From: Escherichia phage vB_EcoM-101117BS1
Sequence record: MZ234018.1
DNA: 64,000 nucleotides
Direction: 5' to 3' (one strand)
Shown: positions 1 through 64,000 of the stretch, in pieces
Numbering within the stretch: the stretch's first letter is position 1
How the letters are laid out: each line of letters begins with the position of its first letter
Program-made: the position numbers and the translations under genes
The notes under the pieces: generated by a model
Database searches by the model: none
Told to the model about the DNA's origin: nothing
What the model saw: the letters and a program-made list of their open reading frames with translations, nothing else

Positions 1-969
1 ATGAAAACTGTAACTATCAATAAGGGTATCTACTTCGGTAAAGAAATCTCTGGAACTTTTGAGCTCTTAGGCGAATGGTTCCCAGATAATGCTCCGGTAG
101 ATGCACAAGGAGATGGTAAAGTTTTTGTTGAAATTGACGGTAAACGTCGCGGTGTTTGGGTTTACAAATCAGATATTTCATATGATGGTGTAAAAGTTGA
201 AGAAGTTAAAGAATCGTATGAAGATATGAAAACCCGCATTAATAAAAGATTTAATGTTATGGGAATGATGACGAATGGTATTATTAACGGAAACATTCGT
301 TCATTAATTATCTCGGGAGCAGCAGGTATTGGTAAAACGTATTCTTTAGATAAAGCTTTAAATAAAGCAAATGATATTGGATACATTGAGTATAAAAGCA
401 TTAATGGTAAAATCTCTGGTATCGGTCTTTATGAACAGCTTTGGAATAATCGTGAAGAGAATTCTGTCCTTTTGATTGATGATGTGGATGTTTTCTCTGA
501 TATGGACATTCTTAATCTTCTGAAAGCTGCTCTGGACACTGGAGAGACCCGTAAAGTCTGCTGGAGCACCGCATCTTCTTACTTAGAAGAAAAAGGCATT
601 GAGCGTGAGTTTGAATTTAAAGGAACGATTGTTTTTATCACAAACGTTGACATTGACCGCGAATTAGACCGTGGTACTAAACTTGCTCCACATTTACAAG
701 CATTAGTGTCCCGCTCAGTTTATTTGGATTTGGGTGTTCACACTAATGAAGAAATTATGGTCAGGGTTGAAGATGTTATTCTTTCAACTGACATGATGCA
801 AAAACGCGGTCTTTCTGATGAAGAAACTTATAAAGCATTATCATGGATGAAAGTCAATGTTAATCGTTTACGCAATGTTTCACTGCGTACTGCTCTTTAT
901 CTTGCTGACTTTATTATGACCGACAAAAACGGTTGGGAAGAAATCGCTGAGGTTACTCTTCTGAAATAA
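1..969 (+). CDS. AAA+ ATPase-like protein, function unknown (may be 5'-partial at window edge)
   Basis: 322-aa ORF; Walker A GAAGIGKT and Walker B-like LLIDDVD motifs. Confidence 0.55.
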   Translation: MKTVTINKGIYFGKEISGTFELLGEWFPDNAPVDAQGDGKVFVEIDGKRRGVWVYKSDISYDGVKVEEVKESYEDMKTRINKRFNVMGMMTNGIINGNIRSLIISGAAGIGKTYSLDKALNKANDIGYIEYKSINGKISGIGLYEQLWNNREENSVLLIDDVDVFSDMDILNLLKAALDTGETRKVCWSTASSYLEEKGIEREFEFKGTIVFITNVDIDRELDRGTKLAPHLQALVSRSVYLDLGVHTNEEIMVRVEDVILSTDMMQKRGLSDEETYKALSWMKVNVNRLRNVSLRTALYLADFIMTDKNGWEEIAEVTLLK

Positions 970-1071
970 TTCATAAGAGGACTTCTATGACAAAAAAGGC
1001 AGTTCAGAAATAGATTATATGGACTGCCATCAAAAAGATGACTAGAATTAAACTGGTGAATGGAGGTAGTG

Positions 1072-1374
1072 ATGTTATACTCAAAGGCTCGTGAAATTTA
1101 CGAAACTAAAATTAAAGAAGCTGTATTTCAATTCGCAACGACAATGCGATGGACAAATGACTGGGAGTATTCAAAAAATCATAAGAAGCCCATGGTGACA
1201 AGAAAGGCTCATATGTTAGTGTTAATAGACCGTGAACAGATTAAAGCCCGAGAAGCCCTCCAGAATCATAAAAAGGCTGCCTTTGAATGGTTTATGGATA
1301 ACACTGCTCCTGAGACTAAGAAAGCAGTGAGCGCTTGGTTCAGTGGAAAAAATTGTGAAAGAAGTTTCTTTTAG
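1072..1374 (+). CDS. hypothetical protein
   Basis: ORF with GGAGG Shine-Dalgarno 6 nt upstream of ATG 1072; alternative in-frame ATG at 1060. Confidence 0.45.
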   Translation: MLYSKAREIYETKIKEAVFQFATTMRWTNDWEYSKNHKKPMVTRKAHMLVLIDREQIKAREALQNHKKAAFEWFMDNTAPETKKAVSAWFSGKNCERSFF

Positions 1375-1376
1375 TG

Positions 1377-1406
1377 GTTTACAAGACTGTTCCTCTGTGG
1401 TACTAT
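1377..1406 (+). promoter_or_regulatory. T4-type early promoter (GTTTAC -35, 18-bp spacer, TGGTACTAT -10)
   Basis: GTTTAC 1377-1382, TACTAT 1401-1406, 34 nt upstream of ATG 1435. Confidence 0.55.
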
Positions 1407-1434
1407 ACAACTATCAACTACGGAGGAACAGAAA

Positions 1435-1962
1435 ATGAATGCTAAAGATATTTTCAACTTGGTAAACTACAATGATGGTAAATTTAAATCTGAAGCTCAA
1501 AGCAAGTTCTTTAATGATGTCTCAATCGGTGGTGAAATCACAGTTGATGGAGGACAAATTTATAAATCTCGTTGGAATTGGATTGTTATCATCGATGAAA
1601 TAGGTATCGTAGAAATTTATAAAAATACGAATAAAAATCGTACATTACACTGGTCTCGTGATACTAACGAACAGTACAAAAAGGATAAAGCATCTAAATT
1701 ATCTCGCGTAACTCAAGAAGATATTGAGTTCATCAAGAAAGATATTTTGATGTATGATAACTTAATTGCTGAAGAGCAAGCTGTTATTGATAAATTTGAC
1801 GAGATTAAAGCTTCTCGTGAAATTCCTGATTTTATGAAAGAATCAGTAAATGAACGATACACTCTCATTTCAGAGCGTATTGAAACTTACAAAAAGCAAA
1901 GAGCTGAACGCCAGAATACTCTTCGGAAGTTTGAAGAACGGTTAAAGACGGTACTCGCATAA
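1435..1962 (+). CDS. hypothetical protein with charged helical C-terminus
   Basis: 175-aa ORF, SD GGAGG upstream, downstream of early promoter. Confidence 0.5.
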   Translation: MNAKDIFNLVNYNDGKFKSEAQSKFFNDVSIGGEITVDGGQIYKSRWNWIVIIDEIGIVEIYKNTNKNRTLHWSRDTNEQYKKDKASKLSRVTQEDIEFIKKDILMYDNLIAEEQAVIDKFDEIKASREIPDFMKESVNERYTLISERIETYKKQRAERQNTLRKFEERLKTVLA

Positions 1963-2017
1963 CCGCTTTATACCAAGGATGGTATAATGGTTCTAAGCCC
2001 TTTTAATTGAGATTATT

Positions 2018-2425
2018 ATGAAACAGTTGATAATTAAAAGATTGAATTTATTGATATGTTGTTTATGTATAGTAATTGCATATGGTTATTACGCAATTAA
2101 TGATTATATGCATTATAAAGATTATGATGTTACTGTGGTTAATACCTTTACAGGAACTCAAGGGAAGGGGTCTAGTTTATCGTTTATTGCCGTATATGAA
2201 CTCAAAGACGGTTATAGATTTAGTGAATATATTTCCCCAGAGATGTATTCATCAATAGAAAAAGGCGATAATATTACTGTAAGTTTACGTCCTTTCGACG
2301 TAAAACAGACATTGTTTGATAATATTGTTTGGTTCTTTGGAATGGTATTAGTTCAATCTGTATGCGGTGCTTATATAGTCTTTTCCATCATATTCTGCGT
2401 ATTTAGTAAAATTGAAATTGAGTGA
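2018..2425 (+). CDS. predicted membrane protein
   Basis: 135-aa ORF with hydrophobic N- and C-terminal segments. Confidence 0.5.
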   Translation: MKQLIIKRLNLLICCLCIVIAYGYYAINDYMHYKDYDVTVVNTFTGTQGKGSSLSFIAVYELKDGYRFSEYISPEMYSSIEKGDNITVSLRPFDVKQTLFDNIVWFFGMVLVQSVCGAYIVFSIIFCVFSKIEIE

Positions 2426-2432
2426 GGAAAAT

Positions 2433-3320
2433 ATGTCAGTAGTAATTAATAATGTCAATGCAGTAATTAAATCTTTAGTTAATAAAAAATTGAATGAATG
2501 GACTGTACTTCGTCGTGGAGAGCCAGATAAATTTTTTCATAGATTTAACCCAACTTTGGATTTGAATGTTATTGACAGAGATGTTCATGCAGAAATTTTA
2601 GATAAGTTTAAAGTTGATATTGGATTTGGATTAGAAAAACATTTGCAGCGAACAAACGGGTCTGGAATGGGTTTATCTAATCGCATTATGAAAGCCCTTA
2701 ATAAAATTGGAGCATTGTCTCGTATTAACGCGAGTGAAATCCTTCATAATTATAATAAAGGATATGACCTTTATGGTCGACTAATGCCGAAATTATCATT
2801 TGACCAAATGATCGCAGATTTGTGGGAAAATCAACGACGATTATTAGCATTAGGCGCTCGATTAGCTAAAGGTCTAGATAAACAAATGATTTTTAAGACC
2901 AATAATACAGAAGACCTTAAATGCTTTAAATTTAGTATTCGCGGCGATGATTATTACGTCAGAGCTCGCTCTACAGATTATGTTAATATGGGGCATCATC
3001 TCTGTTTAGCTTTTGAAGTTTTAAAAGAAGCCGGAACATTAGAATATGTGTCTGGTGCTAAATGCCCGATTGGTTCAAGTTGTATTTTAATTTATCGCCC
3101 GGATGAATCCAGTTCATCTAAATTACCTACAAAACCTGTACCAGTTCGTAGTAACGAAAAACATTCTGAGCAAATTGATTATTTTAATAAGCAAATTGAA
3201 GAGCTGAATATTTCTATTCAACAGTATGACGATGAAATTTTCAGACTATCTGGATTGAGTAGTAAAGCTAAATCTGAGCGTGAAAAATTAATTAAAATTG
3301 TTGATTTACTTAAATCTTAA
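2433..3320 (+). CDS. hypothetical protein with C-terminal coiled-coil-like tail
   Basis: ATG at 2433 after GAGGAAAA SD (track start 2412 is TTG); C-terminal K/E-rich heptad-like segment. Confidence 0.55.
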   Translation: MSVVINNVNAVIKSLVNKKLNEWTVLRRGEPDKFFHRFNPTLDLNVIDRDVHAEILDKFKVDIGFGLEKHLQRTNGSGMGLSNRIMKALNKIGALSRINASEILHNYNKGYDLYGRLMPKLSFDQMIADLWENQRRLLALGARLAKGLDKQMIFKTNNTEDLKCFKFSIRGDDYYVRARSTDYVNMGHHLCLAFEVLKEAGTLEYVSGAKCPIGSSCILIYRPDESSSSKLPTKPVPVRSNEKHSEQIDYFNKQIEELNISIQQYDDEIFRLSGLSSKAKSEREKLIKIVDLLKS

Positions 3321-3328
3321 GGAACACT

Positions 3329-4333
3329 ATGAAAACTCGTTCTCAAATTGAAGATATGGTTCGTAATGCCAGCTATACCCGTAATGTTATGACATTTTTG
3401 TGCCAAAATAATTTAGACCCTGATAGAGTTAATAGTTCCATTCACTTTAAGTATATGAATAGCAGTGAATGGTTACGTCATTTTAGTAAAGCGGGATATA
3501 TTACACAAATGACTGCTCGTGAGCAGCTCACCGATTTCTGTAAAACTATTGATTATAAAAATCCTCTATTTGTTCAAGGCGTTGGTCAGAGTAAGGTCGA
3601 TTTATCAACAGGATTTTTTAATCCAAATCATTATCGTATTGAATGGAGATTTATTGCTCTATTTCGTAAACAATTAAAGCAAATTTTGTCTACTGCTAGT
3701 CGATTAAAAGGCTCTGATATTAACTTAAAGAATCTGAAATTTGATGGTTATACTCTTCAGATGGAAGTAAGACCATTAAAAGAAAATAATAGAACTGCAC
3801 GAATTAGCTTTAAACCTAATACAAAAAATTCTCTTTCAATTTGTGAATGTCTTAAATCACAGTTGACAGAAGCATTTAAGTATATGGATGTTGTTGCTGC
3901 TGTTCAATCTAAGATTTCGCAGCATTTCGAACGATTTAAATTAGATACGACAACATATGAACTTGATATGATCGTTTCATTTAAATATGATTTTTTGAGA
4001 AAGGACGAAGTTACACAAGAGAAAAAACCTGAACCCCAAACTAATTACTCATCAAACGATCCTAAATTTTGGATGTATAGTTCAGATAATAATGATGCAT
4101 GGAAATTTAATAAAGTGAATTTTCTTCCTGTTGAAAATCCGAGTCTTAAACCTGTTGAAAAATGGCACGCTGACGCGATTGAGAAGTCTATCAAGGCAGT
4201 AGATGATGAACTCGTTAAAGCAACTAATGAAGTGTTAGAAGCTGAAAAGATGCTAGAAAAAGCTCAAGAAAAAGTAAAAAATCTCACGAAGCAACGTTCT
4301 AAATTGAACAACGCACTAAATGCACTAAACTAG
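3329..4333 (+). CDS. hypothetical protein with C-terminal coiled-coil-like tail
   Basis: 334-aa ORF; C-terminus KATNEVLEAEKMLEKAQEKVKNLTKQ. Confidence 0.55.
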   Translation: MKTRSQIEDMVRNASYTRNVMTFLCQNNLDPDRVNSSIHFKYMNSSEWLRHFSKAGYITQMTAREQLTDFCKTIDYKNPLFVQGVGQSKVDLSTGFFNPNHYRIEWRFIALFRKQLKQILSTASRLKGSDINLKNLKFDGYTLQMEVRPLKENNRTARISFKPNTKNSLSICECLKSQLTEAFKYMDVVAAVQSKISQHFERFKLDTTTYELDMIVSFKYDFLRKDEVTQEKKPEPQTNYSSNDPKFWMYSSDNNDAWKFNKVNFLPVENPSLKPVEKWHADAIEKSIKAVDDELVKATNEVLEAEKMLEKAQEKVKNLTKQRSKLNNALNALN

Positions 4334-4362
4334 TTTACTTCGCCACAAGGATGTGGTATAAT
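4333..4362 (+). promoter_or_regulatory. T4-type early promoter
   Basis: GTTTAC 4333-4338, 18-bp spacer, TGGTATAAT with TATAAT 4357-4362. Confidence 0.6.
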
Positions 4363-4390
4363 GTTCTTACTTTCTACTGAGGAGATTAAT

Positions 4391-5392
4391 ATGACTCGCA
4401 ACGAATATATTAAATCGTTCAACAGCGTTATTGATGATAAAGCTATACCGATGTTTGGTCAAAATATCGTTCTTTCTATTATCAATCAATGGCTCAATAG
4501 TGTTGATGCAAGTATTGTTTCTTCTACTAAATTTATTCATGAAATTCGTAAAATTTCTAGCCGTGTAGATAAAGATGACATTAAGAAAACCTTTAAAGGG
4601 TCTCGTCTTCTTTCATACTTAGTCAACAGAGATATTCTTAGTAAATTTGGGAAAGAAATTAAACGAACTAAAGATGTAGTAGGATATAATTGGTTCGGTG
4701 ATGTTAATTCTTATCATCTTAATAATAAAGAAGACCCTGAGAATATTTTTACTCGTCGTTGGATTAGTAATTTCAGACTTTTCAAAGGACAAATTCTAAA
4801 ATCAGCTTCTAAATTATGTTATGGCGATTATCGTCAAATTCATCCTTTGGCTTCTGATATGATTATCGTAAAAGAATATGAGCTTGATGAAAATAAAGTA
4901 GCTATTTTTGTGAATTATGGATTTTTTACACCAAACGCTAACCAAAAGAATATTAATAAATTTTTCTCAATTGCTAGCACTATAACTCGTCAGTTAGAGA
5001 CTGCATTACTTTGTATGGAAACAGTAGAAAATATTCATACATATCCTTTTAAGAATATATGCGGATGGGAAGGATATAAAATTGTAATTAGTCTTCGTGA
5101 AGTGAAATGTGCTTATTCACCTACTGATAAAGAAATTTATCAACAAAAATGTGAGGAAATTGTGAATACTCCTAAAGAAGAAACTACCCTTGAGGAACTA
5201 ATGGATAATCTTGATGATTCGCCTGAACCGGCAGAAATTCGTCCAGAAGTTATTGCATTAGAAAAAGCTTATAAAGAAGTTCTAGAAATTTCTAATAAAG
5301 CACAGAAAGAATATGAGCAGGCTAAAAGGATTTGGGAAGAATCTGTCAATCGTCTTGATCGTCTTGAACAAGCTTTACAGTTAATTAAGTAA
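4391..5392 (+). CDS. hypothetical protein with C-terminal coiled-coil-like tail
   Basis: ATG 4391 after GAGGAG SD; C-terminus EKAYKEVLEISNKAQKEYEQAKRIWEESVNRLDRLEQALQ. Confidence 0.55.
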   Translation: MTRNEYIKSFNSVIDDKAIPMFGQNIVLSIINQWLNSVDASIVSSTKFIHEIRKISSRVDKDDIKKTFKGSRLLSYLVNRDILSKFGKEIKRTKDVVGYNWFGDVNSYHLNNKEDPENIFTRRWISNFRLFKGQILKSASKLCYGDYRQIHPLASDMIIVKEYELDENKVAIFVNYGFFTPNANQKNINKFFSIASTITRQLETALLCMETVENIHTYPFKNICGWEGYKIVISLREVKCAYSPTDKEIYQQKCEEIVNTPKEETTLEELMDNLDDSPEPAEIRPEVIALEKAYKEVLEISNKAQKEYEQAKRIWEESVNRLDRLEQALQLIK

Positions 5393-5444
5393 TTTAAAGC
5401 CAAGGATGGCTCGGAGTATAAATCATTAACCAAGTGAGAAGAAT

Positions 5445-6374
5445 ATGAAAACTCGTAAACATTATATTGATTATTTTGACAGTCTTATTACTAAACACCG
5501 TAATTATCAGATCGGGCACAGAGCAGTAATCAATAATATTCTTCGTGATTTCCTTCAATATGTTGGTCAGGAAAATCATATCTGTAAAGATACTCAAAAC
5601 GCTTATTCTCATTCGTTAGGCAATTTGCTTGAATGGTTTAAACGTTCTCGTATGTTATCTTCTACTGTAGCTCGTGATAACATTAAAAACTTTATGAAGC
5701 CGAGCTTCATTAAATCTGAGACATCTATAACCGATTTGGTTGAATTTACTATTGTTAATGATGTTAAAAAGACTCATTTGGCTGATTGGTTTTCTACCAT
5801 TCCTGAAACCAAATTTGCTGATAAATTTGCTTGTCAATTCAATGACCAAGTGAATATGCTTTTTAAGCATGCTCGCAAACTGTTTACCGCGGGCGATGCT
5901 CGCACAAATACAGTTCATGTTAAGGACTGGGTTATTGCTGATGAAGTAACACACAAGCCAGGTGGTTCATCAGTATTAATTAATATTCAAGTTCCTTATT
6001 ATTACTCACGTAATCTCGGCACCATGACAGCTAGAGAAATTAATAAGCACAACAAAACTATTCGTTCGTTGTCTTATAAACTCCGCATGATGTTAAAAAT
6101 TATGGATGTAGTGGAAATGTATGACGAAACCGAAGATAATGGTTCAATGTTATACAGTTTACGCATTCTAATTAAACTGAAGAACCCTAATACGTATAAG
6201 CCAGTTGTAAAAGAGCCTAAAGTAGAAAAGGTTGATAATCTGAGTGAAGAACGCGAATATCTCAGTGCCCGTTTGATTGAAGTTGAAAAACAGATTGAAG
6301 AGCATACTAAAGTTATTAAGGCTTTAACCACCAAAGCAAATGGTTTACGTGATGCTATTGAGGTACTGAAATGA
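5445..6374 (+). CDS. hypothetical protein with C-terminal coiled-coil-like tail
   Basis: 309-aa ORF; C-terminus [44 protein letters not shown]. Confidence 0.55.
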   Translation: MKTRKHYIDYFDSLITKHRNYQIGHRAVINNILRDFLQYVGQENHICKDTQNAYSHSLGNLLEWFKRSRMLSSTVARDNIKNFMKPSFIKSETSITDLVEFTIVNDVKKTHLADWFSTIPETKFADKFACQFNDQVNMLFKHARKLFTAGDARTNTVHVKDWVIADEVTHKPGGSSVLINIQVPYYYSRNLGTMTAREINKHNKTIRSLSYKLRMMLKIMDVVEMYDETEDNGSMLYSLRILIKLKNPNTYKPVVKEPKVEKVDNLSEEREYLSARLIEVEKQIEEHTKVIKALTTKANGLRDAIEVLK

Positions 6375-6667
6375 AAAAGCGTTTATTAGAAGATATTGCC
6401 GAAGCTTCAGATTTTCCTGAATGGACTCCATGCGCTGGGTTTGATAAAGGACTGCTAGTTACTGACGATTTAGATTTTAAACCTCCAGCATGGGATGCTA
6501 TTATGGCTATGGTTAAACGTCGCGAAAGGGCTTCTAAAAACGTTCCTAATTGCCCTGAATGTGGAACTGAACAGGTGCAATTGGTCCATTGGCAGACTAG
6601 TAATCTTCGTTATAAATGTCGCCATTGTAAACACCGATTTGACCGAGAAGAAAATGACAAAGCGTAA
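6371..6667 (+). CDS. small zinc-ribbon protein
   Basis: 98-aa ORF with CPEC...CRHC motif pair; start overlaps previous stop (ATGA). Confidence 0.5.
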
Positions 6668-6857
6668 AGAATATATGGAGACTGCTGAAAAGGCAGTCCG
6701 TGAATTAGCAATAGCTTATTATAATGAACATGGTAAATTTCCTGATAGATACAGCGTGCTTAAATCTGCTTTAACTCGTTCATATAAAAATATGCTATCA
6801 GAAGTAAGTGATATTATATACAAACATAAAGAACAAACGGGCCAAAGTCTTGATTGA
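6654..6857 (+). CDS. hypothetical small protein, C-terminally truncated by a 55-bp tandem duplication
   Basis: ATG 6654; TGA 6855-6857 is created at the duplication junction; without the second copy the frame would end at TAA 6949-6951. Confidence 0.45.
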
Positions 6858-6910
6858 AGTAAGTGATATTATATACAAACATAAAGAACAAACGGGCCAA
6901 AGTCTTGATT
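6801..6910 (+). repeat. perfect tandem direct duplication, 2 x 55 bp
   Basis: 6801-6855 is identical to 6856-6910 (gaagtaagtgatattatatacaaacataaagaacaaacgggccaaagtcttgatt). Confidence 0.9.
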
Positions 6911-6952
6911 ACGATGAGACTTTTAAACAAGTACTAGGAATTAAGGAATAAT

Positions 6953-7216
6953 ATGTTTAAAGTATATGGTTATGATAGCAACATTCATAAATGCGTGTAT
7001 TGCGATAATGCAAAACGTCTTTTGACCGTGAAGAAACAGCCGTTTGAATTTATCAACATTATGCCGGAAAAAGGTGTTTTTGATGATGAGAAAATCGCTG
7101 AGCTTCTGACTAAACTAGGTCGTGATACTCAAATCGGCTTGACAATGCCTCAGGTATTTGCTCCTGATGGAAGTCATATTGGTGGATTTGACCAACTGCG
7201 AGAATATTTTAAATGA
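6953..7216 (+). CDS. nrdC: thioredoxin/glutaredoxin-like NrdC
   Basis: 87-aa ORF with CVYC active-site motif; matches T4 NrdC in size and sequence. Confidence 0.85.
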   Translation: MFKVYGYDSNIHKCVYCDNAKRLLTVKKQPFEFINIMPEKGVFDDEKIAELLTKLGRDTQIGLTMPQVFAPDGSHIGGFDQLREYFK

Positions 7217-7428
7217 TGCTCGAAGGAACTGACTATATTCACGATTACCGCGGAAGCGCTGTATATGTAGGTGATGAAGTTGCAGTTTATTATGGGTATG
7301 GAACTTTGATGACAGCAAAGGTTATTCAAATTAAAAATAATCGTGCTAAACTTGAAGTTTATTATTCTAATGGTGAAAAGTCTATTTCTAAGTGGAAATA
7401 CGGCGATTGCATGGTTAAACTGGGGTAA
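7213..7428 (+). CDS. hypothetical protein
   Basis: 71-aa ORF, start overlaps nrdC stop. Confidence 0.4.
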   Translation: MMLEGTDYIHDYRGSAVYVGDEVAVYYGYGTLMTAKVIQIKNNRAKLEVYYSNGEKSISKWKYGDCMVKLG

Positions 7429-7430
7429 AT

Positions 7431-7601
7431 ATGATTTACGATATTAGTGTATCAAGAACTCCGTCAATGGTTACTATTCCAGCCGAAGAACTAGATCGTC
7501 TTCAGAAAATTGAAGAACTTCTTTGGGAAATTGAATGTGACCTGCCATCAGGACTAGAATCCTGGATTGATGATGAAGAACTTAATAAATTGCGAAATTA
7601 A
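7431..7601 (+). CDS. hypothetical small acidic protein
   Basis: 56-aa ORF below the ORF-track threshold; tight spacing to neighbours. Confidence 0.3.
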   Translation: MIYDISVSRTPSMVTIPAEELDRLQKIEELLWEIECDLPSGLESWIDDEELNKLRN

Positions 7602-7611
7602 TTGGTGAAAA

Positions 7612-7932
7612 ATGACTATTGAAAATAAATTAGATGTTGATGCAGTTCTGAGCGAAATCATTGAAGACCATGATGCATTTTCGGAAAACTATGATTTCGA
7701 TTTTTCCGATTATCTTAAACCTGTCGAAATAGAAGACTGGGTGCAAGATGGTAAATGTCAATATCGTCAGTGTGTTTACTTTAGTCCAAAACATAATGTA
7801 CATGTGGCTGTAAATGAATCTCGGTCAGGTTCTTATCATTCTGATTGGTATTATGCAGTTCCGACTGTTGAACTAGTCGAGCCCCGTGAACGTGTAGTAA
7901 CTCAGACAGTACGAGAATGGATTACGCTATAA
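7612..7932 (+). CDS. hypothetical acidic protein
   Basis: 106-aa ORF. Confidence 0.45.
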   Translation: MTIENKLDVDAVLSEIIEDHDAFSENYDFDFSDYLKPVEIEDWVQDGKCQYRQCVYFSPKHNVHVAVNESRSGSYHSDWYYAVPTVELVEPRERVVTQTVREWITL

Positions 7933-8055
7933 AACCTTGGTGGGCGGCTAGATGGGAAACTGTAGAGCCAGAGCCGGAAGAACCGGTTTACACTGATGAA
8001 GAAACAGTATATAATGAACCAACGATAAATGACTTAATTGATATGGAGATGGGAT

Positions 8056-8541
8056 ATGATTACAGTAAATAAATGGTTTAGAATTAATCGTGCTGATACA
8101 GGGCTGTGTAATTACTGGCCGGAACTTAGCGCAGGTGCTGTCTTTAAAGTTCGTGAACTTGCAAAAGAATGTGAAGATGATATAGAGCCTGATACTGGAA
8201 TTATTGAAATTGAACTTTCCGACGGAAAGATTATTAATATCTATGATAAGCCAATTACGTATTGGTGCTTATGGAATACTGAATCCGTTGAAAATGGCGA
8301 AATTGAAGAAGTTGTAGAGCGAACTAATCAAGTTGTTCAGAAGCCTAAAGCCGATTTTCAAGGTGAACGTATTTCATACGCATTAGCTAAATTAGCTGCG
8401 CAAGAAAATAACGATGGTTATGAAGGTAACCTGATGCAAGCTGCCGCAGAATACATTGAATGGCTTGAAACTCAAATTTCTTTTTCTGACCAAAAGATTC
8501 GGCAATATAAGCGATTGAATCAAATGTTTTACAATACTTGA
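8056..8541 (+). CDS. Pin-like protein (candidate inhibitor of host Lon protease)
   Basis: 161 aa from ATG 8056 (track start 8038 is TTG); size and position between nrdC and 49 match T4 pin. Confidence 0.45.
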   Translation: MITVNKWFRINRADTGLCNYWPELSAGAVFKVRELAKECEDDIEPDTGIIEIELSDGKIINIYDKPITYWCLWNTESVENGEIEEVVERTNQVVQKPKADFQGERISYALAKLAAQENNDGYEGNLMQAAAEYIEWLETQISFSDQKIRQYKRLNQMFYNT

Positions 8542-8552
8542 AAATAATAAAT

Positions 8553-8583
8553 ACCCTTATCTATTTAAGGTAAGGGTTTATTA
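8553..8583 (+). terminator. hairpin followed by T-rich tract after pin-like ORF
   Basis: inverted repeat accctta...taagggt followed by tttatt. Confidence 0.3.
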
Positions 8584-9056
8584 TGTTATTGACTGGCAAA
8601 TTATACAAAGAAGAAAAACAGAAATTTTATGATGCACAAAATGGTAAATGTTTAATTTGCCAACGAGAACTAAATCCTGATGTTCAAGCTAATCATCTTG
8701 ATCATGACCATGAATTAAATGGACCAAAAGCAGGAAAGGTGCGTGGATTGCTTTGTAATCTCTGCAATGCCGCAGAAGGTCAAATGAAGCATAAATTTAA
8801 TCGTTCTGGCTTAAAGGGACAAGGTGTTGATTATCTTGAATGGTTAGAAAATTTACTTACTTATTTAAAATCCGATTACACCCAAAATAATATTCACCCT
8901 AACTTTGTTGGAGATAAATCAAAGGAATTTTCTCGTTTAGGAAAAGAGGAAATGATGGCCGAGATGCTTCAAAGAGGATTTGAATATAATGAATCTGACA
9001 CCAAAACACAGTTAATAGCTTCATTTAAGAAGCAGCTTAGAAAGAGTTTAAAATGA
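8583..9056 (+). CDS. 49: recombination endonuclease VII (Holliday junction resolvase)
   Basis: 157 aa; HLDHDHE and CNLCN His-Me/zinc motifs; matches T4 gp49. Confidence 0.85.
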   Translation: MLLTGKLYKEEKQKFYDAQNGKCLICQRELNPDVQANHLDHDHELNGPKAGKVRGLLCNLCNAAEGQMKHKFNRSGLKGQGVDYLEWLENLLTYLKSDYTQNNIHPNFVGDKSKEFSRLGKEEMMAEMLQRGFEYNESDTKTQLIASFKKQLRKSLK

Positions 9057-10870
9057 CAATTGAAAAAGAAATTGAAGGATTGATTCATAAAACTAATAAA
9101 GACCTTTTAAACGAGAATGCTAATAAAGATTCTCGTGTTTTTCCAACTCAACGGGACCTTATGGCTGGTATTGTGTCTAAACACATTGCCAAAAATATGG
9201 TCCCGTCTTTTATTATGAAAGCGCATGAAAGCGGAATTATTCATTTCCACGATATTGATTATTCCCCTGCTCTTCCATTTACTAATTGTTGTTTAGTAGA
9301 TTTAAAAGGAATGCTTGAGAATGGATTTAAGCTTGGTAATGCGCAGATTGAAACTCCTAAATCAATTGGAGTTGCTACTGCAATTATGGCACAAATTACT
9401 GCACAGGTTGCTTCCCATCAATACGGCGGAACGACTTTTGCTAATGTAGATAAAGTACTTTCTCCTTATGTTAAACGCACCTATGCAAAACATATTGAGG
9501 ATGCAGAAAAATGGCAAATCGCCGATGCACTGAATTATGCTCAATCTAAAACAGAAAAAGATGTATACGATGCATTCCAAGCTTATGAATATGAAGTAAA
9601 TACTCTCTTTAGTTCAAACGGACAAACGCCTTTTGTAACAATTACATTTGGTACGGGAACTGACTGGACTGAACGAATGATTCAGAAAGCAATTCTGAAA
9701 AATCGTATTAAAGGTCTTGGTCGTGATGGGATAACTCCTATTTTCCCTAAGCTTGTTATGTTTGTTGAAGAAGGTGTTAATCTTTATAAAGACGATCCGA
9801 ACTATGATATTAAACAGCTTGCTCTAGAGTGCGCAAGCAAAAGGATGTATCCTGATATTATTTCAGCTAAGAACAATAAAGCTATCACTGGTTCATCTGT
9901 TCCTGTTTCTCCGATGGGTTGCCGTAGTTTCTTGAGCGTATGGAAAGATTCGACTGGTAATGAAATTCTTGATGGACGTAATAATCTTGGTGTTGTAACA
10001 CTGAATCTTCCTCGTATCGCATTAGATTCTTATATTGGAACACAGTTCAATGAACAGAAATTTATCGAATTGTTCAATGAGCGAATGGATCTGTGTTTTG
10101 AAGCATTGATGTGTAGAATTAGTTCCTTAAAAGGAGTTAAAGCGACTGTTGCTCCTATTCTTTACCAAGAAGGTGCATTCGGGGTTCGTCTTAAACCTGA
10201 TGACGATATAATTGAGTTATTTAAAAATGGCAGAAGTTCAGTGTCCTTAGGATACATTGGTATTCACGAATTGAATATTCTTGTCGGTCGTGATATTGGA
10301 CAAGAAATTTTAACTAAAATGAATGCTCATCTTAAACAGTGGACTGAAAGAACTGGATTTGCTTTTAGTTTATATTCGACTCCTGCTGAAAACCTTTGTT
10401 ATCGCTTCTGTAAACTTGATACAGAAAAATATGGAAGTGTAAAAGATGTTACCGATAAAGGCTGGTACACTAACAGTTTCCACGTTTCAGTAGAAGAAAA
10501 TATTACTCCGTTTGAAAAGATTTCTCGTGAAGCGCCATATCATTTCATTGCGACAGGTGGTCACATTTCTTATGTTGAACTTCCTGATATGAAAAATAAC
10601 TTGAAAGGTCTTGAGGCCGTATGGGATTATGCTGCACAACATTTAGATTATTTTGGTGTTAATATGCCAGTAGATAAATGTTTTACATGTGGAAGTACCC
10701 ATGAAATGACTCCTACTGAAAACGGATTTGTTTGTTCTATTTGTGGAGAAACTGATCCTAAAAAGATGAACACCATAAGAAGAACATGTGGTTATTTGGG
10801 AAATCCAAACGAACGCGGATTTAATCTCGGTAAAAATAAAGAAATCATGCATAGGGTTAAACACCAATGA
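9053..10870 (+). CDS. nrdD: anaerobic ribonucleoside-triphosphate reductase NrdD
   Basis: 605 aa; C-terminal glycyl-radical motif RTCGYLG and Cys-rich zinc site; uninterrupted ORF. Confidence 0.95.
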   Translation: MTIEKEIEGLIHKTNKDLLNENANKDSRVFPTQRDLMAGIVSKHIAKNMVPSFIMKAHESGIIHFHDIDYSPALPFTNCCLVDLKGMLENGFKLGNAQIETPKSIGVATAIMAQITAQVASHQYGGTTFANVDKVLSPYVKRTYAKHIEDAEKWQIADALNYAQSKTEKDVYDAFQAYEYEVNTLFSSNGQTPFVTITFGTGTDWTERMIQKAILKNRIKGLGRDGITPIFPKLVMFVEEGVNLYKDDPNYDIKQLALECASKRMYPDIISAKNNKAITGSSVPVSPMGCRSFLSVWKDSTGNEILDGRNNLGVVTLNLPRIALDSYIGTQFNEQKFIELFNERMDLCFEALMCRISSLKGVKATVAPILYQEGAFGVRLKPDDDIIELFKNGRSSVSLGYIGIHELNILVGRDIGQEILTKMNAHLKQWTERTGFAFSLYSTPAENLCYRFCKLDTEKYGSVKDVTDKGWYTNSFHVSVEENITPFEKISREAPYHFIATGGHISYVELPDMKNNLKGLEAVWDYAAQHLDYFGVNMPVDKCFTCGSTHEMTPTENGFVCSICGETDPKKMNTIRRTCGYLGNPNERGFNLGKNKEIMHRVKHQ

Positions 10871-11337
10871 ATTATGATAGATTTTATCCTTGCGATTTTG
10901 TTAATGGCCCTGGTTGCAGGGTCGTTCTTTTCGTTACAGGTTGTTTGCATAAATGCGAAGGGTGTTATAATAAATCAACATGGAATGCTAGAAATGGTAT
11001 TCCATTTACTGGTGAAACACTAGAACAATTGATTGAATGTTTGAATAATGATTATATAGAAGGATTAACTATAACCGGAGGTGACCCTCTTTATCCTGAT
11101 AACAGAGACGTGATTCACTCTGTGGTTCAAACAGTAAAAAATCTTTATCCCAATAAAAGCATTTGGTTGTGGACAGGATATAAGTTTGAAGATATTAAAC
11201 AACTAGAAATGCTTAAATATGTTGATGTTATTATTGATGGGAAGTATGAGAAAAATCTTCCGACCAAAAAGCTGTGGAGAGGATCAGATAATCAGCGGCT
11301 TTGGTCAAATACCGATGGGGTGTGGAAACATGATTAA
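10867..11337 (+). CDS. nrdG: anaerobic NTP reductase activating enzyme NrdG (radical SAM)
   Basis: 156 aa; CLHKCEGC radical-SAM cysteine motif; start overlaps nrdD stop. Confidence 0.9.
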   Translation: MNYDRFYPCDFVNGPGCRVVLFVTGCLHKCEGCYNKSTWNARNGIPFTGETLEQLIECLNNDYIEGLTITGGDPLYPDNRDVIHSVVQTVKNLYPNKSIWLWTGYKFEDIKQLEMLKYVDVIIDGKYEKNLPTKKLWRGSDNQRLWSNTDGVWKHD

Positions 11338-11452
11338 ATTGAATTACATTATGGATACTATAAATGATATGATTTTTCATTTTGGTCCAGAATTTTATTC
11401 GCAGTATAGTTTAGTGCTTATCAATGCTTGGTTAATCAATTAAGGGTAAAAT

Positions 11453-11668
11453 ATGTATAAATTTCGTAAAGGTTTAGCTGATTTTCTTACAACTGTAACA
11501 TTCTTTCTGTTTATGGCAGTTGGAGCTATTTTCCTTATTCCTTTTATTGCTATATTTTTCGTGATTAGTTTGATTTCTCCAGAAAAGGGTTTATCTTCTA
11601 GCGAGTTCAATGAGCGTCTGGATAAAATTACTAACAAGCTGAATTCTGTTCTTGATAAAAAGGCTTAA
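11453..11668 (+). CDS. small membrane protein
   Basis: 71-aa ORF with central hydrophobic segment. Confidence 0.45.
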   Translation: MYKFRKGLADFLTTVTFFLFMAVGAIFLIPFIAIFFVISLISPEKGLSSSEFNERLDKITNKLNSVLDKKA

Positions 11669-11670
11669 TT

Positions 11671-11982
11671 ATGATTAGTTTTGAGCGGTATGTGGTAGAG
11701 AGTTGGAAGGGTTTTGATATGTTCGGTAATGACTATTATTTCTATGAATGTAGTCTGAACCCAAGCTTCTGGGCTGGACGTGAACAAGACCTCGAAGAAA
11801 TCAACGCTCGTGCCGATTTGTTAGGTGAACTGCCTACGGTTTATTTTACCTTTGATGAATCCGGCTTCGTTATCCAGGTTTATTTTCCTGAAGAAAACTC
11901 TGGTGAGGATTCTGTTAATCCTCCTTATTGGGCTTACCAAGGAATTATTTCTCGTGGAACAAAACTCGAACTTAAAGAATAA
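11671..11982 (+). CDS. hypothetical protein
   Basis: 103-aa ORF. Confidence 0.5.
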   Translation: MISFERYVVESWKGFDMFGNDYYFYECSLNPSFWAGREQDLEEINARADLLGELPTVYFTFDESGFVIQVYFPEENSGEDSVNPPYWAYQGIISRGTKLELKE

Positions 11983-11983
11983 G

Positions 11984-12277
11984 ATTGAAGTCTATGGAAT
12001 TCCAGATGAAGTAGGTCGTTGTCCTGGATGTCAATCAGTTACAAAACTTCTAAAGGAGCTCAATGCTCCTTTTACTTTCTATAAAGTTCTTACAAATAAT
12101 GGTAAGATTGAGTATGATCGTCCACTGATTGTATCTCTTGCTAAACGCGCTGGATTCACATCTCTTAACATTCGTTATCCAGTCATTTTCATTAATGATT
12201 CTAGACAAAAGAACATTAAACACTTCAAAGAAACTCTCATTTCACTTGGATATGATAGAGATATCATAGAAGACTAA
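11984..12277 (+). CDS. nrdH: glutaredoxin-like protein (NrdH-like); start codon uncertain
   Basis: CPGC redox motif in a ~97-aa domain; no in-frame ATG near the domain start; ATT at 11984 is proposed. Confidence 0.5.
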   Translation: MEVYGIPDEVGRCPGCQSVTKLLKELNAPFTFYKVLTNNGKIEYDRPLIVSLAKRAGFTSLNIRYPVIFINDSRQKNIKHFKETLISLGYDRDIIED

Positions 12278-12280
12278 GAT

Positions 12281-12304
12281 GGGCCCTCTGGGCCTTTCTT
12301 TCTT
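12281..12304 (+). terminator. rho-independent terminator-like hairpin
   Basis: ggccc-tct-gggcc stem-loop followed by tttctttctt. Confidence 0.55.
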
Positions 12305-12375
12305 ACATTCTGTATATTACCATTCTAAGCTATCGTTCCTTTCTTATCATTCCCTGAAATATTTTTCACAAAGTT

Positions 12376-12405
12376 GTTTACAACAAGTTCAAACCGTGGT
12401 ATTAT
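12376..12405 (+). promoter_or_regulatory. T4-type early promoter
   Basis: GTTTAC 12376-12381, 18-bp spacer, TGGTATTAT -10. Confidence 0.55.
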
Positions 12406-12435
12406 TAACATATGAATTACCTTTGAGGAATTGAT

Positions 12436-12618
12436 ATGGTTATGGTTGATAAAGAAATTAAAAAGGGACAGTATTATCTCATTAATGGTAATGCTGTTCG
12501 TGTTACTCATGTAAATAGTTTTGAAGTTTGCTATATTATACTCAAGTTACATAAACGCATGATTTGCGATCGTGCTGCATTTAGTTCAGTTGCTAAGGAA
12601 ATTAAACTCCATGGGTAA
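12436..12618 (+). CDS. hypothetical protein
   Basis: 60-aa ORF downstream of early promoter. Confidence 0.4.
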   Translation: MVMVDKEIKKGQYYLINGNAVRVTHVNSFEVCYIILKLHKRMICDRAAFSSVAKEIKLHG

Positions 12619-12904
12619 AACGTATCGTCGTAAAGACTTAAAAGTGCGTGATTATGACTATTTCGGAAAGCGTAAAGCTCCTGATGGGGTAAGTCATAAA
12701 GATATGGTTGAAAACATTTTTCGCTCAGATAAATGGCGTAGAATGAAAGGTATTGATTCAGAAGTTAAAGATGAGCTAAATCGCCAATTACGTGGTGAAG
12801 TAAGAAAGTTGAAAAAATCAGTTTACATTGACGATGATTTTGATTATAATACTTCTCAACGAGTTGCTAAACGTAAATCAAACGAGTGTTATCGTTACAG
12901 CTGA
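12611..12904 (+). CDS. hypothetical basic protein
   Basis: ATG 12611 in frame with track ORF 12572; 97 aa, Lys/Arg-rich. Confidence 0.45.
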   Translation: MGKTYRRKDLKVRDYDYFGKRKAPDGVSHKDMVENIFRSDKWRRMKGIDSEVKDELNRQLRGEVRKLKKSVYIDDDFDYNTSQRVAKRKSNECYRYS

Positions 12905-12911
12905 GGAAATT

Positions 12912-13043
12912 ATGAATATCAAACGAATGCTTTTTAAGCAGGGGTTATACACTTTAAATGTTACTCCAAAAGGTGATACAACTAAGTGGTCAGTAAATGA
13001 CTGGATTAAATTTATTGATGAAAACGGTAACTGGAAAATTTAA
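12912..13043 (+). CDS. hypothetical small protein
   Basis: 43 aa from ATG 12912 after GAGGAAA SD. Confidence 0.3.
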   Translation: MNIKRMLFKQGLYTLNVTPKGDTTKWSVNDWIKFIDENGNWKI

Positions 13044-13244
13044 ATGAATCTTGAATCTAAATTATCACAACGAATTGCCGAATCTCGTCGTCAGTTCTTT
13101 GAAAATATGATAGCCCAAGGTATTGATGATGAAGTTTTTCTAAACTGGTTTTGGAATCACAAATATTCAAGTTGCTCAGGAGCAATATTAATATCAGCCG
13201 CAATGATGTATGAAGGCTGGAAGGGTGCCAAAAAGTTTAGCTAA
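13044..13244 (+). CDS. hypothetical protein
   Basis: 66-aa ORF followed by terminator hairpin. Confidence 0.45.
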   Translation: MNLESKLSQRIAESRRQFFENMIAQGIDDEVFLNWFWNHKYSSCSGAILISAAMMYEGWKGAKKFS

Positions 13245-13262
13245 GGGCTTCGGCCCTTTTTG
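13243..13262 (+). terminator. rho-independent terminator (UUCG-loop hairpin + T-run)
   Basis: aagggcttcggccctttt. Confidence 0.55.
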
Positions 13263-13296
13263 GATAATAAAATTTTAACGTAATTGAGGATAATGT

Positions 13297-13623
13297 ATGA
13301 CTATTCAAATTAAAAACGTCATTAATTCTTACGCATATGATAAAGTAGTTTCTTTGCTAGAAAAAGGCGATATTGTAACTCCTCAAATTTTGGATAAATG
13401 GGAAAAAGAGCTTCATCAGACGATGAAACAGAATGATCAGAAGATTGGACGCAATACTGTCCGTGAATTGTTGGTTCAATATATCTTGTCAGAATTTGAT
13501 GTTAAAGCTTTTGGTGTAGAATCTAAAGCTTATCAAAAGCATGAAATTTCCGATAAAACTATTCGTCGCATGAAAAATCAACGCAAGAAAAAATTTGCAG
13601 ACCTGAAAATTACTAAGGTATAA
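13297..13623 (+). CDS. hypothetical protein
   Basis: 108-aa ORF. Confidence 0.5.
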   Translation: MTIQIKNVINSYAYDKVVSLLEKGDIVTPQILDKWEKELHQTMKQNDQKIGRNTVRELLVQYILSEFDVKAFGVESKAYQKHEISDKTIRRMKNQRKKKFADLKITKV

Positions 13624-13625
13624 TT

Positions 13626-13841
13626 ATGAACGAAGCTCTTATTAACGATTTGCGTCTTGCTGGATATGAAGTAAATACAAATGGCATTGGTTTAACTCAA
13701 ATTGAAGGAAACGGATTCATCCTTGAGTATGAATTTAGCCAATGGTGGTTATATGCCAATTATGGCGAATTGATTGAATACGTTGACCAATTTGATTCAC
13801 TAGATGCAGCTCTTGAAGCGGCTAAGTTGATGAATGTATGA
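13626..13841 (+). CDS. hypothetical protein
   Basis: 71-aa ORF. Confidence 0.45.
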   Translation: MNEALINDLRLAGYEVNTNGIGLTQIEGNGFILEYEFSQWWLYANYGELIEYVDQFDSLDAALEAAKLMNV

Positions 13842-14107
13842 AATTTATTAATATTTCTATTACTATTGAAAATTATGGCATTTTCTATGTTGACCAATAC
13901 ATGAAAATTTCATTTTTCCCAAATAAAACTGGTGTTGGATATTGGGAAAGTCATGTTTCTGAATTAAATGAAAGTGAATATGTTAGTACACATGAAAAGT
14001 TTTTAGACTTTTTATATCATGCTGATTTAACTAGTCATTATATAGATATTCATGAATTTAAAAAGATGATGGAAAAAGTATTCCAAGCATACTGTTTACT
14101 TAGATAA
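13838..14107 (+). CDS. hypothetical protein
   Basis: 89-aa ORF. Confidence 0.45.
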   Translation: MKFINISITIENYGIFYVDQYMKISFFPNKTGVGYWESHVSELNESEYVSTHEKFLDFLYHADLTSHYIDIHEFKKMMEKVFQAYCLLR

Positions 14108-14185
14108 CTGATATCCTCTATGCTTTAAGATAGATCTTCAAATATTATGATATAATAGATCTATGAATTGAGCTAAGAGGTGAAA

Positions 14186-14743
14186 ATGTCAGAAACTAAG
14201 CCTAAATATAATTACGTAAACAATAAAGAGCTTTTACAAGCTATTATTGATTGGAAAACAGAATTAGCAAATAATAAAGACCCAAATAAAGTAGTTCGTC
14301 AAAATGATACTATTGGATTAGCCATTATGCTTATTGCAGAAGGCTTATCTAAACGTTTCAACTTTTCAGGATACACCCAGTCTTGGAAACAAGAAATGAT
14401 TGCAGATGGTATAGAAGCTTCTATTAAGGGGCTTCATAATTTTGATGAAACGAAATATAAAAACCCACATGCGTATATAACTCAAGCTTGTTTTAATGCA
14501 TTCGTCCAGCGTATTAAAAAAGAACGTAAGGAAGTTGCAAAGAAATATAGTTACTTCGTTCACAATGTCTATGACAGTCGTGACGACGATATAGTTGCGT
14601 TAGTAGATGAAACTTTTATTCAAGACATCTACGATAAAATGACGCATTACGAAGAATCAACCTATAGAACACCGGGGGCTGAAAAGAAAAGTGTTGTAGA
14701 CGATTCTCCTAGTTTGGATTTTTTATATGAGGCTAACGATTAA
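14186..14743 (+). CDS. 55: late-transcription sigma factor gp55
   Basis: 185 aa from ATG 14186 ([20 protein letters not shown]...); matches T4 gp55. Confidence 0.9.
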
Positions 14744-14945
14744 CCTCTCCGGATTCTTGGAAGAAATACCTGAAGTTGAAGCTATTCCCTATTTACTTAA
14801 AATGTATCTCAGGGAAGTTTTAGCTCTTGACATTGATATTGATCCAGAAAATCCGTATGATACCGCTTTTAAATCTAATGGTGTAGAATTAAACTATCGG
14901 TATCATTTAACAGATGATGATTTTTATTTTATATTAGAGAAATAA
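14727..14945 (+). CDS. hypothetical protein
   Basis: 72-aa ORF. Confidence 0.4.
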
Positions 14946-14946
14946 T

Positions 14947-15264
14947 ATGACTGATAAACCCGAAATTAATGATGAAGTGGAAAAGCTTATTTCTTCTATT
15001 GAAGAAAAGAACCGTCTTGAAGCAGAAAGAAAAGCAAATAAGTTATTGTCTAAAAACAAACGCGAACTGAATCGTCTTTATAAGCACGCTCAGATCGCAG
15101 CTGAAAATAATAATTTTGCTCAATACGAATATGCTATCAAGAAAAGTCGGGATATTCTAAAACAGCCATATAACGATGAACTTATCAGTATTCTTTGGAA
15201 GACTACTAGATCGCAAATTGAGGATATGATTGATGCTTACACACGTAAAATTCAAGCGTCTTAA
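14947..15264 (+). CDS. hypothetical protein (charged, helical)
   Basis: 105-aa ORF. Confidence 0.45.
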   Translation: MTDKPEINDEVEKLISSIEEKNRLEAERKANKLLSKNKRELNRLYKHAQIAAENNNFAQYEYAIKKSRDILKQPYNDELISILWKTTRSQIEDMIDAYTRKIQAS

Positions 15265-15436
15265 AATTAATGCAGGATTTACTGAATCTTTGAATGGTCA
15301 TCTTTGTGTGAAAATTTCTGAAAAAGAATACCATGATAGTTCAATTAAAGAAGTTAATCCTCCTATTGTAAGAGCAGACCCTAATATGAAAGTGTGGGTT
15401 GATTCTTATCAAGTCAAAAAATGGTGGCAGTTATGA
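15230..15436 (+). CDS. hypothetical protein
   Basis: 68-aa ORF overlapping previous ORF end. Confidence 0.35.
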   Translation: MMLTHVKFKRLKINAGFTESLNGHLCVKISEKEYHDSSIKEVNPPIVRADPNMKVWVDSYQVKKWWQL

Positions 15437-15631
15437 AAGATGAACACCCAGACTTCTGAAATAGATTATAATAAAATTCGTTCCTCTAAAGAGGAAATGA
15501 TGAGACTCTTTAAAGCGTCTCATGATAAAGCTAAAGCAGAAGGAACTATAAAATATAAGCGCATAAAATTTAAAAGTTCTAACGAGCCTCTGTATGGCGT
15601 ATTATGTGGATAGGAGCTTCGGCTCCTATAT

Positions 15632-15655
15632 TGCTTTATAAATTTTTGGTAAAAT
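15632..15655 (+). promoter_or_regulatory. MotA-dependent middle promoter candidate
   Basis: MotA box TGCTTTA 15632-15638, 11-bp spacer, TAAAAT 15650-15655, upstream of a-gt. Confidence 0.45.
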
Positions 15656-15679
15656 AAACCAAAACAAAGAGGATATTAA

Positions 15680-16882
15680 ATGAAAGTATGTATTTTTATG
15701 GCTCGAGGTCTTGAAGGTTGTGGTGTAACTAAATTTTCTCTTGAGCAACGTGATTGGTTTATTAAGAATGGTCATGAAGTAACTTTGGTTTATGCTAAAG
15801 ATAAATCATTTACTCGTAATTGCGCGCATGATTATAAATCATTTTCAATTCCGGTTTTATTGGCAAAAGAATATGATAAAACACTTAAGCTGGTAAATGA
15901 TTGTGATATTCTAATTATCAATTCAGTTCCTGCTACTTCGGTTGAAGAAGACACTATTAATAACTATAAAAAAATTATTGATAACATTAAACCTTCTGTT
16001 CGTGTTGTAGTTTATCAACATGACCATTCTTCTCTTTCTTTGCGCCGAAATTTGGGATTAGAAGAAACTGTTCGTCGAGCTGATGTTATTTTTAGCCATT
16101 CTGATAATGGTGATTTTAATAAAGTTCTGATGAAAGAATGGTATCCTGAAACAGTTTCTCTGTTTGATGATATTGAAGAAGCACCGACAGTATATAACTT
16201 TCAGCCTCCTATGGATATTGCGAAGGTTCGGTCAACCTACTGGAAAGATGTTTCTGAAATTAACATGAATATCAACCGTTGGATTGGTCGTACGACTACA
16301 TGGAAAGGTTTTTATCAGATGTTTGATTTTCATGAAAAACATCTTAAACCTGCAGGACTAAGTACTATTATGGAAGGTCTGGAACGTTCTCCGGCGTTCA
16401 TTCCTATTAAAGAAAAAGGAATTCCATACGAGTATTATCGTCTTCATCAAGTAGACCAAATTAAAATTGCTCCTAATTTGCCAACGCAAATTCTTGACCG
16501 TTATGTAAATAGCGAAATGCTTGAACGCATGAGTAAATCCGGATTTGGTTATCAGCTAAGTAAGTTGGATAAAAAATATCTACAACGTTCTTTAGAATAT
16601 ACTCATCTCGAGCTTGGTGCATGCGGAACAATTCCAGTATTTTGGAAATCTACTGGCGAAAATTTAAAATTCCGTGTTGATAATACTCCGTTAATTTCTC
16701 ATGATAGCGGTATCGTTTGGTTTGATGAAAATGACATGGAATCAACATTTGAACGTATTAAAGAACTGTCATCTGACCGAGCTTTTTATGACCGTGAACG
16801 CGAAAAAGCTTATGAATTTTTGTATCAGCATCAAGATTCAAGCTTCTGCTTTAAAGAACAGTTTGACATTATTACAAAATAA
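15680..16882 (+). CDS. a-gt: DNA alpha-glucosyltransferase
   Basis: 400 aa; matches T4 alpha-glucosyltransferase. Confidence 0.9.
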   Translation: MKVCIFMARGLEGCGVTKFSLEQRDWFIKNGHEVTLVYAKDKSFTRNCAHDYKSFSIPVLLAKEYDKTLKLVNDCDILIINSVPATSVEEDTINNYKKIIDNIKPSVRVVVYQHDHSSLSLRRNLGLEETVRRADVIFSHSDNGDFNKVLMKEWYPETVSLFDDIEEAPTVYNFQPPMDIAKVRSTYWKDVSEINMNINRWIGRTTTWKGFYQMFDFHEKHLKPAGLSTIMEGLERSPAFIPIKEKGIPYEYYRLHQVDQIKIAPNLPTQILDRYVNSEMLERMSKSGFGYQLSKLDKKYLQRSLEYTHLELGACGTIPVFWKSTGENLKFRVDNTPLISHDSGIVWFDENDMESTFERIKELSSDRAFYDREREKAYEFLYQHQDSSFCFKEQFDIITK

Positions 16883-16898
16883 AGGGCTTCGGCCCTTT
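16881..16898 (+). terminator. UUCG-loop hairpin after a-gt
   Basis: aaagggcttcggcccttt. Confidence 0.5.
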
Positions 16899-16899
16899 A

Positions 16900-16923
16900 G
16901 CTTTATACGGAGTTTGATATAAT
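16900..16923 (+). promoter_or_regulatory. MotA-box-like middle promoter candidate
   Basis: GCTTTA 16900-16905, 12-bp spacer, TATAAT 16918-16923. Confidence 0.35.
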
Positions 16924-17062
16924 GATATTTCTTGGATATGTGATACTTTTTCTCGCATTTTATCTATTCACTAGAGCATGTTGGATTGGGTTCTTTAGCA
17001 CTCCAGATGGATTTATTTCAATAATTTTATTTTGCATTTCAATGACGGTTCTTGATATATGA
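16922..17062 (+). CDS. small membrane protein (at the position of T4 47.1)
   Basis: 46-aa hydrophobic ORF; stop overlaps gene 47 start. Confidence 0.35.
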   Translation: MIFLGYVILFLAFYLFTRACWIGFFSTPDGFISIILFCISMTVLDI

Positions 17063-18078
17063 AAATTTTAAATTTAGGTGATTGGCATTTAGGCGTTAAA
17101 GCCGATGATGAGTGGGTTCAATCCATTCAGTTGGATGGAATTAAGCAAGCGATAGAATATTCTAAGAAAAATGGAATTACTACCTGGATTCAATACGGCG
17201 ATATTTTTGATGTGCGAAAAGCAATTACGCATAAAACTATGGAGTTTGCTCGTGAAATAGTTCAAATGCTTGATGATGCTGGTATTACCCTACATACTGT
17301 TGTAGGAAACCATGATATGCATTTTAAAAATACTTTAACTCCAAATGCCTCTACTGAGCTTTTGGCTAAATATCCTAATGTTAAAGTATATGATAAGCCT
17401 ACTACGGTAGATTTTGACGGGTGTTTGATTGATTTGATTCCTTGGATGTGCGAAGAAAATACTGGTGAAATTCTTGAGCACATCAAAACTTCATCTGCTT
17501 CTTTTTGTGTTGGTCACTGGGAACTGAATGGATTTTATTTTTATAAAGGAATGAAATCTCACGGTCTTGAACCTGATTTCCTTAAGACTTATAAAGAGGT
17601 GTGGTCTGGTCACTTCCATACTATCTCTGAGGCTGCTAACGTCAGATATATTGGGACACCATGGACACTAACCGCAGGTGACGAGAATGACCCTCGTGGG
17701 TTCTGGATGTTTGATACAGAAACAGAACGAATGGAATTTATTCCAAACAATACTACCTGGCATCGTAGAATTCATTATCCATTTAAAGGAAAAATTGACT
17801 ATAAAGATTTTACAAATCTATCAGTACGTGTTATAGTAACTGAAGTAGACAAAAATCTAACGAAGTTCGAATCTGAACTAGAAAAAGTTGTGCATTCATT
17901 ACGAGTTGTGTCAAAGATTGATAACTCTGTCGAGTCAGATGACAGTGAAGAAGTTGAAGTTCAATCTCTTCAGACGTTGATGGAAGAATACATTAATGCA
18001 ATTCCAGACATCACTGATTCTGACCGTGAAGCACTTATTCAATATGCAAATCAGCTATATGTAGAGGCAACACAATGA
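17059..18078 (+). CDS. 47: recombination nuclease subunit gp47 (Mre11-like)
   Basis: 339 aa; N-terminal LGDWHLG phosphoesterase motif; matches T4 gp47. Confidence 0.9.
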   Translation: MKILNLGDWHLGVKADDEWVQSIQLDGIKQAIEYSKKNGITTWIQYGDIFDVRKAITHKTMEFAREIVQMLDDAGITLHTVVGNHDMHFKNTLTPNASTELLAKYPNVKVYDKPTTVDFDGCLIDLIPWMCEENTGEILEHIKTSSASFCVGHWELNGFYFYKGMKSHGLEPDFLKTYKEVWSGHFHTISEAANVRYIGTPWTLTAGDENDPRGFWMFDTETERMEFIPNNTTWHRRIHYPFKGKIDYKDFTNLSVRVIVTEVDKNLTKFESELEKVVHSLRVVSKIDNSVESDDSEEVEVQSLQTLMEEYINAIPDITDSDREALIQYANQLYVEATQ

Positions 18079-18338
18079 CTTTTGATGAATTTAAAAATGT
18101 TATGATGAGTCAGCATTTTGAATGCGAAGTAAAAGATGATATTGGGCATAAAGAAATTATTGAATATTGGTTTGAACCGTTAGAGGTTGAAGATAATTGT
18201 ATTAAAAAGGTTACAGTCTGCACTGACTGGGCTGTATCTTTTAACTTCAACATTTTAGATAATGACACACCTAAATCATTACAAGATATGGCTGTATCTT
18301 GTATTAAGGATGCATACTGTGAAGTTTTCGACATTTGA
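18075..18338 (+). CDS. hypothetical protein
   Basis: 87-aa ORF, start overlaps gene 47 stop. Confidence 0.5.
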   Translation: MTFDEFKNVMMSQHFECEVKDDIGHKEIIEYWFEPLEVEDNCIKKVTVCTDWAVSFNFNILDNDTPKSLQDMAVSCIKDAYCEVFDI

Positions 18339-18525
18339 CATTAATGATGAATTCATAGCAAATATTGATTATACCGAAGAAGATTCTAGATATGTTGGAA
18401 TAATTTATATCACATCAAAAGCAGCACAAGGTGTTGTTTGCATGGCTGAATTTGATGAATACTTTTTAGATTATGATGATATGATAGAATGGTCTAAAAG
18501 ATACATTAAAAGGAATCTTTTGTGA
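18310..18525 (+). CDS. hypothetical protein
   Basis: ATG 18310 in frame with track ORF 18262; 71 aa. Confidence 0.4.
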   Translation: MHTVKFSTFDINDEFIANIDYTEEDSRYVGIIYITSKAAQGVVCMAEFDEYFLDYDDMIEWSKRYIKRNLL

Positions 18526-20204
18526 AGAATTTTAAACTAAACCGAGTTAGGTATCAAAATATAATGTCAGTAGGTGGAAATCCTATTGACATTCAATTAG
18601 ATAAGGTTCAAAAAACTCTTATTACTGGACGAAATGGCGGTGGTAAGTCTACTATGTTAGAAGCCATCACATTTGGGCTTTTTGGCAAGCCATTTCGTGA
18701 TGTAAAGAAAGGTCAATTAATAAACAGCACAAATAAGAAAGAACTTTTAGTTGAACTGTGGATGGAATATGATGAGAAAAAGTATTATATCAAAAGAGGA
18801 CAAAAACCAAACGTTTTCGAAATCACCGTTAACGGTACACGTCTTAATGAATCTGCCAGCAGTAAAGATTTCCAAGCAGAATTTGAACAGCTTATCGGAA
18901 TGTCATATGCCAGTTTCAAGCAGATTGTTGTCCTTGGTACAGCAGGGTATACCCCTTTCATGGGTTTGTCGACCCCTGCACGAAGAAAGCTTGTGGAAGA
19001 CCTGCTTGAGGTAGGAACATTAGCTGAAATGGATAAGCTTAATAAAGCGCTAATACGTGAATTAAATTCACAAAACCAAGTGCTTGATGTTAAAAAAGAT
19101 AGTATTATCCAACAAATTAAAATATATAATGATAACGTTGAACGCCAGAAAAAATTAACGGGTGACAACCTTACTCGTCTACAAAATATGTATGATGATT
19201 TGGCAAAAGAAGCTAGAACGCTAAAATCGGAAATAGAAGAAGCTAATGAAAGATTAGTTAATATTGTTTTGGATGAAGACCCGACTGATGCATTTAATAA
19301 AATCGGTCAAGAAGCAGTTTTAATTAAATCAAAAATTGACTCGTATAATAAAGTCATTAATATGTATCACGAAGGTGGATTATGTCCAACCTGCTTGTCA
19401 CAATTAAGTTCCGGTGATAAAGTTGTTTCTAAAATTAAAGATAAAGTTTCTGAATGTACGCATTCGTTTGAGCAGCTTTCAACGCATCGTGATAATTTAA
19501 AAGTTCTTGTTGATGAATACCGAGATAATATTAAAACCCAACAGTCGTTGGCAAATGATATTCGCAATAAAAAGCAATCTCTAATCACGACGGTAGATAA
19601 AGCTAAAAAAGTTAAAGCGGCTATAGAAAAAGCATCTTCTGAGTTTATTGACCATGCTGATGAAATAGCATTGCTTCAAGAAGAACTTGATAAAATTGTT
19701 AAGACAAAAACTAATTTAGTAATGGAAAAATACCACCGAGGAATTTTGACTGATATGCTCAAAGATTCTGGTATTAAAGGTGCTATTATTAAAAAGTACA
19801 TTCCATTATTTAATAAGCAGATTAACCATTATCTTAAAATAATGGAAGCGGATTATGTGTTTACATTAGATGAAGAATTTAATGAGACAATTAAATCCCG
19901 TGGTCGTGAAGATTTTAGTTATGCTTCATTCAGTCAAGGTGAAAAAGCACGAATTGATATTGCTCTTTTATTTACTTGGCGTGATATTGCTGAAAAAGTT
20001 TCAGGTGTTAAAATAAACACGTTAATTCTTGACGAAGTTTTTGATTCAGCGACCGATGTTGAAGGTGTAAAAGCTATTTCAACTATTTTAGATAGTTTAA
20101 AAAATACTAATGTTTTTGTTATTTCGCATAGAGACCATGACCCACAAGCATATGGTCAGCACCTTCAAATGAAGAAAGTTGGTCGATTTACTGTAATGGT
20201 TTAA
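18522..20204 (+). CDS. 46: recombination ATPase subunit gp46 (Rad50-like)
   Basis: 560 aa; P-loop GRNGGGKST, CPTC zinc hook, C-terminal signature and D-loop; GTG start. Confidence 0.9.
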   Translation: MKNFKLNRVRYQNIMSVGGNPIDIQLDKVQKTLITGRNGGGKSTMLEAITFGLFGKPFRDVKKGQLINSTNKKELLVELWMEYDEKKYYIKRGQKPNVFEITVNGTRLNESASSKDFQAEFEQLIGMSYASFKQIVVLGTAGYTPFMGLSTPARRKLVEDLLEVGTLAEMDKLNKALIRELNSQNQVLDVKKDSIIQQIKIYNDNVERQKKLTGDNLTRLQNMYDDLAKEARTLKSEIEEANERLVNIVLDEDPTDAFNKIGQEAVLIKSKIDSYNKVINMYHEGGLCPTCLSQLSSGDKVVSKIKDKVSECTHSFEQLSTHRDNLKVLVDEYRDNIKTQQSLANDIRNKKQSLITTVDKAKKVKAAIEKASSEFIDHADEIALLQEELDKIVKTKTNLVMEKYHRGILTDMLKDSGIKGAIIKKYIPLFNKQINHYLKIMEADYVFTLDEEFNETIKSRGREDFSYASFSQGEKARIDIALLFTWRDIAEKVSGVKINTLILDEVFDSATDVEGVKAISTILDSLKNTNVFVISHRDHDPQAYGQHLQMKKVGRFTVMV

Positions 20205-20259
20205 TTTATAAGAGATTATGCTTTAATTTATTAGAGTATAATCTCTGTGGAGGAAAAAC

Positions 20260-20448
20260 ATGGAATATTCAACTGGACAACATCTATTAACTATTCCTGA
20301 AATAAAACGATATATTCTGAGAAATAATTTTTCTAATGAAGAGCATATAGTTACTGAATCTATGCTTAGGAATGCATTTAAAGCAGAATATACAAAAATA
20401 ATGTCCAATAGAAATGAAGCTTGGACTGTTACTGATTATTATGACTAA
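20260..20448 (+). CDS. hypothetical protein (at the position of T4 45.2)
   Basis: 62-aa ORF. Confidence 0.45.
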   Translation: MEYSTGQHLLTIPEIKRYILRNNFSNEEHIVTESMLRNAFKAEYTKIMSNRNEAWTVTDYYD

Positions 20449-20457
20449 AGGTGTATT

Positions 20458-20847
20458 ATGACTAAAATTACTGTGAATTATACTGTTGATGTAAAAGATA
20501 TTCAGCCAAAACACGTGCGTTCTGAATCAAATCCACAAAACCAAAATAAAATTCGTCGAGCATGGGTTTTGTCTCTTTCTGATAACGCAATGGAAGTTAT
20601 TCAGAACAAAATTAAATCTGCACCTGCTCGTCATGCGTATTATGAAGCTATCGATCGTGAAGTAAGTAATAAATGGATTGAACTAATGCGCAAACATACT
20701 ACAGAATCCCTAAACGCCGGTGCTAAATTTATTATGACTTCATGTGGTGAACGTCTTGAAGATGATTATTGCGGTAATGCAGATGAACGTCTAATTGTTG
20801 CTGCTCAAATTGTTGCGGAAACAATTGCGGCTGATTTTAATCGTTAA
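20458..20847 (+). CDS. rpbA: RNA polymerase-binding protein RpbA
   Basis: 129 aa, located between 46 and 45 as in T4. Confidence 0.65.
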
Positions 20848-20902
20848 TTGCTTTATTAAATTAGTTATAAAATTAAATCTCATTTGAATTGAAGGAAATT
20901 AC

Positions 20903-21589
20903 ATGAAACTGTCTAAAGATACTACTGCTCTGCTCAAAAATTTCGCTACTATTAACTCTGGTATTATGCTTAAATCCGGTCAATTTATTATGACTCGCGC
21001 AGTTAATGGTACAACTTACGCGGAAGCAAATATTTCTGACACTATTGATTTTGATGTAGCAATTTACGATTTGAACGGTTTTCTCGGTATTCTGTCTCTA
21101 GTTAATGATGATGCAGAAATTTCCCAGTCAGAAGATGGAAATATTAAAATTGCTGATGCCCGTTCAACAATTTTTTGGCCAGCAGCCGATCCGAGTACAG
21201 TAGTTGCTCCTAATAAACCAATTCCATTCCCGGTAGCATCTGTTGTTACTGAAATTAAAGCTGAAGACCTTCAACAGCTGTTGCGTGTATCTCGTGGTCT
21301 GCAGATTGATACAATTGCTATCACGGTAAAAGAAGGTAAAATCGTAATTAACGGTTTTAATAAAGTAGAAGATTCTGCTTTGACCCGTGTTAAATATTCT
21401 TTGACTCTTGGTGATTATGATGGTGAAAACACATTTAATTTCATTATCAATATGGCAAATATGAAAATGCAACCAGGAAATTATAAACTTCTGCTCTGGG
21501 CAAAAGGTAAACAAGGCGCTGCTAAATTTGAAGGTGAACATGCGAATTATGTAGTAGCTCTTGAAGCTGATTCTACCCACGATTTTTAA
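20903..21589 (+). CDS. 45: sliding clamp gp45
   Basis: 228 aa; matches T4 gp45. Confidence 0.9.
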   Translation: MKLSKDTTALLKNFATINSGIMLKSGQFIMTRAVNGTTYAEANISDTIDFDVAIYDLNGFLGILSLVNDDAEISQSEDGNIKIADARSTIFWPAADPSTVVAPNKPIPFPVASVVTEIKAEDLQQLLRVSRGLQIDTIAITVKEGKIVINGFNKVEDSALTRVKYSLTLGDYDGENTFNFIINMANMKMQPGNYKLLLWAKGKQGAAKFEGEHANYVVALEADSTHDF

Positions 21590-21591
21590 TA

Positions 21592-21607
21592 GAGGGCTTC
21601 GGCCCTT
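21592..21607 (+). terminator. UUCG-loop hairpin after gene 45
   Basis: agagggcttcggcccttt. Confidence 0.45.
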
Positions 21608-21640
21608 TATAATTTACACTAAAACTTGAATGAGGAAATT

Positions 21641-22600
21641 ATGATTACCGTAAATGAAAAAGAACACATTCTTGAACAGAAATATCGTCCATCTACTATC
21701 GATGAATGTATTCTTCCCGCCTTTGATAAAGAAACCTTTAAATCTATTACAAGTAAAGGTAAGATTCCACATATTATTCTTCATTCTCCTTCTCCAGGAA
21801 CAGGTAAAACAACTGTAGCAAAAGCATTGTGTCATGATGTAAATGCTGATATGATGTTTGTGAATGGGTCAGATTGTAAAATTGATTTCGTTCGTGGTCC
21901 TTTGACTAATTTTGCCAGCGCCGCTTCATTTGATGGTCGTCAAAAAGTAATCGTTATTGATGAATTTGACCGTTCAGGTTTAGCAGAATCTCAGCGACAT
22001 CTTCGTTCCTTTATGGAAGCTTACAGCTCAAACTGTAGTATTATTATTACTGCTAACAATATTGATGGTATTATTAAACCGCTTCAGTCACGCTGCCGAG
22101 TTATCACATTCGGTCAACCGACCGATGAAGATAAAATTGAAATGATGAAGCAGATGATTCGTCGGTTGACCGAAATCTGTAAACATGAAGGTATTGCTAT
22201 AGCTGATATGAAAGTTGTAGCAGCTTTGGTTAAAAAGAATTTTCCTGATTTTCGTAAAACTATTGGCGAGCTCGATAGTTATTCATCTAAAGGTGTTTTG
22301 GATGCTGGTATTTTATCACTGGTTACTAACGATCGTGGTGCTATTGATGATGTTCTTGAGTCTCTCAAAAATAAAGATGTTAAACAACTCAGAGCTTTAG
22401 CACCAAAATATGCAGCCGATTATTCGTGGTTCGTAGGTAAACTTGCCGAAGAAATCTATTCACGTGTAACTCCACAGAGTATTATTCGTATGTACGAAAT
22501 TGTCGGCGAAAATAATCAGTATCATGGTATTGCAGCTAATACTGAATTGCATTTAGCTTATCTTTTCATTCAATTAGCATGCGAAATGCAGTGGAAGTGA
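21641..22600 (+). CDS. 44: clamp loader large subunit gp44
   Basis: 319 aa from ATG 21641; Walker [11 protein letters not shown]. Confidence 0.9.
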
Positions 22601-22601
22601 T

Positions 22602-23165
22602 ATGAGCTTATTTGAAGATGATATTCAATTAAACGAGCATCAAGTTGCTTGGTATTCAAAAGATTGGACAGCTGTCCAATCCGCTGCTGATTCTTTTAAA
22701 GAAAAAGCTGAAAATGAATTTTTTGAAATAATTGGAGCTATTAATAATAAAACTAAATGCTCTATTGTTCAAAAAGATTATTCAAAATTCATGGTTGAAA
22801 ATGCATTGTCACAATTTCCAGAGTGCATGCCAGCTGTATATGCTATGAATTTAATTGGATCAGGCTTAAGTGATGAAGCCCATTTTAATTATCTAATGGC
22901 TGCAGTTCCTCGTGGTAAAAGATATGGTAAATGGGCAAAACTAGTTGAAGATTCCACCGAAGTATTGATTATTAAGTTACTTGCTAAGCGGTATCAAGTT
23001 AATACAAATGATGCAATTAACTATAAATCAATTCTTATTAAAAATGGAAAACTTCCTTTAGTATTAAAAGAACTAAAAGGTTTAGTCACGGATGATTTTT
23101 TGAAAGAAGTGACTAAGAACGTAAAAGAACAGAAACAACTCAAAAAACTAGCATTGGAATGGTAA
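22602..23165 (+). CDS. 62: clamp loader small subunit gp62
   Basis: 187 aa; position and size match T4 gp62. Confidence 0.8.
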
Positions 23166-23166
23166 A

Positions 23167-23535
23167 ATGATTGAAATTACTCTTAAAAAACCTGAAGATT
23201 TTCTGAAAGTAAAAGAAACTTTGACTCGTATGGGAATTGCTAATAATAAAGATAAAGTTCTGTATCAGTCCTGTCATATTCTTCAGAAAAAAGGACTATA
23301 CTATATCGTTCATTTTAAAGAAATGCTTCGTATGGATGGCCGTCAAGTTGAAATGACAGAAGAAGATGAAGTTCGTCGTGATTCGATTGCATGGCTATTA
23401 GAAGATTGGGGACTGATTGAAATCGTTCCTGGTCAAAGAACTTTTATGAAAGATTTAACTAATAACTTCCGAGTTATTTCTTTTAAACAAAAACATGAAT
23501 GGAAACTCGTTCCTAAATATACGATTGGTAATTAA
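23167..23535 (+). CDS. regA: translational repressor RegA
   Basis: 122 aa; position and size match T4 RegA. Confidence 0.8.
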   Translation: MIEITLKKPEDFLKVKETLTRMGIANNKDKVLYQSCHILQKKGLYYIVHFKEMLRMDGRQVEMTEEDEVRRDSIAWLLEDWGLIEIVPGQRTFMKDLTNNFRVISFKQKHEWKLVPKYTIGN

Positions 23536-23545
23536 GGTAAATTAT

Positions 23546-23782
23546 ATGACACAATCAGAGATTCAGTTTACCGAAGCTTTTCTAATATTCGAAAATCTAA
23601 AACAAACATATGGTCTGTCTTCTACCCAACTGGTTTTTGACCTCCCGGAAGATAAACAAATAGAATTCCAAAAAGAATTCCAACGATTAGTTTACCCACG
23701 CCAACGCGCATTTCATGCGATTATCAAAACCACAAATACAGATGGCAAGTCCGTTATATCGCGTCGTACAATAGAAATTTAA
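23546..23782 (+). CDS. hypothetical protein
   Basis: 78 aa from ATG 23546. Confidence 0.45.
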   Translation: MTQSEIQFTEAFLIFENLKQTYGLSSTQLVFDLPEDKQIEFQKEFQRLVYPRQRAFHAIIKTTNTDGKSVISRRTIEI

Positions 23783-23786
23783 AGCA

Positions 23787-23804
23787 AAGGGGCTTCGGCC
23801 CCTT
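23787..23804 (+). terminator. UUCG-loop hairpin
   Basis: aaggggcttcggcccctt. Confidence 0.45.
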
Positions 23805-23862
23805 ATTTGGAGTATAATATATCAAGAGCCTAATAACTCGGGCTATAAACTAAGGAATATCT

Positions 23863-26559
23863 ATGAAAGAATTTTATATCTCTATTGAAACAGTCGGAAA
23901 TAATATTGTTGAACGTTATATTGATGAAAATGGAAAGGAACGTACTCGTGAAGTAGAATATCTTCCAACTATGTTTAGGCATTGTAAGGAAGAGTCAAAG
24001 TACAAAGACATCTATGGTAAAAACTGCGCTCCTCAAAAATTTCCATCAATGAAAGATGCTCGAGATTGGATGAAACGAATGGAAGACATCGGTCTCGAAG
24101 CTCTCGGTATGAACGATTTTAAACTCGCTTATATCAGTGATACATACGGTTCAGAAATTGTTTATGACCGAAAATTTGTTCGTGTAGCTAACTGTGACAT
24201 TGAGGTTACTGGTGATAAATTTCCTGACCCAATGAAAGCTGAATATGAAATTGATGCTATCACTCATTACGATTCAATTGATGATCGTTTTTATGTTTTC
24301 GACCTTTTGAATTCAATGTATGGTTCAGTATCAAAATGGGATGCAAAGTTAGCTGCTAAGCTTGACTGTGAAGGTGGTGATGAAGTTCCTCAAGAAATTC
24401 TTGACCGAGTAATTTATATGCCATTCGATAATGAGCGTGATATGCTCATGGAATATATCAATCTCTGGGAACAGAAACGACCTGCTATTTTTACTGGTTG
24501 GAATATTGAGGGATTTGACGTTCCGTATATCATGAATCGCGTTAAAATGGTTCTCGGTGAACGTAGTATGAAACGCTTCTCTCCAATCGGTCGAGTAAAA
24601 TCTAAACTAATTCAAAATATGTACGGCAGCAAAGAAATTTATTCTATTGATGGTGTATCTATTCTTGATTATTTAGATTTGTACAAGAAATTTGCTTTTA
24701 CTAATTTGCCGTCATTCTCTTTGGAATCAGTTGCTCAACATGAAACCAAAAAAGGTAAATTACCATACGACGGTCCTATTAATAAACTTCGTGAGACTAA
24801 TCATCAACGATACATTAGTTATAACATCATTGACGTAGAATCAGTTCAAGCAATTGATAAAATTCGCGGGTTTATCGATCTAGTTTTAAGTATGTCTTAT
24901 TACGCTAAAATGCCTTTTTCTGGTGTAATGAGTCCTATTAAAACTTGGGATGCTATTATTTTTAACTCATTGAAAGGTGAACACAAGGTTATTCCTCAAC
25001 AAGGTTCGCACGTTAAACAAAGTTTTCCGGGTGCATTTGTATTTGAACCTAAACCAATTGCTCGTCGATATATTATGAGTTTTGACTTGACGTCTCTGTA
25101 TCCGAGCATTATTCGTCAGGTTAACATTAGTCCTGAGACTATTCGTGGTCAGTTTAAAGTTCATCCAATTCATGAATATATCGCAGGAACAGCTCCTAAA
25201 CCGAGTGATGAATATTCTTGTTCTCCGAATGGATGGATGTATGATAAGCATCAAGAAGGTATCATTCCAAAGGAAATCGCTAAAGTATTTTTCCAGCGTA
25301 AAGATTGGAAAAAGAAAATGTTCGCTGAAGAAATGAATGCCGAAGCTATTAAAAAGATTATTATGAAAGGCGTAGGGTCTTGTTCAACTAAACCTGAAGT
25401 TGAACGATATGTTAAGTTCAGTGATGATTTCTTAAATGAACTATCGAATTATACTGAATCTGTTCTCAATAGTTTGATTGAAGAATGTGAAAAAGCGGCT
25501 ACACTTGCTAATACAAATCAGCTGAACCGTAAAATTCTTATTAACAGCCTTTACGGTGCTCTTGGTAATATTCATTTCCGTTACTATGATTTGCGAAATG
25601 CTACTGCTATCACAATTTTCGGCCAAGTTGGTATTCAGTGGATTGCTCGTAAAATTAATGAATATCTGAATAAAGTATGCGGAACTAATGGCGAAGATTT
25701 CATTGCAGCAGGTGATACTGATTCGGTATATGTTTGTGTAGATAAAGTTATTGAAAAAGTTGGTCTTGACCGATTCAAAGAGCAGAACGATTTAGTTGAA
25801 TTCATGAATCAGTTCGGTAAGAAAAAGATGGAACCTATGATTGATGTTGCATATCGTGAGTTATGTGATTATATGAATAACCGCGAGCATCTGATGCATA
25901 TGGACCGTGAAGCTATTTCTTGCCCTCCACTTGGTTCAAAGGGCGTTGGTGGATTTTGGAAAGCGAAAAAGCGTTATGCTCTGAACGTATATGATATGGA
26001 AGATAAGCGATTTGCTGAACCGCATCTAAAAATCATGGGTATGGAAACTCAGCAGAGTTCAACGCCTAAAGCGGTCCAAGAAGCTCTCGAAGAAAGTATT
26101 CGTCGTATTCTTCAGGAAGGTGAAGAGTCTGTCCAAGAATATTACAAGAACTTCGAGAAAGAATATCGTCAACTTGACTATAAAGTTATTGCTGAAGTAA
26201 AAACTGCGAACGATATAGCGAAATATGATGATAAAGGTTGGCCAGGATTTAAATGTCCGTTCCATATTCGTGGTGTGCTAACTTATCGTCGAGCTGTTAG
26301 CGGTTTAGGTGTAGCTCCAATTTTGGATGGAAATAAAGTAATGGTTCTTCCATTGCGTGAAGGAAATCCATTTGGTGACAAGTGCATTGCTTGGCCATCA
26401 GGTACAGAACTTCCAAAAGAAATTCGTTCTGACGTACTGTCTTGGATTGACTACTCAACTTTGTTCCAAAAATCGTTTGTTAAACCGCTTGCGGGCATGT
26501 GTGAATCGGCTGGTATGGACTATGAAGAAAAAGCTTCGTTAGACTTCCTGTTTGGCTGA
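23863..26559 (+). CDS. 43: DNA polymerase gp43 (family B)
   Basis: 898 aa; exo and pol motifs (DIE, YGDTDS); near-identical to T4 gp43 as recalled. Confidence 0.97.
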   Translation: MKEFYISIETVGNNIVERYIDENGKERTREVEYLPTMFRHCKEESKYKDIYGKNCAPQKFPSMKDARDWMKRMEDIGLEALGMNDFKLAYISDTYGSEIVYDRKFVRVANCDIEVTGDKFPDPMKAEYEIDAITHYDSIDDRFYVFDLLNSMYGSVSKWDAKLAAKLDCEGGDEVPQEILDRVIYMPFDNERDMLMEYINLWEQKRPAIFTGWNIEGFDVPYIMNRVKMVLGERSMKRFSPIGRVKSKLIQNMYGSKEIYSIDGVSILDYLDLYKKFAFTNLPSFSLESVAQHETKKGKLPYDGPINKLRETNHQRYISYNIIDVESVQAIDKIRGFIDLVLSMSYYAKMPFSGVMSPIKTWDAIIFNSLKGEHKVIPQQGSHVKQSFPGAFVFEPKPIARRYIMSFDLTSLYPSIIRQVNISPETIRGQFKVHPIHEYIAGTAPKPSDEYSCSPNGWMYDKHQEGIIPKEIAKVFFQRKDWKKKMFAEEMNAEAIKKIIMKGVGSCSTKPEVERYVKFSDDFLNELSNYTESVLNSLIEECEKAATLANTNQLNRKILINSLYGALGNIHFRYYDLRNATAITIFGQVGIQWIARKINEYLNKVCGTNGEDFIAAGDTDSVYVCVDKVIEKVGLDRFKEQNDLVEFMNQFGKKKMEPMIDVAYRELCDYMNNREHLMHMDREAISCPPLGSKGVGGFWKAKKRYALNVYDMEDKRFAEPHLKIMGMETQQSSTPKAVQEALEESIRRILQEGEESVQEYYKNFEKEYRQLDYKVIAEVKTANDIAKYDDKGWPGFKCPFHIRGVLTYRRAVSGLGVAPILDGNKVMVLPLREGNPFGDKCIAWPSGTELPKEIRSDVLSWIDYSTLFQKSFVKPLAGMCESAGMDYEEKASLDFLFG

Positions 26560-26572
26560 TAGAATAAATCTA

Positions 26573-26593
26573 GGGACCTCCGGGTCCCTTTTT
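26573..26593 (+). terminator. rho-independent terminator after gene 43
   Basis: gggacctccgggtccc hairpin followed by ttttt. Confidence 0.6.
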
Positions 26594-26675
26594 CATACAA
26601 GTAATATAAATCTATACTTATGAAAAACAGATGATTCTGGACATTTAGAATTCCCTAAAAATTTTTCACAAAACT

Positions 26676-26705
26676 GTTTACAAGACTGTTCTTCCATGGT
26701 ACTAT
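26676..26705 (+). promoter_or_regulatory. T4-type early promoter
   Basis: GTTTAC 26676-26681, 18-bp spacer, TGGTACTAT; shares a conserved leader with the promoters at 53899 and 57885. Confidence 0.55.
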
Positions 26706-26739
26706 ACAACTATCAACTAATACGGATTTGGAGAATAAA

Positions 26740-26976
26740 ATGAAAATTGTTTATGGTTGCTTAGCAGTGTGTTTAGTTGCATTAGCAACTGTTCCATTTA
26801 TTGATATTGAAAATGATACTCAGAATGTGATTGAATCTAATACTGTTATTCACATGAATGGTAAAGTATCAACAAAAATTGATGATAATCTTCATATGAA
26901 TACTAATGGAACGCTAGGTGTTCAATTAGGTAATACCTGTGTAAGCACTACTGGAGTAATTACTACTTGCATTTGA
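26740..26976 (+). CDS. small secreted protein (signal peptide)
   Basis: 78 aa from ATG 26740; N-terminal hydrophobic signal-like segment. Confidence 0.45.
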   Translation: MKIVYGCLAVCLVALATVPFIDIENDTQNVIESNTVIHMNGKVSTKIDDNLHMNTNGTLGVQLGNTCVSTTGVITTCI

Positions 26977-26986
26977 GGAAATTATT

Positions 26987-27367
26987 ATGAAAATCGCTAT
27001 TTTGGTTATTGCATTAGGTCTTACTGGTTGTGTAGCTCAAGGACCGGTAGTAAATCAGTCTGATGCAGGAAAAATTGTAAACTGTTCAAGCAAATTTTAT
27101 AATCCTAATGTCAAGTGTTATAAAGAAGCTCCAAAGCAAACAGTCGAACAAATGCAGGCGAATTTTGACGAAGCTATTCGTCCAGATGAATCTGCTCAAG
27201 CATATCGTAATTCGGATGTAATTACACGCGAAGAAAAAATTGAAAACTACTGCGCTGAAATTTGGGCTAATTGGGCTAATAATTACCAATGGCGTACTGG
27301 TAAAAATGCTCCGATGGAGTATGTAGTGAATTCTTATAATTCATGCGTAAAAAATTTGACTAAGTGA
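26987..27367 (+). CDS. putative lipoprotein
   Basis: 126 aa; lipobox-like LTGC after N-terminal signal segment. Confidence 0.5.
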   Translation: MKIAILVIALGLTGCVAQGPVVNQSDAGKIVNCSSKFYNPNVKCYKEAPKQTVEQMQANFDEAIRPDESAQAYRNSDVITREEKIENYCAEIWANWANNYQWRTGKNAPMEYVVNSYNSCVKNLTK

Positions 27368-27374
27368 GGAAAAG

Positions 27375-27626
27375 ATGGAAACTTTAGTAGCAGGTTCAAT
27401 TTTTATGGTTTTAGTTTCAGGTGTGTTGGCTATTATTATATACATGCTTCCATGGTTTATCGCCTTGATGCGTGGGTCAAAATCGACAGTAGGAATCTTT
27501 TTCACATCTTTACTGTTTAATTGGTCAATTATTGGTTGGTTTATTACATTTATTTGGTCAATTGCGGGTGAAACTAAAAAGTCTGCACAACCAAATCAGG
27601 TAATTATCATCAGAGAGAAGGAATGA
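27375..27626 (+). CDS. imm: immunity to superinfection membrane protein Imm
   Basis: 83 aa with two TM segments; matches T4 Imm. Confidence 0.8.
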   Translation: METLVAGSIFMVLVSGVLAIIIYMLPWFIALMRGSKSTVGIFFTSLLFNWSIIGWFITFIWSIAGETKKSAQPNQVIIIREKE

Positions 27627-27772
27627 AAAGCAAAATTATAACAGTGTTGCTTTTAATCTTGATGGTTATAATAAGTATATACTATAGCGTAACAGTTCCT
27701 GCTATGATTCCAACTATTATTTTAGGTTGGGGTTTATTACTGTTACAAGTTAAATATGAATGTATCAATTGA
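27623..27772 (+). CDS. small membrane protein
   Basis: 49-aa hydrophobic ORF overlapping imm stop. Confidence 0.35.
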   Translation: MKSKIITVLLLILMVIISIYYSVTVPAMIPTIILGWGLLLLQVKYECIN

Positions 27773-27779
27773 GGTTTAA

Positions 27780-28520
27780 ATGATTAGTGACTCTATGACA
27801 GTTGAAGAAATCCGTCTTCATTTGGGGCTTGCATTAAAAGAAAAAGATTTCGTAGTTGATAAAACTGGTGTTAAAACTATTGAAATTATTGGCGCATCAT
27901 TTGTAGCAGATGAACCGTTTATTTTTGGCGCTCTTAATGATGAATACATTCAGCGTGAACTTGAATGGTATAAATCTAAGAGCTTGTTTGTTAAAGATAT
28001 TCCAGGTGAAACACCGAAGATTTGGCAACAAGTAGCATCTTCTAAAGGTGAAATTAACTCGAATTATGGTTGGGCTATCTGGTCAGAAGATAACTATGCT
28101 CAATATGATATGTGTTTAGCTGAACTTGGTCAAAATCCTGATTCTCGACGTGGTATCATGATTTATACTCGTCCATCCATGCAATTTGACTACAATAAAG
28201 ATGGCATGTCAGATTTCATGTGTACGAATACCGTACAGTATCTGATTCGTGACAAGAAAATCAATGCGGTTGTTAACATGCGCTCAAATGACGTGGTCTT
28301 CGGATTCCGTAATGATTATGCATGGCAAAAATACGTATTAGATAAATTAGTATCTGATTTGAATGCAGGCGATTCAACTCGTCAGTATAAAGCAGGTTCT
28401 ATTATATGGAATGTTGGAAGTCTTCATGTATATTCTCGTCATTTTTACTTGGTTGATCATTGGTGGAATACTGGCGAAACTCATATTGTGAAAAAAGATT
28501 ATAACGGTGAGTGGAAATGA
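27780..28520 (+). CDS. 42: dCMP hydroxymethylase gp42
   Basis: 246 aa; thymidylate-synthase-like; matches T4 gp42. Confidence 0.9.
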   Translation: MISDSMTVEEIRLHLGLALKEKDFVVDKTGVKTIEIIGASFVADEPFIFGALNDEYIQRELEWYKSKSLFVKDIPGETPKIWQQVASSKGEINSNYGWAIWSEDNYAQYDMCLAELGQNPDSRRGIMIYTRPSMQFDYNKDGMSDFMCTNTVQYLIRDKKINAVVNMRSNDVVFGFRNDYAWQKYVLDKLVSDLNAGDSTRQYKAGSIIWNVGSLHVYSRHFYLVDHWWNTGETHIVKKDYNGEWK

Positions 28521-29359
28521 TTCAATTCGTAATTCCAAGTTATCAGCGTGTTGGGGCAGTTTCTGCCCTTGATATGTTTCCGACTGATTATGAACCCCAT
28601 ATTGTAGTGCGTGAACACGAAGAAAAAGCTTATTATGATGCCTATGGGTCTAGAGCTAAAATTGTAACTATTCCTGATGATGTAAATGGAATTGCCGGTA
28701 CTCGTAAAGCAATTACTGATATGTATGCAGGTCAACGAATCTGGATGATTGACGATGATACTACTATTCGTATGAGTTCAATGCGAAAAAGAGATGATCG
28801 TCGTTGTGTAGATAAAGTCAATCAATTGACTCGTGAACAGTTCTATGAATTGATTCAATATGTTGAGGATGCCATGGATTGCGGGTATTATCACGGTCAT
28901 GCTCGTCTACCTATTTTTAAAATTACTTCATCTTGGGGTAATTATCGTGAAAATTCATATGGATTCACGAATACATGGTATGACCTTGGAAAACTTACTA
29001 CAGAACAAATTGGGTATGGAAAAATTGATTTATGCGAAGATATGTATGCATTTCTCAATTTAATTAATCAAGGTTATCCGCATTTGGCCTTGTTCAAATA
29101 TCTAGTTGTATCTGGAAAAGCACAAGCTCCTGGCGGGTGCAGTTCAATTCGTAGTAATTCTAAACATAATAGAGCGCTTGAGCAAATCAATAGAGAGTTT
29201 CCAGAACAAGCTCGTTGGAAAACTTCTAATATTGAAAAACGAAAATCGTTGGGTGAAGAAGACGAGCCATTAAAGGTTCTTCGCATGTGTGTTTCGCGTA
29301 AAGAAAAATCAGAAGCATTTCATAAGTTTAATGCTATTCATCCGATAGCAGTTGATTAA
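28517..29359 (+). CDS. DNA glucosyltransferase (beta-alpha-gt-like, T2/T6 type rather than T4 b-gt)
   Basis: 280 aa in the b-gt position; sequence unlike T4 351-aa beta-gt as recalled. Confidence 0.55.
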   Translation: MIQFVIPSYQRVGAVSALDMFPTDYEPHIVVREHEEKAYYDAYGSRAKIVTIPDDVNGIAGTRKAITDMYAGQRIWMIDDDTTIRMSSMRKRDDRRCVDKVNQLTREQFYELIQYVEDAMDCGYYHGHARLPIFKITSSWGNYRENSYGFTNTWYDLGKLTTEQIGYGKIDLCEDMYAFLNLINQGYPHLALFKYLVVSGKAQAPGGCSSIRSNSKHNRALEQINREFPEQARWKTSNIEKRKSLGEEDEPLKVLRMCVSRKEKSEAFHKFNAIHPIAVD

Positions 29360-29436
29360 TGCCTAAATTTATTGTGTTATAATTACTCTATCTTTAACCA
29401 GTGAGGAAAATATAATGATGCCTATGGAAAAAATGA

Positions 29437-30618
29437 ATGTCTATTGCAGATTTAAAATCCCGTTTGATTAAAGCTTCCACTTCTAAAATGACTGCTGAAC
29501 TGACTACATCTAAATTCTTTAATGAAAAGGATGTAATCCGTACAAAAATCCCAATGCTTAATATTGCTATTTCTGGTGCGATTGATGGCGGCATGCAGTC
29601 TGGTTTAACTATTTTCGCAGGGCCTTCTAAACACTTTAAATCAAATATGTCTTTGACTATGGTTGCGGCATATTTGAACAAATATCCTGACGCGGTTTGT
29701 CTATTCTATGATAGCGAATTTGGTATTACTCCAGCTTATTTGCGATCCATGGGAGTTGACCCGGAACGAGTAATTCATACACCAATCCAGTCAGTTGAAC
29801 AACTGAAAATTGACATGGTGAATCAGCTTGAAGCTATTGAGCGTGGTGAAAAGGTTATTGTATTCATCGACTCAATCGGTAATATGGCTTCTAAGAAAGA
29901 AACGGAAGATGCCTTGAATGAAAAATCTGTGGCAGATATGACTCGTGCTAAATCACTGAAGTCATTATTCCGTATTGTTACTCCTTATTTTAGCATTAAA
30001 AATATTCCATGTGTTGCGGTTAACCATACAATTGAAACAATTGAAATGTTTAGTAAAACCGTGATGACAGGTGGTACAGGCGTAATGTATTCGGCTGATA
30101 CTGTATTCATTATCGGTAAACGCCAGATTAAAGATGGTTCTGATCTTCAGGGGTATCAATTTGTTCTAAATGTAGAAAAATCTCGTACCGTTAAAGAAAA
30201 AAGTAAATTCTTTATTGATGTTAAATTTGACGGTGGTATCGATCCTTATTCTGGATTGTTAGATATGGCTCTAGAATTAGGATTTGTAGTAAAACCTAAA
30301 AATGGCTGGTATGCCCGTGAATTTCTTGATGAAGAAACCGGTGAGATGATTCGCGAAGAAAAATCTTGGCGTGCAAAAGATACCAACTGCACTACATTCT
30401 GGGGTCCTTTATTTAAGCATCAACCATTCCGAGATGCTATTAAACGTGCTTATCAGTTAGGTGCTATTGATAGTAATGAAATTGTTGAAGCTGAAGTTGA
30501 TGAATTGATTAACTCAAAGGTTGAAAAATTTAAATCTCCAGAAAGTAAAAGTAAATCAGCTGCTGATTTAGAAACTGACCTCGAACAGTTAAGTGATATG
30601 GAAGAATTTAATGAATAA
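29437..30618 (+). CDS. uvsX: recombinase UvsX (RecA-like)
   Basis: 393 aa; Walker A GPSKHFKS; near-identical to T4 UvsX as recalled. Confidence 0.95.
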   Translation: MSIADLKSRLIKASTSKMTAELTTSKFFNEKDVIRTKIPMLNIAISGAIDGGMQSGLTIFAGPSKHFKSNMSLTMVAAYLNKYPDAVCLFYDSEFGITPAYLRSMGVDPERVIHTPIQSVEQLKIDMVNQLEAIERGEKVIVFIDSIGNMASKKETEDALNEKSVADMTRAKSLKSLFRIVTPYFSIKNIPCVAVNHTIETIEMFSKTVMTGGTGVMYSADTVFIIGKRQIKDGSDLQGYQFVLNVEKSRTVKEKSKFFIDVKFDGGIDPYSGLLDMALELGFVVKPKNGWYAREFLDEETGEMIREEKSWRAKDTNCTTFWGPLFKHQPFRDAIKRAYQLGAIDSNEIVEAEVDELINSKVEKFKSPESKSKSAADLETDLEQLSDMEEFNE

Positions 30619-30955
30619 AGATGATTTAGATTTAGATCTAGAAATTATCGATGAATCCCCCTCTTCGGAGGGGGAAGAAGAAAGAAAAGAACGTCTTTTT
30701 AATGAGTCTCTTAAGATAATTAAATCTGCTATGGAAAATGTTATCCAGGAGATTGTCATTAAACTAGAAGATGGTTCTACGCATATAGTGTATGTAACTA
30801 AACTGGATTGGGTTGATGGAAAGGTTGTAATGGACTTTGCTGTTCTTGACCAAGAAAGAAAAGCTGAGTTAGCTCCTCATGTAGAAAAATGTATTACAAT
30901 GCAACTGCAAGATGCATTTAATAAAAGGTCAAAGAAAAAATTTAAATTCTTTTAA
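30611..30955 (+). CDS. 40: gp40 (head vertex assembly protein)
   Basis: 114 aa from ATG 30611 (track GTG start 30593); position between uvsX and 41. Confidence 0.55.
   Translation: MNKDDLDLDLEIIDESPSSEGEEERKERLFNESLKIIKSAMENVIQEIVIKLEDGSTHIVYVTKLDWVDGKVVMDFAVLDQERKAELAPHVEKCITMQLQDAFNKRSKKKFKFF
30657..30674 (+). other. stable UUCG-loop RNA hairpin inside gene 40 coding sequence
   Basis: ccccctc-ttcg-gaggggg, 7-bp G/C stem. Confidence 0.5.
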
Positions 30956-30964
30956 GGAGTAAGT

Positions 30965-32392
30965 GTGGTAGAAATTATTCTTTCTCATCTCATATTTGAT
31001 CAAGCTTATTTTTCAAAAGTTTGGCCATATATGGATTCAGAATATTTTGAAAGTGGTCCAGCTAAAAATACATTCAAATTAATTAAATCTCATGTCAATG
31101 AGTATCATAGCGTTCCATCTATTAATGCGTTAAATGTTGCATTAGAAAATAGTTCATTTACTGAAACAGAATATTCTGGTGTAAAAACACTTATTTCAAA
31201 ACTGGCTGATTCTCCGGAAGACCACAGTTGGTTAATAAAAGAAACAGAAAAATATGTTCAGCAAAGGGCGATGTTTAATGCTACGTCTAAAATAATCGAA
31301 ATTCAAACTAATGCTGAGCTTCCTCCGGAAAAACGAAATAAGAAAATGCCGGACGTTGGTGCTATTCCTGACATTATGCGACAAGCATTATCAATTTCAT
31401 TTGATAGTTACGTTGGTCATGATTGGATGGATGACTACGAAGCACGTTGGCTATCTTATATGAATAAAGCTCGTAAGGTTCCATTTAAACTCAGAATTCT
31501 AAACAAAATTACTAAAGGCGGAGCTGAGACTGGAACACTGAACGTTTTAATGGCTGGCGTTAACGTTGGTAAGTCATTAGGATTGTGTTCATTGGCAGCA
31601 GATTATTTGCAGCTCGGACATAATGTTCTTTACATTTCCATGGAAATGGCAGAAGAAGTCTGTGCTAAGCGTATTGATGCTAATATGCTTGATGTTTCTC
31701 TTGATGATATTGATGATGGGCATATTTCTTACGCTGAGTATAAAGGAAAAATGGAAAAATGGCGTGAGAAATCTACCCTTGGTCGTTTAATCGTTAAGCA
31801 ATATCCTACTGGTGGAGCAGACGCTAATACATTTCGATCACTTTTAAATGAATTAAAGCTCAAGAAGAATTTTGTTCCAACAGTCATTATTGTCGACTAT
31901 CTAGGTATTTGTAAATCTTGCCGCATTAGAGTTTATTCAGAAAATAGTTACACAACTGTTAAAGCTATCGCAGAGGAATTGCGTGCTCTGGCTGTTGAAA
32001 CCGAAACTGTTCTTTGGACTGCAGCACAGGTCGGTAAACAAGCTTGGGACTCTTCCGATGTTAACATGAGCGATATTGCAGAATCTGCTGGTCTTCCAGC
32101 AACAGCTGATTTTATGCTTGCGGTCATTGAAACCGAGGAGCTAGCAGCTGCTGAACAACAACTCATTAAGCAAATCAAATCACGATATGGCGATAAGAAT
32201 AAGTGGAATAAGTTTTTAATGGGTGTTCAAAAGGGAAATCAGAAATGGGTAGAAATTGAACAAGATTCTACTCCAACTGAAGTGAGTGAAGTAGCAGGTT
32301 CACAACAGATTCAGGCTGAACAGAATCGCTATCAAAGAAACGAATCAGCTCGAGCTCAGTTAGATGCTTTGGCAAATGAATTAAAATTTTAG
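30965..32392 (+). CDS. 41: replicative DNA helicase gp41
   Basis: 475 aa; GTG start; Walker A GVNVGKS; matches T4 gp41. Confidence 0.95.
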   Translation: MVEIILSHLIFDQAYFSKVWPYMDSEYFESGPAKNTFKLIKSHVNEYHSVPSINALNVALENSSFTETEYSGVKTLISKLADSPEDHSWLIKETEKYVQQRAMFNATSKIIEIQTNAELPPEKRNKKMPDVGAIPDIMRQALSISFDSYVGHDWMDDYEARWLSYMNKARKVPFKLRILNKITKGGAETGTLNVLMAGVNVGKSLGLCSLAADYLQLGHNVLYISMEMAEEVCAKRIDANMLDVSLDDIDDGHISYAEYKGKMEKWREKSTLGRLIVKQYPTGGADANTFRSLLNELKLKKNFVPTVIIVDYLGICKSCRIRVYSENSYTTVKAIAEELRALAVETETVLWTAAQVGKQAWDSSDVNMSDIAESAGLPATADFMLAVIETEELAAAEQQLIKQIKSRYGDKNKWNKFLMGVQKGNQKWVEIEQDSTPTEVSEVAGSQQIQAEQNRYQRNESARAQLDALANELKF

Positions 32393-32421
32393 TTTACAAG
32401 CTGACAAGACTATGGTATAGT
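32392..32421 (+). promoter_or_regulatory. T4-type early promoter
   Basis: GTTTAC 32392-32397, 18-bp spacer, TGGTATAGT. Confidence 0.55.
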
Positions 32422-32450
32422 AGTCTTGTTGGTTAAATGAGGAGATTGTT

Positions 32451-32633
32451 ATGGAATTGGTAAAGGTAGTTTTTATGGGGTGGTTTAAGAATGAAAGCAT
32501 GTTTATTAAAGAAATCACAATGATGAAAGATGACGTTCAATGGGCTACTACTCAATATGCTGAAGTTAATAAAGCATTAGTTAAAGCTTTCATTGATGAC
32601 AAGAAAGTGTGCGAAGTGGATTGCCGAGGATAA
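32451..32633 (+). CDS. dmd: Dmd, inhibitor of host RnlA/LsoA toxins
   Basis: 60 aa MELVKVVFMGWFKNESMF...; matches T4 Dmd as recalled. Confidence 0.75.
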   Translation: MELVKVVFMGWFKNESMFIKEITMMKDDVQWATTQYAEVNKALVKAFIDDKKVCEVDCRG

Positions 32634-32634
32634 T

Positions 32635-32892
32635 ATGCATATTGTTTTATTTAAACCTACTCCGTATAACGTCAGGAAAAATACTCAATTCAAAGCACTT
32701 ATTGCAGATACGTGGGAATTGGTGTTAGATATTCCAGCAGAAGAAAGTCCTCCATTTGGTCGAGTGGAATTTATTAAGTTTGCTGTACGTCCTACGAAGA
32801 GGCAGATTCGTCAGTATAAAAGGTATTTTCGTAAAATCGTTAAGCTAGAGAAACAGTTTGTAACATGTGATTACGCAGAAGTTTTAAAATAG
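32635..32892 (+). CDS. small basic protein at the T4 61.4 position (possible TifA-like ToxIN inhibitor)
   Basis: 85 aa from ATG 32635; Arg/Lys-rich C-terminus; adjacent to dmd. Confidence 0.4.
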   Translation: MHIVLFKPTPYNVRKNTQFKALIADTWELVLDIPAEESPPFGRVEFIKFAVRPTKRQIRQYKRYFRKIVKLEKQFVTCDYAEVLK

Positions 32893-32894
32893 CT

Positions 32895-32924
32895 GTTTAC
32901 TTTTGTTGGAAATTGAGATACTAT
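32895..32924 (+). promoter_or_regulatory. T4-type early promoter
   Basis: GTTTAC 32895-32900, 18-bp spacer, TACTAT 32919-32924. Confidence 0.5.
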
Positions 32925-32952
32925 ATAAACATAAACTACTGAGGAGATTATC

Positions 32953-33246
32953 ATGAAAAAATTTATTTTTGCTACAATTTTTACTTTGGCTTCTTGTGCT
33001 GCTCAGCCTGCTATGGCAGGATATGATAAAGATTTGTGTGAATGGTCTATGACTGCAGATCAGACTGAAGTTGAAACTCAAATTGAAGCGGATATTATGA
33101 ATATCGTTGAGCGCGATCGTCCTGAAATGAAAGCTGAAGTGCAAAAACAACTTAAGTCTGGTGGTGTAATGCAGTATAATTATGTTCTGTATTGCGATAA
33201 AAACTTTAATAACAAAAATATCGTAACCGAAATCACAGGCGAATAA
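32953..33246 (+). CDS. sp: Spackle (Sp), periplasmic superinfection-exclusion protein
   Basis: 97 aa with cleavable signal peptide ending AQPAMA; matches T4 Sp. Confidence 0.75.
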   Translation: MKKFIFATIFTLASCAAQPAMAGYDKDLCEWSMTADQTEVETQIEADIMNIVERDRPEMKAEVQKQLKSGGVMQYNYVLYCDKNFNNKNIVTEITGE

Positions 33247-33247
33247 T

Positions 33248-33880
33248 ATGATTTATTATATGCACAAAAATCCACCGTTTAAATACGGTAAATTTCCTGA
33301 TGCACAATGTTATAATATAACGCCTGATGAAAATAACCGTGGATATCTTATTGGCACAATTTTTGTAATTGTTAAAGATAACGAAATCGTTGCCTGGGCA
33401 GATTTTAAAGGTACAACATATGATGTTAATCCGGTGCCTTTCACATATTACAATTTAATGGATTTGGCATACGATTATAATTGGTTTAATCATGACACTT
33501 TGGCTCATATTGAAGGTGTAGGATTTGATATTTCATATTCGGAATACACTTTAAGCCCTATGAGTCGAGCCCATAAAGAACCTGAATATTTTTCATTTAG
33601 GAAACGTGTAAACTTTAAACGCAGCACAGAGTATGTCGGTGGAATCTTTGTTAAAGATAATCGAATTATTCGTATTAATTATCCTTTGAGCGTTAGTCAA
33701 AAAGATATTGATGTTGATTTAGATTTCACTGAAAATAATATTAATAATATTGCTTCTGTGTATTTTGGTATCGATCACAAAATTGTAATATGTGGATATG
33801 AATTACCGTTTGAAGAACAGCCTAAAGTAAAAGTTTCTATTGACGATCAAATTTTTAATGCTTTTATGAATAAAGGTTAA
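33248..33880 (+). CDS. hypothetical protein at the T4 61.2 position (possible AdfA-like)
   Basis: 210-aa ORF; C-terminal tail IDDQIFNAFMNKG is shared with the next ORF. Confidence 0.45.
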   Translation: MIYYMHKNPPFKYGKFPDAQCYNITPDENNRGYLIGTIFVIVKDNEIVAWADFKGTTYDVNPVPFTYYNLMDLAYDYNWFNHDTLAHIEGVGFDISYSEYTLSPMSRAHKEPEYFSFRKRVNFKRSTEYVGGIFVKDNRIIRINYPLSVSQKDIDVDLDFTENNINNIASVYFGIDHKIVICGYELPFEEQPKVKVSIDDQIFNAFMNKG

Positions 33881-33884
33881 TATG
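33836..33884 (+). repeat. 49-bp direct repeat, copy A (3' end of ORF plus junction to next start)
   Basis: tctattgacgatcaaatttttaatgcttttatgaataaaggttaatatg; 3 mismatches to copy B. Confidence 0.8.
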
Positions 33885-34238
33885 TATAGTTCTGAATTTT
33901 CATATTTAAAAATGGAAAAAATTTCATACGATTTTATAGATGAAAAGGTTTATTACAGTTTCCATGAACCGCGTTTTAATAGTGAGGTTGGGTTTATTGT
34001 AGTAAAAGACAATTTCATTTTAAAGATATATTCGGCATTAAAGGATTTTCACTACGAAAATATTAACCTAAAATTTGATAAAGAAAACGTTCGTAATTGT
34101 GCAGTAACAATTACAGGAAATAAAGGTACATGTGTTATGCTATCTGATGAAATTAATGATTTGCTAAATGATGCAGAAAATATTACTGCGCCATCTATTG
34201 ATGACCAAATTTTTAATGCTTTTATGAATAGAGGTTAA
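33882..34238 (+). CDS. hypothetical protein
   Basis: 118-aa ORF ending IDDQIFNAFMNRG. Confidence 0.45.
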   Translation: MYSSEFSYLKMEKISYDFIDEKVYYSFHEPRFNSEVGFIVVKDNFILKIYSALKDFHYENINLKFDKENVRNCAVTITGNKGTCVMLSDEINDLLNDAENITAPSIDDQIFNAFMNRG

Positions 34239-34242
34239 TATG
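34194..34242 (+). repeat. 49-bp direct repeat, copy B
   Basis: tctattgatgaccaaatttttaatgcttttatgaatagaggttaatatg. Confidence 0.8.
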
Positions 34243-34404
34243 AAAACATATAAAGAATTTATTAAAGAAGATATGGTCGCTGGAGATTCAGGTGGTAATC
34301 CTGAAAATATCTCTACTGGAACAACATCAGGTGCTGTAGTAAATAAAGGTCCTGAACAGATTCCTAAAAAGAAAAAAGAGGAATCTAAAGAAAAAGAAGA
34401 GTAA
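34240..34404 (+). CDS. hypothetical small Lys/Glu-rich protein
   Basis: 54-aa ORF filling the gap to gene 61. Confidence 0.35.
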   Translation: MKTYKEFIKEDMVAGDSGGNPENISTGTTSGAVVNKGPEQIPKKKKEESKEKEE

Positions 34405-34406
34405 AA

Positions 34407-35435
34407 ATGTCATCAATACCTTGGATTGATAATGAGTTTGCGTATCGTGCATTGGCTCATTTACCTAAATTCACACAAGTAAATAATAGTTCAACTTTTA
34501 AATTGCGGTTTAGATGTCCTGTTTGTGGAGATTCAAAAACCGACCAGAATAAAGCTCGTGGATGGTATTATGGTGATAATAATGAAGGAAATATTCATTG
34601 TTATAACTGTAATTATCATGCACCAATCGGAATATATTTAAAGGAGTTTGAACCTGATTTATATCGTGAGTATATCTTTGAAATAAGAAAAGAAAAAGGT
34701 AAAAGTCGTCCAGTAGAAAAACCTAAAGAACTTCCTAAGCAACCTGAGAAGAAAATAATTAAATCTCTTCCGTCATGTGTTAGATTAGATAAACTGGCGG
34801 AAGACCATCCAATTATAAAATATGTAAAAGCTCGTTGTATTCCAAAGGATAAATGGAAATATCTTTGGTTTACAACCGAATGGCCTAAATTAGTTAATAG
34901 CATAGCACCGGGAACATACAAAAAGGAAATTTCTGAGCCTCGTCTTGTTATTCCAATTTATAATGCTAATGGAAAAGCTGAGTCTTTTCAAGGACGTGCA
35001 TTAAAGAAAGATGCTCCTCAAAAATATATCACCATTAAAGCTTATCCTGAGGCAACAAAAATTTACGGTGTTGAACGAGTTAAAGATGGTGATGTATATG
35101 TTCTAGAAGGACCTATAGATTCACTTTTTATTGAAAATGGTATAGCTATTACAGGTGGTCAATTAGACCTAGAAGTTGTTCCATTTAAAGATAGACGAGT
35201 GTGGGTTTTAGATAATGAACCTCGTCACCCTGACACTATCAAACGAATGACTAAATTAGTTGATGCTGGAGAAAGGGTTATGTTTTGGGATAAATCTCCC
35301 TGGAAATCAAAAGATGTCAATGATATGATTAGAAAGGAAGGTGCAACCCCTGAACAAATTATGGAATATATGAAAAATAATATTGCCCAGGGGTTGATGG
35401 CTAAAATGCGGCTATCTAAATATGCTAAGATTTAA
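34407..35435 (+). CDS. 61: DNA primase gp61
   Basis: 342 aa; N-terminal zinc ribbon CPVCGDS...CYNC and TOPRIM domain. Confidence 0.95.
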   Translation: MSSIPWIDNEFAYRALAHLPKFTQVNNSSTFKLRFRCPVCGDSKTDQNKARGWYYGDNNEGNIHCYNCNYHAPIGIYLKEFEPDLYREYIFEIRKEKGKSRPVEKPKELPKQPEKKIIKSLPSCVRLDKLAEDHPIIKYVKARCIPKDKWKYLWFTTEWPKLVNSIAPGTYKKEISEPRLVIPIYNANGKAESFQGRALKKDAPQKYITIKAYPEATKIYGVERVKDGDVYVLEGPIDSLFIENGIAITGGQLDLEVVPFKDRRVWVLDNEPRHPDTIKRMTKLVDAGERVMFWDKSPWKSKDVNDMIRKEGATPEQIMEYMKNNIAQGLMAKMRLSKYAKI

Positions 35436-35632
35436 ATCAACCCAACTAAAGCAAATGCTAAATCTACAAATGTATCAAGAGTAACTACTGGAATATTAAT
35501 ACCATGCGCAATTGCAACAGGTGATAGAATAAAGTTCCAGAGTAAAATTCCTACCATAGCAGAAATAGTAAAAGCTATACGTTTTTTATTACCTTTTATG
35601 GCATTAACAAGTGCCATTAATTTTTGTACCAT
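35432..35632 (-). CDS. small membrane protein encoded antisense to the early-gene block
   Basis: 66 aa with two hydrophobic segments; AAGGAGG SD 4 nt upstream of ATG on the - strand. Confidence 0.4.
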   Translation of the reverse strand: MVQKLMALVNAIKGNKKRIAFTISAMVGILLWNFILSPVAIAHGINIPVVTLDTFVDLAFALVGLI

Positions 35633-35645
35633 ATGTCCTCCTTAT

Positions 35646-35669
35646 TGCTTTATATATTTATTGTATAAT
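35646..35669 (+). promoter_or_regulatory. MotA-dependent middle promoter candidate upstream of gene 56
   Basis: TGCTTTA 35646-35652, 11-bp spacer, TATAAT 35664-35669. Confidence 0.5.
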
Positions 35670-35703
35670 TAATCTACTAACCCATGAATTGAAAGGAAAA
35701 ATA

Positions 35704-36222
35704 ATGGCTTACTTTAATGAATGTGCTCATTTGATCGAAGGTGTTGATAAAGCAAATCGTGCATATGCTGAGAATATTATGCACAATATTGACCCACTGC
35801 AGGTTATGCTTGATATGCAGCGGCATTTACAGATTCGTTTGGCTAATGATAAACCAGAAACAAATCGTCATCCTGATTCACTTGAAACCGCAGGAGAAGT
35901 TCTTGCTTGGTTGCGAAACCAAGACGATTATATCGCAGATGAAACTCGCGAACTATATACTTCTCTTGGTGGTATGAGTAATGGTGAAAAAGAAGCTTCT
36001 GCTGTATGGAAACCTTGGAAGAAACGTTATTCTGAAATGCAATCCAAGAAAATTCAAGATTTATCTCCCGAAGATCAGCTTGAAATTAAATTTGAACTGA
36101 TTGACCAATTTCACTTTTTCATGAATAAATTTATTGCTCTTGGAATGTCAGCTGAAGAAATCTTTAAACTTTATTACCTGAAAAATGCTGAAAACTTCGC
36201 TCGTCAAGACCGAGGTTATTAA
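35704..36222 (+). CDS. 56: dCTP pyrophosphatase gp56 (MazG-like)
   Basis: 172 aa from ATG 35704 (MAYFNECAHLIEGVDKA...). Confidence 0.7.
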   Translation: MAYFNECAHLIEGVDKANRAYAENIMHNIDPLQVMLDMQRHLQIRLANDKPETNRHPDSLETAGEVLAWLRNQDDYIADETRELYTSLGGMSNGEKEASAVWKPWKKRYSEMQSKKIQDLSPEDQLEIKFELIDQFHFFMNKFIALGMSAEEIFKLYYLKNAENFARQDRGY

Positions 36223-36422
36223 TGGCTCGTTTAAATAAGCGTCAGCTTAAGAAAGCCCATAAGAAACGTATTGACCAGCTATTTAAAGATTATAACAAGG
36301 AGCTCGTATGTGAGCTCTTAACTAATCAACTTCGTATGGTTGATTGGGTTATAGAAGAAGGTCCTGACGAAATTTTTGTCAGCGAAGAAGCCTTAAAATT
36401 AATTATAGAGCATTCAAAATGA
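36222..36422 (+). CDS. hypothetical protein
   Basis: 66-aa ORF. Confidence 0.4.
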   Translation: MARLNKRQLKKAHKKRIDQLFKDYNKELVCELLTNQLRMVDWVIEEGPDEIFVSEEALKLIIEHSK

Positions 36423-36628
36423 AATTTGATTTCTACGCGTGGCAAAAAGCCGGGAGACCGGCTACTCGAGCATTTGGTTCTGATGGATATAATATTAGAG
36501 CCCATTGGAAATTTAATGCTCCAGAAGATTATTCTCCGGTAATTATTAACGGTGATGTTGTTATATTAACTAAAATCGGATATTTTAACGTTCCGCGAGA
36601 ATTTATTATAAATAATCATGTAATTTAA
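36419..36628 (+). CDS. hypothetical protein
   Basis: 69-aa ORF. Confidence 0.4.
   Translation: MKFDFYAWQKAGRPATRAFGSDGYNIRAHWKFNAPEDYSPVIINGDVVILTKIGYFNVPREFIINNHVI
36607..36614 (+). promoter_or_regulatory. T4 late promoter (TATAAATA) upstream of soc
   Basis: TATAAATA located 30 nt upstream of the soc ATG. Confidence 0.5.
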
Positions 36629-36644
36629 ATAAAAGGAGAATTAC

Positions 36645-36902
36645 ATGGCTAGTACTCGCGGTTATGTTAATATCAAAACATTTGACCAAGCAGTTGATGG
36701 TGGTACAATTCAGGGTAAAGAAATTTCTGTAGCTTTCCCTCTTTATTCTGATGTTCACAAAATTTCTGGTGCTCATTATCAGACATTCCCTTCTGAAAAA
36801 GCAGCATATTCTACAGTATATGAAGAAAATCAGCGTACTGAATGGATCACTGCTAATGAAGGTCTTTGGACTGTTACGCCAACTCCAGGTATTGGTGGTT
36901 AA
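36645..36902 (+). CDS. soc: small outer capsid protein Soc
   Basis: 85 aa MASTRGYVNIKTF...; matches T4 Soc as recalled. Confidence 0.85.
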   Translation: MASTRGYVNIKTFDQAVDGGTIQGKEISVAFPLYSDVHKISGAHYQTFPSEKAAYSTVYEENQRTEWITANEGLWTVTPTPGIGG

Positions 36903-36908
36903 AATTTA

Positions 36909-36940
36909 AGGAATCCTTCGGGGTTCCTTTTTTCGTTTTT
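36909..36940 (+). terminator. rho-independent terminator after soc
   Basis: aggaatcc-ttcg-gggttcct hairpin followed by tttttcgttttt. Confidence 0.6.
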
Positions 36941-36943
36941 GCA

Positions 36944-36973
36944 GTTTACATATCAAAATGAGTATGGTATAAT
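36944..36973 (+). promoter_or_regulatory. T4-type early promoter
   Basis: GTTTAC 36944-36949, 18-bp spacer, TGGTATAAT. Confidence 0.6.
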
Positions 36974-36999
36974 AGAATTATCTTATAGAGGAGAGCACT

Positions 37000-37206
37000 A
37001 TGTTAAATCGTTGGATTAAACCAAATGAAGATTTAGATATTATCATTTCACGGCATGTAATGAAGAAATATGAACTGCAACCATGGTCTACAGAAGTTGT
37101 TGTTCATTCATTTATGATGTACGCAGATGGTTCTGTCGAATTTAATGCAGAAATTCGATATGATTATGGCGAAAAGCAAGTCGAATTCAAGAGAGGCTTT
37201 TTGTAA
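37000..37206 (+). CDS. hypothetical protein
   Basis: 68-aa ORF. Confidence 0.4.
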   Translation: MLNRWIKPNEDLDIIISRHVMKKYELQPWSTEVVVHSFMMYADGSVEFNAEIRYDYGEKQVEFKRGFL

Positions 37207-37547
37207 TGTTTATCTTTAATTGGTTTAAAAGTTTCTTTACAGATTTTTTCTCTACAACTCCCGGAGAAGGTGTAGTTCCTATTTCAAATGACTACCTTCC
37301 TTTAACTGTAGTTGAGTATGTTTATATGGGAGATGGAACAGTAGAAGCAGTTACTATGACTTATGAAGAAGCCCAAGAATATTATAAAAATCCTTGGCGC
37401 TGGTCAACACCTACTACATCATCTAATGCACAGAAAACACAGTCTAGTTCTGATTCATATGATACAAATGTTCCTGTTCATGTATGGACGGGCGATTCAT
37501 GTGGAAGTTCTTGTGATTCTAGTTGTTCATCTACATCTTGTGATTGA
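37206..37547 (+). CDS. hypothetical protein with Cys/Ser-rich C-terminal tail
   Basis: 113 aa ending [18 protein letters not shown]. Confidence 0.45.
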
Positions 37548-38041
37548 GGAAAATTATGGAAGCAATTTTGTTTGAAATGTCTATCAATAGCATTAGTATG
37601 GCGTTTGTCAAGGATGTTCCAATTACCGTAGCAGTAATGATTGATAAAAGATATGACAATAACATGTATCTAGTAGAAGATTTTATTTCAATGCCAATTC
37701 CAGAAGATGTTGAAATAAAACTTAAAAAGATCGGAATTATTGAAACTGTACAAAATTCTCCATTTATGGCAATTCAAGCATTTACTAAATCTAACTATAT
37801 TGATGTTGCTGAAGCATATTATAATAATAAACCGTTATCCTTCTATTCATATGATTCAATATATGATTGGAAAATAGATAAAGGAAATAAATTTATAATT
37901 ACGGACGAAAGTGCGCTATCATATTTTATTACCTCTTTATGGAATAATTTAAATCCAAATTTGCTAAAAATTCATAAATTTGACAATGCTCCTACTATTG
38001 TTTTAGGTAAAATAAATGAAAGCTCTCAAGAAGATTCTTGA
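37544..38041 (+). CDS. hypothetical protein
   Basis: 165-aa ORF. Confidence 0.45.
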
Positions 38042-38219
38042 ATGGTTCAATAGACCAAACTCAATGTACATTGATGATGGTTGGGTTGAACAAGCAAATA
38101 AAGAAATGCAGAACGAATCGGAAGAATGGATGAAATCAATGATTAGTGCTGAGAAAGAAAAGAAATTAGAACGCTCAGCGCTTAAATTGATGAGAGACAT
38201 CTATGGGGATAAATCGTGA
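38016..38219 (+). CDS. hypothetical protein
   Basis: 67-aa ORF. Confidence 0.4.
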
Positions 38220-38227
38220 ACAAAGAT

Positions 38228-38380
38228 ATGACGCTGGAAGAGGCTAAAGCTAAAGCAAATGAAGCACTGGATTTGCTTCTTAAAATTGGCAGTAAAATGA
38301 TGGAAGAAAATGAGAAATATATCCAGGAAAACAAAATTCCCGATGGTCCATTAGTAGGCAAAAGGAAATCCCATGATTGA
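38228..38380 (+). CDS. hypothetical small protein
   Basis: 50-aa ORF (possible GTG start at 38216). Confidence 0.3.
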
Positions 38381-38843
38381 AGTAGCAAAACATTATTCAA
38401 TAGAATTTATGTCTAAAGAAGGTAAATCAGTAAATACACTTGATAAAAAGTGCTCATTAATTATTCCTTTAGCAGAAAATCCGGATATTTTAATTAAAGA
38501 TATAAAAGAAAGAAAATATCCAGAAAATATTATTCTAATTATAAAGCATACTGAAGATATTTTGCAGAATACAGATTCACCATTTTCTTCTTCTGAAGCT
38601 TTAACTATTAAAGGCTATAAAAGAGCTCATGAATATGGTCTTTTTGACATGTTTGAAGATGATAAAGTTAAATTAGCGAGTCAGCCTTTTAAAAGTAAAA
38701 CATTCATTATTGAAGATATTAAAGATATAAATGCATTTGTTAAGATGGTCTGGGCTCATTTTGACGTTGGACTACGCTGGAGAATGTCCGAAGAAGAAAG
38801 AAAGATTGCTGAAGCTAATCGTCATTTTGGTTTTTATCGCTAG
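38373..38843 (+). CDS. hypothetical protein
   Basis: 156-aa ORF. Confidence 0.45.
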
Positions 38844-38851
38844 GAATTAAT

Positions 38852-39034
38852 ATGGATTTATTTGAGATGTTAGAAGATAATCATTCTACGAATATCCAGA
38901 ATGATTCTAGTGATTATAAGAAAGAGTACCGTATAGTATTACAGAATTATGGAATTGAAGCCCCAGATGCTCTTCTAGAAGAACTAGCTTCATACCATCT
39001 TGACCCTCCGCCCTGGGCTCCCTGGGCAAAATAA
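38852..39034 (+). CDS. hypothetical acidic protein
   Basis: 60-aa ORF. Confidence 0.4.
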   Translation: MDLFEMLEDNHSTNIQNDSSDYKKEYRIVLQNYGIEAPDALLEELASYHLDPPPWAPWAK

Positions 39035-39045
39035 TTCAAAAAGTT

Positions 39046-39075
39046 GTTTACTTTCCTTTCTATCGATGATATGAT
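39046..39075 (+). promoter_or_regulatory. T4-type early promoter
   Basis: GTTTAC, 18-bp spacer, TATGAT, 26 nt upstream of modB ATG. Confidence 0.5.
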
Positions 39076-39101
39076 AGCTTCTGAAGTATACGGAGGCTAT
39101 C

Positions 39102-39725
39102 ATGATTATTAATCTTGCAGATGTTGAACAGTTATCTATAAAAGCTGAAAGCGTTGATTTTCAATATGATATGTATAAAAAGGTCTGTGAAAAATTTACT
39201 GACTTTGAACAATCCGTTCTTTGGCAATGTATGGAAGCCAAAAAGAATGAAGCTCTTCATAGGCAGTTGAATAAAATCATTAAAAAGCATTTAACTAAAT
39301 CACCTTATCAGTTATATCGTGGTATATCAAAATCAACAGAAGAACTTATTAAAGATTTACAAGTTGGAGAAGTGTTTTCAACGAATAGAGTAGATTCATT
39401 TACTACTAGTTTGCTCACAGCATGTTCTTTTTCTTACGCTGAATATTTTACTAAAATAATACTTCGCTTAAAAACTAATAAAGCTTTTAATTATTCTGAC
39501 CATATCAGCGATATTATACTTTCTTCTCCTAATACTGAGTTTAAGTACACGTATGAAGATACTGATGGATTAGATTCAGAGCGTACTGATAACTTAATGA
39601 TGATTGTGCGTGAACAGGAATGGATGATTCCAATTGGAAAGTATAGAATAACTTCTATTTCAAAAGAAAAATTACACGATTCATTTGGAACATTTAAAGT
39701 TTATGATATTGAGGTAGTTGAATGA
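39102..39725 (+). CDS. modB: ADP-ribosyltransferase ModB
   Basis: 207 aa; R...STS...E-x-E type motifs (YRGISKST, FSTNR, EQEWMIP). Confidence 0.65.
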   Translation: MIINLADVEQLSIKAESVDFQYDMYKKVCEKFTDFEQSVLWQCMEAKKNEALHRQLNKIIKKHLTKSPYQLYRGISKSTEELIKDLQVGEVFSTNRVDSFTTSLLTACSFSYAEYFTKIILRLKTNKAFNYSDHISDIILSSPNTEFKYTYEDTDGLDSERTDNLMMIVREQEWMIPIGKYRITSISKEKLHDSFGTFKVYDIEVVE

Positions 39726-40324
39726 AATACTCAGTAATGCAACTAAAAGATTTTAAAATAAAATCAATGGATGCATCGGTGCGTGCTTCTATTCGTGAAG
39801 AATTACTTTCTGAAGGGTTTAATTTATCTGAAATTGAACTTTTAATTCATTGTATTACTAATAAACCAGATGACCATACTTGGTTAAATGAAATAATCAA
39901 ATCTCGTTTGGAACCAAACGATAAACCTCTTTGGAGAGGTGTTCCAGCTGAGACTAAACAAGTATTAAATCAAGGAATTGATATTATTACATTTGATAAA
40001 GTAGTATCAGCTTCATATGATAAAAATATAGCTCTACATTTTGCTTCTGGTTTAGAATATAACACACAAGTTATTTTTGAATTCAAAGCTCCTATGGTAT
40101 TCAATTTCCAGGAGTATGCTATAAAAGCTCTACGCTGTAAAGAATACAATCCAAACTTTAAGTTTCCGGATAGTCATCGTTATCGTAATATGGAATTAGT
40201 TTCAGATGAACAAGAAGTAATGATACCAGCTGGAAGTGTATTTAGAATTGCAGATAGATATGAGTACAAAAAGTATTCAACATACACTATCTATACTCTT
40301 GATTTTGAAGGATTTAATCTATAA
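39722..40324 (+). CDS. modA: ADP-ribosyltransferase ModA
   Basis: 200 aa; paralogue of the preceding ORF (WRGVP, SASYD, EQEVMIP). Confidence 0.65.
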   Translation: MKYSVMQLKDFKIKSMDASVRASIREELLSEGFNLSEIELLIHCITNKPDDHTWLNEIIKSRLEPNDKPLWRGVPAETKQVLNQGIDIITFDKVVSASYDKNIALHFASGLEYNTQVIFEFKAPMVFNFQEYAIKALRCKEYNPNFKFPDSHRYRNMELVSDEQEVMIPAGSVFRIADRYEYKKYSTYTIYTLDFEGFNL

Positions 40325-40381
40325 TGGAAGGACTTAGATTCATTATACCATGAAAGTTTTAAAGCATTTTTACATAAAGTT

Positions 40382-40411
40382 GTTTACAAGTTAAGGTAAA
40401 AATGTTATAGT
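40382..40411 (+). promoter_or_regulatory. T4-type early promoter
   Basis: GTTTAC 40382-40387, 18-bp spacer, TATAGT. Confidence 0.5.
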
Positions 40412-40450
40412 ATAAGTAGTAGTTAACCGTCCGTAAGATGTGAGAAAAAT

Positions 40451-41197
40451 ATGAAGCTGTCTAATAATCAAATTCGTAAAATTAAACGTCGTCTAGAGCA
40501 TACTCAGGCATCTGCAAAAAGACGTTCTAAAGATTTTAACTTAGACTTCAATTACATTAAGAACATTTTAGATCAAAAAGTTTGTGCTTACTCGGGAGAA
40601 CCTTTTGATAATCGTATTGAAGGAGAGAAATTATCATTAGAACGTTTTGATAATAACATTGGATACATTAAAGGGAATGTTATTGCAGTAAAGAAAAAGT
40701 ATAATACATTTCGTTCTGATTATACTTTAGAAGAGTTGATTGAAAAACGGGATTTATTTGCTTTGCGAATTGGTCGTTCATCTGCGAAAAAAGTTCATAA
40801 ACTAAATTTAGATGAAAAGAAATGGGCTAAAATCAAAAAGACTTATAATCAAATTAAAGCTATACAGAAAAAACGTGAAAACCGAATTGAACACATTTCT
40901 CAGCTTTCTAAATCAAAACAGACCTCTGACATTAAGCTAAGGATTATAGCACTTAAAGCACGTATTGATGGTTCTCGCATAGCAGAAGGCGCTGAAGTTG
41001 TTAAATTGAACGTTCTTCTTAAAGGCTCGGATTGGAAAATTGTGAAAAAGCTGTCAGAAGCAGAAATGCAATATGATATGTGTGATAAAATTATTCAAGG
41101 TGTAGAGCGGTATCAAAATTTGTCTTTTATTGATAAACTTAAACTGAAAAGAGGATACCCGCTAAATTGTTCAATTTTTAAACTTATCCGAGGATAA
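40451..41197 (+). CDS. Srd-like protein (at the position of T4 srd)
   Basis: 248-aa basic ORF between modA and dda. Confidence 0.4.
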   Translation: MKLSNNQIRKIKRRLEHTQASAKRRSKDFNLDFNYIKNILDQKVCAYSGEPFDNRIEGEKLSLERFDNNIGYIKGNVIAVKKKYNTFRSDYTLEELIEKRDLFALRIGRSSAKKVHKLNLDEKKWAKIKKTYNQIKAIQKKRENRIEHISQLSKSKQTSDIKLRIIALKARIDGSRIAEGAEVVKLNVLLKGSDWKIVKKLSEAEMQYDMCDKIIQGVERYQNLSFIDKLKLKRGYPLNCSIFKLIRG

Positions 41198-41198
41198 T

Positions 41199-41510
41199 AT
41201 GGTTTATGTATATGCGATAGTTTACCGAGACAAAGACGGATTTACGGCGCCAGTTCCACTTGATGAACATCGTCCTGCTGTGTTTTTTGAAAGAGAGATT
41301 GCTGATAGAGTTTTTACTACTCTCAAAGACCAATATAAACTAGCTTTAGGTATGGGAATTCCAAGACTAGTTGAGACTCCACGCAAGTTTTGGTTTAATA
41401 AAATAGAAGTTAAACATGTTAAGCCTGATGTAGATACACAAAGATTATATCAACGAATTCTAGATACTGGGCGTATTGTTAGTATTCCAATTGCAGGGAC
41501 TTTCCGATGA
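41199..41510 (+). CDS. hypothetical protein
   Basis: 103-aa ORF. Confidence 0.45.
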   Translation: MVYVYAIVYRDKDGFTAPVPLDEHRPAVFFEREIADRVFTTLKDQYKLALGMGIPRLVETPRKFWFNKIEVKHVKPDVDTQRLYQRILDTGRIVSIPIAGTFR

Positions 41511-42826
41511 CATTTGATGATTTGACAGAAGGCCAGAAAAATGCCTTTAACATCGTTATGAGGGCTATTAAAGAAAAGAAACATCATGTAACTATTAATG
41601 GACCTGCTGGTACTGGTAAGACTACTCTTACTAAGTTCATCATTGAAGCCTTAATATCTACAGGCGAAACTGGCATTATTTTAGCAGCTCCTACTCATGC
41701 AGCTAAAAAGATTCTTTCAAAACTGTCGGGGAAAGAAGCGAGTACTATTCACAGTATTCTTAAAATTAACCCAGTTACGTATGAAGAAAACGTTCTTTTT
41801 GAACAGAAGGAAGTACCAGATTTAGCTAAATGCAGGGTATTAATCTGCGACGAAGTGTCAATGTATGATAGAAAGCTATTTAAAATTCTGCTTTCAACTA
41901 TTCCACCATGGTGTACTATAATTGGAATAGGCGATAATAAGCAAATTAGACCTGTTGACCCAGGAGAAAACACTGCTTATATCAGTCCGTTCTTTACACA
42001 CAAAGATTTTTATCAGTGTGAACTCACTGAAGTTAAACGCAGTAATGCTCCTATTATTGATGTAGCTACTGACGTTCGTAACGGTAAGTGGATTTATGAT
42101 AAAGTTGTTGACGGGCATGGAGTACGTGGATTTACTGGTGATACCGCTTTACGCGATTTTATGGTAAATTATTTTTCAATCGTCAAATCTTTAGATGATT
42201 TGTTTGAAAATCGCGTAATGGCATTTACGAATAAATCTGTTGACAAGTTAAATAGCATTATTCGTAAAAAGATTTTTGAAACTGATAAAGATTTTATTGT
42301 CGGTGAAATTATTGTAATGCAGGAACCATTAATTAAAACATATAAAATTGATGGAAAGCCTGTGTCAGAAATTATTTTTAATAACGGACAATTAGTTCGT
42401 ATTATAGAAGCAGAGTATACATCAACGTTTGTTAAAGCTCGTGGTGTTCCTGGAGAATATCTAATTCGTCATTGGGATTTAACAGTAGAAACTTATGGCG
42501 ATGATGAATATTATCGTGAAAAGATTAAAATAATTTCATCTGACGAAGAATTGTATAAGTTTAACCTATTTTTAGGTAAAACTGCAGAAACTTATAAAAA
42601 TTGGAACAAAGGCGGAAAAGCTCCGTGGAGTGATTTTTGGGATGCTAAATCACAGTTTAGTAAAGTGAAAGCACTTCCTGCATCAACATTCCATAAAGCT
42701 CAGGGTATGTCTGTAGACCGTGCTTTCATTTATACGCCTTGTATTCATTATGCAGATGCTGAATTGGCTCAACAACTTCTTTATGTTGGTGTTACCCGTG
42801 GTCGTTATGACGTATTTTATGTGTGA
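41507..42826 (+). CDS. dda: DNA helicase Dda (SF1B)
   Basis: 439 aa; Walker A GPAGTGKTT; matches T4 Dda. Confidence 0.9.
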   Translation: MTFDDLTEGQKNAFNIVMRAIKEKKHHVTINGPAGTGKTTLTKFIIEALISTGETGIILAAPTHAAKKILSKLSGKEASTIHSILKINPVTYEENVLFEQKEVPDLAKCRVLICDEVSMYDRKLFKILLSTIPPWCTIIGIGDNKQIRPVDPGENTAYISPFFTHKDFYQCELTEVKRSNAPIIDVATDVRNGKWIYDKVVDGHGVRGFTGDTALRDFMVNYFSIVKSLDDLFENRVMAFTNKSVDKLNSIIRKKIFETDKDFIVGEIIVMQEPLIKTYKIDGKPVSEIIFNNGQLVRIIEAEYTSTFVKARGVPGEYLIRHWDLTVETYGDDEYYREKIKIISSDEELYKFNLFLGKTAETYKNWNKGGKAPWSDFWDAKSQFSKVKALPASTFHKAQGMSVDRAFIYTPCIHYADAELAQQLLYVGVTRGRYDVFYV

Positions 42827-42832
42827 GGATAT

Positions 42833-43093
42833 ATGATTAACATCAATTCAAAATATTTAAATCGTCTAATAGATGGTATAAGGAAGCATACTAATAAGCA
42901 AGATAATCTTAATGTTATGGTAACAGGAGCTGAGCTCCTTCATAAGCTTTATCTTATAAGTGATACTATATTAGCAATTAAACGAATTGAAAAACAATCA
43001 TATCACAGTAATACAGATACGGTAATTACACTAGATGAAAGTGTCTGTAAATTACTAATTAAATTTGAGGAAGCTATTCGTGGAAATAACTAA
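42833..43093 (+). CDS. hypothetical protein
   Basis: 86-aa ORF. Confidence 0.4.
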   Translation: MININSKYLNRLIDGIRKHTNKQDNLNVMVTGAELLHKLYLISDTILAIKRIEKQSYHSNTDTVITLDESVCKLLIKFEEAIRGNN

Positions 43094-43325
43094 AGATCAG
43101 TTTTATCTTCTTCAGGATAAAGTTAGCGAAATTTATGAAATTGCTCATGGTAAAAATCGTGAAACTGTAAAAATTGAATCTAGTAAGTTGATGCTTCAAT
43201 TAGAAGAAATTGAACGAGATTTAATTGCGTTAGAATTCTTTTGTGGTGAAGTGAAAACTGTTACAATCAATGATTACGTTTTAGGCGAAATTAGCTATCT
43301 TTATGAGGCGATTATTAATGATTGA
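43080..43325 (+). CDS. hypothetical protein (paralogue of the next ORF)
   Basis: GTG 43080 with GAGGA SD; shares a C-terminal motif with ORF 43318. Confidence 0.4.
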   Translation: MEITKDQFYLLQDKVSEIYEIAHGKNRETVKIESSKLMLQLEEIERDLIALEFFCGEVKTVTINDYVLGEISYLYEAIIND

Positions 43326-43560
43326 ATTAAGTTGGTACCAGTTTAAATCTCTTATGACAAATGTTAAAGCTGTCATTGAGAAAAATTCTGGTCCTGAAAA
43401 TATTACTATTCGCGAAAAAGCTTTAAAGATAATATACAGTCTTGAAGAGATGCAAAAAGATATTGAATCTATGGCAAAATTTATTGATGAGCCCATTAAT
43501 AAAGTTTATATCCAAGATTATACTGTAGGTCAAATTCGCGATTTAGCGAGGAAAGTTTAA
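43318..43560 (+). CDS. hypothetical protein (paralogue of the previous ORF)
   Basis: ATG 43318 overlapping previous stop; 80 aa. Confidence 0.4.
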   Translation: MIELSWYQFKSLMTNVKAVIEKNSGPENITIREKALKIIYSLEEMQKDIESMAKFIDEPINKVYIQDYTVGQIRDLARKV

Positions 43561-44243
43561 TGTTTGATTTTATTATAGATTTTGAAACAATGGGAAGTGG
43601 TGAAAAAGCAGCTGTTATTGATTTGGCTGTAATTGCTTTTGACCCTAACCCGGAAGTTGTTGAAACATTCGATGAATTAGTTTCACGTGGCATTAAAATC
43701 AAATTTGATTTAAAAAGCCAAAAAGGACATCGTCTTTTTACTAAAAGCACTATCGAATGGTGGAAGAATCAATCTCCCGAAGCTCGAAAAAATATTGCGC
43801 CATCAGATGAAGATGTAAGCACTATCGATGGTATTGCAAAATTTAATGATTACATCAATGCACATAATATCGATCCTTGGAAATCTCAAGGCTGGTGCCG
43901 TGGAATGTCGTTTGATTTTCCAATTTTAGTCGATCTCATTCGCGATATTCAACGTCTTAACGGCGTTTCAGAGAATGAGCTTGATACATTTAAGTTAGAA
44001 CCTTGTAAATTTTGGAATCAGCGTGATATTCGTACCAGAATTGAAGCACTTCTCCTTGTTCGTGATATGACCACGTGTCCTCTTCCAAAAGGAACCTTAG
44101 ATGGATTCGTTGCGCATGATTCTATTCATGACTGTGCGAAAGACATCCTGATGATGAAGTATGCTTTGCGCTATGCTATGGGTCTTGAAGATGCTCCGTC
44201 AGAGGAAGAGTGCGATCCTCTATCTCTTCCAACAAAACGATAA
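43560..44243 (+). CDS. dexA: exonuclease A DexA (DEDDh 3'-5' exonuclease)
   Basis: 227 aa; DFETMG and H...D motifs. Confidence 0.85.
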   Translation: MFDFIIDFETMGSGEKAAVIDLAVIAFDPNPEVVETFDELVSRGIKIKFDLKSQKGHRLFTKSTIEWWKNQSPEARKNIAPSDEDVSTIDGIAKFNDYINAHNIDPWKSQGWCRGMSFDFPILVDLIRDIQRLNGVSENELDTFKLEPCKFWNQRDIRTRIEALLLVRDMTTCPLPKGTLDGFVAHDSIHDCAKDILMMKYALRYAMGLEDAPSEEECDPLSLPTKR

Positions 44244-44249
44244 AAAGTT

Positions 44250-44279
44250 GTTTACTTCCTCGGTTAGTTGTGGTATTAT
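44250..44279 (+). promoter_or_regulatory. T4-type early promoter
   Basis: GTTTAC 44250-44255, 18-bp spacer, TGGTATTAT. Confidence 0.55.
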
Positions 44280-44306
44280 AACATCATAGCTACTGAGGAT
44301 AATAAA

Positions 44307-44819
44307 ATGAAAATTTATCGTGTTGAATCATCGTTTAGTGCATTAAATGATGATAGTGGTATAATGAAAATTAGGCAAGAGTTATGCGTTCAATCAACTC
44401 CTTATCGTGGATTTGATTCTATGAAAACTCGAACTTGGTTAAAATTTTGTGGTATTAATTCATCATCATTTCATCATCATAGCGATAATTATGAAAGCCA
44501 TGAAAGTATTCCTATTCCACACGATGATAAGTTATTAGTTGAAAATGCTAATGATGTTATTAAAACTAAATGGAATAAAGATTATTCACGAATTGAAAAT
44601 TATATTCCATTATGGTTTATTGCATTATATCATTTTGCTTTCGCTAGTGAATATGATATGATGAGATGGTTCACTCGAGAAGAGCGTGAAGACTTAAAAG
44701 AACGTGGAATGTACATTGCGATTTATGAAGTGCCAGATGATCAAGTTATCATTGGTGGGCATCAAGTAATGTTTCGCAAATCGCATGCTGAATTAAAAGG
44801 CTTTATTACCTTAGACTAA
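44307..44819 (+). CDS. hypothetical protein
   Basis: 170 aa from ATG 44307 after GAGGA SD. Confidence 0.45.
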   Translation: MKIYRVESSFSALNDDSGIMKIRQELCVQSTPYRGFDSMKTRTWLKFCGINSSSFHHHSDNYESHESIPIPHDDKLLVENANDVIKTKWNKDYSRIENYIPLWFIALYHFAFASEYDMMRWFTREEREDLKERGMYIAIYEVPDDQVIIGGHQVMFRKSHAELKGFITLD

Positions 44820-44829
44820 AGAGAAAATT

Positions 44830-45330
44830 ATGATTAAAATTAATACTACGTATCAAATGAAAAAACCGTCTGAAATTGATTTCCAGACAATGTCGAATAC
44901 GACTGATAGCAAGTTTTGGGAACTTCTTGGTACAACTGGCGGATATCCTTTTACTGTTATTAGTGTTAATAGCGGAATTCTCATTGGTACAGTGTACATG
45001 GAAATTAGAAACTATTATGGAAGGGTATCATCATTCATCATCTATGAAGAAGATTTCAATTTATTGACAGAAATTGAAAAAGAAGAACAAGAAAAATCCC
45101 ATATTGATATGGATTTAGTTTCTATGTATGTAACACCAGTTGAAAAAATTGAAGACCCGACTGATTTGTTGTGTAAGGCAGTTTATATTCGTCGTCCATT
45201 CGCGAATCCGATTGGCGGTTGGGTAACTGATCAGTGGATTGAAGATGGTGTTGAACTTCTGAACGTAGTTCATGCTGGAGAGTACTCTGTAGTTCCTCGC
45301 AGCGCAGTGATTAATGTTCGTGTAAGCTAG
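44830..45330 (+). CDS. hypothetical protein (paralogue of ORF 45404)
   Basis: 166 aa; shared C-terminal motif TDQWIEDGVELLNVV. Confidence 0.5.
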   Translation: MIKINTTYQMKKPSEIDFQTMSNTTDSKFWELLGTTGGYPFTVISVNSGILIGTVYMEIRNYYGRVSSFIIYEEDFNLLTEIEKEEQEKSHIDMDLVSMYVTPVEKIEDPTDLLCKAVYIRRPFANPIGGWVTDQWIEDGVELLNVVHAGEYSVVPRSAVINVRVS

Positions 45331-45359
45331 TTTACAAACTCTTGGGACCAGAGTATAAT
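45330..45359 (+). promoter_or_regulatory. T4-type early promoter
   Basis: GTTTAC 45330-45335, 18-bp spacer, TATAAT 45354-45359. Confidence 0.6.
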
Positions 45360-45403
45360 GGTCCTGCGGAGTATAAAATCTTTTTAACAAGTGAGAGATA
45401 ATT

Positions 45404-45895
45404 ATGAATATTAATATCGGTGAAATTGCTCGTGTATCTGATAAATCCCGTTCTAAAGCAGCAGGAAAATTGGTTGAAGTCGTAAGCATTCAGCTTAAAC
45501 ATGGTGTTAAAGATGAAGATTCTGAAGTAAAAGTGCGTATCATTCCTAAAGATGGAATGTCTAAACCTCAGTTTGGTTATGTTCGATGGAAATTTCTTGA
45601 GCCTGCGTTTTTGAAAGCTGTTCCCGCTAAAGGAATTGAAACGATTGATACTTCGCATGTAGGTGTAGACTTTAAGTGGAAACTCGGTCAAGCTATCAAG
45701 TTCGTTGCTCCTTATGAGTTTGAATTTACTGAAGGTGAGGAAGGTGTTGTTAACCGTACTCGCGCTATGTGTGCATACATTACTGATCAATGGGTAGAAG
45801 ATGGCGTTAAATTATACAACGCGGTATTTTTAGGAACATACAAAGTCATTCCTGAAAGTTGGATTAAACACTACAGCAAAGCTCGCTATGCATAA
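45404..45895 (+). CDS. hypothetical protein (at the position of T4 motB)
   Basis: 163 aa; paralogue of the preceding ORF. Confidence 0.5.
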   Translation: MNINIGEIARVSDKSRSKAAGKLVEVVSIQLKHGVKDEDSEVKVRIIPKDGMSKPQFGYVRWKFLEPAFLKAVPAKGIETIDTSHVGVDFKWKLGQAIKFVAPYEFEFTEGEEGVVNRTRAMCAYITDQWVEDGVKLYNAVFLGTYKVIPESWIKHYSKARYA

Positions 45896-45991
45896 AGTTT
45901 AAAATTTTTCATAAAACTATATACATCAGTAGTTGATTATGGTACTATATCAATATCAACTACTGATACAGAAAATAACTTGGAGAATAAA

Positions 45992-46261
45992 ATGGAAAAC
46001 TTAATTATCATCGAGCAATCTTTCAATGATTATGGTATGGCTTATGGTTATCGTGCGATAATGGAAGATTCTCGTGGATGTGTTATCGATATTGCTGAAT
46101 GTAAAGATTTACTGCAGCTTTTGAAGATTGTTCGTAAAAATTGGGATTGTGAAAACATTAAAGCTCGTGTTGTAACGGAAGAAGAAACTGTTTTTCATGA
46201 TGTAAAATTCGCTAAAGGTGCTGCTACTCTTCTGAAACGTATCGCTCCACTGTTTAATTAA
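45992..46261 (+). CDS. hypothetical protein
   Basis: 89 aa from ATG 45992; upstream leader resembles those at 26740 and 53966. Confidence 0.45.
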   Translation: MENLIIIEQSFNDYGMAYGYRAIMEDSRGCVIDIAECKDLLQLLKIVRKNWDCENIKARVVTEEETVFHDVKFAKGAATLLKRIAPLFN

Positions 46262-46274
46262 TGAGGAAATTGTA

Positions 46275-46490
46275 ATGAAACGTAAAATTGTTCAGAATTG
46301 CACTAATGACGAATTTGAAGATGTATTATTTGATCCAGATTTGGTAGTGGTTCAAAAGGAACATACCGTTAAGTTTACTCACTTGACTTCGGTTTATGTG
46401 TATGAAAAGGTTGGTGATAAACAACCGATTTATGGTGTATTCCGTGAAATCACTGAAGACGGTACAACTTACTGGAAGGAAATTTATTAA
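46275..46490 (+). CDS. hypothetical protein
   Basis: 71-aa ORF. Confidence 0.4.
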
Positions 46491-46915
46491 TGGCTATTAG
46501 ATTTGAAGTTAATAAATGGTATCAATTTAAAAATAAACAAGCTCAAGAAAATTTTATTAAAGACCATACTGATAACGGAATTTATGCACGACGTTTAGGT
46601 ATGCATCCTTTTAAAATTTTAGATGTTGACCATCTTGGTCGTCCTACTAAAATTGTGACATCTACTGGCACAGTTGGATATGCAACACATGGTGATATCC
46701 TTGACGAAAACTTTATCTGGCTCTCTACTAACGAAGCCGAGTTCTTTGATGAAGTTGAAAATCCATACCAGGCAGCTGAAGAGCAAGAGCAGGAAGAGAA
46801 AGAGCAAGAACAAATAGAAGATTTCACAGAATTTCCTGTCATGAAAGTTACTATTAAAAATAATGAACAGGCATGGTCCTTGTATCAAATGCTGAAAGCA
46901 CACTTTAAGGAATAA
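46490..46915 (+). CDS. hypothetical protein with acidic E/Q-rich region
   Basis: 141-aa ORF. Confidence 0.45.
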
Positions 46916-46917
46916 TT

Positions 46918-47094
46918 ATGCCAATGTATGATTATAAATGCCAATCCGAAGATTGCGGGCATGAATATGAAAAAATTAAAAAGATTTCTGAACGAGAAAA
47001 TGATGTTTGCCCTAAATGTCATCGTTTGTCTACTCGTCGGCCTTCTGCTCCTAAGCATGTGAATGGTGGTTTTTACGATTTACTTAAAGGGTAA
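46918..47094 (+). CDS. small zinc-ribbon protein
   Basis: 58 aa with CQSEDC...CPKC motif pair. Confidence 0.4.
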   Translation: MPMYDYKCQSEDCGHEYEKIKKISERENDVCPKCHRLSTRRPSAPKHVNGGFYDLLKG

Positions 47095-47096
47095 TT

Positions 47097-47468
47097 ATGT
47101 TTAAAATCGGTAAGAAATATTGCATTCGTGAAGGTGAAGAACAGAAATATCTACTTTCTGCTAGTAATAGGAATAGTTCTATTAATGCTGTAATATTGAC
47201 TAGTGAATTTATCGTTGAAGATATGAAAGGTCATAATGTTACAATGATTAGTACAGCATCTGGAAATGATGGAAAAATTCTTCATAGTTGTCAGAGTAAT
47301 GTTCTAATTTATGATGAAGAATTTGACTTCTTCAAAGAAGTTTCCGAAGATTTTGATTTTGAATGTACTATTACTATGAAATCTGGTGACCCTCTTTCTT
47401 TTACAGTTAAAGATGAAAGAAGTCGCTTGAGAATTATTAGTCTTCTTCAAGCCATTAAATTTAAGTGA
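47097..47468 (+). CDS. hypothetical protein
   Basis: 123-aa ORF. Confidence 0.45.
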   Translation: MFKIGKKYCIREGEEQKYLLSASNRNSSINAVILTSEFIVEDMKGHNVTMISTASGNDGKILHSCQSNVLIYDEEFDFFKEVSEDFDFECTITMKSGDPLSFTVKDERSRLRIISLLQAIKFK

Positions 47469-47473
47469 AAATT

Positions 47474-47734
47474 ATGAAATATATTAATCGTTCTATTGCA
47501 GCATTAGTATTAGCAGTGTCTTTAGTAGGATGTACTGATGCTGATAATGCAACCAAAGTTTTGTCTTCAAGTGGTTTTACGAATATCGAAATCACTGGAT
47601 ATAACTGGTTCGGTTGCTCTGAAAATGATTTCCAACATACTGGATTTCGTGCTGTTGGACCTACCGGGCAGAAAGTAGAAGGAACAGTATGTTCTGGGCT
47701 GTTCTTTAAGGATTCAACTATTCGTTTTAAATAA
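47474..47734 (+). CDS. putative lipoprotein
   Basis: 86 aa from ATG 47474; signal segment then lipobox-like LVGC. Confidence 0.45.
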   Translation: MKYINRSIAALVLAVSLVGCTDADNATKVLSSSGFTNIEITGYNWFGCSENDFQHTGFRAVGPTGQKVEGTVCSGLFFKDSTIRFK

Positions 47735-47752
47735 AAAGGCCTTCGGGCCTTT
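47735..47752 (+). terminator. UUCG-loop hairpin
   Basis: aaaggccttcgggccttt. Confidence 0.45.
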
Positions 47753-47753
47753 A

Positions 47754-47777
47754 GCTTTATGATTACCGGAGTATAAT
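47754..47777 (+). promoter_or_regulatory. MotA-box-like middle promoter candidate upstream of gene 39
   Basis: GCTTTA 47754-47759, 12-bp spacer, TATAAT 47772-47777. Confidence 0.4.
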
Positions 47778-47804
47778 ATTCCCGAAACCAAACGAGGATA
47801 AGTG

Positions 47805-49622
47805 ATGATTAAGAATGAAATTAAAATTCTGAGCGATATTGAACATATCAAAAAGCGTAGCGGCATGTACATTGGCTCTTCAGCTAATGAAATGCATGAG
47901 CGCTTTCTGTTTGGTAAATGGGAAAGTGTTCAGTATGTACCTGGTCTTGTTAAGCTTATTGATGAAATTATCGATAACTCAGTAGATGAAGGTATTCGTA
48001 CTAAGTTTAAATTCGCAAATAAAATTAATGTTACTATTAAAAACAATCAAGTAACAGTTGAAGATAACGGTCGTGGTATTCCGCAGGCAATGGTTAAAAC
48101 ACCTACCGGTGAAGAAATTCCTGGTCCTGTTGCTGCATGGACTATTCCAAAAGCAGGTGGTAACTTTGGTGATGATAAAGAACGCGTCACTGGCGGTATG
48201 AATGGTGTTGGTTCTAGTTTGACAAACATTTTTTCTGTGATGTTTGTCGGTGAAACTGGTGATGGTCAAAATAATATTGTAGTTCGTTGTTCAAATGGCA
48301 TGGAAAATAAATCATGGGAAACTATTCCTGGAAAATGGAAAGGAACTCGTGTTACTTTCATTCCTGATTTTATGTCATTTGAAACTAATGAGCTGTCCCA
48401 AGTTTATCTTGACATTACATTAGATCGTCTCCAGACACTTGCTGTTGTTTATCCTGATATTCAATTTACCTTTAATGGTAAAAAGGTTCAGGGCAATTTT
48501 AAGAAATATGCACGCCAATATGATGAGCATGCTATTGTTCAAGAACAAGAAAATTGTTCTATTGCGGTTGGTCGTTCACCGGATGGTTTTCGTCAATTAA
48601 CATACGTCAATAACATTCATACTAAGAATGGTGGCCATCACATTGACTGTGTTATGGATGATATTTGTGAAGACCTTATTCCACAAATCAAACGTAAGTT
48701 CAAAATTGATGTGACTAAAGCACGCGTTAAAGAATGTTTGACTATCGTTATGTTTGTCCGTGATATGAAAAACATGCGATTTGATTCTCAAACTAAAGAG
48801 CGTTTGACTTCTCCATTTGGCGAAATTCGTAGTCATATTCAGCTTGATGCTAAAAAGATTTCACGCGCTATTCTAAATAATGAAGCAATTCTAATGCCGA
48901 TTATCGAAGCTGCTTTGGCTCGTAAATTGGCAGCAGAAAAAGCAGCTGAAACTAAAGCAGCTAAAAAGGCCTCTAAGGCAAAGGTTCATAAACATATTAA
49001 AGCGAATCTTTGCGGTAAAGATGCTGACACTACTCTTTTCTTGACTGAGGGTGATTCTGCTATCGGATATCTTATTGATGTTCGTGATAAAGAACTTCAC
49101 GGTGGTTATCCATTGCGTGGTAAAGTTCTTAATAGCTGGGGTATGTCATATGCCGATATGCTTAAAAACAAAGAACTATTTGATATTTGCGCAATCACTG
49201 GTCTAGTTCTTGGTGAAAAAGCTGAAAACTTGAATTATCATAATATTGCTATTATGACTGATGCTGACCATGATGGTCTAGGAAGCATTTATCCTTCTCT
49301 GCTCGGGTTTTTTAGTAATTGGCCAGAATTGTTTGAACAAGGACGAATTCGCTTTGTCAAAACTCCTGTAATCATCGCTCAGGTCGGTAAAAAACAAGAA
49401 TGGTTTTATACAGTCGCTGAATATGAGAGTGCCAAAGATGCTCTACCTAAACATAGCATCCGTTATATTAAGGGACTTGGCTCTTTGGAAAAATCTGAAT
49501 ATCGTGAGATGATTCAAAACCCAGTATATGATGTTGTTAAACTTCCTGAGAACTGGAAAGAGCTTTTTGAAATGCTCATGGGAGATAATGCTGACCTTCG
49601 CAAAGAATGGATGAGTCAGTAG
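47805..49622 (+). CDS. 39: DNA topoisomerase II large subunit (gyrase B-like), fused 39+60 form
   Basis: 605 aa from ATG 47805; ATPase and TOPRIM regions in one continuous ORF. Confidence 0.9.
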   Translation: MIKNEIKILSDIEHIKKRSGMYIGSSANEMHERFLFGKWESVQYVPGLVKLIDEIIDNSVDEGIRTKFKFANKINVTIKNNQVTVEDNGRGIPQAMVKTPTGEEIPGPVAAWTIPKAGGNFGDDKERVTGGMNGVGSSLTNIFSVMFVGETGDGQNNIVVRCSNGMENKSWETIPGKWKGTRVTFIPDFMSFETNELSQVYLDITLDRLQTLAVVYPDIQFTFNGKKVQGNFKKYARQYDEHAIVQEQENCSIAVGRSPDGFRQLTYVNNIHTKNGGHHIDCVMDDICEDLIPQIKRKFKIDVTKARVKECLTIVMFVRDMKNMRFDSQTKERLTSPFGEIRSHIQLDAKKISRAILNNEAILMPIIEAALARKLAAEKAAETKAAKKASKAKVHKHIKANLCGKDADTTLFLTEGDSAIGYLIDVRDKELHGGYPLRGKVLNSWGMSYADMLKNKELFDICAITGLVLGEKAENLNYHNIAIMTDADHDGLGSIYPSLLGFFSNWPELFEQGRIRFVKTPVIIAQVGKKQEWFYTVAEYESAKDALPKHSIRYIKGLGSLEKSEYREMIQNPVYDVVKLPENWKELFEMLMGDNADLRKEWMSQ

Positions 49623-49651
49623 TTTACTTTACCACAAGGATGTGGTATAAT
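49622..49651 (+). promoter_or_regulatory. T4-type early promoter
   Basis: GTTTAC 49622-49627, 18-bp spacer, TGGTATAAT. Confidence 0.6.
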
Positions 49652-49676
49652 TAATTGGGCAAATGAGGATATTGAA

Positions 49677-49880
49677 ATGAAATCATATAAAGTAAATTTA
49701 GAACTTTTTGATAAAGCAGTTCATCGAGAATATAGAATCATTCAACGCTTTTTCGATATGGGAGAAGCCGAAGAATTTAAAAACCGCTTTAAAGATATTA
49801 GAGATAAAATTCAATCCGACACCGCAACTAAAGATGAACTACTAGAAGTTGCTGAAGTTATTAAGCGTAATATGAATTAA
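49677..49880 (+). CDS. hypothetical protein (at the position of T4 rIIA.1)
   Basis: 67-aa ORF. Confidence 0.45.
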
Positions 49881-49890
49881 TGAGGAAATT

Positions 49891-52068
49891 ATGATTATCA
49901 CCACTGAAAAAGAAACAATTCTTGGTAATGGTTCTAAATCAAAAGCATTTAGCATCACAGCATCTCCTAAAGTATTTAAAATTCTGTCATCTGATTTGTA
50001 TACAAACAAAATTCGCGCAGTAGTCCGTGAATTGATTACCAACATGATTGATGCCCATGCTCTCAATGGAAATCCTGAAAAATTTATCATACAAGTTCCT
50101 GGACGTTTAGACCCACGATTTGTTTGTCGAGATTTTGGTCCGGGTATGAGTGATTTTGATATTCAAGGTGATGATAATTCTCCTGGGTTGTATAATTCAT
50201 ACTTCAGTTCATCTAAAGCTGAATCTAATGACTTTATTGGCGGATTTGGTTTAGGTTCTAAATCTCCATTTAGTTATACTGATACGTTTAGTATTACTTC
50301 GTATCACAAAGGTGAAATTCGTGGTTATGTAGCTTACATGGATGGCGATGGTCCACAAATTAAACCTACATTCGTAAAAGAAATGGGTCCAGATGATAAA
50401 ACTGGTATTGAAATCGTAGTTCCAGTTGAAGAAAAAGACTTTAGAAACTTTGCTTATGAAGTTTCTTATATCATGCGACCATTCAAAGATTTGGCTATCA
50501 TTAATGGTCTTGACCGCGAAATTGATTATTTTCCGGATTTTGATGATTATTATGGCGTAAATCCAGAAAGATACTGGCCTGATCGCGGTGGATTATATGC
50601 TATCTATGGCGGTATTGTTTATCCTATCGATGGTGTTATTAGAGACCGTAACTGGCTAAGCATTCGCAATGAAGTGAATTACATTAAGTTTCCAATGGGT
50701 TCACTTGATATTGCTCCATCTCGCGAGGCTCTTTCACTGGATGATCGCACTCGTAAAAATATTATTGAACGAGTTAAAGAACTCAGTGAGAAAGCATTTA
50801 ATGAAGATGTAAAACGATTTAAAGAATCTACATCTCCTCGTCATACATATCGTGAATTGATGAAGATGGGGTATTCTGCTCGAGATTATATGATTAGTAA
50901 TTCAGTCAAATTCACGACTAAAAATCTGTCATATAAGAAAATGCAGAGCATGTTTGAACCTGACAGTAAGTTATGTAATGCAGGCGTGGTGTATGAAGTA
51001 AATCTTGACCCTCGACTGAAGCGTATTAAGCAAAGTCATGAAACTTCAGCCGTTGCATCAAGTTATCGTCTGTTTGGTATTAATACGACAAAAATTAATA
51101 TTGTTATTGATAATATTAAAAATCGTGTTAATATTGTCCGTGGATTAGCACGTGCATTAGATGATAGTGAATTTAATAACACCTTAAATATTCATCACAA
51201 TGAGCGTCTTCTGTTTATTAATCCGGAAGTAGAATCACAGATTGATTTGCTTCCTGACATTATGGCGATGTTTGAAAGTGATGAAGTTAACATTCATTAT
51301 TTGTCAGAAATTGAAGCTTTAGTTAAAAGCTATATTCCAAAGGTAGTTAAAAGTAAAGCTCTTCGTCCTAAAGCTGCTACAGCATTTAAATTTGAAATTA
51401 AAGATGGGCGATGGGAAAAAGAGGAACTATTTACACTTACGTCAGAAGCAGATGAAATTACTGGTTATGTAGCGTATATGCATCGTTCTGATATTTTCTC
51501 TATGGATGGTACTACATCGCTTTGTCATCCATCTATGAATATTTTGATTCGTATGGCTAATCTTATTGGCATTAATGAATTTTATGTTATTCGTCCGCTT
51601 TTGCAGAAAAAGGTAAAAGAGCTTTGTCAGTGCCAATGTATTTTTGAAGCTTTACGTGATTTATATGTAGATGCTTTTGATGATGTAGATTATGATAAGT
51701 ATGTAGGTTATTCAAGTTCAGCTCAACGATATATTGATAAAATTATCAAGCATCCTGAACTAGATTTTATGATGAAGTACTTCAGTACAGATGAAGTTTC
51801 TGAAGAATATACACGACTTGGTAATATGGTTAGTTCATTACGCGGTGTATATTTCAACGGTGGAAAAGATACCATCGGTCATGATATCTGGACAGTAACT
51901 AATCTCTTTGATGAATTATCACGTAATGCTTCAAAAAATAGTGATAAAATGGTTGCTGAGTTTACCAAGAAATTCCGTATTGTTTCCGACTTCATCGGTT
52001 ATCGCAACTCTTTAAGTGATGATGAAGTTTCCCAAATCGCTAAAACTATGAAGGCCCTTGCGGCCTAA
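49891..52068 (+). CDS. rIIA: rIIA protein
   Basis: 725 aa; size, position and sequence match T4 rIIA. Confidence 0.9.
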
Positions 52069-52079
52069 TAAGGAAAATT

Positions 52080-53018
52080 ATGTACAATATTAAATGCCTG
52101 ACCAAAAACGAACAATCTGAAATTGTTAAATTGTATTCAAGTGGTAATTACACCCAACAGGAATTGGCTGATTGGCAAGGTGTATCGGTTGACACAATCC
52201 GTCGTGTTTTGAAAAATGCTGAAGAAGCTAAACGCTCTAAAGTTACTATTAGCGGTGATATTACAGTTAAAGTTAATAGCGATGCAGTTATTGCTCCAGT
52301 TGCTAAATCTGACATTATTTGGAATGCATCTAAAAAATTCATTTCAATTACTGTTGACGGTGTAACTTATAACGCAACTCCTAATACTCATTCAAACTTC
52401 CAGGAAATTCTTAATCTGCTTGTAGCGGATAAGCTGGAAGAAGCTGCACAAAAAATTAATGTTCGCCGTGCTGTTGAAAAATATATTTCCGGCGATGTTC
52501 GAATTGAAGGTGGAAGCTTGTTCTATCAAAATATCGAATTGCGGTCTGGTTTGGTTGATCGTATTCTTGACTCGATGGAAAAAGGCGAAAACTTTGAATT
52601 TTATTTTCCGTTCTTGGAAAATCTGCTGGAAAACCCAAGCCAAAAAGCGGTATCTCGACTCTTTGATTTCTTGGTAGCAAACGATATTGAAATTACAGAA
52701 GATGGTTACTTCTATGCTTGGAAAGTAGTTCGCAGCAATTACTTTGACTGTCACTCAAACACCTTTGATAACAGTCCGGGTAAAGTAGTTAAAATGCCGC
52801 GTACTCGTGTGAATGACGATGATACACAAACTTGTTCTCGTGGTCTGCATGTGTGTTCTAAATCTTATATTCGTCACTTCGGTGGTTCAACCAGCCGAGT
52901 TGTAAAAGTTAAAGTACATCCACGCGATGTAGTATCAATTCCGATTGATTACAACGATGCTAAAATGCGTACCTGCCAATACGAAGTAGTTGAAGACGTT
53001 ACTGAACAATTTAAATAA
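52080..53018 (+). CDS. rIIB: rIIB protein
   Basis: 312 aa immediately downstream of rIIA. Confidence 0.9.
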   Translation: MYNIKCLTKNEQSEIVKLYSSGNYTQQELADWQGVSVDTIRRVLKNAEEAKRSKVTISGDITVKVNSDAVIAPVAKSDIIWNASKKFISITVDGVTYNATPNTHSNFQEILNLLVADKLEEAAQKINVRRAVEKYISGDVRIEGGSLFYQNIELRSGLVDRILDSMEKGENFEFYFPFLENLLENPSQKAVSRLFDFLVANDIEITEDGYFYAWKVVRSNYFDCHSNTFDNSPGKVVKMPRTRVNDDDTQTCSRGLHVCSKSYIRHFGGSTSRVVKVKVHPRDVVSIPIDYNDAKMRTCQYEVVEDVTEQFK

Positions 53019-53032
53019 GGGCTTCGGCCCTT
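53017..53032 (+). other. UUCG-loop hairpin after rIIB
   Basis: aagggcttcggccctt, no T-run. Confidence 0.4.
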
Positions 53033-53046
53033 AACTAAGGAAAATT

Positions 53047-53241
53047 ATGTTAGGTTATCAAGCACGAGTAAAAGAAGAATACGATCAATTAATGCTCAAA
53101 ATTAATGCACTGAGTAAATTTTTAGAAAGCACAAAGTTTCTAACGGTTAGTGCAGTTGAGCAAGAACTGCTACTTTCACAGTTCATCTCAATGAAATCTT
53201 ATGCTGAATGTTTAGAGAAAAGAATTGCACAATTCAAATAA
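53047..53241 (+). CDS. hypothetical protein
   Basis: 64-aa ORF. Confidence 0.4.
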   Translation: MLGYQARVKEEYDQLMLKINALSKFLESTKFLTVSAVEQELLLSQFISMKSYAECLEKRIAQFK

Positions 53242-53243
53242 AT

Positions 53244-53267
53244 AAGGGCTTCGGCCCTTTTGTTTTA
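53244..53267 (+). terminator. rho-independent terminator
   Basis: aagggcttcggccctttt followed by gtttt. Confidence 0.55.
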
Positions 53268-53323
53268 AGGGAAACTATGATTTTGTATGAATATCAGTGA
53301 TTCCGACGTAAAAGGAAAGTTTA

Positions 53324-53881
53324 ATGCAGAAAACGAATCCGGGTTTACAGAGACTATTTCAGATTCCGACATTTACCCTATCGAACAGTGACTTGACTAG
53401 TGAAATGAAGGTCAAAATTGCTGATACAGCAAGATACTCTTTAAAACAAAACCCGAACCAGGATAAAGCAGAAGTTATCGAAAGATGCCGTATCGCTGTG
53501 TACGCAGAGTTTTTTGTGGCAGATTGGCTAAGCGGATATGTCAATAAAGGCCAAGAAAATGTCGATGATCCGTACACGTATGCATGGGATGTTTTAGCGC
53601 ATCCAAAATATTGCGGGCTTCGTGTAGAAGTCAAAACACATCAAACTGACTCGCGTTGGATTTCGGTAACAACGGGATGCAGCGGAGAGTATCCATATGG
53701 TTCTGGAATAAATTTAGGGCCCATTCTAAATCATCAAGTCGCTGACTGTATAATTATATTCAACACTAAAGAAATTCATCCAGGTGTCATCCAGTACACT
53801 CCGAAGTTCATCGGTGACAGAGAAGACCTTCGTAGGGTTGTAAGAAAAAGCAACTACAACGGATGGTATCTTTCCATTTAA
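53324..53881 (+). CDS. denB: endonuclease IV DenB-like
   Basis: 185 aa; size and position (between rIIB and ndd) match T4 denB. Confidence 0.6.
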   Translation: MQKTNPGLQRLFQIPTFTLSNSDLTSEMKVKIADTARYSLKQNPNQDKAEVIERCRIAVYAEFFVADWLSGYVNKGQENVDDPYTYAWDVLAHPKYCGLRVEVKTHQTDSRWISVTTGCSGEYPYGSGINLGPILNHQVADCIIIFNTKEIHPGVIQYTPKFIGDREDLRRVVRKSNYNGWYLSI

Positions 53882-53898
53882 AAAAATTTCACAAAACA

Positions 53899-53928
53899 GT
53901 TTACATACCACAAGGACCGTGGTACTAT
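53899..53928 (+). promoter_or_regulatory. T4-type early promoter
   Basis: GTTTAC 53899-53904, 18-bp spacer, TGGTACTAT. Confidence 0.55.
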
Positions 53929-53965
53929 ACAACTATCAACTACTGATACGGATTTGGAGAATAAA

Positions 53966-54229
53966 ATGAAATTTAAATTTTATTACGCTAAACATAAAAT
54001 AACTGATGAGTTTGTGTCAGTTGAATATTCTAGCGATGATGAAGGCATGATTTATACTCGCTTAGGATTATCGCATTGGGAGTCTGATCAGCCTTATTTT
54101 TCAACTCCCGAAGAAATTACACGCTTAATTAATGGTCATATGAATGACCACTGGAATGTAATTCTTTCAGATAGTCTTAAAGCGGCTATTAATAGTAATG
54201 AAATGAAAATCGCTGAGATTGAGCTATGA
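53966..54229 (+). CDS. hypothetical protein
   Basis: 87 aa from ATG 53966. Confidence 0.45.
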   Translation: MKFKFYYAKHKITDEFVSVEYSSDDEGMIYTRLGLSHWESDQPYFSTPEEITRLINGHMNDHWNVILSDSLKAAINSNEMKIAEIEL

Positions 54230-54308
54230 GTTCATTATGGTGGTGTTTTATTTGGTTAATTAGTATTCCAGTAATTTGTTTAACATTTACTTTTGTAATG
54301 AGGTTATT

Positions 54309-54407
54309 ATGAAAATTTTGAATTCTGTACTTATTGCTTGCGCGTGGTGGGTTGCACAGGTTTCAGCGGTAGTAGTTGGTATTCACATTTATTACGAATA
54401 TTTTTAA
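54309..54407 (+). CDS. tiny hydrophobic protein
   Basis: 32-aa ORF with one predicted TM segment. Confidence 0.3.
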   Translation: MKILNSVLIACAWWVAQVSAVVVGIHIYYEYF

Positions 54408-54414
54408 AAAAGTT

Positions 54415-54444
54415 GTTTACAAGACTGTTCTTCCGTGGTATTAT
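54415..54444 (+). promoter_or_regulatory. T4-type early promoter
   Basis: GTTTAC 54415-54420, 18-bp spacer, TGGTATTAT. Confidence 0.55.
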
Positions 54445-54472
54445 TACTCTATCAACTACGGAGGAACAGAAA

Positions 54473-54586
54473 ATGAAAAAGATTATTAAAGCTATATGGA
54501 ATGTAGTTATAATATTAATAGTTTTGAGTATATTCCCAATCGTTTTAATGATTGATGTATTAAACGCTTACTTTGGATTTATGTGA
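54473..54586 (+). CDS. tiny hydrophobic protein
   Basis: 37-aa ORF after GGAGGAACAGAAA leader. Confidence 0.35.
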   Translation: MKKIIKAIWNVVIILIVLSIFPIVLMIDVLNAYFGFM

Positions 54587-54593
54587 GGAAAAT

Positions 54594-54791
54594 ATGAAGC
54601 GTAAACGCAGTGCTTTTACATTTATTGAATGGTTTTTCGATAATATTTTTCCGGCTTTATTCATTTTCATGCTGATTTTTGCGCTAGGTTCAGTTGTAGT
54701 TGGAATCTATTTGATGGCAGTAGTCGGAATGGATATTCATCAAAATGGTTTAAAATCCGTAGTTGAAACAATTTGGAATGGTGTAAAATGA
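54594..54791 (+). CDS. small membrane protein
   Basis: 65 aa from ATG 54594 after GAGGAAAA SD. Confidence 0.4.
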   Translation: MKRKRSAFTFIEWFFDNIFPALFIFMLIFALGSVVVGIYLMAVVGMDIHQNGLKSVVETIWNGVK

Positions 54792-54898
54792 TGAATTTAC
54801 TAAACATTTGGTTTTATATTCTTATGTTTTACATTGGTGCAAATTTTCCGTATTGGATGGGATGGTCAACAACTGCATTTGGATTTTATACTCCTTGA
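54788..54898 (+). CDS. tiny hydrophobic protein
   Basis: 36-aa ORF overlapping previous stop. Confidence 0.3.
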   Translation: MMNLLNIWFYILMFYIGANFPYWMGWSTTAFGFYTP

Positions 54899-54906
54899 GG
54901 TGAATT

Positions 54907-55122
54907 ATGAAAATCTTTAAAGATGTAAAAGTTGGTGAAATTTTCTGTTTAGATAACGGTGATCAGTTAATTCGTATTTCACCTCTTAAGAGCACCAGCG
55001 AGAAAATGACAGTTAACGCTACTTTAGCAAATAACAGTAATGAACGTTTCTGTATTGAAAATGATACTGAAACTTATACTGTAGAAGAGTTTTGGGAATT
55101 GAGCGTCGACTGCGACGATTAA
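54907..55122 (+). CDS. hypothetical protein
   Basis: 71-aa ORF. Confidence 0.45.
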   Translation: MKIFKDVKVGEIFCLDNGDQLIRISPLKSTSEKMTVNATLANNSNERFCIENDTETYTVEEFWELSVDCDD

Positions 55123-55182
55123 TTTATCGGGCCGTATGTATTCATGCGGCCTTGGAGTAGAAAATAATTAGAGGAAATTAAC

Positions 55183-55638
55183 ATGAAATATATGACTGTT
55201 ACTGATTTGAATAATGCAGGCGCAACTGTTATTGGTACAATCAAGGGCGGTGAATGGGTTTTTGGAACTCCGCATAAAGACATTTTGTCTAACCCTGGAT
55301 TTTACTTTTTAGTGAGCAAATTTGGTGGTCCATTTGATAGTCCGTGTGTATCTGCACGATTTTATGTAGGTAATCAGCGTTCTAAACAAGGGTTCAGTGC
55401 AGTTCTAAGTCATATTCGTCAGCGTCGGTCTCAGCTTGCGCGTACTATTGCAAATAACAATGTTCCATACACAGTATTTTATCTTCCTGCTTCTAAGATG
55501 AAACCTTTGACGACAGGATTTGGAAAAGGTCAGTTAGCTTTGGCGTTTACTCGTAATCATCATTCTGAGTATCAAACGCTTGAAGAAATGAACCGTATGT
55601 TGGCTGATAACTTTAAATTTGTTTTGCAGGCATACTAA
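55183..55638 (+). CDS. ndd: nucleoid disruption protein Ndd
   Basis: 151 aa; size and position match T4 ndd. Confidence 0.75.
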
Positions 55639-55811
55639 TGAAAGCTCTATTTGTAATGGGTTACCTATTAGTTTTAGCCTTATTCACATTGACTGGAATC
55701 TTTACGGCTTTAGGTCTACCTCTTAATGATAATGTGGCTGTCGTGATGTGTGTAGGTGGCGGATTTATCTGTTTTGAACGTTTATGCAAAATGTGTGGTG
55801 TGTATGAGTAA
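55638..55811 (+). CDS. small membrane protein
   Basis: 57-aa hydrophobic ORF overlapping ndd stop. Confidence 0.35.
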
Positions 55812-55884
55812 TTTCCATAACGAACATGTGATGCAGTTCTATCGTAACAATCTTAAAACCAAAGGCGTCTTCGGACGCCAGTGA
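55804..55884 (+). CDS. stp: Stp peptide (activator of host PrrC anticodon nuclease via EcoprrI)
   Basis: 26-aa [29 protein letters not shown], matching T4 Stp as recalled. Confidence 0.7.
55864..55879 (+). other. UUCG-loop hairpin inside stp coding sequence
   Basis: ggcgtcttcggacgcc. Confidence 0.45.
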
Positions 55885-55891
55885 GGAAAAT

Positions 55892-56047
55892 ATGAAATTT
55901 GTTCACGGTATAGCCTTTTTCTGTTGGTTCTTTTTATGCATCGGAACAGTAATAACCGGAGAAACTTCAGTATTTTTGCAAGCATCAGCTCAGGGCGTAT
56001 TAGCGATTTTATCATTATTCGCGTACATTGGTTCTAAAAATAGTTGA
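55892..56047 (+). CDS. ac: Ac-like small membrane protein (acridine sensitivity)
   Basis: 51-aa hydrophobic ORF between ndd and 52; size matches T4 Ac. Confidence 0.55.
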   Translation: MKFVHGIAFFCWFFLCIGTVITGETSVFLQASAQGVLAILSLFAYIGSKNS

Positions 56048-56057
56048 GGAGAATATT

Positions 56058-56216
56058 ATGAATATCGCAAAATTATTAGGAGTTATTTCATTTATTTGTT
56101 GGATAGTAGCATGTGTTTTAACTATCTGTATCGATGCTAGCAGTGTGTTTTCACAAGCTTTAGCCCAGGGTATGTGTGCATATTTAACATTTGTGTTGTT
56201 ATCTACTAATGATTAA
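56058..56216 (+). CDS. small membrane protein
   Basis: 52 aa from ATG 56058. Confidence 0.4.
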   Translation: MNIAKLLGVISFICWIVACVLTICIDASSVFSQALAQGMCAYLTFVLLSTND

Positions 56217-56349
56217 GAAAATCTTGGGCTATTCATTAGCCCTTGCTACTTTATTAGTAGCACTATATTATGGAGTAATGTTCGGATTAATTCAAGTCGT
56301 GCTTTTCATTTCTGATGTTATTATGGCACTACATTCACTAGTATGGTAA
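56209..56349 (+). CDS. small membrane protein
   Basis: 46-aa hydrophobic ORF. Confidence 0.3.
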   Translation: MIKKILGYSLALATLLVALYYGVMFGLIQVVLFISDVIMALHSLVW

Positions 56350-56353
56350 ATTT

Positions 56354-57682
56354 ATGCAACTGAATAATCGCGATTTAAAAAGTATCATTGATAATGAAGC
56401 ATTGGCTTATGCTATGTACACGGTTGAAAATCGTGCTATTCCAAATATGATTGATGGATTTAAGCCAGTTCAACGATTTGTTATTGCTCGAGCTCTTGAT
56501 TTGGCACGAGGAAATAAAGATAAGTTTCACAAACTCGCTTCTATTGCAGGTGGTGTAGCGGACCTTGGATATCATCATGGTGAAAACTCTGCGCAAGACG
56601 CAGGTGCTTTGATGGCTAACACTTGGAATAATAACTTTCCTCTGTTAGATGGTCAAGGAAACTTCGGTTCTCGTACTGTCCAAAAGGCAGCAGCAAGTCG
56701 TTATATTTTTGCTCGTGTAAGTAAAAATTTCTATAACGTATATAAAGATACTGAATATGCTCCGGTACATCAAGATAAAGAACACATTCCGCCTGCTTTC
56801 TATTTGCCTATTATTCCTACTGTTCTTCTTAATGGCGTTTCCGGTATTGCAACTGGTTATGCAACTTACATTCTTCCTCATAGTGTTTCTTCTGTTAAGA
56901 AAGCTGTACTGCAAGCTCTTCAAGGAAAGAAAGTAACTAAACCGAAGGTAGAATTCCCAGAATTTCGTGGTGAAGTCGTTGAAATTGATGGGCAATATGA
57001 AATTCGTGGAACATATAAGTTTACTTCACGAACTCAAATGCATATCACTGAGATTCCGTATAAGTATGATCGTGAAACTTACGTGAGTAAAATCTTAGAC
57101 CCACTTGAAGATAAAGGCTTCATTACATGGGATGATGCTTGCGGTGAGCACGGTTTTGGATTCAAAGTTAAATTCCGCAAAGAATATTCTTTGAGCGATA
57201 ATGAAGAAGAACGCCATGCAAAAATTATGAAAGACTTCGGGTTGATTGAGCGTCGTTCTCAGAATATTACGGTTATTAATGAGAAAGGAAAACTGCAAGT
57301 TTACGATAACGTAGTTGATTTAATCAAAGACTTCGTCGAAGTTCGTAAAACTTATGTCCAAAAACGAATTGATAACAAAATTAAAGAAACTGAGTCAGCT
57401 TTTCGTTTAGCCTTTGCCAAGGCACATTTCATTAAGAAAGTAATTTCAGGTGAAATTGTTGTACAGGGTAAAACTCGTAAAGAACTGACCGAAGAACTTT
57501 CGAAAATCGATATGTATTCTTCTTATGTTGATAAACTAGTTGGAATGAATATTTTTCATATGACTTCCGACGAAGCAAAGAAACTTGCTGAAGAAGCTAA
57601 AGCTAAAAAAGAAGAAAACGAATATTGGAAAACTACTGATGTAGTTACTGAATACACCAAAGATTTAGAGGAAATCAAATGA
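56354..57682 (+). CDS. 52: DNA topoisomerase II medium subunit gp52 (gyrase A-like)
   Basis: 442 aa; matches T4 gp52. Confidence 0.9.
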   Translation: MQLNNRDLKSIIDNEALAYAMYTVENRAIPNMIDGFKPVQRFVIARALDLARGNKDKFHKLASIAGGVADLGYHHGENSAQDAGALMANTWNNNFPLLDGQGNFGSRTVQKAAASRYIFARVSKNFYNVYKDTEYAPVHQDKEHIPPAFYLPIIPTVLLNGVSGIATGYATYILPHSVSSVKKAVLQALQGKKVTKPKVEFPEFRGEVVEIDGQYEIRGTYKFTSRTQMHITEIPYKYDRETYVSKILDPLEDKGFITWDDACGEHGFGFKVKFRKEYSLSDNEEERHAKIMKDFGLIERRSQNITVINEKGKLQVYDNVVDLIKDFVEVRKTYVQKRIDNKIKETESAFRLAFAKAHFIKKVISGEIVVQGKTRKELTEELSKIDMYSSYVDKLVGMNIFHMTSDEAKKLAEEAKAKKEENEYWKTTDVVTEYTKDLEEIK

Positions 57683-57828
57683 GTCCATTCATTGGTATTA
57701 CAAGCGCTGCATTAGTATCTGGTAGCATTTTACTGGCGGGTTTAGGCGTTGTTCCAGCAGTAGCAGGAGGTCTTCTTGCGTTCGGCATTCAACGTGTTAT
57801 CATGACAGTTATCACAGTCATGCAGTAA
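57679..57828 (+). CDS. small membrane protein
   Basis: 49-aa Gly/Ala-rich hydrophobic ORF overlapping gene 52 stop. Confidence 0.35.
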   Translation: MSPFIGITSAALVSGSILLAGLGVVPAVAGGLLAFGIQRVIMTVITVMQ

Positions 57829-57833
57829 TTTTA

Positions 57834-57862
57834 GGGAGAGCCGAGGCTCTCCCTTTTTTATT
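57834..57862 (+). terminator. rho-independent terminator
   Basis: gggagagccgaggctctccc hairpin followed by ttttttatttt. Confidence 0.6.
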
Positions 57863-57884
57863 TTAAAATTTTTTTCACAAAACG

Positions 57885-57914
57885 GTTTACAACCAAAGCA
57901 TACTGTGGTACTAT
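57885..57914 (+). promoter_or_regulatory. T4-type early promoter of motA
   Basis: GTTTAC 57885-57890, 18-bp spacer, TGGTACTAT. Confidence 0.6.
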
Positions 57915-57955
57915 ACAACTATCAACTACTGATACAGAATTACGGAGATTAGAAA

Positions 57956-58591
57956 ATGTCTAAAGTAACTTACATCATCAAAGCTTCTAACGATGTTCTG
58001 AATGAAAAAACTGCTGCGATTTTAATTACCATTGCTAAGAAAGATTTCATTACAGCTGCGGAAGTTCGTGAGGTGCATCCAGATTTAGGTAACGCAGTAG
58101 TTAATAGTAATATTGGGGTGTTGATTAAAAAAGGCCTGGTGGAGAAATCTGGTGATGGATTAATCATTACTGGTGAAGCTCAGGATATTATTTCAAATGC
58201 AGCAACTTTATACGCGCAAGAAAATGCTCCGGAACTACTGAAAAAACGAGCAACTCGTAAAGCTCGTGAGATTACTTCTGATATGGAAGAAGATAAAGAC
58301 CTCATGTTAAAACTTTTAGATGAAAATGGATTTGTTCTTAAAAAGGTCGAAACTTATCGCAGTAACTATCTCGCTATTTTAGAAAAACGCACTCACGGAA
58401 TTCGTAATTTTGAAATTAACAACAATGGAAATATGCGAATTTTTGGATACAAAATGATGGAACATCATATTCAGAAATTTACTGACATCGGAATGTCATG
58501 TAAAATCGCTAAAAACGGTAATGTGTATCTTGACATTAAACGCTCGGCAGAAAACATTGAAGCTGTAATCACTGTAGCATCTGAACTGTGA
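57956..58591 (+). CDS. motA: middle-transcription activator MotA
   Basis: 211 aa; matches T4 MotA. Confidence 0.9.
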   Translation: MSKVTYIIKASNDVLNEKTAAILITIAKKDFITAAEVREVHPDLGNAVVNSNIGVLIKKGLVEKSGDGLIITGEAQDIISNAATLYAQENAPELLKKRATRKAREITSDMEEDKDLMLKLLDENGFVLKKVETYRSNYLAILEKRTHGIRNFEINNNGNMRIFGYKMMEHHIQKFTDIGMSCKIAKNGNVYLDIKRSAENIEAVITVASEL

Positions 58592-58601
58592 GGAATAAAT
58601 A

Positions 58602-58931
58602 ATGAACAAGTTAGAAATTGTTAATGAACTTCGTCGTTGCGCAGAACCCACTCAAGAGGGGTGGGACATCTGGTATCATGGAGCTTATCTTGGAACTATC
58701 GTAAAGATTAAGACTGGTAAATACATGATTATTCGTGAAAGTAAAGATGCTCCAGTAGGTATTCGCAATAATTTTATGGCAGCGATAAGTTCATTTACTG
58801 ATGCAGCTTACGAAATTTACCTTGCCGATTATAAAGAATATCAGCAGTCACAACCGGTTATTCGTTCAATTGGTGTTAACAAAGCTCAGCAGAAAACTTT
58901 GTGGCAACGTATTAAAGGATGGTTTAAATGA
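58602..58931 (+). CDS. hypothetical protein
   Basis: 109-aa ORF. Confidence 0.45.
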
Positions 58932-59389
58932 AAACTTTTAAAGAACGTTTAGCTCTGTTAAATAAAGCTTTGTCGCGTGAGACTCCGGAAAGTCTGGCTG
59001 CTAAATTAGCTTCTTACGGTGGTGAATATACAGAACAAAATGTTTTAGATGAAGTTCCTGAAATCTGTTGGCAGACTGCATATTGGGATGAAAAACAAAA
59101 GTATCAACGACGAATTGTCTGTGCAGCCAACCGTTTTAAATTAAAAGATGGACGAACTCTTATTATTCCAGGTGCTCGTCATTATTCTAAAGATATGGCC
59201 GAAGTTTTAGATGTAGTTAAACCTCAATTAGTTACTCAACAAGTTTGTGATGATGACCAAGGGTTTATTGACCAATATAGTAATTATTGGACACGTGAAG
59301 AAGCAATGATTATTGCAACTTACGCTGGACAAGTACGTATTGAACGCGGTGGTAGTGAAAAAGAACTTTACTCTGAGGACCTTTACTAA
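58928..59389 (+). CDS. hypothetical protein
   Basis: 153-aa ORF. Confidence 0.5.
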
Positions 59390-59685
59390 TGAATATTAAA
59401 AAGTTTCAAATTGATGGAATTATGAATCAAATCCAGGCATTAGAATATGCCAATAAAATGATGTCAACTAATTGGGGAATTTATGCCAATGAACCGGCGT
59501 TTCAGTTCTGTAATATGGAATTCGCCAAAAAGCTCGTAGGAAAAGATTATGTGTGTCCATTTAGTTCTCCAGTAAATGGAATGCTAAAACCTGCTTTACG
59601 CGATCTTTATATTGCGATGAACGAAGAAATGATAAAAGAGTTAAAACGTCAACTGAAGGTGATTCAATTTGGCCAGGGAAATTAA
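59389..59685 (+). CDS. hypothetical protein
   Basis: 98-aa ORF. Confidence 0.45.
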   Translation: MNIKKFQIDGIMNQIQALEYANKMMSTNWGIYANEPAFQFCNMEFAKKLVGKDYVCPFSSPVNGMLKPALRDLYIAMNEEMIKELKRQLKVIQFGQGN

Positions 59686-59887
59686 TTCAAAATCCGATTA
59701 TTTTAATTCTCTCAATGATAAAGATAAAAATCTAATACGGCATTTTATTGTTGAGATGGGATATACGGATACACGCGATTTAAGAGAACATATATTTGAA
59801 TGTGGTGTAGCTAAAAAGTTTTCATTCACATGCAAATGTTTGAGAGAGGTAATTCAGCACTATGAACAATTTAGTCGCAAAGCATAA
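59669..59887 (+). CDS. hypothetical protein (start uncertain)
   Basis: TTG start at 59669 or internal ATG at 59756. Confidence 0.3.
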   Translation: MAREINSKSDYFNSLNDKDKNLIRHFIVEMGYTDTRDLREHIFECGVAKKFSFTCKCLREVIQHYEQFSRKA

Positions 59888-59970
59888 TTTTAATAAAGCT
59901 TCTGTTCATAAAGATAAGAAGAAAGCGTTTAAAGAATCTAATCGCAAACAGAAACATAAGGGGAAGGTCT

Positions 59971-60249
59971 ATGATTATTGATTCTCAGTCTGTGGTTCAA
60001 TACACAATCAAAATTGATATTCTAGAAAAGCTATATAAGTTTCTACCAAACCTATACCATTCAATTGTTAATGAATTAGTTGAAGAACTACATCTCGAGA
60101 ATAATGATTTCTTGATTGGAACTTATAAAGACCTCTCAAAAGCAGGATATTTTTACGTAATTCCAGCTCCAGGAAAAAGTATCGATGATGTATTAAAAAC
60201 TATAATGATTTATGTCCATGATTATGAAATTGAAGATTATTTCGAATGA
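59971..60249 (+). CDS. arn: Arn-like anti-restriction protein (inhibitor of McrBC)
   Basis: 92-aa acidic ORF immediately upstream of asiA; size and position match T4 arn. Confidence 0.6.
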   Translation: MIIDSQSVVQYTIKIDILEKLYKFLPNLYHSIVNELVEELHLENNDFLIGTYKDLSKAGYFYVIPAPGKSIDDVLKTIMIYVHDYEIEDYFE

Positions 60250-60398
60250 GTCATAATCTTGAAAAGGTAATCGAGCATAATGTAGCTCAGGAACGCGAGT
60301 CGTTCAAGGAATTCGTAGAAAAAATTTTTGAAGAAAATAACACAGACCAGTTTACAAATCAAGCGTCTGATGATATTATAATAAAGTCAACTAATTGA
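60246..60398 (+). CDS. hypothetical small protein
   Basis: 50-aa ORF between arn and asiA. Confidence 0.3.
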   Translation: MSHNLEKVIEHNVAQERESFKEFVEKIFEENNTDQFTNQASDDIIIKSTN

Positions 60399-60410
60399 GT
60401 GGTATAGTTA

Positions 60411-60683
60411 ATGAATAAAAACATTGATACAGTTCGTGAAATTATTACTGTTGCATCTATTTTGATTAAATTTTCCAGAGAAGATATTGTTGAGAATCGT
60501 GCTAATTTTATTGCATTTCTGAATGAGATTGGAGTAACGCATGAAGGTAGAAAATTAAATCAGAATTCATTCCGTAAAATTGTTTCTGAATTAACTCAAG
60601 AAGATAAGAAAACCCTCATCGACGAATTCAACGAGGGTTTTGAGGGTGTATATCGATATCTAGAGATGTATACGAACAAATAA
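60411..60683 (+). CDS. asiA: anti-sigma70 factor AsiA
   Basis: 90 aa MNKNIDTVREIITVASILIKF...; matches T4 AsiA. Confidence 0.9.
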   Translation: MNKNIDTVREIITVASILIKFSREDIVENRANFIAFLNEIGVTHEGRKLNQNSFRKIVSELTQEDKKTLIDEFNEGFEGVYRYLEMYTNK

Positions 60684-61340
60684 TTATTTAGCCCTTCCTA
60701 ATATTCTGGCCGCCTGAGCACATATTGATTCAAGGCGGTCATTACTTATATGATCATTTCTATACCAGTACATTGTTATTGTTCCAGCATAGATATTATC
60801 CAAATTAAAATATGGACAACTATACATGTAGTTTATTTCGGGAGTAGGCTTTTTAGTTGGTAAAAAAGCAAATTTTGAGTCAGAATAATAATGACGTCCA
60901 TTTAAATGAACTATATATTCATCCATAGTTTTATCAACAGGATATCCTCCAAGTGATTTTTCAGTTATTGTTGAAGGTAATCTTCCTTCGTATGCTATAA
61001 TATCAACAAAATAGTTTAAGTTTTTAGGGCGGAAAGAATACACCGCACTAAAGTCTGCCTCAGATGATATATGAACTATCTGGAGTTGTTCCAGGGCGAC
61101 AGATTCAAAGCGTGCATTTCTTTCCTTTTCAATAATTTCACTGTATGTTTCATACTTTGATTGCTTATAGTACTCAAAGAAACTATCTCCCCTATACCAA
61201 ACAATCGCCATCATAAATAAAAGAATTACGACAGCTACCCGGGAAGCAAGAACCTTCCCAGTAGCGTTATCTTTGAACAAGCGATCTAGAACACCAAACA
61301 GAATATCAGAGGGCGAAAATGATATTCTAGGTGCTGCCAT
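60684..61340 (-). CDS. t: holin T
   Basis: 218 aa with N-terminal TM segment; matches T4 holin. Confidence 0.9.
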   Translation of the reverse strand: MAAPRISFSPSDILFGVLDRLFKDNATGKVLASRVAVVILLFMMAIVWYRGDSFFEYYKQSKYETYSEIIEKERNARFESVALEQLQIVHISSEADFSAVYSFRPKNLNYFVDIIAYEGRLPSTITEKSLGGYPVDKTMDEYIVHLNGRHYYSDSKFAFLPTKKPTPEINYMYSCPYFNLDNIYAGTITMYWYRNDHISNDRLESICAQAARILGRAK

Positions 61341-61357
61341 AGACCCTCCTTTTAAGA

Positions 61358-61365
61358 TATTTATA
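61358..61365 (-). promoter_or_regulatory. T4 late promoter (TATAAATA) for gene t
   Basis: - strand reads TATAAATA, then AGGAGG SD, then the t ATG. Confidence 0.55.
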
Positions 61366-61912
61366 CGTAATGCTTGAATAAACGCTTATACCAAGGTTTC
61401 CGTTCTTTTTCAGGCCATGAAGGGAATTCACCACCTAAATGCTCATGCTTTTCTAAAAGAGCAAAGAACCGCTTAAGGTTTTTATAATAAAATTTTTCCT
61501 TTTTATTGGCGACAGAAGCTTCAATCATATTATTTAAAACTTGGAACTCTTTATATAATTCTTCAATTTTTCTATTACGAATTAAAACTCGCTTATATGT
61601 TTCGTCTTCTTTCCAACCGTCATCAGTCCATATATCAAATTCGCCAGGCTCATCAAAAGTTATACCAACCGGGCTTCCAATTTCACTTATAAAAATTTCT
61701 TCTTTATTAAAAGTCCATGCTCGTTTTCCGCGATGGTCTTCTTCATAAATCCAATCCTGAGTACGTTCATCAAATACAACTGCATATCCTTCTTTAGGTT
61801 CTAAAGGTTTTTTAATTGTTGAATGAGCAGGAAGACCGAGGCCTTTAACCGGTTTGTAATTTTCTTCTTTGTAAAATTCTTTAGTGTCAAAATAATAATG
61901 ATATATTTTCAT
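61361..61912 (-). CDS. 38: gp38, T4-type tail-fibre assembly chaperone
   Basis: 183 aa MKIYHYYFDTKEFYKEENYKP...; matches T4 gp38. Confidence 0.85.
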   Translation of the reverse strand: MKIYHYYFDTKEFYKEENYKPVKGLGLPAHSTIKKPLEPKEGYAVVFDERTQDWIYEEDHRGKRAWTFNKEEIFISEIGSPVGITFDEPGEFDIWTDDGWKEDETYKRVLIRNRKIEELYKEFQVLNNMIEASVANKKEKFYYKNLKRFFALLEKHEHLGGEFPSWPEKERKPWYKRLFKHYV

Positions 61913-61920
61913 ATTTAGAA

Positions 61921-61934
61921 GGGGCCGAAGCCCC
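61921..61934 (-). other. UUCG-loop hairpin between genes 37 and 38
   Basis: - strand reads ggggcttcggcccc. Confidence 0.4.
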
Positions 61935-61939
61935 TCTCC

Positions 61940-64000
61940 TTATGCTAAACGAACGATATAGTTAAAAGCAATGTTTTTAACCGTGTTTTCTGTATTACCT
62001 GTACTATTTACAGTGATAGTATGACCATGCGAGCCAATTGCTACCTTGTGGGTATGAGCACCGATACCTACAGTATGGGTATGAGCACCAATACCTACTG
62101 TGTGAGCATGGTTACCTGTAGTGCTTGTAGTACCAGACCAAGTATGAGTATGAGCACCGTCTGAAGAAGTTTTGGCTATATTCGACCCTGCAGTAGCACC
62201 GTTCACGGTTCCAGTGAATTTAGCGTTGGCGTTTGCACCTACACTATTATATCCGTCATAGAATATGTTATTGGGTATGCCGGCTTGTATCTGAGGACCT
62301 GAGCGCGCATGTTGGTGTGCACCAGCAGAACTCGTAGTACCGCTTACAGTATGAGAGTGGTTACCTGTGGTATTGCTAGTCTTAGTGCCATAGTCAAAGC
62401 TACTTGTCGTCTTAGTACCATAATCAAAACTCGACGTAGTTTTAGTACCCAAGTCAGTACTTGAAGCCGATGCACTATGGCTATGAGCCTTAACACCATC
62501 GGCTTCTGCGCTTAATACAGCTCGACCACTTGGTTTACCTTTAATAGTTTGCCCGCGCATATCTGGAATTACGCCAGATGGGTAAGCCATAGCCAATTTT
62601 GGGTATGCAGACTTATCAAAAGTCTGGCCTTCCATAATAGCGTAACCGTCAGGAGGAGTATCCGTTGGCCATGGAATAGGAGCACCGATTGGGTAACTCG
62701 ATACAATATCGGTTTTAAGTGATTCAATTGTACTGTTTAAATTAGCAAAATTGCCAGAACCACCTGTAATATTGCCGTCTGTACCTAAATAAACTGAACC
62801 ACCAGCAGAAACACGCTTAGGAGATATAAAATCACCATTTTTGTTAAATTCCCAACCTAAATCCTTTATAATAGCGCCAGTCGAACCGCCATCGCCGCCT
62901 TTATGATAATGAACTCTGAAGTTACCGCCGTTAATTAGAGTTCCCAGAGAATAACAACTGTTTCCTTGGACATATCGTTGTTTCAAAATAGGAACGTAAG
63001 TACTTTTATCTGTACGATTAATATTCATATAGAATGGAGCACGAACGTTTTCATTATTTTGTGAAGCAAAAGACCCTGCACCAGCCGGGCGAACTGTGTC
63101 AGTACATTCAGCATCAATATAAGCTGCTTGTCCTACCTGCATACGGTAATTAGGAGAAATGCGACTATTACTAGTAACAACAACAAGTTTGGTATCGTTG
63201 TCCACAGTAATCATATTACCGCCAGCGCCATCATCGCCTAACGTAACAGAATGGCGCATTTGTACCATACCATTATTAAGACTAATACTAAGTGGGCGGA
63301 GATTACTTATTCCACCACTTTCACCGGCATCTTTAGGAGTCGGGATAATATGTAATGCTGTTTCTGAGCGACGGAAAATAGCACCGTATTCGGCATTCCA
63401 AATTCTTAATGCATCAGCAGTTCCACCAATTTTTACTTGTCCAGTAATAGAAGAACCACCTTGGACAAACAAACCATTAGACATGGTAACATTACCGACT
63501 AAAGTGCTTAATCCATTAACTTTAAAACTTCCGTCAGTAATAATACTTCCTCTAGCATTAACTTGTCCATTGAACTGGGTTACAACAGGCCCAGTAGTTT
63601 CAGAGCCACTTGGAGCCACACGCTGTGAATAAAAATAATATCCTTGTCCATCAGCTACTTCAAAAACCGTTTCACGATTACGATCGCCAGATGCGTTAAA
63701 TGAATTACCCCATGCTTTAACAGTTACATAGCTTTTATTCTGACCAGCACGAGTACCGCCTTCCCACAAAATTTGCTTAGTGCCATCAATTGTAGTAGTT
63801 GGAGCGAATGTTAGCCCAGCAGTAGAATTATTAGCTGCTAAATATATGCCATTATATATTGAAAGCTGCTTAACAGATGTAATACCGCCATCAGCATAAA
63901 ACATTACATTATTAGAGCCAGTTACCAATTTCAAAATACCCGGGTTAACTTCCATGCCTTCTTGAGTATTAATATTAGTTTTGCCTTTACCACGGAAATA
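61940..64000 (-). CDS. 37: long tail fibre distal subunit gp37 (5'-partial; continues beyond window end)
   Basis: reading frame stays open to the window edge; C-terminal His-rich [33 protein letters not shown] repeats as in T4 gp37. Confidence 0.9.
62018..62158 (-). repeat. tandem codon repeats encoding the HxH-rich segment of the gp37 tip
   Basis: near-identical ~24-nt units (gggtatgagcaccgatacctacag...) on the + strand. Confidence 0.6.
62378..62449 (-). repeat. tandem ~30-nt repeats encoding [10 protein letters not shown] units in gp37
   Basis: protein reads [24 protein letters not shown]. Confidence 0.5.

Follow-up and report, generated by a model that had tools for sequence, protein, structure and literature searches.

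Why two adjacent genes of Escherichia phage vB_EcoM-101117BS1 should end in almost the same DNA is the question raised by a 64-kb stretch of sequence record MZ234018.1 (64,000 nucleotides, hereafter the window). The original prediction held that the 3' ends of two open reading frames (33248-33880, 210 aa, and 33882-34238, 118 aa) were near-identical over 49 bp, and a repeat search of the window bore this out: the two ends form a direct repeat in which 46 of 49 nucleotides are identical, with a spacing of 358 nt. When copy 1 was used as the query at up to three mismatches, only these two sites were retrieved in the 64-kb window, and none of 100 dinucleotide-preserving shuffles contained a match. 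The span described for the repeat was also correct for both copies, each of which runs through the 14 final codons of its gene (SIDDQIFNAFMN[K/R]G) and a TAA stop to a single T and the ATG that starts the next gene, with 42 of the 49 nt being coding sequence. The copies differ at three positions, two of which lie in synonymous Asp codons (GAC GAT vs GAT GAC), while the third changes AAA (Lys) to AGA (Arg).

The window phage is a Tequatrovirus of the RB32/RB51 type, and the repeat lies in its anti-toxin island (dmd-tifA-adfA), which sits between helicase gene 41 and primase gene 61 (Table 1). The first of the two genes is adfA, for which the name "anti-DarT factor A" is the annotation in one GenBank record; the second is RB32ORF033c (hereafter ORF033c), which in RB51 carries the note "similar to gp61.2".

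Table 1. Features of the sp-61 region in the window, with positions counted from its first nucleotide.
Feature	Position	Strand	Description
sp (spackle)	32953..33246	+	Pfam T4_Spackle, E = 6e-45; annotated in RB51; left neighbour of the variable slot
adfA (T4 gene 61.2, anti-DarT factor A)	33248..33880	+	210 aa; Pfam PF23813 AdfA, E = 3e-139
Repeat copy 1	33836..33884	+	Final 14 codons of adfA (SIDDQIFNAFMNKG), TAA stop, T, ATG of ORF033c
MotA-box-like TTAATGCTTT, copy 1	33855..33864	+	Identical to T4 P61 -35..-26
-10-like TAATAT, copy 1	33878..33883	+	Stop of adfA, T, AT of the ORF033c start codon
RB32ORF033c	33882..34238	+	118 aa; ends in SIDDQIFNAFMNRG; PHROG phrog_4122
Repeat copy 2	34194..34242	+	Final 14 codons of ORF033c, stop, ATG of 61.1
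MotA box of P61 TTAATGCTTT, copy 2	34213..34222	+	Phe-Asn-Ala-Phe tail codons; placed from T4 start 19122
Shine-Dalgarno GAGG for 61.1	34231..34234	+	Arg-Gly codons AGA GGT; weakened to AAGG in copy 1
P61 -10 TAATAT, copy 2	34236..34241	+	Stop of ORF033c, T, AT of the 61.1 start
Gene 61.1	34240..34404	+	54 aa; the P61 transcript begins downstream of its ATG
Gene 61 (DNA primase)	34407..35435	+	Gene served by P61

Apart from their common tail, the two proteins had been thought unrelated, a view that protein comparison overturned. BLASTP aligned AdfA and ORF033c at 37% identity over 106 aa (E = 6e-11), and ORF033c scored above the cutoff of the Pfam AdfA model PF23813 (31.9 bits, cutoff 27, E = 1.1e-7), matching model positions 113-211 only. 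Outside the tail the gene bodies share about 25-37% amino-acid identity. When the tail was removed, ORF033c still aligned to the C-terminal half of AdfA in hhalign with P values of 4.8e-4 to 6e-4, but with a probability of just 28-32%, and homology beyond the tail is weak overall (hhalign probability 10-32%). In the AF2 models, AdfA (pLDDT 68) shows two beta5-alpha units followed by a C-terminal tail helix; in ORF033c (pLDDT 83.7) the tail helix comes after one beta5-alpha-beta-alpha domain. Foldseek searches with the ORF033c fold retrieved a 212-aa BFVD entry, AdfA-sized and without a given name (30% identity, E = 2e-4, TM 0.51), and an uncharacterized BFVD entry of 145 aa (E = 1e-3), which is the size of a further tail-bearing gene type. 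ORF033c resembles AdfA in matching the C-terminal half of the model, in occupying the same slot after sp, and in carrying the same tail, and it differs in having one domain (118 aa) where the AdfA architecture of about 210 aa has two, and in sharing no more than about 30% identity outside the tail. On the sequence and fold matches together, ORF033c appears to be a paralogue, old and with one domain, that corresponds to the C-terminal half of AdfA. Support for including the 145-aa type in the family is weak, in that the first small alignments were not significant (P about 0.1) and P of about 1e-3 was reached only after divergent members were added. We found no literature on ORF033c or on any adfA paralogue.

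The original prediction had offered a partial duplication as one explanation, and this stands in a deep sense only. A recent local event, in which ORF033c would have arisen from the 3' portion of adfA and only the tail would so far have escaped divergence, suits the tandem, head-to-tail layout and the alignment of ORF033c with the C-terminal half of AdfA. The paralogy is nevertheless old rather than recent and local, because orthologues of the short gene at 45-49% identity are present in other genera, where they adjoin a different tail-bearing gene, and these already refute a recent origin. Identity moreover falls from 94% at the nucleotide level in the tail to about 25-30% at the amino-acid level upstream of it, synonymous sites are saturated (8/26 identical codons), and T2-type phages carry ORF033c without adfA. 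We regard a recent duplication as scarcely credible, the least probable of the readings considered here. The similarity is not confined to one genome, and cassette variation exists elsewhere.

A second function of the repeat became apparent from comparison with phage T4. The T4 middle promoter P61, which depends on MotA and AsiA, has its start site at 19122 (Hinton 2010, PMC2988021, Table 1, listing Marshall, Sharma & Hinton 1999). Placed on the T4 sequence, this start gives a -10 hexamer of TAATAT, in which a T joins the 61.2 stop to the first two bases of the 61.1 ATG; positions -35..-26 (TTAATGCTTT) then lie within the tail codons. Between copy 2 of the repeat and the T4 61.2/61.1 junction, where P61 lies, all bases agree (49/49), and the copy corresponds to the P61 region from -58 to -10. 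P61 activity has been mapped experimentally in T4 only, and for the window phage we go by sequence identity to T4; on this basis its transcription start would fall at 34248. The P61 start falls within 61.1, which means that the gene served by its transcript is primase gene 61. Copy 2 shares with T4 P61 the MotA box, the 12-nt spacer, and the -10 hexamer, and the window differs from T4 in that it is the end of ORF033c, not of adfA, that contains the promoter, and in that a second, near-identical copy is present 358 bp upstream.

Both copies were compared to the criteria for middle promoters, namely a MotA box of the form (a/t)(a/t)(a/t)TGCTTtA near -30 and a TAnnnT 12 +/- 1 bp after it. The sequence TAATGCTTTT agrees with 9/10 positions of the MotA box in both copies, TAATAT follows after a spacer of 12 nt in both, and both match the pattern TGCTTN{13,15}TANNNT. 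In the independent GenBank record of phage Lutter, promoters are annotated on both junctions, the copy 1 junction bearing a 27-nt "promoter". We infer that copy 1 is a second MotA-type middle promoter, predicted to be active. A scan for sigma-70 promoters and terminators found nothing at the junctions, with counts near shuffle expectation. The DksA RNA-seq paper makes no mention of P61, and in the literature searched we found no description of P61 overlapping a conserved peptide or being duplicated.

The comparison across T4-like genomes that the original prediction proposed revealed gain and loss of genes bounded by the repeat in T4, the window phage, T2, and RPN226. Four arrangements follow sp: adfA then 61.1, as in T4 (about 207 records); adfA, ORF033c, then 61.1, as in the window (about 157); ORF033c then 61.1, as in T2 (about 141); and 61.1 with neither gene, as in RPN226 (about 24), these counts coming from a redundant database whose records are phylogenetically non-independent. 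ORF033c is accordingly found in about 300 phage records, T2 included, and both genes are missing in only about 5% of Tequatrovirus records. Between T4 and the window, blastn blocks stop at 33884 and resume at 34194, which are the repeat edges, and the bounds of the 358-bp ORF033c indel coincide exactly with the repeat. Similarly, a metagenome locus (L051) from which exactly the DNA between the repeats is subtracted equals T4. The repeat stands at indel or replacement borders between close relatives in T4, L051, T2, RPN226, and a further pair of metagenome loci (L019/L020), and across genera the tail junction is found upstream of four different downstream genes. Stop-N-start is retained in every gene arrangement, as expected from the proposal that translational coupling is preserved. 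The P61 MotA box is lost from phages with neither gene and is present twice where both genes occur.

On the left side of the slot, the final ~24 nt of sp are not the same in the RB32/window type as in the T4/T2 type, with a blastn block boundary at window position 33222, within sp. The sp junction of the T2 and RPN226 types reads TTAGAGGTTA[G/A]T. A simple microhomology deletion between the end of sp and the tail (at TGAATA) was considered as the source of the T2/RPN226 spacer and rejected, the spacer it predicts being 3-4 nt too short.

To see how widely the tail occurs, a 27-nt degenerate tail pattern was searched for in larger collections. It had 16 matches in IMG/VR and 12 in metagenomes; the T4-like contigs that gave the sp loci also carry the IMG/VR matches, and the tail genes taken from the metagenome loci are all of the three tail-bearing types. 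The pattern had no matches among 185,579 bacterial and archaeal genomes, which leaves no lead for host mimicry, and in the public collections searched the tail motif was not found outside the sp-61 locus. A dispersed element was rejected, the motif being confined to one locus.

These results bear on whether the repeat is a dedicated mobile cassette, either as the target of a recombinase or homing endonuclease or as a cassette of the PeSL/PmSL type that forms mini-circles. The repeat is similar to PeSLs and PmSLs (Arbiol et al. 2010; Comeau et al. 2014; PMC2839356, PMC4122927) in being a short repeated unit of promoter, Shine-Dalgarno site, and start codon that lies at indel or replacement borders between close relatives, and for those elements, too, homologous recombination has been proposed. 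In the repeat the signals come in the order MotA box, GAGG or AAGG, TAATAT, ATG. It differs from them in four respects. There is no stem-loop at the junctions (RNA folding z-scores of +0.74 and -1.41) and no terminator-like site; the promoter is of the middle-mode (MotA) kind, whereas those of PeSLs and PmSLs are of the early sigma-70 type; the repeat is coding and overlaps the upstream stop codon, whereas PeSLs and PmSLs are intergenic; and it is limited to one locus and one gene family, whereas they are dispersed in hyperplastic regions. Nor was a nuclease or recombinase domain found between sp and gene 61, where the only genes are adfA, ORF033c, and 61.1. We consider a dedicated cassette very unlikely. 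Of the claim that the repeat is a recombination junction for cassette exchange, the gene gain and loss at its borders therefore stands, and a dedicated mechanism is not indicated; homologous recombination on a 49-bp repeat is enough.

It remains to ask what constrains the tail itself. The tail peptide, DDQIFNAFM, forms an amphipathic helix that ends every family member and presumably docks onto a partner protein. It does not vary among three gene types or across several genera, and persists even where synonymous sites differ or where, in some other genera, a TGA stop changes the hexamer to TGATAT and so loses the critical A of the -10. Protein constraint alone is strong, since the genera with a TGA stop keep the peptide despite the spoiled -10, and outside Tequatrovirus the promoter role of the tail may be secondary. 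An old duplication remnant whose helix is under extreme purifying selection, helped by codon bias and with the overlap of promoter and indels incidental, would account for these observations. Codon bias alone predicts 6.5 identical codons among the 12 informative ones of the tail, and between genera 9/12 tail codons are still identical, a sign of strong codon bias, so that some of the DNA identity can be accounted for without promoter constraint or gene conversion.

Several comparisons nevertheless weigh against protein constraint as the whole explanation. In the AdfA/ORF033c pair 10/12 informative tail codons are identical (P = 0.03), and this exceeds the 8/26 among identical residues elsewhere in the pair (Fisher P = 0.003), a modest excess of codon identity that indicates a constraint on the DNA beyond the peptide. 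Within Tequatrovirus, paralogue tails are separated by only 0-3 differences in 49 nt, against 5-9 for orthologue tails from different genera; the Arg of the tail is encoded by AGA in the two tail types of Tequatrovirus and by CGA in every other genus; and the tails of T4 adfA and of ORF033c are identical at 49/49 when both precede 61.1. In addition, P61 was mapped experimentally at this very site in T4. We thus think it unlikely, though less so than a mobile cassette, that protein constraint acts alone, and the copies are probably kept alike by recombination rather than by selection alone.

The two final tail codons vary with the downstream gene. Arg-Gly was expected before 61.1 and Lys-Gly or Arg-Asp before ORF033c, and this held in four further contigs. 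A stricter rule, that the AAA Lys codon always precedes ORF033c, failed at one metagenome locus (L059), where the two codons are AGA GAT (Arg-Asp), and is better restated as a weakened predicted Shine-Dalgarno site before the short gene.

We put at roughly 80% the probability that the repeat is a tail helix, P61, and the start signals of the next gene superimposed in tandem paralogues, and serves as a crossover point by way of general recombination. The island carries, in tandem, the two-domain adfA and the single-domain ORF033c, both ending in the same C-terminal helix, and the DNA at the helix also holds the MotA box of P61 (in its Asn-Ala-Phe codons), the Shine-Dalgarno site, and the -10 hexamer. 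The 49 bp would be almost invariant while the gene bodies diverged because peptide, promoter, and translation signals overlap there. Lying 358 bp apart under the very active homologous recombination of the phage, the copies would act as crossover points, and crossovers within or between genomes would delete, insert, or swap the genes between junctions, yielding the four arrangements and keeping the copies alike. Its role as a recombination junction would then be a side effect of the tandem paralogy combined with general phage recombination, and the repeat would be no dedicated exchange site. The same dmd-tifA-adfA "anti-TA island" of T4 has been seen to recombine in the laboratory at chance microhomologies of 6-10 bp (Srikant et al. 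2022, PMC9391042). Those events are alike in affecting the same island through amplification or deletion between short direct repeats, and differ in that here a conserved, functional sequence of 49 bp marks natural polymorphisms.

A bolder extension, which we put forward tentatively and hold to be improbable, though less so than any of the alternatives above, treats the tail helix as a common docking peptide and the junction as a "socket", together making a plug-in system for the anti-toxin island in which ORF033c would act beside AdfA as another inhibitor, directed at a DarT-like toxin or at some other one. AdfA, the ORF033c type, and the 145-aa type would then be specificity domains swapped by recombination at the socket, each keeping the partner contact, primase transcription, and coupling to the next gene. 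The C-terminal half of AdfA, which ORF033c resembles, holds the site (RB69 R164H) that controls binding of DarT1 (PMC11257639, summarising LeRoux-lab work). In the AdfA of the window this site is Asn, as opposed to His or Arg. By analogy, binding and neutralisation of DarT1 may be a candidate function of ORF033c. Recent anti-DarT work treated T2 as adfA-less, and DarTG resistance persists both in T2, so called, and in T4 with adfA deleted. If true, the plug-in reading would help to explain that resistance, as well as why only about 5% of Tequatrovirus records are without both genes.

Our preferred reading, with tandem paralogues sharing a helix, a promoter, and start signals, would explain the island of identity between diverged genes: within 49 bp, a middle promoter (mapped in T4), a ribosome-binding site, a stop, and a start are packed together with a conserved peptide. 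The repeat marks the exact point of gene gain and loss in the dmd-tifA-adfA island, and extends the idea of promoter-cassette shuffling in T4-like phages to a coding, middle-promoter case. ORF033c becomes a direct candidate to account for the as yet unexplained resistance of T-even phages to DarTG, and gain or loss of these accessory genes should alter middle-mode transcription of the primase gene.

A repeat search returned the ends of adfA and ORF033c as one 49-nt direct repeat with 46 of 49 positions identical and its two copies 358 nt apart from start to start. With copy 1 as the query and up to three mismatches allowed, the two copies were the only sites in the window, and 100 dinucleotide-preserving shuffles of the window gave no match, confirming the original prediction that the two ORFs end in near-identical 49-bp sequences. 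Its description of the copies also holds, as each consists of the final 14 codons (SIDDQIFNAFMN[K/R]G), TAA, a single T, and the ATG that opens the following gene. The copies differ at three positions, through GAC GAT versus GAT GAC, which both encode Asp-Asp, and through AAA (Lys) in copy 1 versus AGA (Arg) in copy 2. A 14-nt core of the repeat (TAGAGGTTAATATG) is absent elsewhere in the window, yet is the spacer between sp and the next gene in the phages T2 and RPN226. Separately, adfA holds a perfect 15-nt inverted repeat (CACATATTACAATTT and AAATTGTAATATGTG) whose arms lie in opposite halves of the gene.

Coordinates of the features discussed, in the window and in comparison loci
Feature	Sequence	Coordinates	Strand	Length
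adfA ORF	window	33248-33880	+	210 aa
ORF033c ORF	window	33882-34238	+	118 aa
Repeat copy 1	window	33836-33884		49 nt
Repeat copy 2	window	34194-34242		49 nt
Inverted repeat arms in adfA	window	33442-33456 / 33780-33794		15 nt
AdfA codon 167	window	33746-33748
Diverged end of sp	window	33222-33246		~24 nt
Diverged start of adfA	window	33248-33420		~170 nt
P61 start, predicted by identity to T4	window	34248
Copy 1 start, predicted	window	near 33888-33890
MotA-type match upstream of gene 56	window	35646-35669
RB32ORF030w	window	35432-35632	-	66 aa
Shine-Dalgarno site before ORF033c	window	33872-33877
Shine-Dalgarno site before 61.1	window	34230-34235
Junction with weakened Shine-Dalgarno site	L059	2089-2137
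Short AdfA-family paralogue	L004 (T2)	2501-2857
Split adfA	L005 (Elenatom)	1868-2490		98 aa + 64 aa
61.1 as C-terminus of a longer protein	L017, L018 (RB69-like)	~2700-3167 and ~4165-4632		155 aa, including the 54-aa 61.1 sequence

Many Tequatrovirus genomes match the 2-kb region at 98-100% identity, with matches in 664 phage records, and the RB51 and T4 records give the gene order as 41, dmd, 61.4, sp, 61.2, RB32ORF033c, 61.1, 61. Gene 61.2 is adfA (Pfam PF23813, E = 3e-139), labelled anti-DarT factor A in one record, and dmd-tifA(61.4)-adfA has been named an anti-TA island by Srikant et al. (PMC9391042). AdfA with His at residue 164 binds DarT1, and at the RB69 R164 site His permits this binding while Arg prevents it; T4 lacking adfA remains resistant, and T2 has been termed naturally adfA-less (PMC11257639). 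At the equivalent site the window encodes Asn, and RB51 and T4 encode His, making Asn a third variant of this specificity residue. Directly after sp, T2 carries a short AdfA-family paralogue with 97.5% identity to the ORF033c of the window. The end of sp and the start of adfA are too diverged for blastn alignment to T4, T2, or the metagenome locus L051, while the remainder is 89-97% identical; overall, the AdfA of the window is 81% identical to the RB69 type versus 73% to T4. The diverged 5' part and the closeness to the RB69 type point to a second mosaic breakpoint within adfA. In phage Elenatom, a frameshift splits adfA into two ORFs with the tail and junction kept, which suggests an incipient pseudogene. 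Beyond the island, RB32ORF030w, on the opposite strand, shares 4 nt with the end of primase gene 61, occupies the position of T4 dam, and is annotated in other records as a membrane or holin-family protein.

The two proteins were originally described as unrelated outside their tails, which proved wrong. AdfA and ORF033c share 37% identity over 106 aa by BLASTP (E = 6e-11), ORF033c matches positions 113-211 of the Pfam AdfA model at 31.9 bits (cutoff 27), their PHROGs cross-match, and the RB51 record already gives ORF033c as "similar to gp61.2". With the 14-aa tail removed, profile-profile comparison of ORF033c yielded P = 4.8e-4 to 6e-4 against the C-terminal half of AdfA and about 1e-3 to 3e-3 against the N-terminal half. 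The AF2 model of ORF033c (pLDDT 83.7) has five strands, a helix, a strand, and a helix, with a linker (102-105) and terminal helix (106-115) both of low confidence; the weaker AdfA model (pLDDT 68) has two beta5-alpha units and a terminal helix (198-207). Foldseek searches of ORF033c against viral models retrieved a 118-aa orthologue, an AdfA-sized 212-aa protein (30% identity, E = 2e-4), and one of 145 aa (E = 1e-3), matching in size the 145-aa tail-bearing type described below, with no other significant match among these models. Given these sequence, profile, and fold matches, ORF033c is a single-domain paralogue of AdfA, which is itself an internal duplication. Because the short type is found in other genera at 45-49% identity, the paralogy is old. 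ORF033c is a new short member of the AdfA family, and no literature on it or on an adfA paralogue was found.

Tail loci were drawn from annotated phage records, IMG/VR, metagenomes, and protein-cluster look-ups. The motif [S/D/A][I/V]DDQIFNAFM[N/K][K/R][G/D] is the C-terminal end of three gene types, each directly after sp: AdfA (208-216 aa), the short type (116-125 aa), and a type of 143-148 aa (the 145-aa type, phrog_8539), which shares a hairpin motif with AdfA (YVGFIMVQNNKIISV and YVGGIFVKDNRIIRI, respectively) and gave P of about 1e-3 with its tail removed. A degenerate 27-nt tail pattern had 16 matches in IMG/VR, on the T4-like contigs that also bear the sp loci, and 12 in metagenomes, but no match in 185,579 bacterial and archaeal genomes; every tail gene extracted from the metagenome loci belongs to one of the three types.

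The original prediction overlooked that the repeat contains a promoter. The phage Lutter record places 27-nt "promoter" features on both junctions, and the T4 middle promoter P61 (start site 19122) is tabulated by Hinton citing Marshall, Sharma and Hinton 1999 (PMC2988021). In T4, positions -12 to -7 of P61 (TAATAT) comprise the 61.2 stop TAA, the T, and the AT of the 61.1 ATG; positions -35 to -26 (TTAATGCTTT) lie inside the tail codons, and the 12-13 nt spacer contains the Shine-Dalgarno GAGG, all in agreement with the published consensus (wwwTGCTTtA, 12 +/- 1 nt, TAtaaT). Copy 2 is identical to the T4 junction at 49 of 49 positions and, on this sequence identity, is P61; its start would fall downstream of the 61.1 ATG, so that the transcript would serve primase gene 61. 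The three differences of copy 1 all lie outside the MotA box and -10, and copy 1 would be a promoter by prediction. The pattern TGCTTN{13,15}TANNNT, which occurs 30 times in the window versus 14.9 expected, fits both copies. A further strong MotA-type match (TGCTTTATATATTTATTGTATAAT) upstream of gene 56 probably corresponds to T4 P56/69.

The DNA of the two tails appears more similar than their shared peptide demands. Between the copies, 10 of 12 informative tail codons are identical versus 6.5 expected from the codon usage of the window (P = 0.03), and outside the tail the same codon is used at 8 of 26 identical residues (Fisher P = 0.003). Of the 49 nt, 0-3 differ between paralogous tails within Tequatrovirus and 5-9 between orthologous tails from separate genera; the tail Arg codon is AGA for both types in Tequatrovirus, and every other genus has CGA. 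Some phages with a TGA stop, where TGATAT would spoil the -10, still keep the tail peptide, which is therefore under constraint in its own right.

Comparison across T4-like genomes revealed gene gain and loss bounded by the repeat. Junction-specific searches, with rough counts of redundant records, gave four arrangements: sp, adfA, 61.1 (as in T4; ~207 records); sp, adfA, ORF033c, 61.1 (the window and RB51; ~157); sp, ORF033c, 61.1 (T2; ~141); and sp, 61.1 (RPN226; ~24). The blastn alignment of T4 to the window breaks exactly at 33884 and restarts at 34194. L051 carries a T4-type adfA allele followed by ORF033c, with repeat copies one base apart, and equals T4 once its inter-repeat DNA is removed; in other genera, a short-type gene bounded by tails is the difference between loci L019 and L020. 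Both tail-bearing genes are missing in only about 5% of Tequatrovirus records (odds ratio 0.13, from the same rough, redundant counts), a hint that selection retains at least one of them, or the P61 MotA box within it.

Four genes are found downstream of the same junction: 61.1, the short gene, a 73-aa 61.4-like gene, and a 63-65-aa gene. The 73-aa gene, a paralogue of 61.4 (TifA, anti-ToxN factor), follows tail-bearing genes in Dhakavirus- and Gaprivervirus-like loci (L011-L016, L019-L021) as a second TifA-like gene of the island; the 63-65-aa gene follows the AdfA tail in L017 and L018, where 61.1 is the C-terminus of a 155-aa protein (phrog_2086). Synonymous Asp variants go with the upstream gene and the final two codons with the downstream gene, GAGGT preceding 61.1 and AAAGGT or AGAGAT the short gene; this last-two-codon rule correctly predicted the neighbours in four further contigs, with one refinement. 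Across the window, L059, L006, L019, and L021, the Shine-Dalgarno before the short gene is always weakened (AAAGGT/AGAGAT in Tequatrovirus, CGAGAT in other genera) and GAGGT is retained ahead of 61.1 and other genes; selection may favour weaker translation of the short gene.

A length of ~50 bp, ascribed to Singer et al. in 1982, is reportedly the classical threshold for efficient T4 homologous recombination. In the same island, T4 recombines at microhomologies of 6-10 bp (PMC9391042). In its behaviour the junction resembles the PeSL/PmSL promoter cassettes, through which modules are shuffled in T4-like phages (PMC2839356, PMC4122927), but unlike them it has no stem-loop by RNA folding, is coding, relies on a middle promoter, and is restricted to a single locus. 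Neither a nuclease gene nor a recombinase gene lies near the junctions. The comparative data support the proposed recombination junction, though not as a dedicated device: it arises as a side effect of tandem paralogy combined with overlapping constraints.

Follow-up and report, generated by a model that had tools for sequence, protein, structure and literature searches.

We analyzed a window of 64,000 nucleotides of Escherichia phage vB_EcoM-101117BS1 (MZ234018.1), centering on the interval between gene 61 and gene 56 (Table 1). A sequence-only reading had placed there, on the minus strand, a 66-aa ORF preceded by a strong AAGGAGG; this ORF, here called orf66, is real. Its stop codon shares 4 bp (TTAA) with that of gene 61, and the two genes are convergent. 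The product of gene 56, on the other flank, is annotated in relatives as dCTP pyrophosphatase. The phrog_2024 profile matched orf66 with an E-value of 1.4e-31 (residues 2–66 onto positions 1–65 of 65), and the family is already catalogued, as a hypothetical protein, in hundreds of T4-like genomes. The remaining minus-strand ORFs of a gap-ORF scan (1–60.7 kb) were short, mostly non-ATG, and of low complexity, which is consistent with the earlier claim that orf66 is the only convincing antisense gene in the plus-strand block. The end of that block is marked by holin t (60684–61340, minus strand).

Table 1. Features of the interval between genes 61 and 56, in window coordinates.
Feature	Position	Strand	Remarks
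Gene 61, DNA primase	34407..35435	+	phrog_47, E 1e-106; near-identical to T4 gp61 translation
orf66 CDS, 66-aa probable small membrane protein	35432..35632	-	ATG-started ORF; phrog_2024 / RB69ORF029w family
Terminator-like hairpin (ATGGCATT-AACA-AGTGCCAT) and T-run	35598..35627	+	within first codons of orf66
orf66 Shine-Dalgarno AAGGAGG	35637..35643	-	4 nt before ATG
Junction, 20 bp where T4 has the 899-bp dam cassette (NC_000866 16826-17724)	35644..35663	.	local blastn
MotA box TGCTTTA, gene 56 middle promoter	35646..35652	+	aligns with T4 'mot-box of promoter P(M) 16.53', RB69, DK-13, JS10
Candidate T4-type late promoter AATAAATA, A(-13) variant of TATAAATA	35655..35662	-	7/8 match to TATAAATA
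-10 element TATAAT, gene 56 middle promoter	35664..35669	+	11 bp after MotA box; inferred start site near 35676
Gene 56, dCTPase/dUTPase, NTP pyrophosphohydrolase gp56	35704..36222	+	phrog_173, E 2.4e-44; divergent from orf66

The same reading had proposed a MotA-box middle promoter for gene 56 beside orf66, and this also held. The element has the features of a MotA-dependent promoter, namely TTATTGCTTTA, 11 bp, and TATAAT; such promoters have a MotA box (a/t)(a/t)(a/t)TGCTTtA, a spacing of about 11–13 bp, and a sigma-70 −10 element TAnnnT, and they lack a −35 element. By alignment, it is the homolog of T4 P(M)16.53, which the T4 record gives as the source of the gene 56 transcript and of the oriA primer. 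P(M)16.53 resembles the window promoter in its GCTT-TA MotA-box core, 11–12 bp spacer, TAtAAT −10 element, and conserved leader ATGAATTGAAAGGAAAA, and these four parts align across T4, RB69, DK-13, JS10, and the window. A middle promoter, Pm:16038, is predicted at the same place in RB69 in the supplement of PMC1524935, and motA of phage vB_Eco_NR1 lies in a stretch aligning with about 57.3–57.9 kb of the window. Whereas P(M)16.53 follows dam in T4, the gene 56 promoter here directly abuts orf66; therefore, the late-type box of orf66 (see below) lies inside the middle-promoter spacer, on the other strand. The terminator-like hairpin on the early strand is identical in T4 and is not conserved outside Tequatrovirus. 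It may end transcription from gene 61 before the gene 56 promoter is reached. As a general explanation for the conservation of the N-terminal motif of orf66, this hairpin was rejected because it is Tequatrovirus-specific.

T4 does encode its Dam methyltransferase in this neighborhood, between genes 61 and 56, as the earlier reading had stated, and its statement that the window contains no Dam-like ORF was borne out: tblastn of T4 Dam against the window gave a best E-value of 0.8, and no window ORF with any similarity to Dam carries a [DNS]PP[YFW] (DPPY-type) motif. The comparison with T4 at this interval, which had been suggested as a check, was run by local blastn. Positions 35100–35643 of the window match T4 18270–17725 at 96.7%, positions 35664–36000 match T4 16825–16492 at 75%, and homology to T4 resumes exactly at the −10 element. 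The order in T4 is 61, orf66 orthologue, dam, 56, with the cassette, extra in T4, inserted between the RBS of orf66 and the −10 element of the gene 56 promoter. The T4 orthologue (NC_000866 17738–17938, plus strand) is identical at 64 of 66 residues and lies in the 61–dam gap. The suggestion that orf66 takes the place of an expected dam-like gene had to be dropped: orf66 is not a dam substitute because T4 carries the orthologue and dam side by side, and the present phage is merely without the 899-bp cassette. T4 dam, which encodes a Dam-family N6-adenine methyltransferase, is unrelated to orf66.

Besides T4 and T2, about 180 records have the cassette in the 61–56 interval, in contrast to its absence here. 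T4-type Dam (at least 90% identity) was found in 182 phage records, and a Dam homologue is present in about 190 of some 500 records of Tequatrovirus. Judged from these record comparisons, dam is an accessory cassette whose presence or absence is a common polymorphism. Phage vB_Eco_NR1, which aligns with the whole window at 96–98% identity with indels (one 501 bp stretch at 100%), has an empty 61–56 interval, yet it encodes another kind of Dam-family gene, located between nrdB and nrdA. This second type of Dam is rare (9 records at 60% identity or more). A second antisense gene of NR1 (NR1_187) is not present in the window. For an 18-kb query from the window, KMB22 was the best-matching record (98.6%). 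At the level of the window, the finding is an ordinary one, comprising a hypothetical ORF, a known gene 56/oriA promoter, and a common dam polymorphism.

We then consider how orf66 is distributed among phages. tblastn with orf66 matched 692 phage records, of which 686 cover at least 80% of the protein; Tequatrovirus records with orf66 number about 500, and a further clade occurs in phages of Klebsiella, Salmonella, Citrobacter, and Enterobacter. Homologues of 62–68 aa are found in at least eight genera of enterobacterial T-even-type phages. Opposite-strand placement between 61 and 56 is seen in Tequatrovirus, Mosigvirus, Gaprivervirus, Dhakavirus, and Gelderlandvirus, as well as in a Karamvirus-like phage, phage Ursula, and a metagenomic contig; the individual loci with this placement are those of the window, T4, JK45, DK-13, STP4-a, Ursula, JS10, RB69, and MY742. 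In Klebsiella phage PKO111 (Jiaodavirus), the primase side is kept and the upstream neighbor is a hypothetical protein of about 490 aa, not gene 56. In DK-13, a homing endonuclease is located between the orf66 homologue and the primase, with gene 56 still adjoining. The stop codons of orf66 and gene 61 overlap in Tequatrovirus, Mosigvirus, STP4-a, Ursula, and MY742; in PKO111 and the metagenomic clade, the two genes do not overlap. When 1.84 billion representatives were searched exhaustively with an HMM profile built from 20 family members, 8 matches were returned, all of the same family: proteins of 61–68 aa, besides two fragments, with no link to a characterized protein. No feature is annotated at the position of the orthologue in the T4 records checked (RefSeq NC_000866, X01416, and KJ477684). 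The observation has curatorial value, and the gene is an inexpensive, well-defined knockout target in the best-studied phage.

Pairwise dN/dS of orf66 was 0.1–0.4; between clades, dS is saturated, yet the length stays constant at 62–68 aa. Seventeen columns are invariant among 20 diverse family sequences; W32, N33, F34, P38, G44, P48, V56, and D57 do not vary, and A42 and H43 hardly do. The family has an invariant W-N-[FY]-x3-P-x-A-x2-H-G-x3-P-x3-[DE] motif that is also present in distant members (P0077–P0079). Conservation peaks in the middle and 3' part of the gene, away from the promoters, and the (A)GGAGG is kept at all 14 homologous loci compared. The substitution pattern indicates that the reading frame is under purifying selection. 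Because the protein is conserved across genera with dN/dS of 0.1–0.4, orf66 is a genuine gene, far beyond chance.

Upstream of this gene, the candidate late promoter AATAAATA is located 22 nt from the ATG, with an inferred start site near 35649 on the minus strand. ATAAATA occurs only 7 times in the window against 39.9 ± 6.6 expected, a five-fold depletion, and TATAAATA occurs twice against 11.3 expected. Four of the 7 ATAAATA copies are found 17–30 nt upstream of ORF starts, namely those of endonuclease VII (gene 49), soc, holin t, and orf66; genes 49, soc, and t, preceded by three of the other six copies, are T4 late genes. Among orf66 homologues, TAAATA occurs 14–21 nt upstream of the ATG in 9 of 9 lineages tested (chance expectation 0.5–2% each), and MY742 has a perfect TATAAATA. 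The RBS and a late-like (N)ATAAATA/TAAATA box 14–22 nt before the ATG are retained, whereas the remaining intergenic DNA diverges. The −13 position of the box is A here and G in T4, against a consensus of T, and STP4-a and Ursula have only TTAAATA. Among T4 late promoters, A(−13) is the commonest variant (9 of 50 listed sites; PMC2988020), and T at −13 is poorly conserved among T4-like phages (PMC1524935).

The box borders directly on the AT-rich upstream portion of the MotA box in some genera, and its conservation could partly belong to the middle promoter. We also considered whether ATAAATA is a mere AT-rich flank of the MotA box. This explanation was weakened, as the distance of the motif to the ATG is constant while its placement relative to the MotA box varies; in T4, the ATAAATA-type motif stays with the orf66 orthologue, and the gene 56 promoter is about 900 bp away, across dam.

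According to Nolan et al. 2006 (PMC1524935), late promoters were found only upstream of orthologues of T4 late genes, and the supplement files of that study that were examined hold no late-promoter entry near RB69ORF029w. A T4 dRNA-seq preprint gives 22 antisense TSSs (bioRxiv 10.1101/2024.04.04.588121). From the conserved box and its spacing, we would class orf66 as a late gene under a late-type promoter of its own rather than as an antisense member of the early block. In this case, gp55-RNA polymerase would transcribe it late, from about position 35649 on the minus strand.

The orf66 product is probably a membrane protein. The two hydrophobic segments described earlier are both present (residues ~19–42 and ~45–66), but only the first is a robust transmembrane (TM) helix across the family, in which one hydrophobic core is conserved. 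For RB69ORF029w, one TM segment is predicted at 21–41 in the PMC1524935 supplement. An AF2 model (pLDDT 78) gave helices at 2–14, 16–42, and 52–63. Net charge is +5 at the N-terminus and −2 at the C-terminus (…DLAFALVGLI), where the last 17 aa have a mean hydropathy of +1.9 and a net charge of −2. The protein may insert into the inner membrane as a single-pass, N-in/C-out protein, whose basic N-terminus would stay cytoplasmic, with residues ~19–42 forming the one TM helix and the C-terminal tail, which is short, acidic, and amphipathic, lying on the periplasmic side. It would then act via the invariant motif, which in this orientation would be periplasm-proximal. The sole tryptic peptide of useful length is a hydrophobic stretch of about 48 residues, which may explain why proteomics would miss such a protein.

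Several other explanations of the locus were weighed. The open frame could be no gene at all, only a by-product of conserved non-coding elements, that is, the gene 61 terminator and the dam/56 promoters. A terminator-like hairpin does lie inside its first codons on the early strand, and the ORF has never been called in T4 reference annotations. However, the hairpin is confined to Tequatrovirus, whereas the ORF occurs in at least eight genera at dN/dS 0.1–0.4, with constant length, conserved start and RBS, and its strongest conservation away from the promoters. We find this explanation hardly credible, and the substitution pattern has effectively refuted it. The main product could also be an RNA, with the peptide secondary: a late transcript running antisense through the primase gene and beyond could act by transcriptional interference or by dsRNA-mediated decay of 61/41 operon mRNAs. 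The convergent arrangement with overlapping stops in the phages listed above would favor such a transcript, as would the absence of a minus-strand terminator within 4.4 kb downstream of orf66, and several T4 sites are known to be transcribed from both strands, each at its own time (PMC2988020). Nevertheless, we regard it as quite improbable, given the strong purifying selection on amino acids and the protein motifs that stay invariant across clades despite saturated dS; moreover, in DK-13 the homing endonuclease gene separates the homologue from the primase, gene overlap is lacking in PKO111 and the metagenomic clade, and the strong RBS is conserved everywhere.

Two further explanations accept the protein and assign it a different role or timing. 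A holin-, pinholin-, or type-I-toxin-like peptide that permeabilizes or depolarizes the inner membrane would likewise be small, hydrophobic, and probably late, with at least one TM helix. In the Mosigvirus clade, this helix is rich in Ala/Gly/Ser (AIAAIVVGGIISW), a composition that resembles releasable signal-anchor domains. UniProt names one family member 'Holin' (vB_EcoM_OE5505), but this label is an unreviewed automatic name, and no similarity was found to any holin family in Pfam, NCBIfam, or PHROGs. Moreover, instead of a hydrophilic, highly charged C-terminal domain, orf66 has a hydrophobic C-terminus and an N-terminal basic cluster. Its flanks are replication and nucleotide genes and not lysis genes: holin t is encoded at the far end of the plus-strand block, endolysin e is outside the window, and the NR1 lysozyme (e) gene is far outside the window-aligning stretch. 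T-even phages already have the T holin. On balance, we think a holin-like function improbable. Expression of orf66 as an early or middle gene from a sigma-70-type promoter, for host takeover or superinfection exclusion, seems very improbable. Such a role has a precedent in Imm, a small membrane exclusion protein of T4 that is made early. For novel ORFs of T4-like phages, co-expression with early genes has also been the general inference (PMC1524935). Against this, the minus strand upstream of orf66 yielded no sigma-70-like promoter, early and middle T4 transcripts are all of opposite polarity (PMC2988020), and the late-type box is conserved and has the same kind of placement as those of genes 49, soc, and t. 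Overall, we consider it likely that orf66 is a bona fide conserved gene for a late-expressed inner-membrane protein and that dam is an independent accessory cassette.

Searches for a function returned little. Scans of Pfam, NCBIfam, and PADLOC with orf66 at E ≤ 10 gave no matches, a sequence-profile search of the PDB gave only a chance match (NqrE, E 1.5), and Foldseek with the model found nothing in the PDB and only family members in BFVD. Literature searches covering T4 TSS and Ribo-seq evidence, RB69ORF029w, and phrog_2024 found no paper on the gene. The most likely role of the late membrane protein would be a late envelope function, for example in the timing or inhibition of lysis or in protecting the membrane, which we offer as a tentative guess from its size, topology, and inferred timing. 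It is rather doubtful whether T-even phages have in orf66 an overlooked, near-universal late component of the inner membrane with a specific role at the periplasmic face, such as an unrecognized partner in lysis timing or inhibition or a protection against superinfection or lysis from without.

With regard to known systems, T4 Imm (superinfection immunity) and RI (antiholin) offer functional analogies only. Both are small, phage-encoded, and located in the inner membrane, and they work on the periplasmic side of the envelope. Imm differs from orf66 in timing, length, and topology, being early, 83 aa long, and equipped with two TM helices; no sequence relationship between Imm and orf66 was found, and the orf66-family profile finds no paralogue among window ORFs. 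The Imm gene of NR1 lies within the stretch aligning with the window, and rI lies outside the window. RB69ORF029w (phrog_2024), an uncharacterized small membrane protein, belongs to the same family as orf66 and has the same length, position, and orientation, with no difference between them. In its transcription signals, orf66 resembles T4 late genes whose gp55-type promoters lie within or next to the early region (gene 49, for its short transcript, soc, and t), all of which share an (A/T)ATAAATA box 17–30 nt before the start codon. Compared with these genes, the orf66 box has A instead of T at −13, its late transcription is predicted from the sequence signature, and, unlike 49 and soc, orf66 points against the early genes.

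The 66-codon reading frame on the minus strand between genes 61 and 56 (orf66) is a real gene, and it belongs to a known but uncharacterized family. The window itself is a segment of a Tequatrovirus (T4-like) genome, with 96–98% identity, interrupted by indels, to phage vB_Eco_NR1 (98.6% for the best database record matching an 18-kb query), and a 501-bp query around orf66 matched 505 phage records (21 at 99% identity or higher). All elements described in the sequence-only reading, namely the minus-strand frame, its AAGGAGG and a TGCTTTA/11 bp/TATAAT promoter, were located where that reading had placed them. The stop codons of orf66 and the primase gene share 4 bp.

Features of the gene 61–gene 56 interval and the T4 counterpart of orf66 (window coordinates unless an accession is given)
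Feature	Position	Strand	Basis or remark
Gene 61 (primase)	34407-35435	+	phrog_47, E 1e-106
orf66, ATG start, 66 aa	35432-35632	-	ORF between genes 61 and 56
AAGGAGG of orf66	4 nt upstream of ATG	-	Sequence
TGCTTTA	35646-35652	+	Within 71-bp intergenic stretch
Candidate late promoter AATAAATA	35655-35662	-	22 nt upstream of orf66 ATG
TATAAT	35664-35669	+	11-bp spacer after TGCTTTA; same 71-bp stretch
Gene 56 (dCTPase)	35704-36222	+	phrog_173, E 2e-44
T4 orf66 counterpart	NC_000866 17738-17938	+	64/66 identity to orf66

orf66 matched phrog_2024 (function category: unknown) over its full length (E 1.4e-31), and its annotation in close relatives is "hypothetical protein". tblastn retrieved 692 phage records, 686 of which covered at least 80% of the protein; identities exceeded 90% in about 500 records (Tequatrovirus) and were 44–57% in 190. 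When 1.84 billion cluster representatives were searched with a profile, the only additions were a few small, more distant proteins, from T4-like phages of Klebsiella, Salmonella, Citrobacter, and Enterobacter. No paralog was found in the window. The opposite-strand position between primase and gene 56 was kept at nearly all inspected loci (T4, JK45, RB69 [RB69ORF029w], DK-13 and TH40 [Gaprivervirus], JS10 [Dhakavirus, unannotated], STP4-a [Gelderlandvirus], Ursula, MY742, and a metagenomic contig). In PKO111 (Jiaodavirus), a ~490-aa hypothetical protein, not gene 56, lies upstream of the homolog, and in DK-13 a homing-endonuclease gene lies between primase and the homolog, which still adjoins gene 56. 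Pairwise dN/dS was 0.1–0.2 within clades and 0.2–0.4 between clades, where synonymous sites are saturated. Among 20 diverse family members, 17 columns were invariant, including AIKG, WNF, P38, G44, P48, and V56-D57. The JS10 RefSeq entry (NC_012741) leaves its 66-aa homolog (MGSIFYQIWKLAEKKDKK...; ~15341–15541, in the 56–61 gap) without annotation, and ATAAATA lies upstream.

The sequence-only reading placed orf66 where a dam-like gene would be expected. As that reading states, T4 has Dam between 61 and 56, and the window lacks a Dam homolog (best E 0.8); the gene and promoter also stood, but the idea that orf66 occupies the place of dam did not. T4 keeps both: its orf66 counterpart lies in the 309 bp separating gene 61 from dam and is annotated in neither RefSeq, the original X01416 entry, nor KJ477684. 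Since T4 has orf66 too, orf66 is no replacement for dam. Local alignments of window 35100–35643 with T4 18270–17725 (96.7%, primase/orf66 side) and of 35664–36000 with T4 16825–16492 (75%, gene 56 side) show that T4 has 899 bp (dam and its own signals included) against 20 bp here, with the junction between the orf66 ribosome-binding site and the gene 56 promoter -10; the sharp change in identity makes the junction a mosaic (recombination) boundary as well. As dam is an accessory gene, its absence is an ordinary polymorphism: T4-type Dam (at least 90% identity) occurred in 182 phage records, and the uninterrupted 61-orf-56 arrangement in 293 (at least 80% coverage of the 501-bp query). NR1, with the same empty interval, carries a different Dam-family gene at 70000–70791, between nrdB and nrdA (33.6% identity to T4 Dam, E 2e-38; IDPPYL motif), a position that mobE holds in T4. 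This second type is rare (9 records at 60% identity or more: 5 at 95% or more and 4 at 60–80%). Most likely, vB_EcoM-101117BS1 lacks any Dam outside the 64-kb window as well.

No sigma-70-like promoter was found upstream of orf66 on its strand. Instead, AATAAATA corresponds to the T4 late-promoter box TATAAATA with A at -13, the commonest natural variant (9 of 50 listed T4 sites; PMC2988020), and among T4-like phages in general, T(-13) shows poor conservation (PMC1524935). ATAAATA is strongly avoided in the window (7 observed vs 39.9 ± 6.6 expected), and TATAAATA occurred twice against 11.3 expected. Four of the seven ATAAATA copies lie 17–30 nt upstream of an ORF start. One of these ORFs is orf66; the other three, gene 49 (endonuclease VII), soc, and holin t, are late or late-promoter-bearing genes in T4. 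Of the other copies, that at 53238 precedes a GC hairpin and T-run and resembles part of a terminator region, and that at 58595 overlaps a ribosome-binding site and start. TAAATA was found 14–21 nt upstream of the ATG in 9 of 9 lineages, where the intergenic DNA is past alignment (chance expectation, 0.5–2% per locus), and MY742 has a perfect TATAAATA. Taken together, box match, depletion, placement, and conservation suggest that orf66 transcription would be late and gp55-dependent, starting near 35649 (-). The late promoters in the searched supplement files of Nolan et al. (PMC1524935) include none upstream of RB69ORF029w. Because no minus-strand terminator was found within 4.4 kb downstream, the transcript may run on antisense into the primase gene.

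With dam absent here, the box falls within the spacer of the gene 56 middle promoter, on the opposite strand. In T4, it stays beside the ORF, with dam and a distance of 900 bp between it and the gene 56 promoter, which argues that the box belongs to orf66 rather than to the middle promoter. The MotA-box promoter proposed for gene 56 is itself supported by homology: the GCTT-TA core, 11–12-bp spacer, TAtAAT -10, and leader ATGAATTGAAAGGAAAA aligned among the window, T4, RB69, DK-13, and JS10; the T4 counterpart is annotated as "mot-box of promoter P(M) 16.53", whose transcript also primes oriA according to the T4 record, and at the corresponding RB69 position a middle promoter, Pm:16038, has been predicted (PMC1524935). 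On the early strand, a terminator-like hairpin with a T-run (35598–35627, +) lies inside the first orf66 codons; it is identical in T4, was not found outside Tequatrovirus, and could end gene 61 transcripts just ahead of the gene 56 promoter.

A 118-aa ORF at 33882–34238 (+), between 61.2 and 61.1 and adjoining 33248–33880 (+), has no counterpart in T4 and carries the annotation HY01_0032-like in NR1. It is paralogous to the gp61.2 C-terminal half (37% identity, E 6e-11), and the two share the C-terminal end SIDDQIFNAFMN(K/R)G. Between gene 56 and soc (36222–36628, +) lie two small ORFs of 66 aa (phrog_5782 "virion structural protein", E 4e-41) and 69 aa, where T4 has the segF homing endonuclease and NR1 nothing (36258–36592 is an insertion relative to NR1). 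NR1_187, a 238-aa opposite-strand ORF between 45.2 and 46 (NR1 130969–131685), is absent at ~20190–20263 (73 bp vs ~790 bp in NR1).

An AF2 model of orf66 built from a 20-sequence alignment (mean pLDDT 78) has helices at 2–14, 16–42, and 52–63, with a loop at 43–51. Hydrophobic segment 1 is conserved family-wide. Strong hydrophobicity of segment 2 is limited to three clades (Tequatrovirus, Mosigvirus, and Gaprivervirus); in distant members, this segment is short and its hydrophobicity weak. A single TM at 21–41 is predicted for RB69ORF029w (PMC1524935). The net charge is +5 at the N-terminus and -2 in the C-terminal part. On the most parsimonious topology, the protein would cross the membrane once, N-in/C-out, by a single TM helix, leaving a short, acidic and amphipathic tail at the periplasmic face, where the invariant W-N-F, P, A-H-G, P, D/E, and V-D residues are predicted to group.

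We are fairly confident that orf66 is a genuine gene for a membrane protein and that it is probably transcribed late. Of wider interest, the T4 reference annotation omits a gene that is conserved across T-even-type genera, bears a late-promoter signature, and lends itself to easy testing. Searches of Pfam, NCBIfam, PADLOC, PDB, BFVD, and the 1.84 billion representatives linked the family to no characterized protein. Judging only from size, topology, and inferred timing, our tentative best guess is that orf66 acts late at the envelope, for example in the timing or inhibition of lysis or in protecting the membrane. One UniProt entry of the family carries the automatic name "Holin"; however, holins have a charged C-terminal tail and linkage to lysis genes, both of which orf66 lacks, and T-even phages already possess the T holin.

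Follow-up and report, generated by a model that had tools for sequence, protein, structure and literature searches.

The run of very small genes around ndd in Escherichia phage vB_EcoM-101117BS1 is the known T4-type early micro-gene cluster, already named and catalogued. It most probably represents an immediate-early accessory block, lying between denB and the topoisomerase gene 52 in T-even phages, whose membrane peptides would act as conditional host-takeover or host-range factors. The window, that is the whole stretch of 64,000 nucleotides analysed, belongs to a Tequatrovirus (T4-like) genome. Between positions 54226 and 56349 it carries 12 closely spaced plus-strand genes, ten of which encode products of 26-65 aa (ndd.6, ndd.5, ndd.4, ndd.3/2a, ndd.2, orf57, ac1, ac2, 52.1 and stp), the remaining two being ndd.1 (71 aa) and ndd (151 aa). 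The first-pass annotation had described at least eight packed ORFs of 26-65 aa between 54309 and 56349; there are nine on the plus strand, and the tiling lies beyond all 500 shuffled controls. The cluster is real, but genes of the same kind extend outside that range, namely ndd.6 (54226-54312) and motA.1 (57679-57828). The block and its surroundings comprise the following features:

53899-53935, plus strand: early promoter P1, T4-type (GTTTACA, 17 nt, TGGTACTAT), upstream of orfX87 and ndd.6, from a consensus scan
53966-54229, plus strand: orfX87, 87 aa, soluble, opening the P1 unit and overlapping the ndd.6 start with its stop; absent from T4
54226-54312, plus strand: ndd.6, 28 aa, predicted single hydrophobic helix; 96% identity to T4 ndd.6; phrog_8851, E 2e-17; dN/dS 0.10
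54309-54407, plus strand: ndd.5, 32 aa, predicted single hydrophobic helix; 100% identity to T4 ndd.5; phrog_5011, E 4e-26; dN/dS 0.07
54415-54451, plus strand: early promoter P2, T4-type (GTTTACA, 17 nt, TGGTATTAT), between ndd.5 and ndd.4, from a consensus scan
54473-54586, plus strand: ndd.4, 37 aa, predicted single strongly hydrophobic helix; 97% identity to T4; phrog_3098
54594-54791, plus strand: ndd.3/ndd.2a, single intact 65-aa gene; Pfam DUF7248, E 4e-20; phrog_2401; dN/dS 0.09
54788-54898, plus strand: ndd.2, 36 aa, uncharged, aromatic-rich; 91% identity to T4; phrog_4135; dN/dS 0.08
54907-55122, plus strand: ndd.1, 71 aa, soluble, acidic C-terminus; 97% identity to T4; dN/dS 0.09
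55129-55152, plus strand: 10-bp RNA hairpin between ndd.1 and ndd; -17.3 kcal/mol, z-score -4.6; no T-run downstream
55183-55638, plus strand: ndd, nucleoid disruption protein, 151 aa; 95% identity to T4 Ndd
55638-55811, plus strand: orf57, 57 aa, predicted two-helix hairpin; phrog_5941, E 2e-27; absent from T4
55804-55884, plus strand: stp, 26 aa, soluble; 100% identity to T4 Stp; dN/dS 0.06
55864-55879, plus strand: hairpin GGCGUC(UUCG)GACGCC within the 3' end of stp, right before the ac1 ribosome-binding site
55892-56047, plus strand: ac1, 51 aa, predicted second Ac-type hairpin protein; phrog_2501, E 4.9e-26, full length; no T4 copy
56058-56216, plus strand: ac2, T4 Ac ortholog, 52 aa, predicted two-helix hairpin; 96% identity to T4 Ac; phrog_2501, E 3.7e-25, full length; dN/dS 0.02
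56209-56349, plus strand: 52.1, 46 aa, predicted single long hydrophobic helix; 97% identity to T4; Pfam DUF7396, E 3.5e-23
57679-57828, plus strand: motA.1, 49 aa, hydrophobic; 100% identity to T4 motA.1; dN/dS 0.06; start overlapping the gene 52 stop

The region matches 768 phage records, almost all of them T4-like, with a top identity of 97.5%. It lies directly downstream of rIIB (52080-53018) and keeps the T4 synteny on a single strand, from denB through ndd.6 to ndd.1, ndd, stp, ac and 52.1 to gene 52. T4 orthologs at 91-100% protein identity exist for ndd.6, ndd.5, ndd.4, ndd.3/2a, ndd.2, ndd.1, ndd, stp, ac2 and 52.1; comparison with the T4 proteins gave none for orfX87, orf57 and ac1. 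Set against the denB-52 early region of T4 (NC_000866: ndd.6, ndd.5, ndd.4, ndd.3, ndd.2a, ndd.2, ndd.1, ndd, stp, ac, 52.1), gene order, strand logic and the two early promoters are the same, whereas orfX87 (53966-54229), orf57 (55638-55811) and the second Ac-type gene (55892-56047) are additional, and ndd.3/2a is an intact 65-aa ORF where the T4 reference has a 1-bp deletion. Every ORF matches a PHROG profile (E < 1e-16), and three Pfam families are matched: DUF7248 by ndd.3/2a (71.9 bits, cut-off 27), PF08133 (Nuclease_act) by Stp (75.3 bits, cut-off 25, residues 1-26 of 26) and DUF7396 by 52.1 (81.9 bits, cut-off 27, residues 1-46 of 46). Stp and Ac had been singled out at first as recognisable and the rest as uncharacterised. 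Both are recognisable, as is ndd, but there are two Ac-type genes, the ortholog at 56058-56216 (96%) and a paralog at 55892-56047; the others are uncharacterised as to function, but all are named T4 genes or members of PHROG or Pfam families. Local novelties are small and consist of orf57 and the second Ac type, which have no T4 counterpart, the gene combination, and the T4 ndd.3/ndd.2a split. As to the combination, no record among 50,697 phage records holds orf57, stp, ac1 and ac2 contiguously.

The architecture is that of coupled genes. ATGA overlaps join orfX87 to ndd.6, ndd.6 to ndd.5, ndd.3/2a to ndd.2 and gene 52 to motA.1, the ndd/orf57 junction is TAATG, and 8-nt overlaps link orf57 with stp and ac2 with 52.1; ribosome-binding sites or coupled starts are present at the ORFs. 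This bears out the overlapping stops and starts noted in the first-pass annotation, and its claim of an early promoter belonging to the cluster also stands, with P2 (54415-54451) inside the cluster and P1 (53899-53935) as a further one. Both fit the T4 early type (sigma-70, AT-rich upstream), with a GTTTAC -35 element, a 17-nt spacer and an extended -10 element TGGTAnnAT. Over 67 nt, P1 agrees fully (100%) with a promoter that the T4D record X75802 places at 1017-1053; P2, the top-scoring promoter-like site (10/12 matches, TG extension), is 95.5% identical over 67 nt to the one annotated at 1296-1332 of the same record. The two sigma-70 promoters would drive the run of translationally coupled plus-strand genes. 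Supplementary file 4 of PMC9697503 assigns all block genes of T4 to the 'early' class of RNAs.

Several lines of evidence bear on the coding status of the small ORFs. Plus-strand ORFs tile 0.94 of 54226-56349, compared with 0.30 +/- 0.10 in dinucleotide shuffles, and eight membrane-like small ORFs are observed against 1.3 +/- 1.2; none of 500 shuffles reaches either value. ORF coverage of the minus strand is 0.28, with one membrane-like small ORF; the ORFs on this strand, which lie inside plus-strand genes and tile at shuffle level, were rejected as candidates. Across 16 Tequatrovirus genomes ORF lengths are near-identical, the exceptions being the ndd.3 frameshift of the T4 reference, one ndd.6 read-through and variants of 1-5 codons in ndd.2, ndd, stp and the Ac genes, and variable sites cluster at third codon positions (9 of 10 in ndd.5). 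In-frame dN/dS is 0.02-0.23 within Tequatrovirus, ndd.4 excepted, and 0.07-0.53 across genera; the other two frames give values from about 0.2 to more than 2, with inconsistent constraint. For ndd.4 the value within Tequatrovirus is 1.06, derived from only 7 variable sites, and 0.09-0.21 across genera, at about 58% identity. Homologs are retained at 30-60% identity in other genera despite saturated synonymous sites. As judged from these substitution patterns, in a sample of 47 loci out of roughly 770 related genomes, the ten micro-genes are shown to be under purifying selection, ndd.4 being constrained in the cross-genus comparisons only. A lack of reading-frame conservation among related phages, raised at the outset as possible grounds for doubt, is not what we find: the frames are kept and selected. 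Ndd and Ndd.1 are the sole block proteins detected by T4 proteomics, Ndd.1 being seen early (PMC9697503 supplement), and a literature search found no T4 ribosome-profiling paper.

With membrane-like defined as a Kyte-Doolittle 19-aa window of at least 1.6, ndd.6, ndd.5, ndd.4, ndd.3/2a, orf57, ac1, ac2, 52.1 and motA.1 are clearly membrane-like. ndd.2 is borderline (1.29), with no charged residues and many aromatics, and Stp (GRAVY -1.03), ndd.1 and ndd are non-hydrophobic. Nine of the ten micro-genes are thereby shown to encode hydrophobic peptides, predicted to be alpha-helical. On hydropathy and two AlphaFold2 models built with little or no alignment (orf57: helices 2-24 and 31-52, pLDDT 71; 52.1: helix 2-45, pLDDT 94.5), some six of them appear to cross the membrane once, and ac1, ac2 and orf57 appear to form two-helix hairpins. 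The initial picture of hydrophobic, mostly single-pass peptides is correct for most members, but Stp is soluble and basic, and the three apparent hairpins depart from it. Despite their common character the families are distinct: in all-vs-all hhalign comparisons of the micro-ORF families every pair stayed below 4% probability, no better than reversed-sequence controls, which rules out a single superfamily arising by tandem duplication, the ac1/ac2 pair excepted. Single-linkage blastp clustering without composition correction fused 52.1, ndd.4 and ndd.3/2a into one family; the hhalign comparison with reversed controls identifies this merger as a hydrophobic-composition artefact and the three as unrelated.

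Among the upstream members, orfX87 occurs in 11 of 16 Tequatrovirus loci (dN/dS 0.15) and has left a remnant of 8 codons in T4. Homologs of ndd.6 in other genera share a WC.IW..IP.IC.CF motif, and ndd.2 keeps G.N.PYW.GW across genera; ndd.5 is limited to Tequatrovirus among the loci compared. The ndd.3/2a protein has a basic N-terminus, one long predicted helix and a conserved polar C-tail, NGLKSVVETIWNG. In the T4 reference the 1-bp deletion follows ATGAA and splits the gene, which is annotated intact in T4T; T4 ndd.3 and ndd.2a are the halves of one frameshifted 65-aa gene.

Downstream of ndd, orf57 was found by tblastn in 221 of 50,697 phage records, adjoining ndd in every row inspected, and in 22 of the 36 related ndd loci from IMG/VR. 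A word-index protein search returned only 3 clusters, the index being insensitive for 57-aa hydrophobic queries, and tblastn performed far better. The orf57 protein has a conserved tail motif, FERLxxxxGVYK, and the gene a dN/dS of 0.27-0.53. Stp has the same 26 aa, in identical sequence, as the anticodon nuclease activator of T4, but its context differs: here stp follows orf57 with an 8-nt overlap, whereas T4 stp abuts the ndd stop codon. T4 Stp is known to inhibit EcoprrI, a type IC restriction enzyme, and in this way unleashes the anticodon nuclease PrrC (PMC1484252). The two Ac-type proteins are 43% identical over 40 aa (E 6e-10; about 42% overall) and share with T4 Ac (phrog_2501) a D/E-[AT]-S-S-V-x-S-Q-A-x-A-Q core flanked by two hydrophobic segments. 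Unlike T4, the window carries them as tandem paralogs; ac1 has a 100% identical copy in FriedrichZschokke, and its type substitutes for the T4 type as the sole Ac in Shfl2 and wV7. A 2025 survey of Ac was limited to BLASTN homologs at 93-100% identity (bioRxiv 10.1101/2025.06.30.662393), so that the divergent ac1 type lies outside its coverage. The most widely conserved micro-ORF of the block is 52.1, at 89-93% identity in other T-even lineages in which gp52 is at 69-81%.

Published work on T4 gives the functional frame. Ndd disrupts the host nucleoid, and Ac leads to acridine accumulation in cells, most likely by blocking AcrAB-TolC efflux (bioRxiv 10.1101/2025.06.30.662393; PMC13250531). The efflux link was proposed from phenotype and structure prediction, and the demonstration that Ac confers acridine sensitivity covers T4 Ac only (bioRxiv 10.1101/2025.06.30.662393); as cited there, Miller et al. 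2003 placed ac in one of three membrane-protein gene clusters of T4. According to supplementary file 15 of PMC11879866, CRISPRi-ART in T4 scores 52.1, ac, stp, ndd and ndd.1-ndd.6 as 'Not Fit' and gene 52 as 'Fit'. Knocking down the block genes carries no fitness cost, and T4 can dispense with them in laboratory E. coli. In the first minutes of infection the remaining peptides would insert into the inner membrane of the host. Each would bind one particular membrane protein there, of the host or of a prophage, and act as a conditional host-takeover or host-range factor. We infer specific partners from the conserved polar or aromatic motif of each family, the lack of relatedness between families, and the cassette-like gain and loss among T-even genera. 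Bacterial small membrane proteins are known to regulate transporters, as AcrZ does by binding AcrB. AcrZ-type proteins are similar in size and helical membrane character and in the proposed binding to a large inner-membrane machine, but AcrZ tunes its pump and phage Ac would inhibit it, which makes the likeness one of mechanism by analogy rather than membership. T4 Imm, Sp, RI and RIIA/RIIB are likewise early, non-essential, membrane-associated and conditionally required (in part from PMC11879866); no homology to the block peptides was detected, and these proteins are larger (about 80-700 aa), with defined phenotypes.

In this context, the uncharacterised members might, instead of modulating host physiology, act in conflicts among phages or with prophages, by superinfection exclusion or by blocking membrane-bound abortive-infection effectors, as T4 Imm, Sp and RII do. 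The position directly downstream of rIIB, whose product counters RexAB (PMC11879866), speaks for this, as do dispensability in laboratory strains and a content that varies by cassette exchange among genera, typical of conflict genes: the orf57-stp segment is 95-100% identical to that of another locus (L036), though the ndd of that locus is just 64% identical. Pfam and PHROGs, however, give no match to a known anti-defence or exclusion protein, and the idea overlaps our main explanation, from which it differs in target class only; we consider it unlikely as a separate account.

Returning to conditional host-takeover factors, a more far-reaching reading, which we hold to be rather unlikely, is that the slot between ndd and gene 52 is a swappable cassette array of unrelated one- or two-helix micro-proteins (about 45-60 aa). 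Each would specifically inhibit a different host inner-membrane machine, RND efflux pumps and membrane-bound defence effectors being examples. Its occupants would be the T4-type Ac, the ac1 type, a 'GVWVPS' family of other genera, orf57 and 52.1. Phages would stack or exchange such cassettes to match their hosts, this phage holding both Ac types and orf57.

It was also suggested from the sequence that some peptides could be membrane-targeting toxins or inhibitors, for which published support is confined to Ac, sensitising E. coli to acriflavine (bioRxiv 10.1101/2025.06.30.662393). In its non-specific form, with holin- or type I toxin-like peptides depolarising or permeabilising the host during early shut-off, this seems quite improbable. 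Short, very hydrophobic helices under immediate-early promoters would suit such a role, and early work took Ac to make the membrane more permeable to acridines (Silver, 1960s, as cited in bioRxiv 10.1101/2025.06.30.662393). Each family nevertheless retains its motif in distant relatives (SV.SQ..AQ in Ac, FER....GVYK in orf57, PYW.GW in ndd.2), which argues for specific contacts. The effects of Ac expression are emphasised as drug-dependent, with about 3-log colony loss with acriflavine and 4-log with ampicillin (bioRxiv 10.1101/2025.06.30.662393), T4 knock-downs carry no fitness cost, and a phage dependent on an energised host for about 25 min would be harmed by early lethal depolarisation.

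Far less probable still is that the region owes its importance chiefly to its nucleic acid, as a replication origin, as regulatory RNA or through processing signals, with the ORFs incidental. Stable hairpins do occur, some of them capped by C(UUCG)G tetraloops. The hairpin at 55129-55152 is the counterpart of the stem_loop annotated at 2009-2030 of X75802, and the one at the stp 3' end (-12.2 kcal/mol for a folded 40-nt stretch) has an identical sequence in T4, read from a guide-RNA sequence (PMC11879866 supplement). Yet selection is frame-specific and acts at the protein level, and an Rfam scan of 52000-58000 gave no family at threshold, its lone sub-threshold match, to CrcZ, being taken as chance at 22.6 bits, far under the gathering score of 95. 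The replication-origin idea was rejected because T4 oriA lies near soc, elsewhere than the block (PMC3016281). Finally, that most small ORFs arose by chance in early DNA rich in T and in A+T, its T-rich codons encoding hydrophobic residues, leaving ndd, stp and ac as the only genes, fits the composition (34.6% G+C, 37% T) and the peptides missed by T4 proteomics but is refuted, as far as sequence analysis reaches, by the tiling and membrane-like counts, which the minus strand does not repeat, the preserved lengths and third-position variation, the cross-genus homologs at saturated synonymous sites, and the ribosome-binding sites or coupled starts.

The cluster is textbook T4 genome content, and its rediscovery adds little. 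As might be expected from the first-pass remark that most of the ORFs fall below usual annotation thresholds, many GenBank records omit or misname them. In T6 (NC_054907) ndd.6, ndd.5, stp, ac and 52.1 are unannotated, and ndd.4 is labelled 'naphthalene 1,2-dioxygenase' in GenBank annotation; block genes are called inconsistently, with nonsense names propagated in many records, and T4 ndd.3 and ndd.2a are best read as a single gene. What value remains lies in about ten membrane micro-proteins of the best-studied phage that are conserved, under selection and expressed early, and among which a partner has been proposed for Ac alone (efflux). If the cassette array exists, it would amount to a compact natural collection of peptides that inhibit bacterial membrane complexes. 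If the peptides turned out to block host membrane machines specifically, the role put forward for Ac against AcrAB-TolC, they could serve as starting points for inhibiting efflux and would help to explain host range.

Over 53300-57300, 768 phage records match the window by megablast, almost all of them T4-like, the best being Escherichia phage FriedrichZschokke at 97.5% identity. From that record and the annotated T4 reference region we built a one-to-one plus-strand gene map, in which orfX87, orf57, ac1 and ac2 are working labels of this analysis.

Plus-strand genes of the rIIB-motA.1 region
52080-53018, plus, rIIB, 312 aa
53047-53241, plus, denB.1, 64 aa
53324-53881, plus, denB, 185 aa
53966-54229, plus, orfX87, 87 aa
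54226-54312, plus, ndd.6, 28 aa
54309-54407, plus, ndd.5, 32 aa
54473-54586, plus, ndd.4, 37 aa
54594-54791, plus, ndd.3/2a, 65 aa
54788-54898, plus, ndd.2, 36 aa
54907-55122, plus, ndd.1, 71 aa
55183-55638, plus, ndd, 151 aa
55638-55811, plus, orf57, 57 aa
55804-55884, plus, stp, 26 aa
55892-56047, plus, ac1, 51 aa
56058-56216, plus, ac2, 52 aa
56209-56349, plus, 52.1, 46 aa
56354-57682, plus, gene 52, 442 aa
57679-57828, plus, motA.1, 49 aa

The dense packing that the first-pass annotation described for 54309-56349 is borne out: nine ORFs of 26-65 aa lie there, together with ndd.1 and ndd. So are the overlapping stops and starts, with junctions sharing ATGA, TAATG or 8 nt; at non-overlapping junctions the upstream stop codon sits within the next ribosome-binding site (TGAGGAAAATATG). 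Plus-strand ORFs tile 0.94 of 54226-56349, against 0.30 ± 0.10 in 500 dinucleotide shuffles, and eight small ORFs are membrane-like, against 1.3 ± 1.2; neither value was attained by any of the 500 shuffles, which the minus strand resembles in both respects.

Forty-seven related loci were compared, comprising 11 phages (T4, T4T, T2, T6, RB9, Shfl2, Sf24, wV7, teqskov, FriedrichZschokke and a Dhakavirus) and 36 IMG/VR T4-like contigs. Frame conservation, set beforehand as the test, holds: across 16 Tequatrovirus genomes all micro-ORFs are open and near-identical in length, apart from the T4 reference ndd.3, one ndd.6 read-through, and 1-5-codon variants of ndd.2, ndd, stp and the Ac genes. Within the genus their in-frame dN/dS is 0.02-0.23 (pooled Nei-Gojobori), comparable to ndd itself (0.07); the two other frames give ~0.2 to >2, without consistent constraint. 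The exception is ndd.4, whose value of 1.06 rests on seven variable sites; compared with other genera (58-59% identity) it gives 0.09-0.21. Both orf57 and ac1 are likewise constrained (0.27-0.53). Conserved frames and purifying dN/dS thus remove the ground, absent frame conservation, on which the ORFs could have been set aside.

Hydropathy marks ndd.6, ndd.5, ndd.4, ndd.3/2a, orf57, ac1, ac2, 52.1 and motA.1 as membrane-like. The hydrophobic character proposed for the micro-ORF products therefore applies to most of them but not to Stp, which is soluble, as are ndd.1 and Ndd; ndd.2, uncharged and aromatic-rich, is borderline. For 52.1 a single helix (2-45, pLDDT 94.5) is predicted, and for orf57 a helix-loop-helix.

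The region has two early promoters of the T4 type, 53899-53935 and 54415-54451, which over 67 nt are 100% and 95.5% identical, respectively, to promoters annotated in X75802, the T4D ndd record. The early promoter attributed to the cluster is the second one, which serves ndd.4 onward; ndd.6 and ndd.5 are part of the unit upstream of it. A 10-bp hairpin (55129-55152) is the counterpart of the X75802 stem-loop preceding the ndd ribosome-binding site. Three hairpins with C(UUCG)G tetraloops resemble the classic, stable hairpins of T4 mRNAs: 53017-53032 after rIIB, 53244-53259 after denB.1 and followed by a T-run, and 55864-55879 within the last stp codons, directly upstream of the ribosome-binding site of ac1. 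Every T4 early promoter is accompanied by short ORFs that start with MVSFHLKKF on the plus strand and MYSTTV on the minus strand, in the window at 53863-53946 and 57742-57918 (minus strand); we rejected them as genes, since they are translated promoter consensus.

The micro-ORF cluster is already known. Stp and Ac were rightly recognised, but the rest are not uncharacterised as families: each micro-ORF matches a PHROG family full-length, and Pfam holds ndd.3/2a (DUF7248) and 52.1 (DUF7396) besides Stp (PF08133). In T4, 52.1, ac, stp, ndd.2-ndd.6 and motA.1 appear as early RNAs with protein undetected, and Ndd and Ndd.1 early as RNA and protein (PMC9697503 supplement). CRISPRi-ART knock-downs of the cluster genes in T4 had no fitness effect, while gene 52 was required (PMC11879866). 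According to a 2025 preprint (bioRxiv 10.1101/2025.06.30.662393), T4 has three clusters of genes for predicted membrane proteins, one of which contains ac. The preprint reports that Ac expression makes E. coli sensitive to both acriflavine and ampicillin, and its authors propose a block of AcrAB-TolC by Ac, a view repeated in a 2026 PNAS paper (PMC13250531). Stp has an established role as an EcoprrI inhibitor that so activates PrrC (PMC1484252). As anticipated, micro-ORFs often escape annotation, ndd.6, stp, ac or 52.1 being missing from many GenBank records. Nonsense product names for micro-ORFs have also propagated in related records (L042-L047 and match lists): 'naphthalene 1,2-dioxygenase' for the 37-aa ndd.4, 'chaperone for long tail fiber formation' for ndd.2, 'putative baseplate wedge subunit' and 'sugar ABC transporter permease'.

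Several features differ from T4. The T4 genes ndd.3 (26 aa) and ndd.2a (40 aa), annotated separately, are halves of one conserved 65-aa gene (DUF7248), split in NC_000866 by a 1-bp deletion right after ATGAA (166432-166628 versus 54594-54791 in the window); the protein annotated as 'ndd.3' in T4 is translated out of frame and is a PHROGs singleton, and the T4T annotation keeps the gene intact. T4 lost orfX87 by exact deletion between two AATGAAA repeats, leaving an 8-codon mini-ORF, MKIAEIEL, whose stop still overlaps the ndd.6 start (coupled). In some records (e.g. Shfl2) orfX87 is given an earlier start, so that it runs across the promoter and reaches 120 aa. T4 also lacks orf57, which occurs in 221 of 50,697 phage genomes and 22 of the 36 IMG/VR loci, adjoins ndd in every inspected match, and has a conserved tail (FER....GVYK). 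The T4 Ac ortholog is ac2; its paralog ac1 (43% identical over 40 aa) is the sole Ac type in Shfl2 and wV7, and both occur together in FriedrichZschokke and the window. No record in the phage collection (50,697 records) covers more than 84% of 55500-56360, so the combination orf57, stp, ac1 and ac2 is not represented there.

Related loci differ, cassette by cassette, in the genes they carry between denB and gene 52. The orf57-stp segment (55638-55884) is 95-100% identical (dS ~0.1) to 3441-3684 of locus L036, whose ndd is just 64% identical to that of the window, and stp DNA is 96.7% identical in Dhakavirus dhabil (L048, 1501-1592), where it is unannotated. Together these similarities indicate that very short segments have recently been exchanged laterally, the orf57-stp cassette measuring ~250 bp. 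In non-Tequatrovirus T-even phages the Ac slot (stp or orf57 to 52.1) holds a 'GVWVPS' hairpin family (L007-L038; 46-70 aa, turn motif G[VA]W[VIT]P[SG]), with no relation to Ac detected by hhalign; other genera carry additional hydrophobic families elsewhere. Profile-profile comparison found no relation among the micro-ORF families above reversed-sequence background, which rules out repeated duplication of one gene as origin of the array.

The first-pass observation is confirmed and its interpretation partly supported. The present analysis shows what the genes are, that they are coding, which promoters they have and that the products are helical and hydrophobic; early transcription, dispensability and the activities of Stp, Ndd and Ac are taken from published work. 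Family-specific conserved motifs and cassette turnover suggest that the remaining peptides would be inserted in the inner membrane early in infection, each engaging its own specific membrane target. Exclusion or anti-defence roles, a conflict-gene variant, are reasonably likely and the only rival still plausible; non-specific membrane toxins, chance ORFs and RNA-level function are not among the reasonably likely explanations. What is added to the known cluster is confined to the points on annotation and the unusual occurrence of orf57 stacked with both Ac types.
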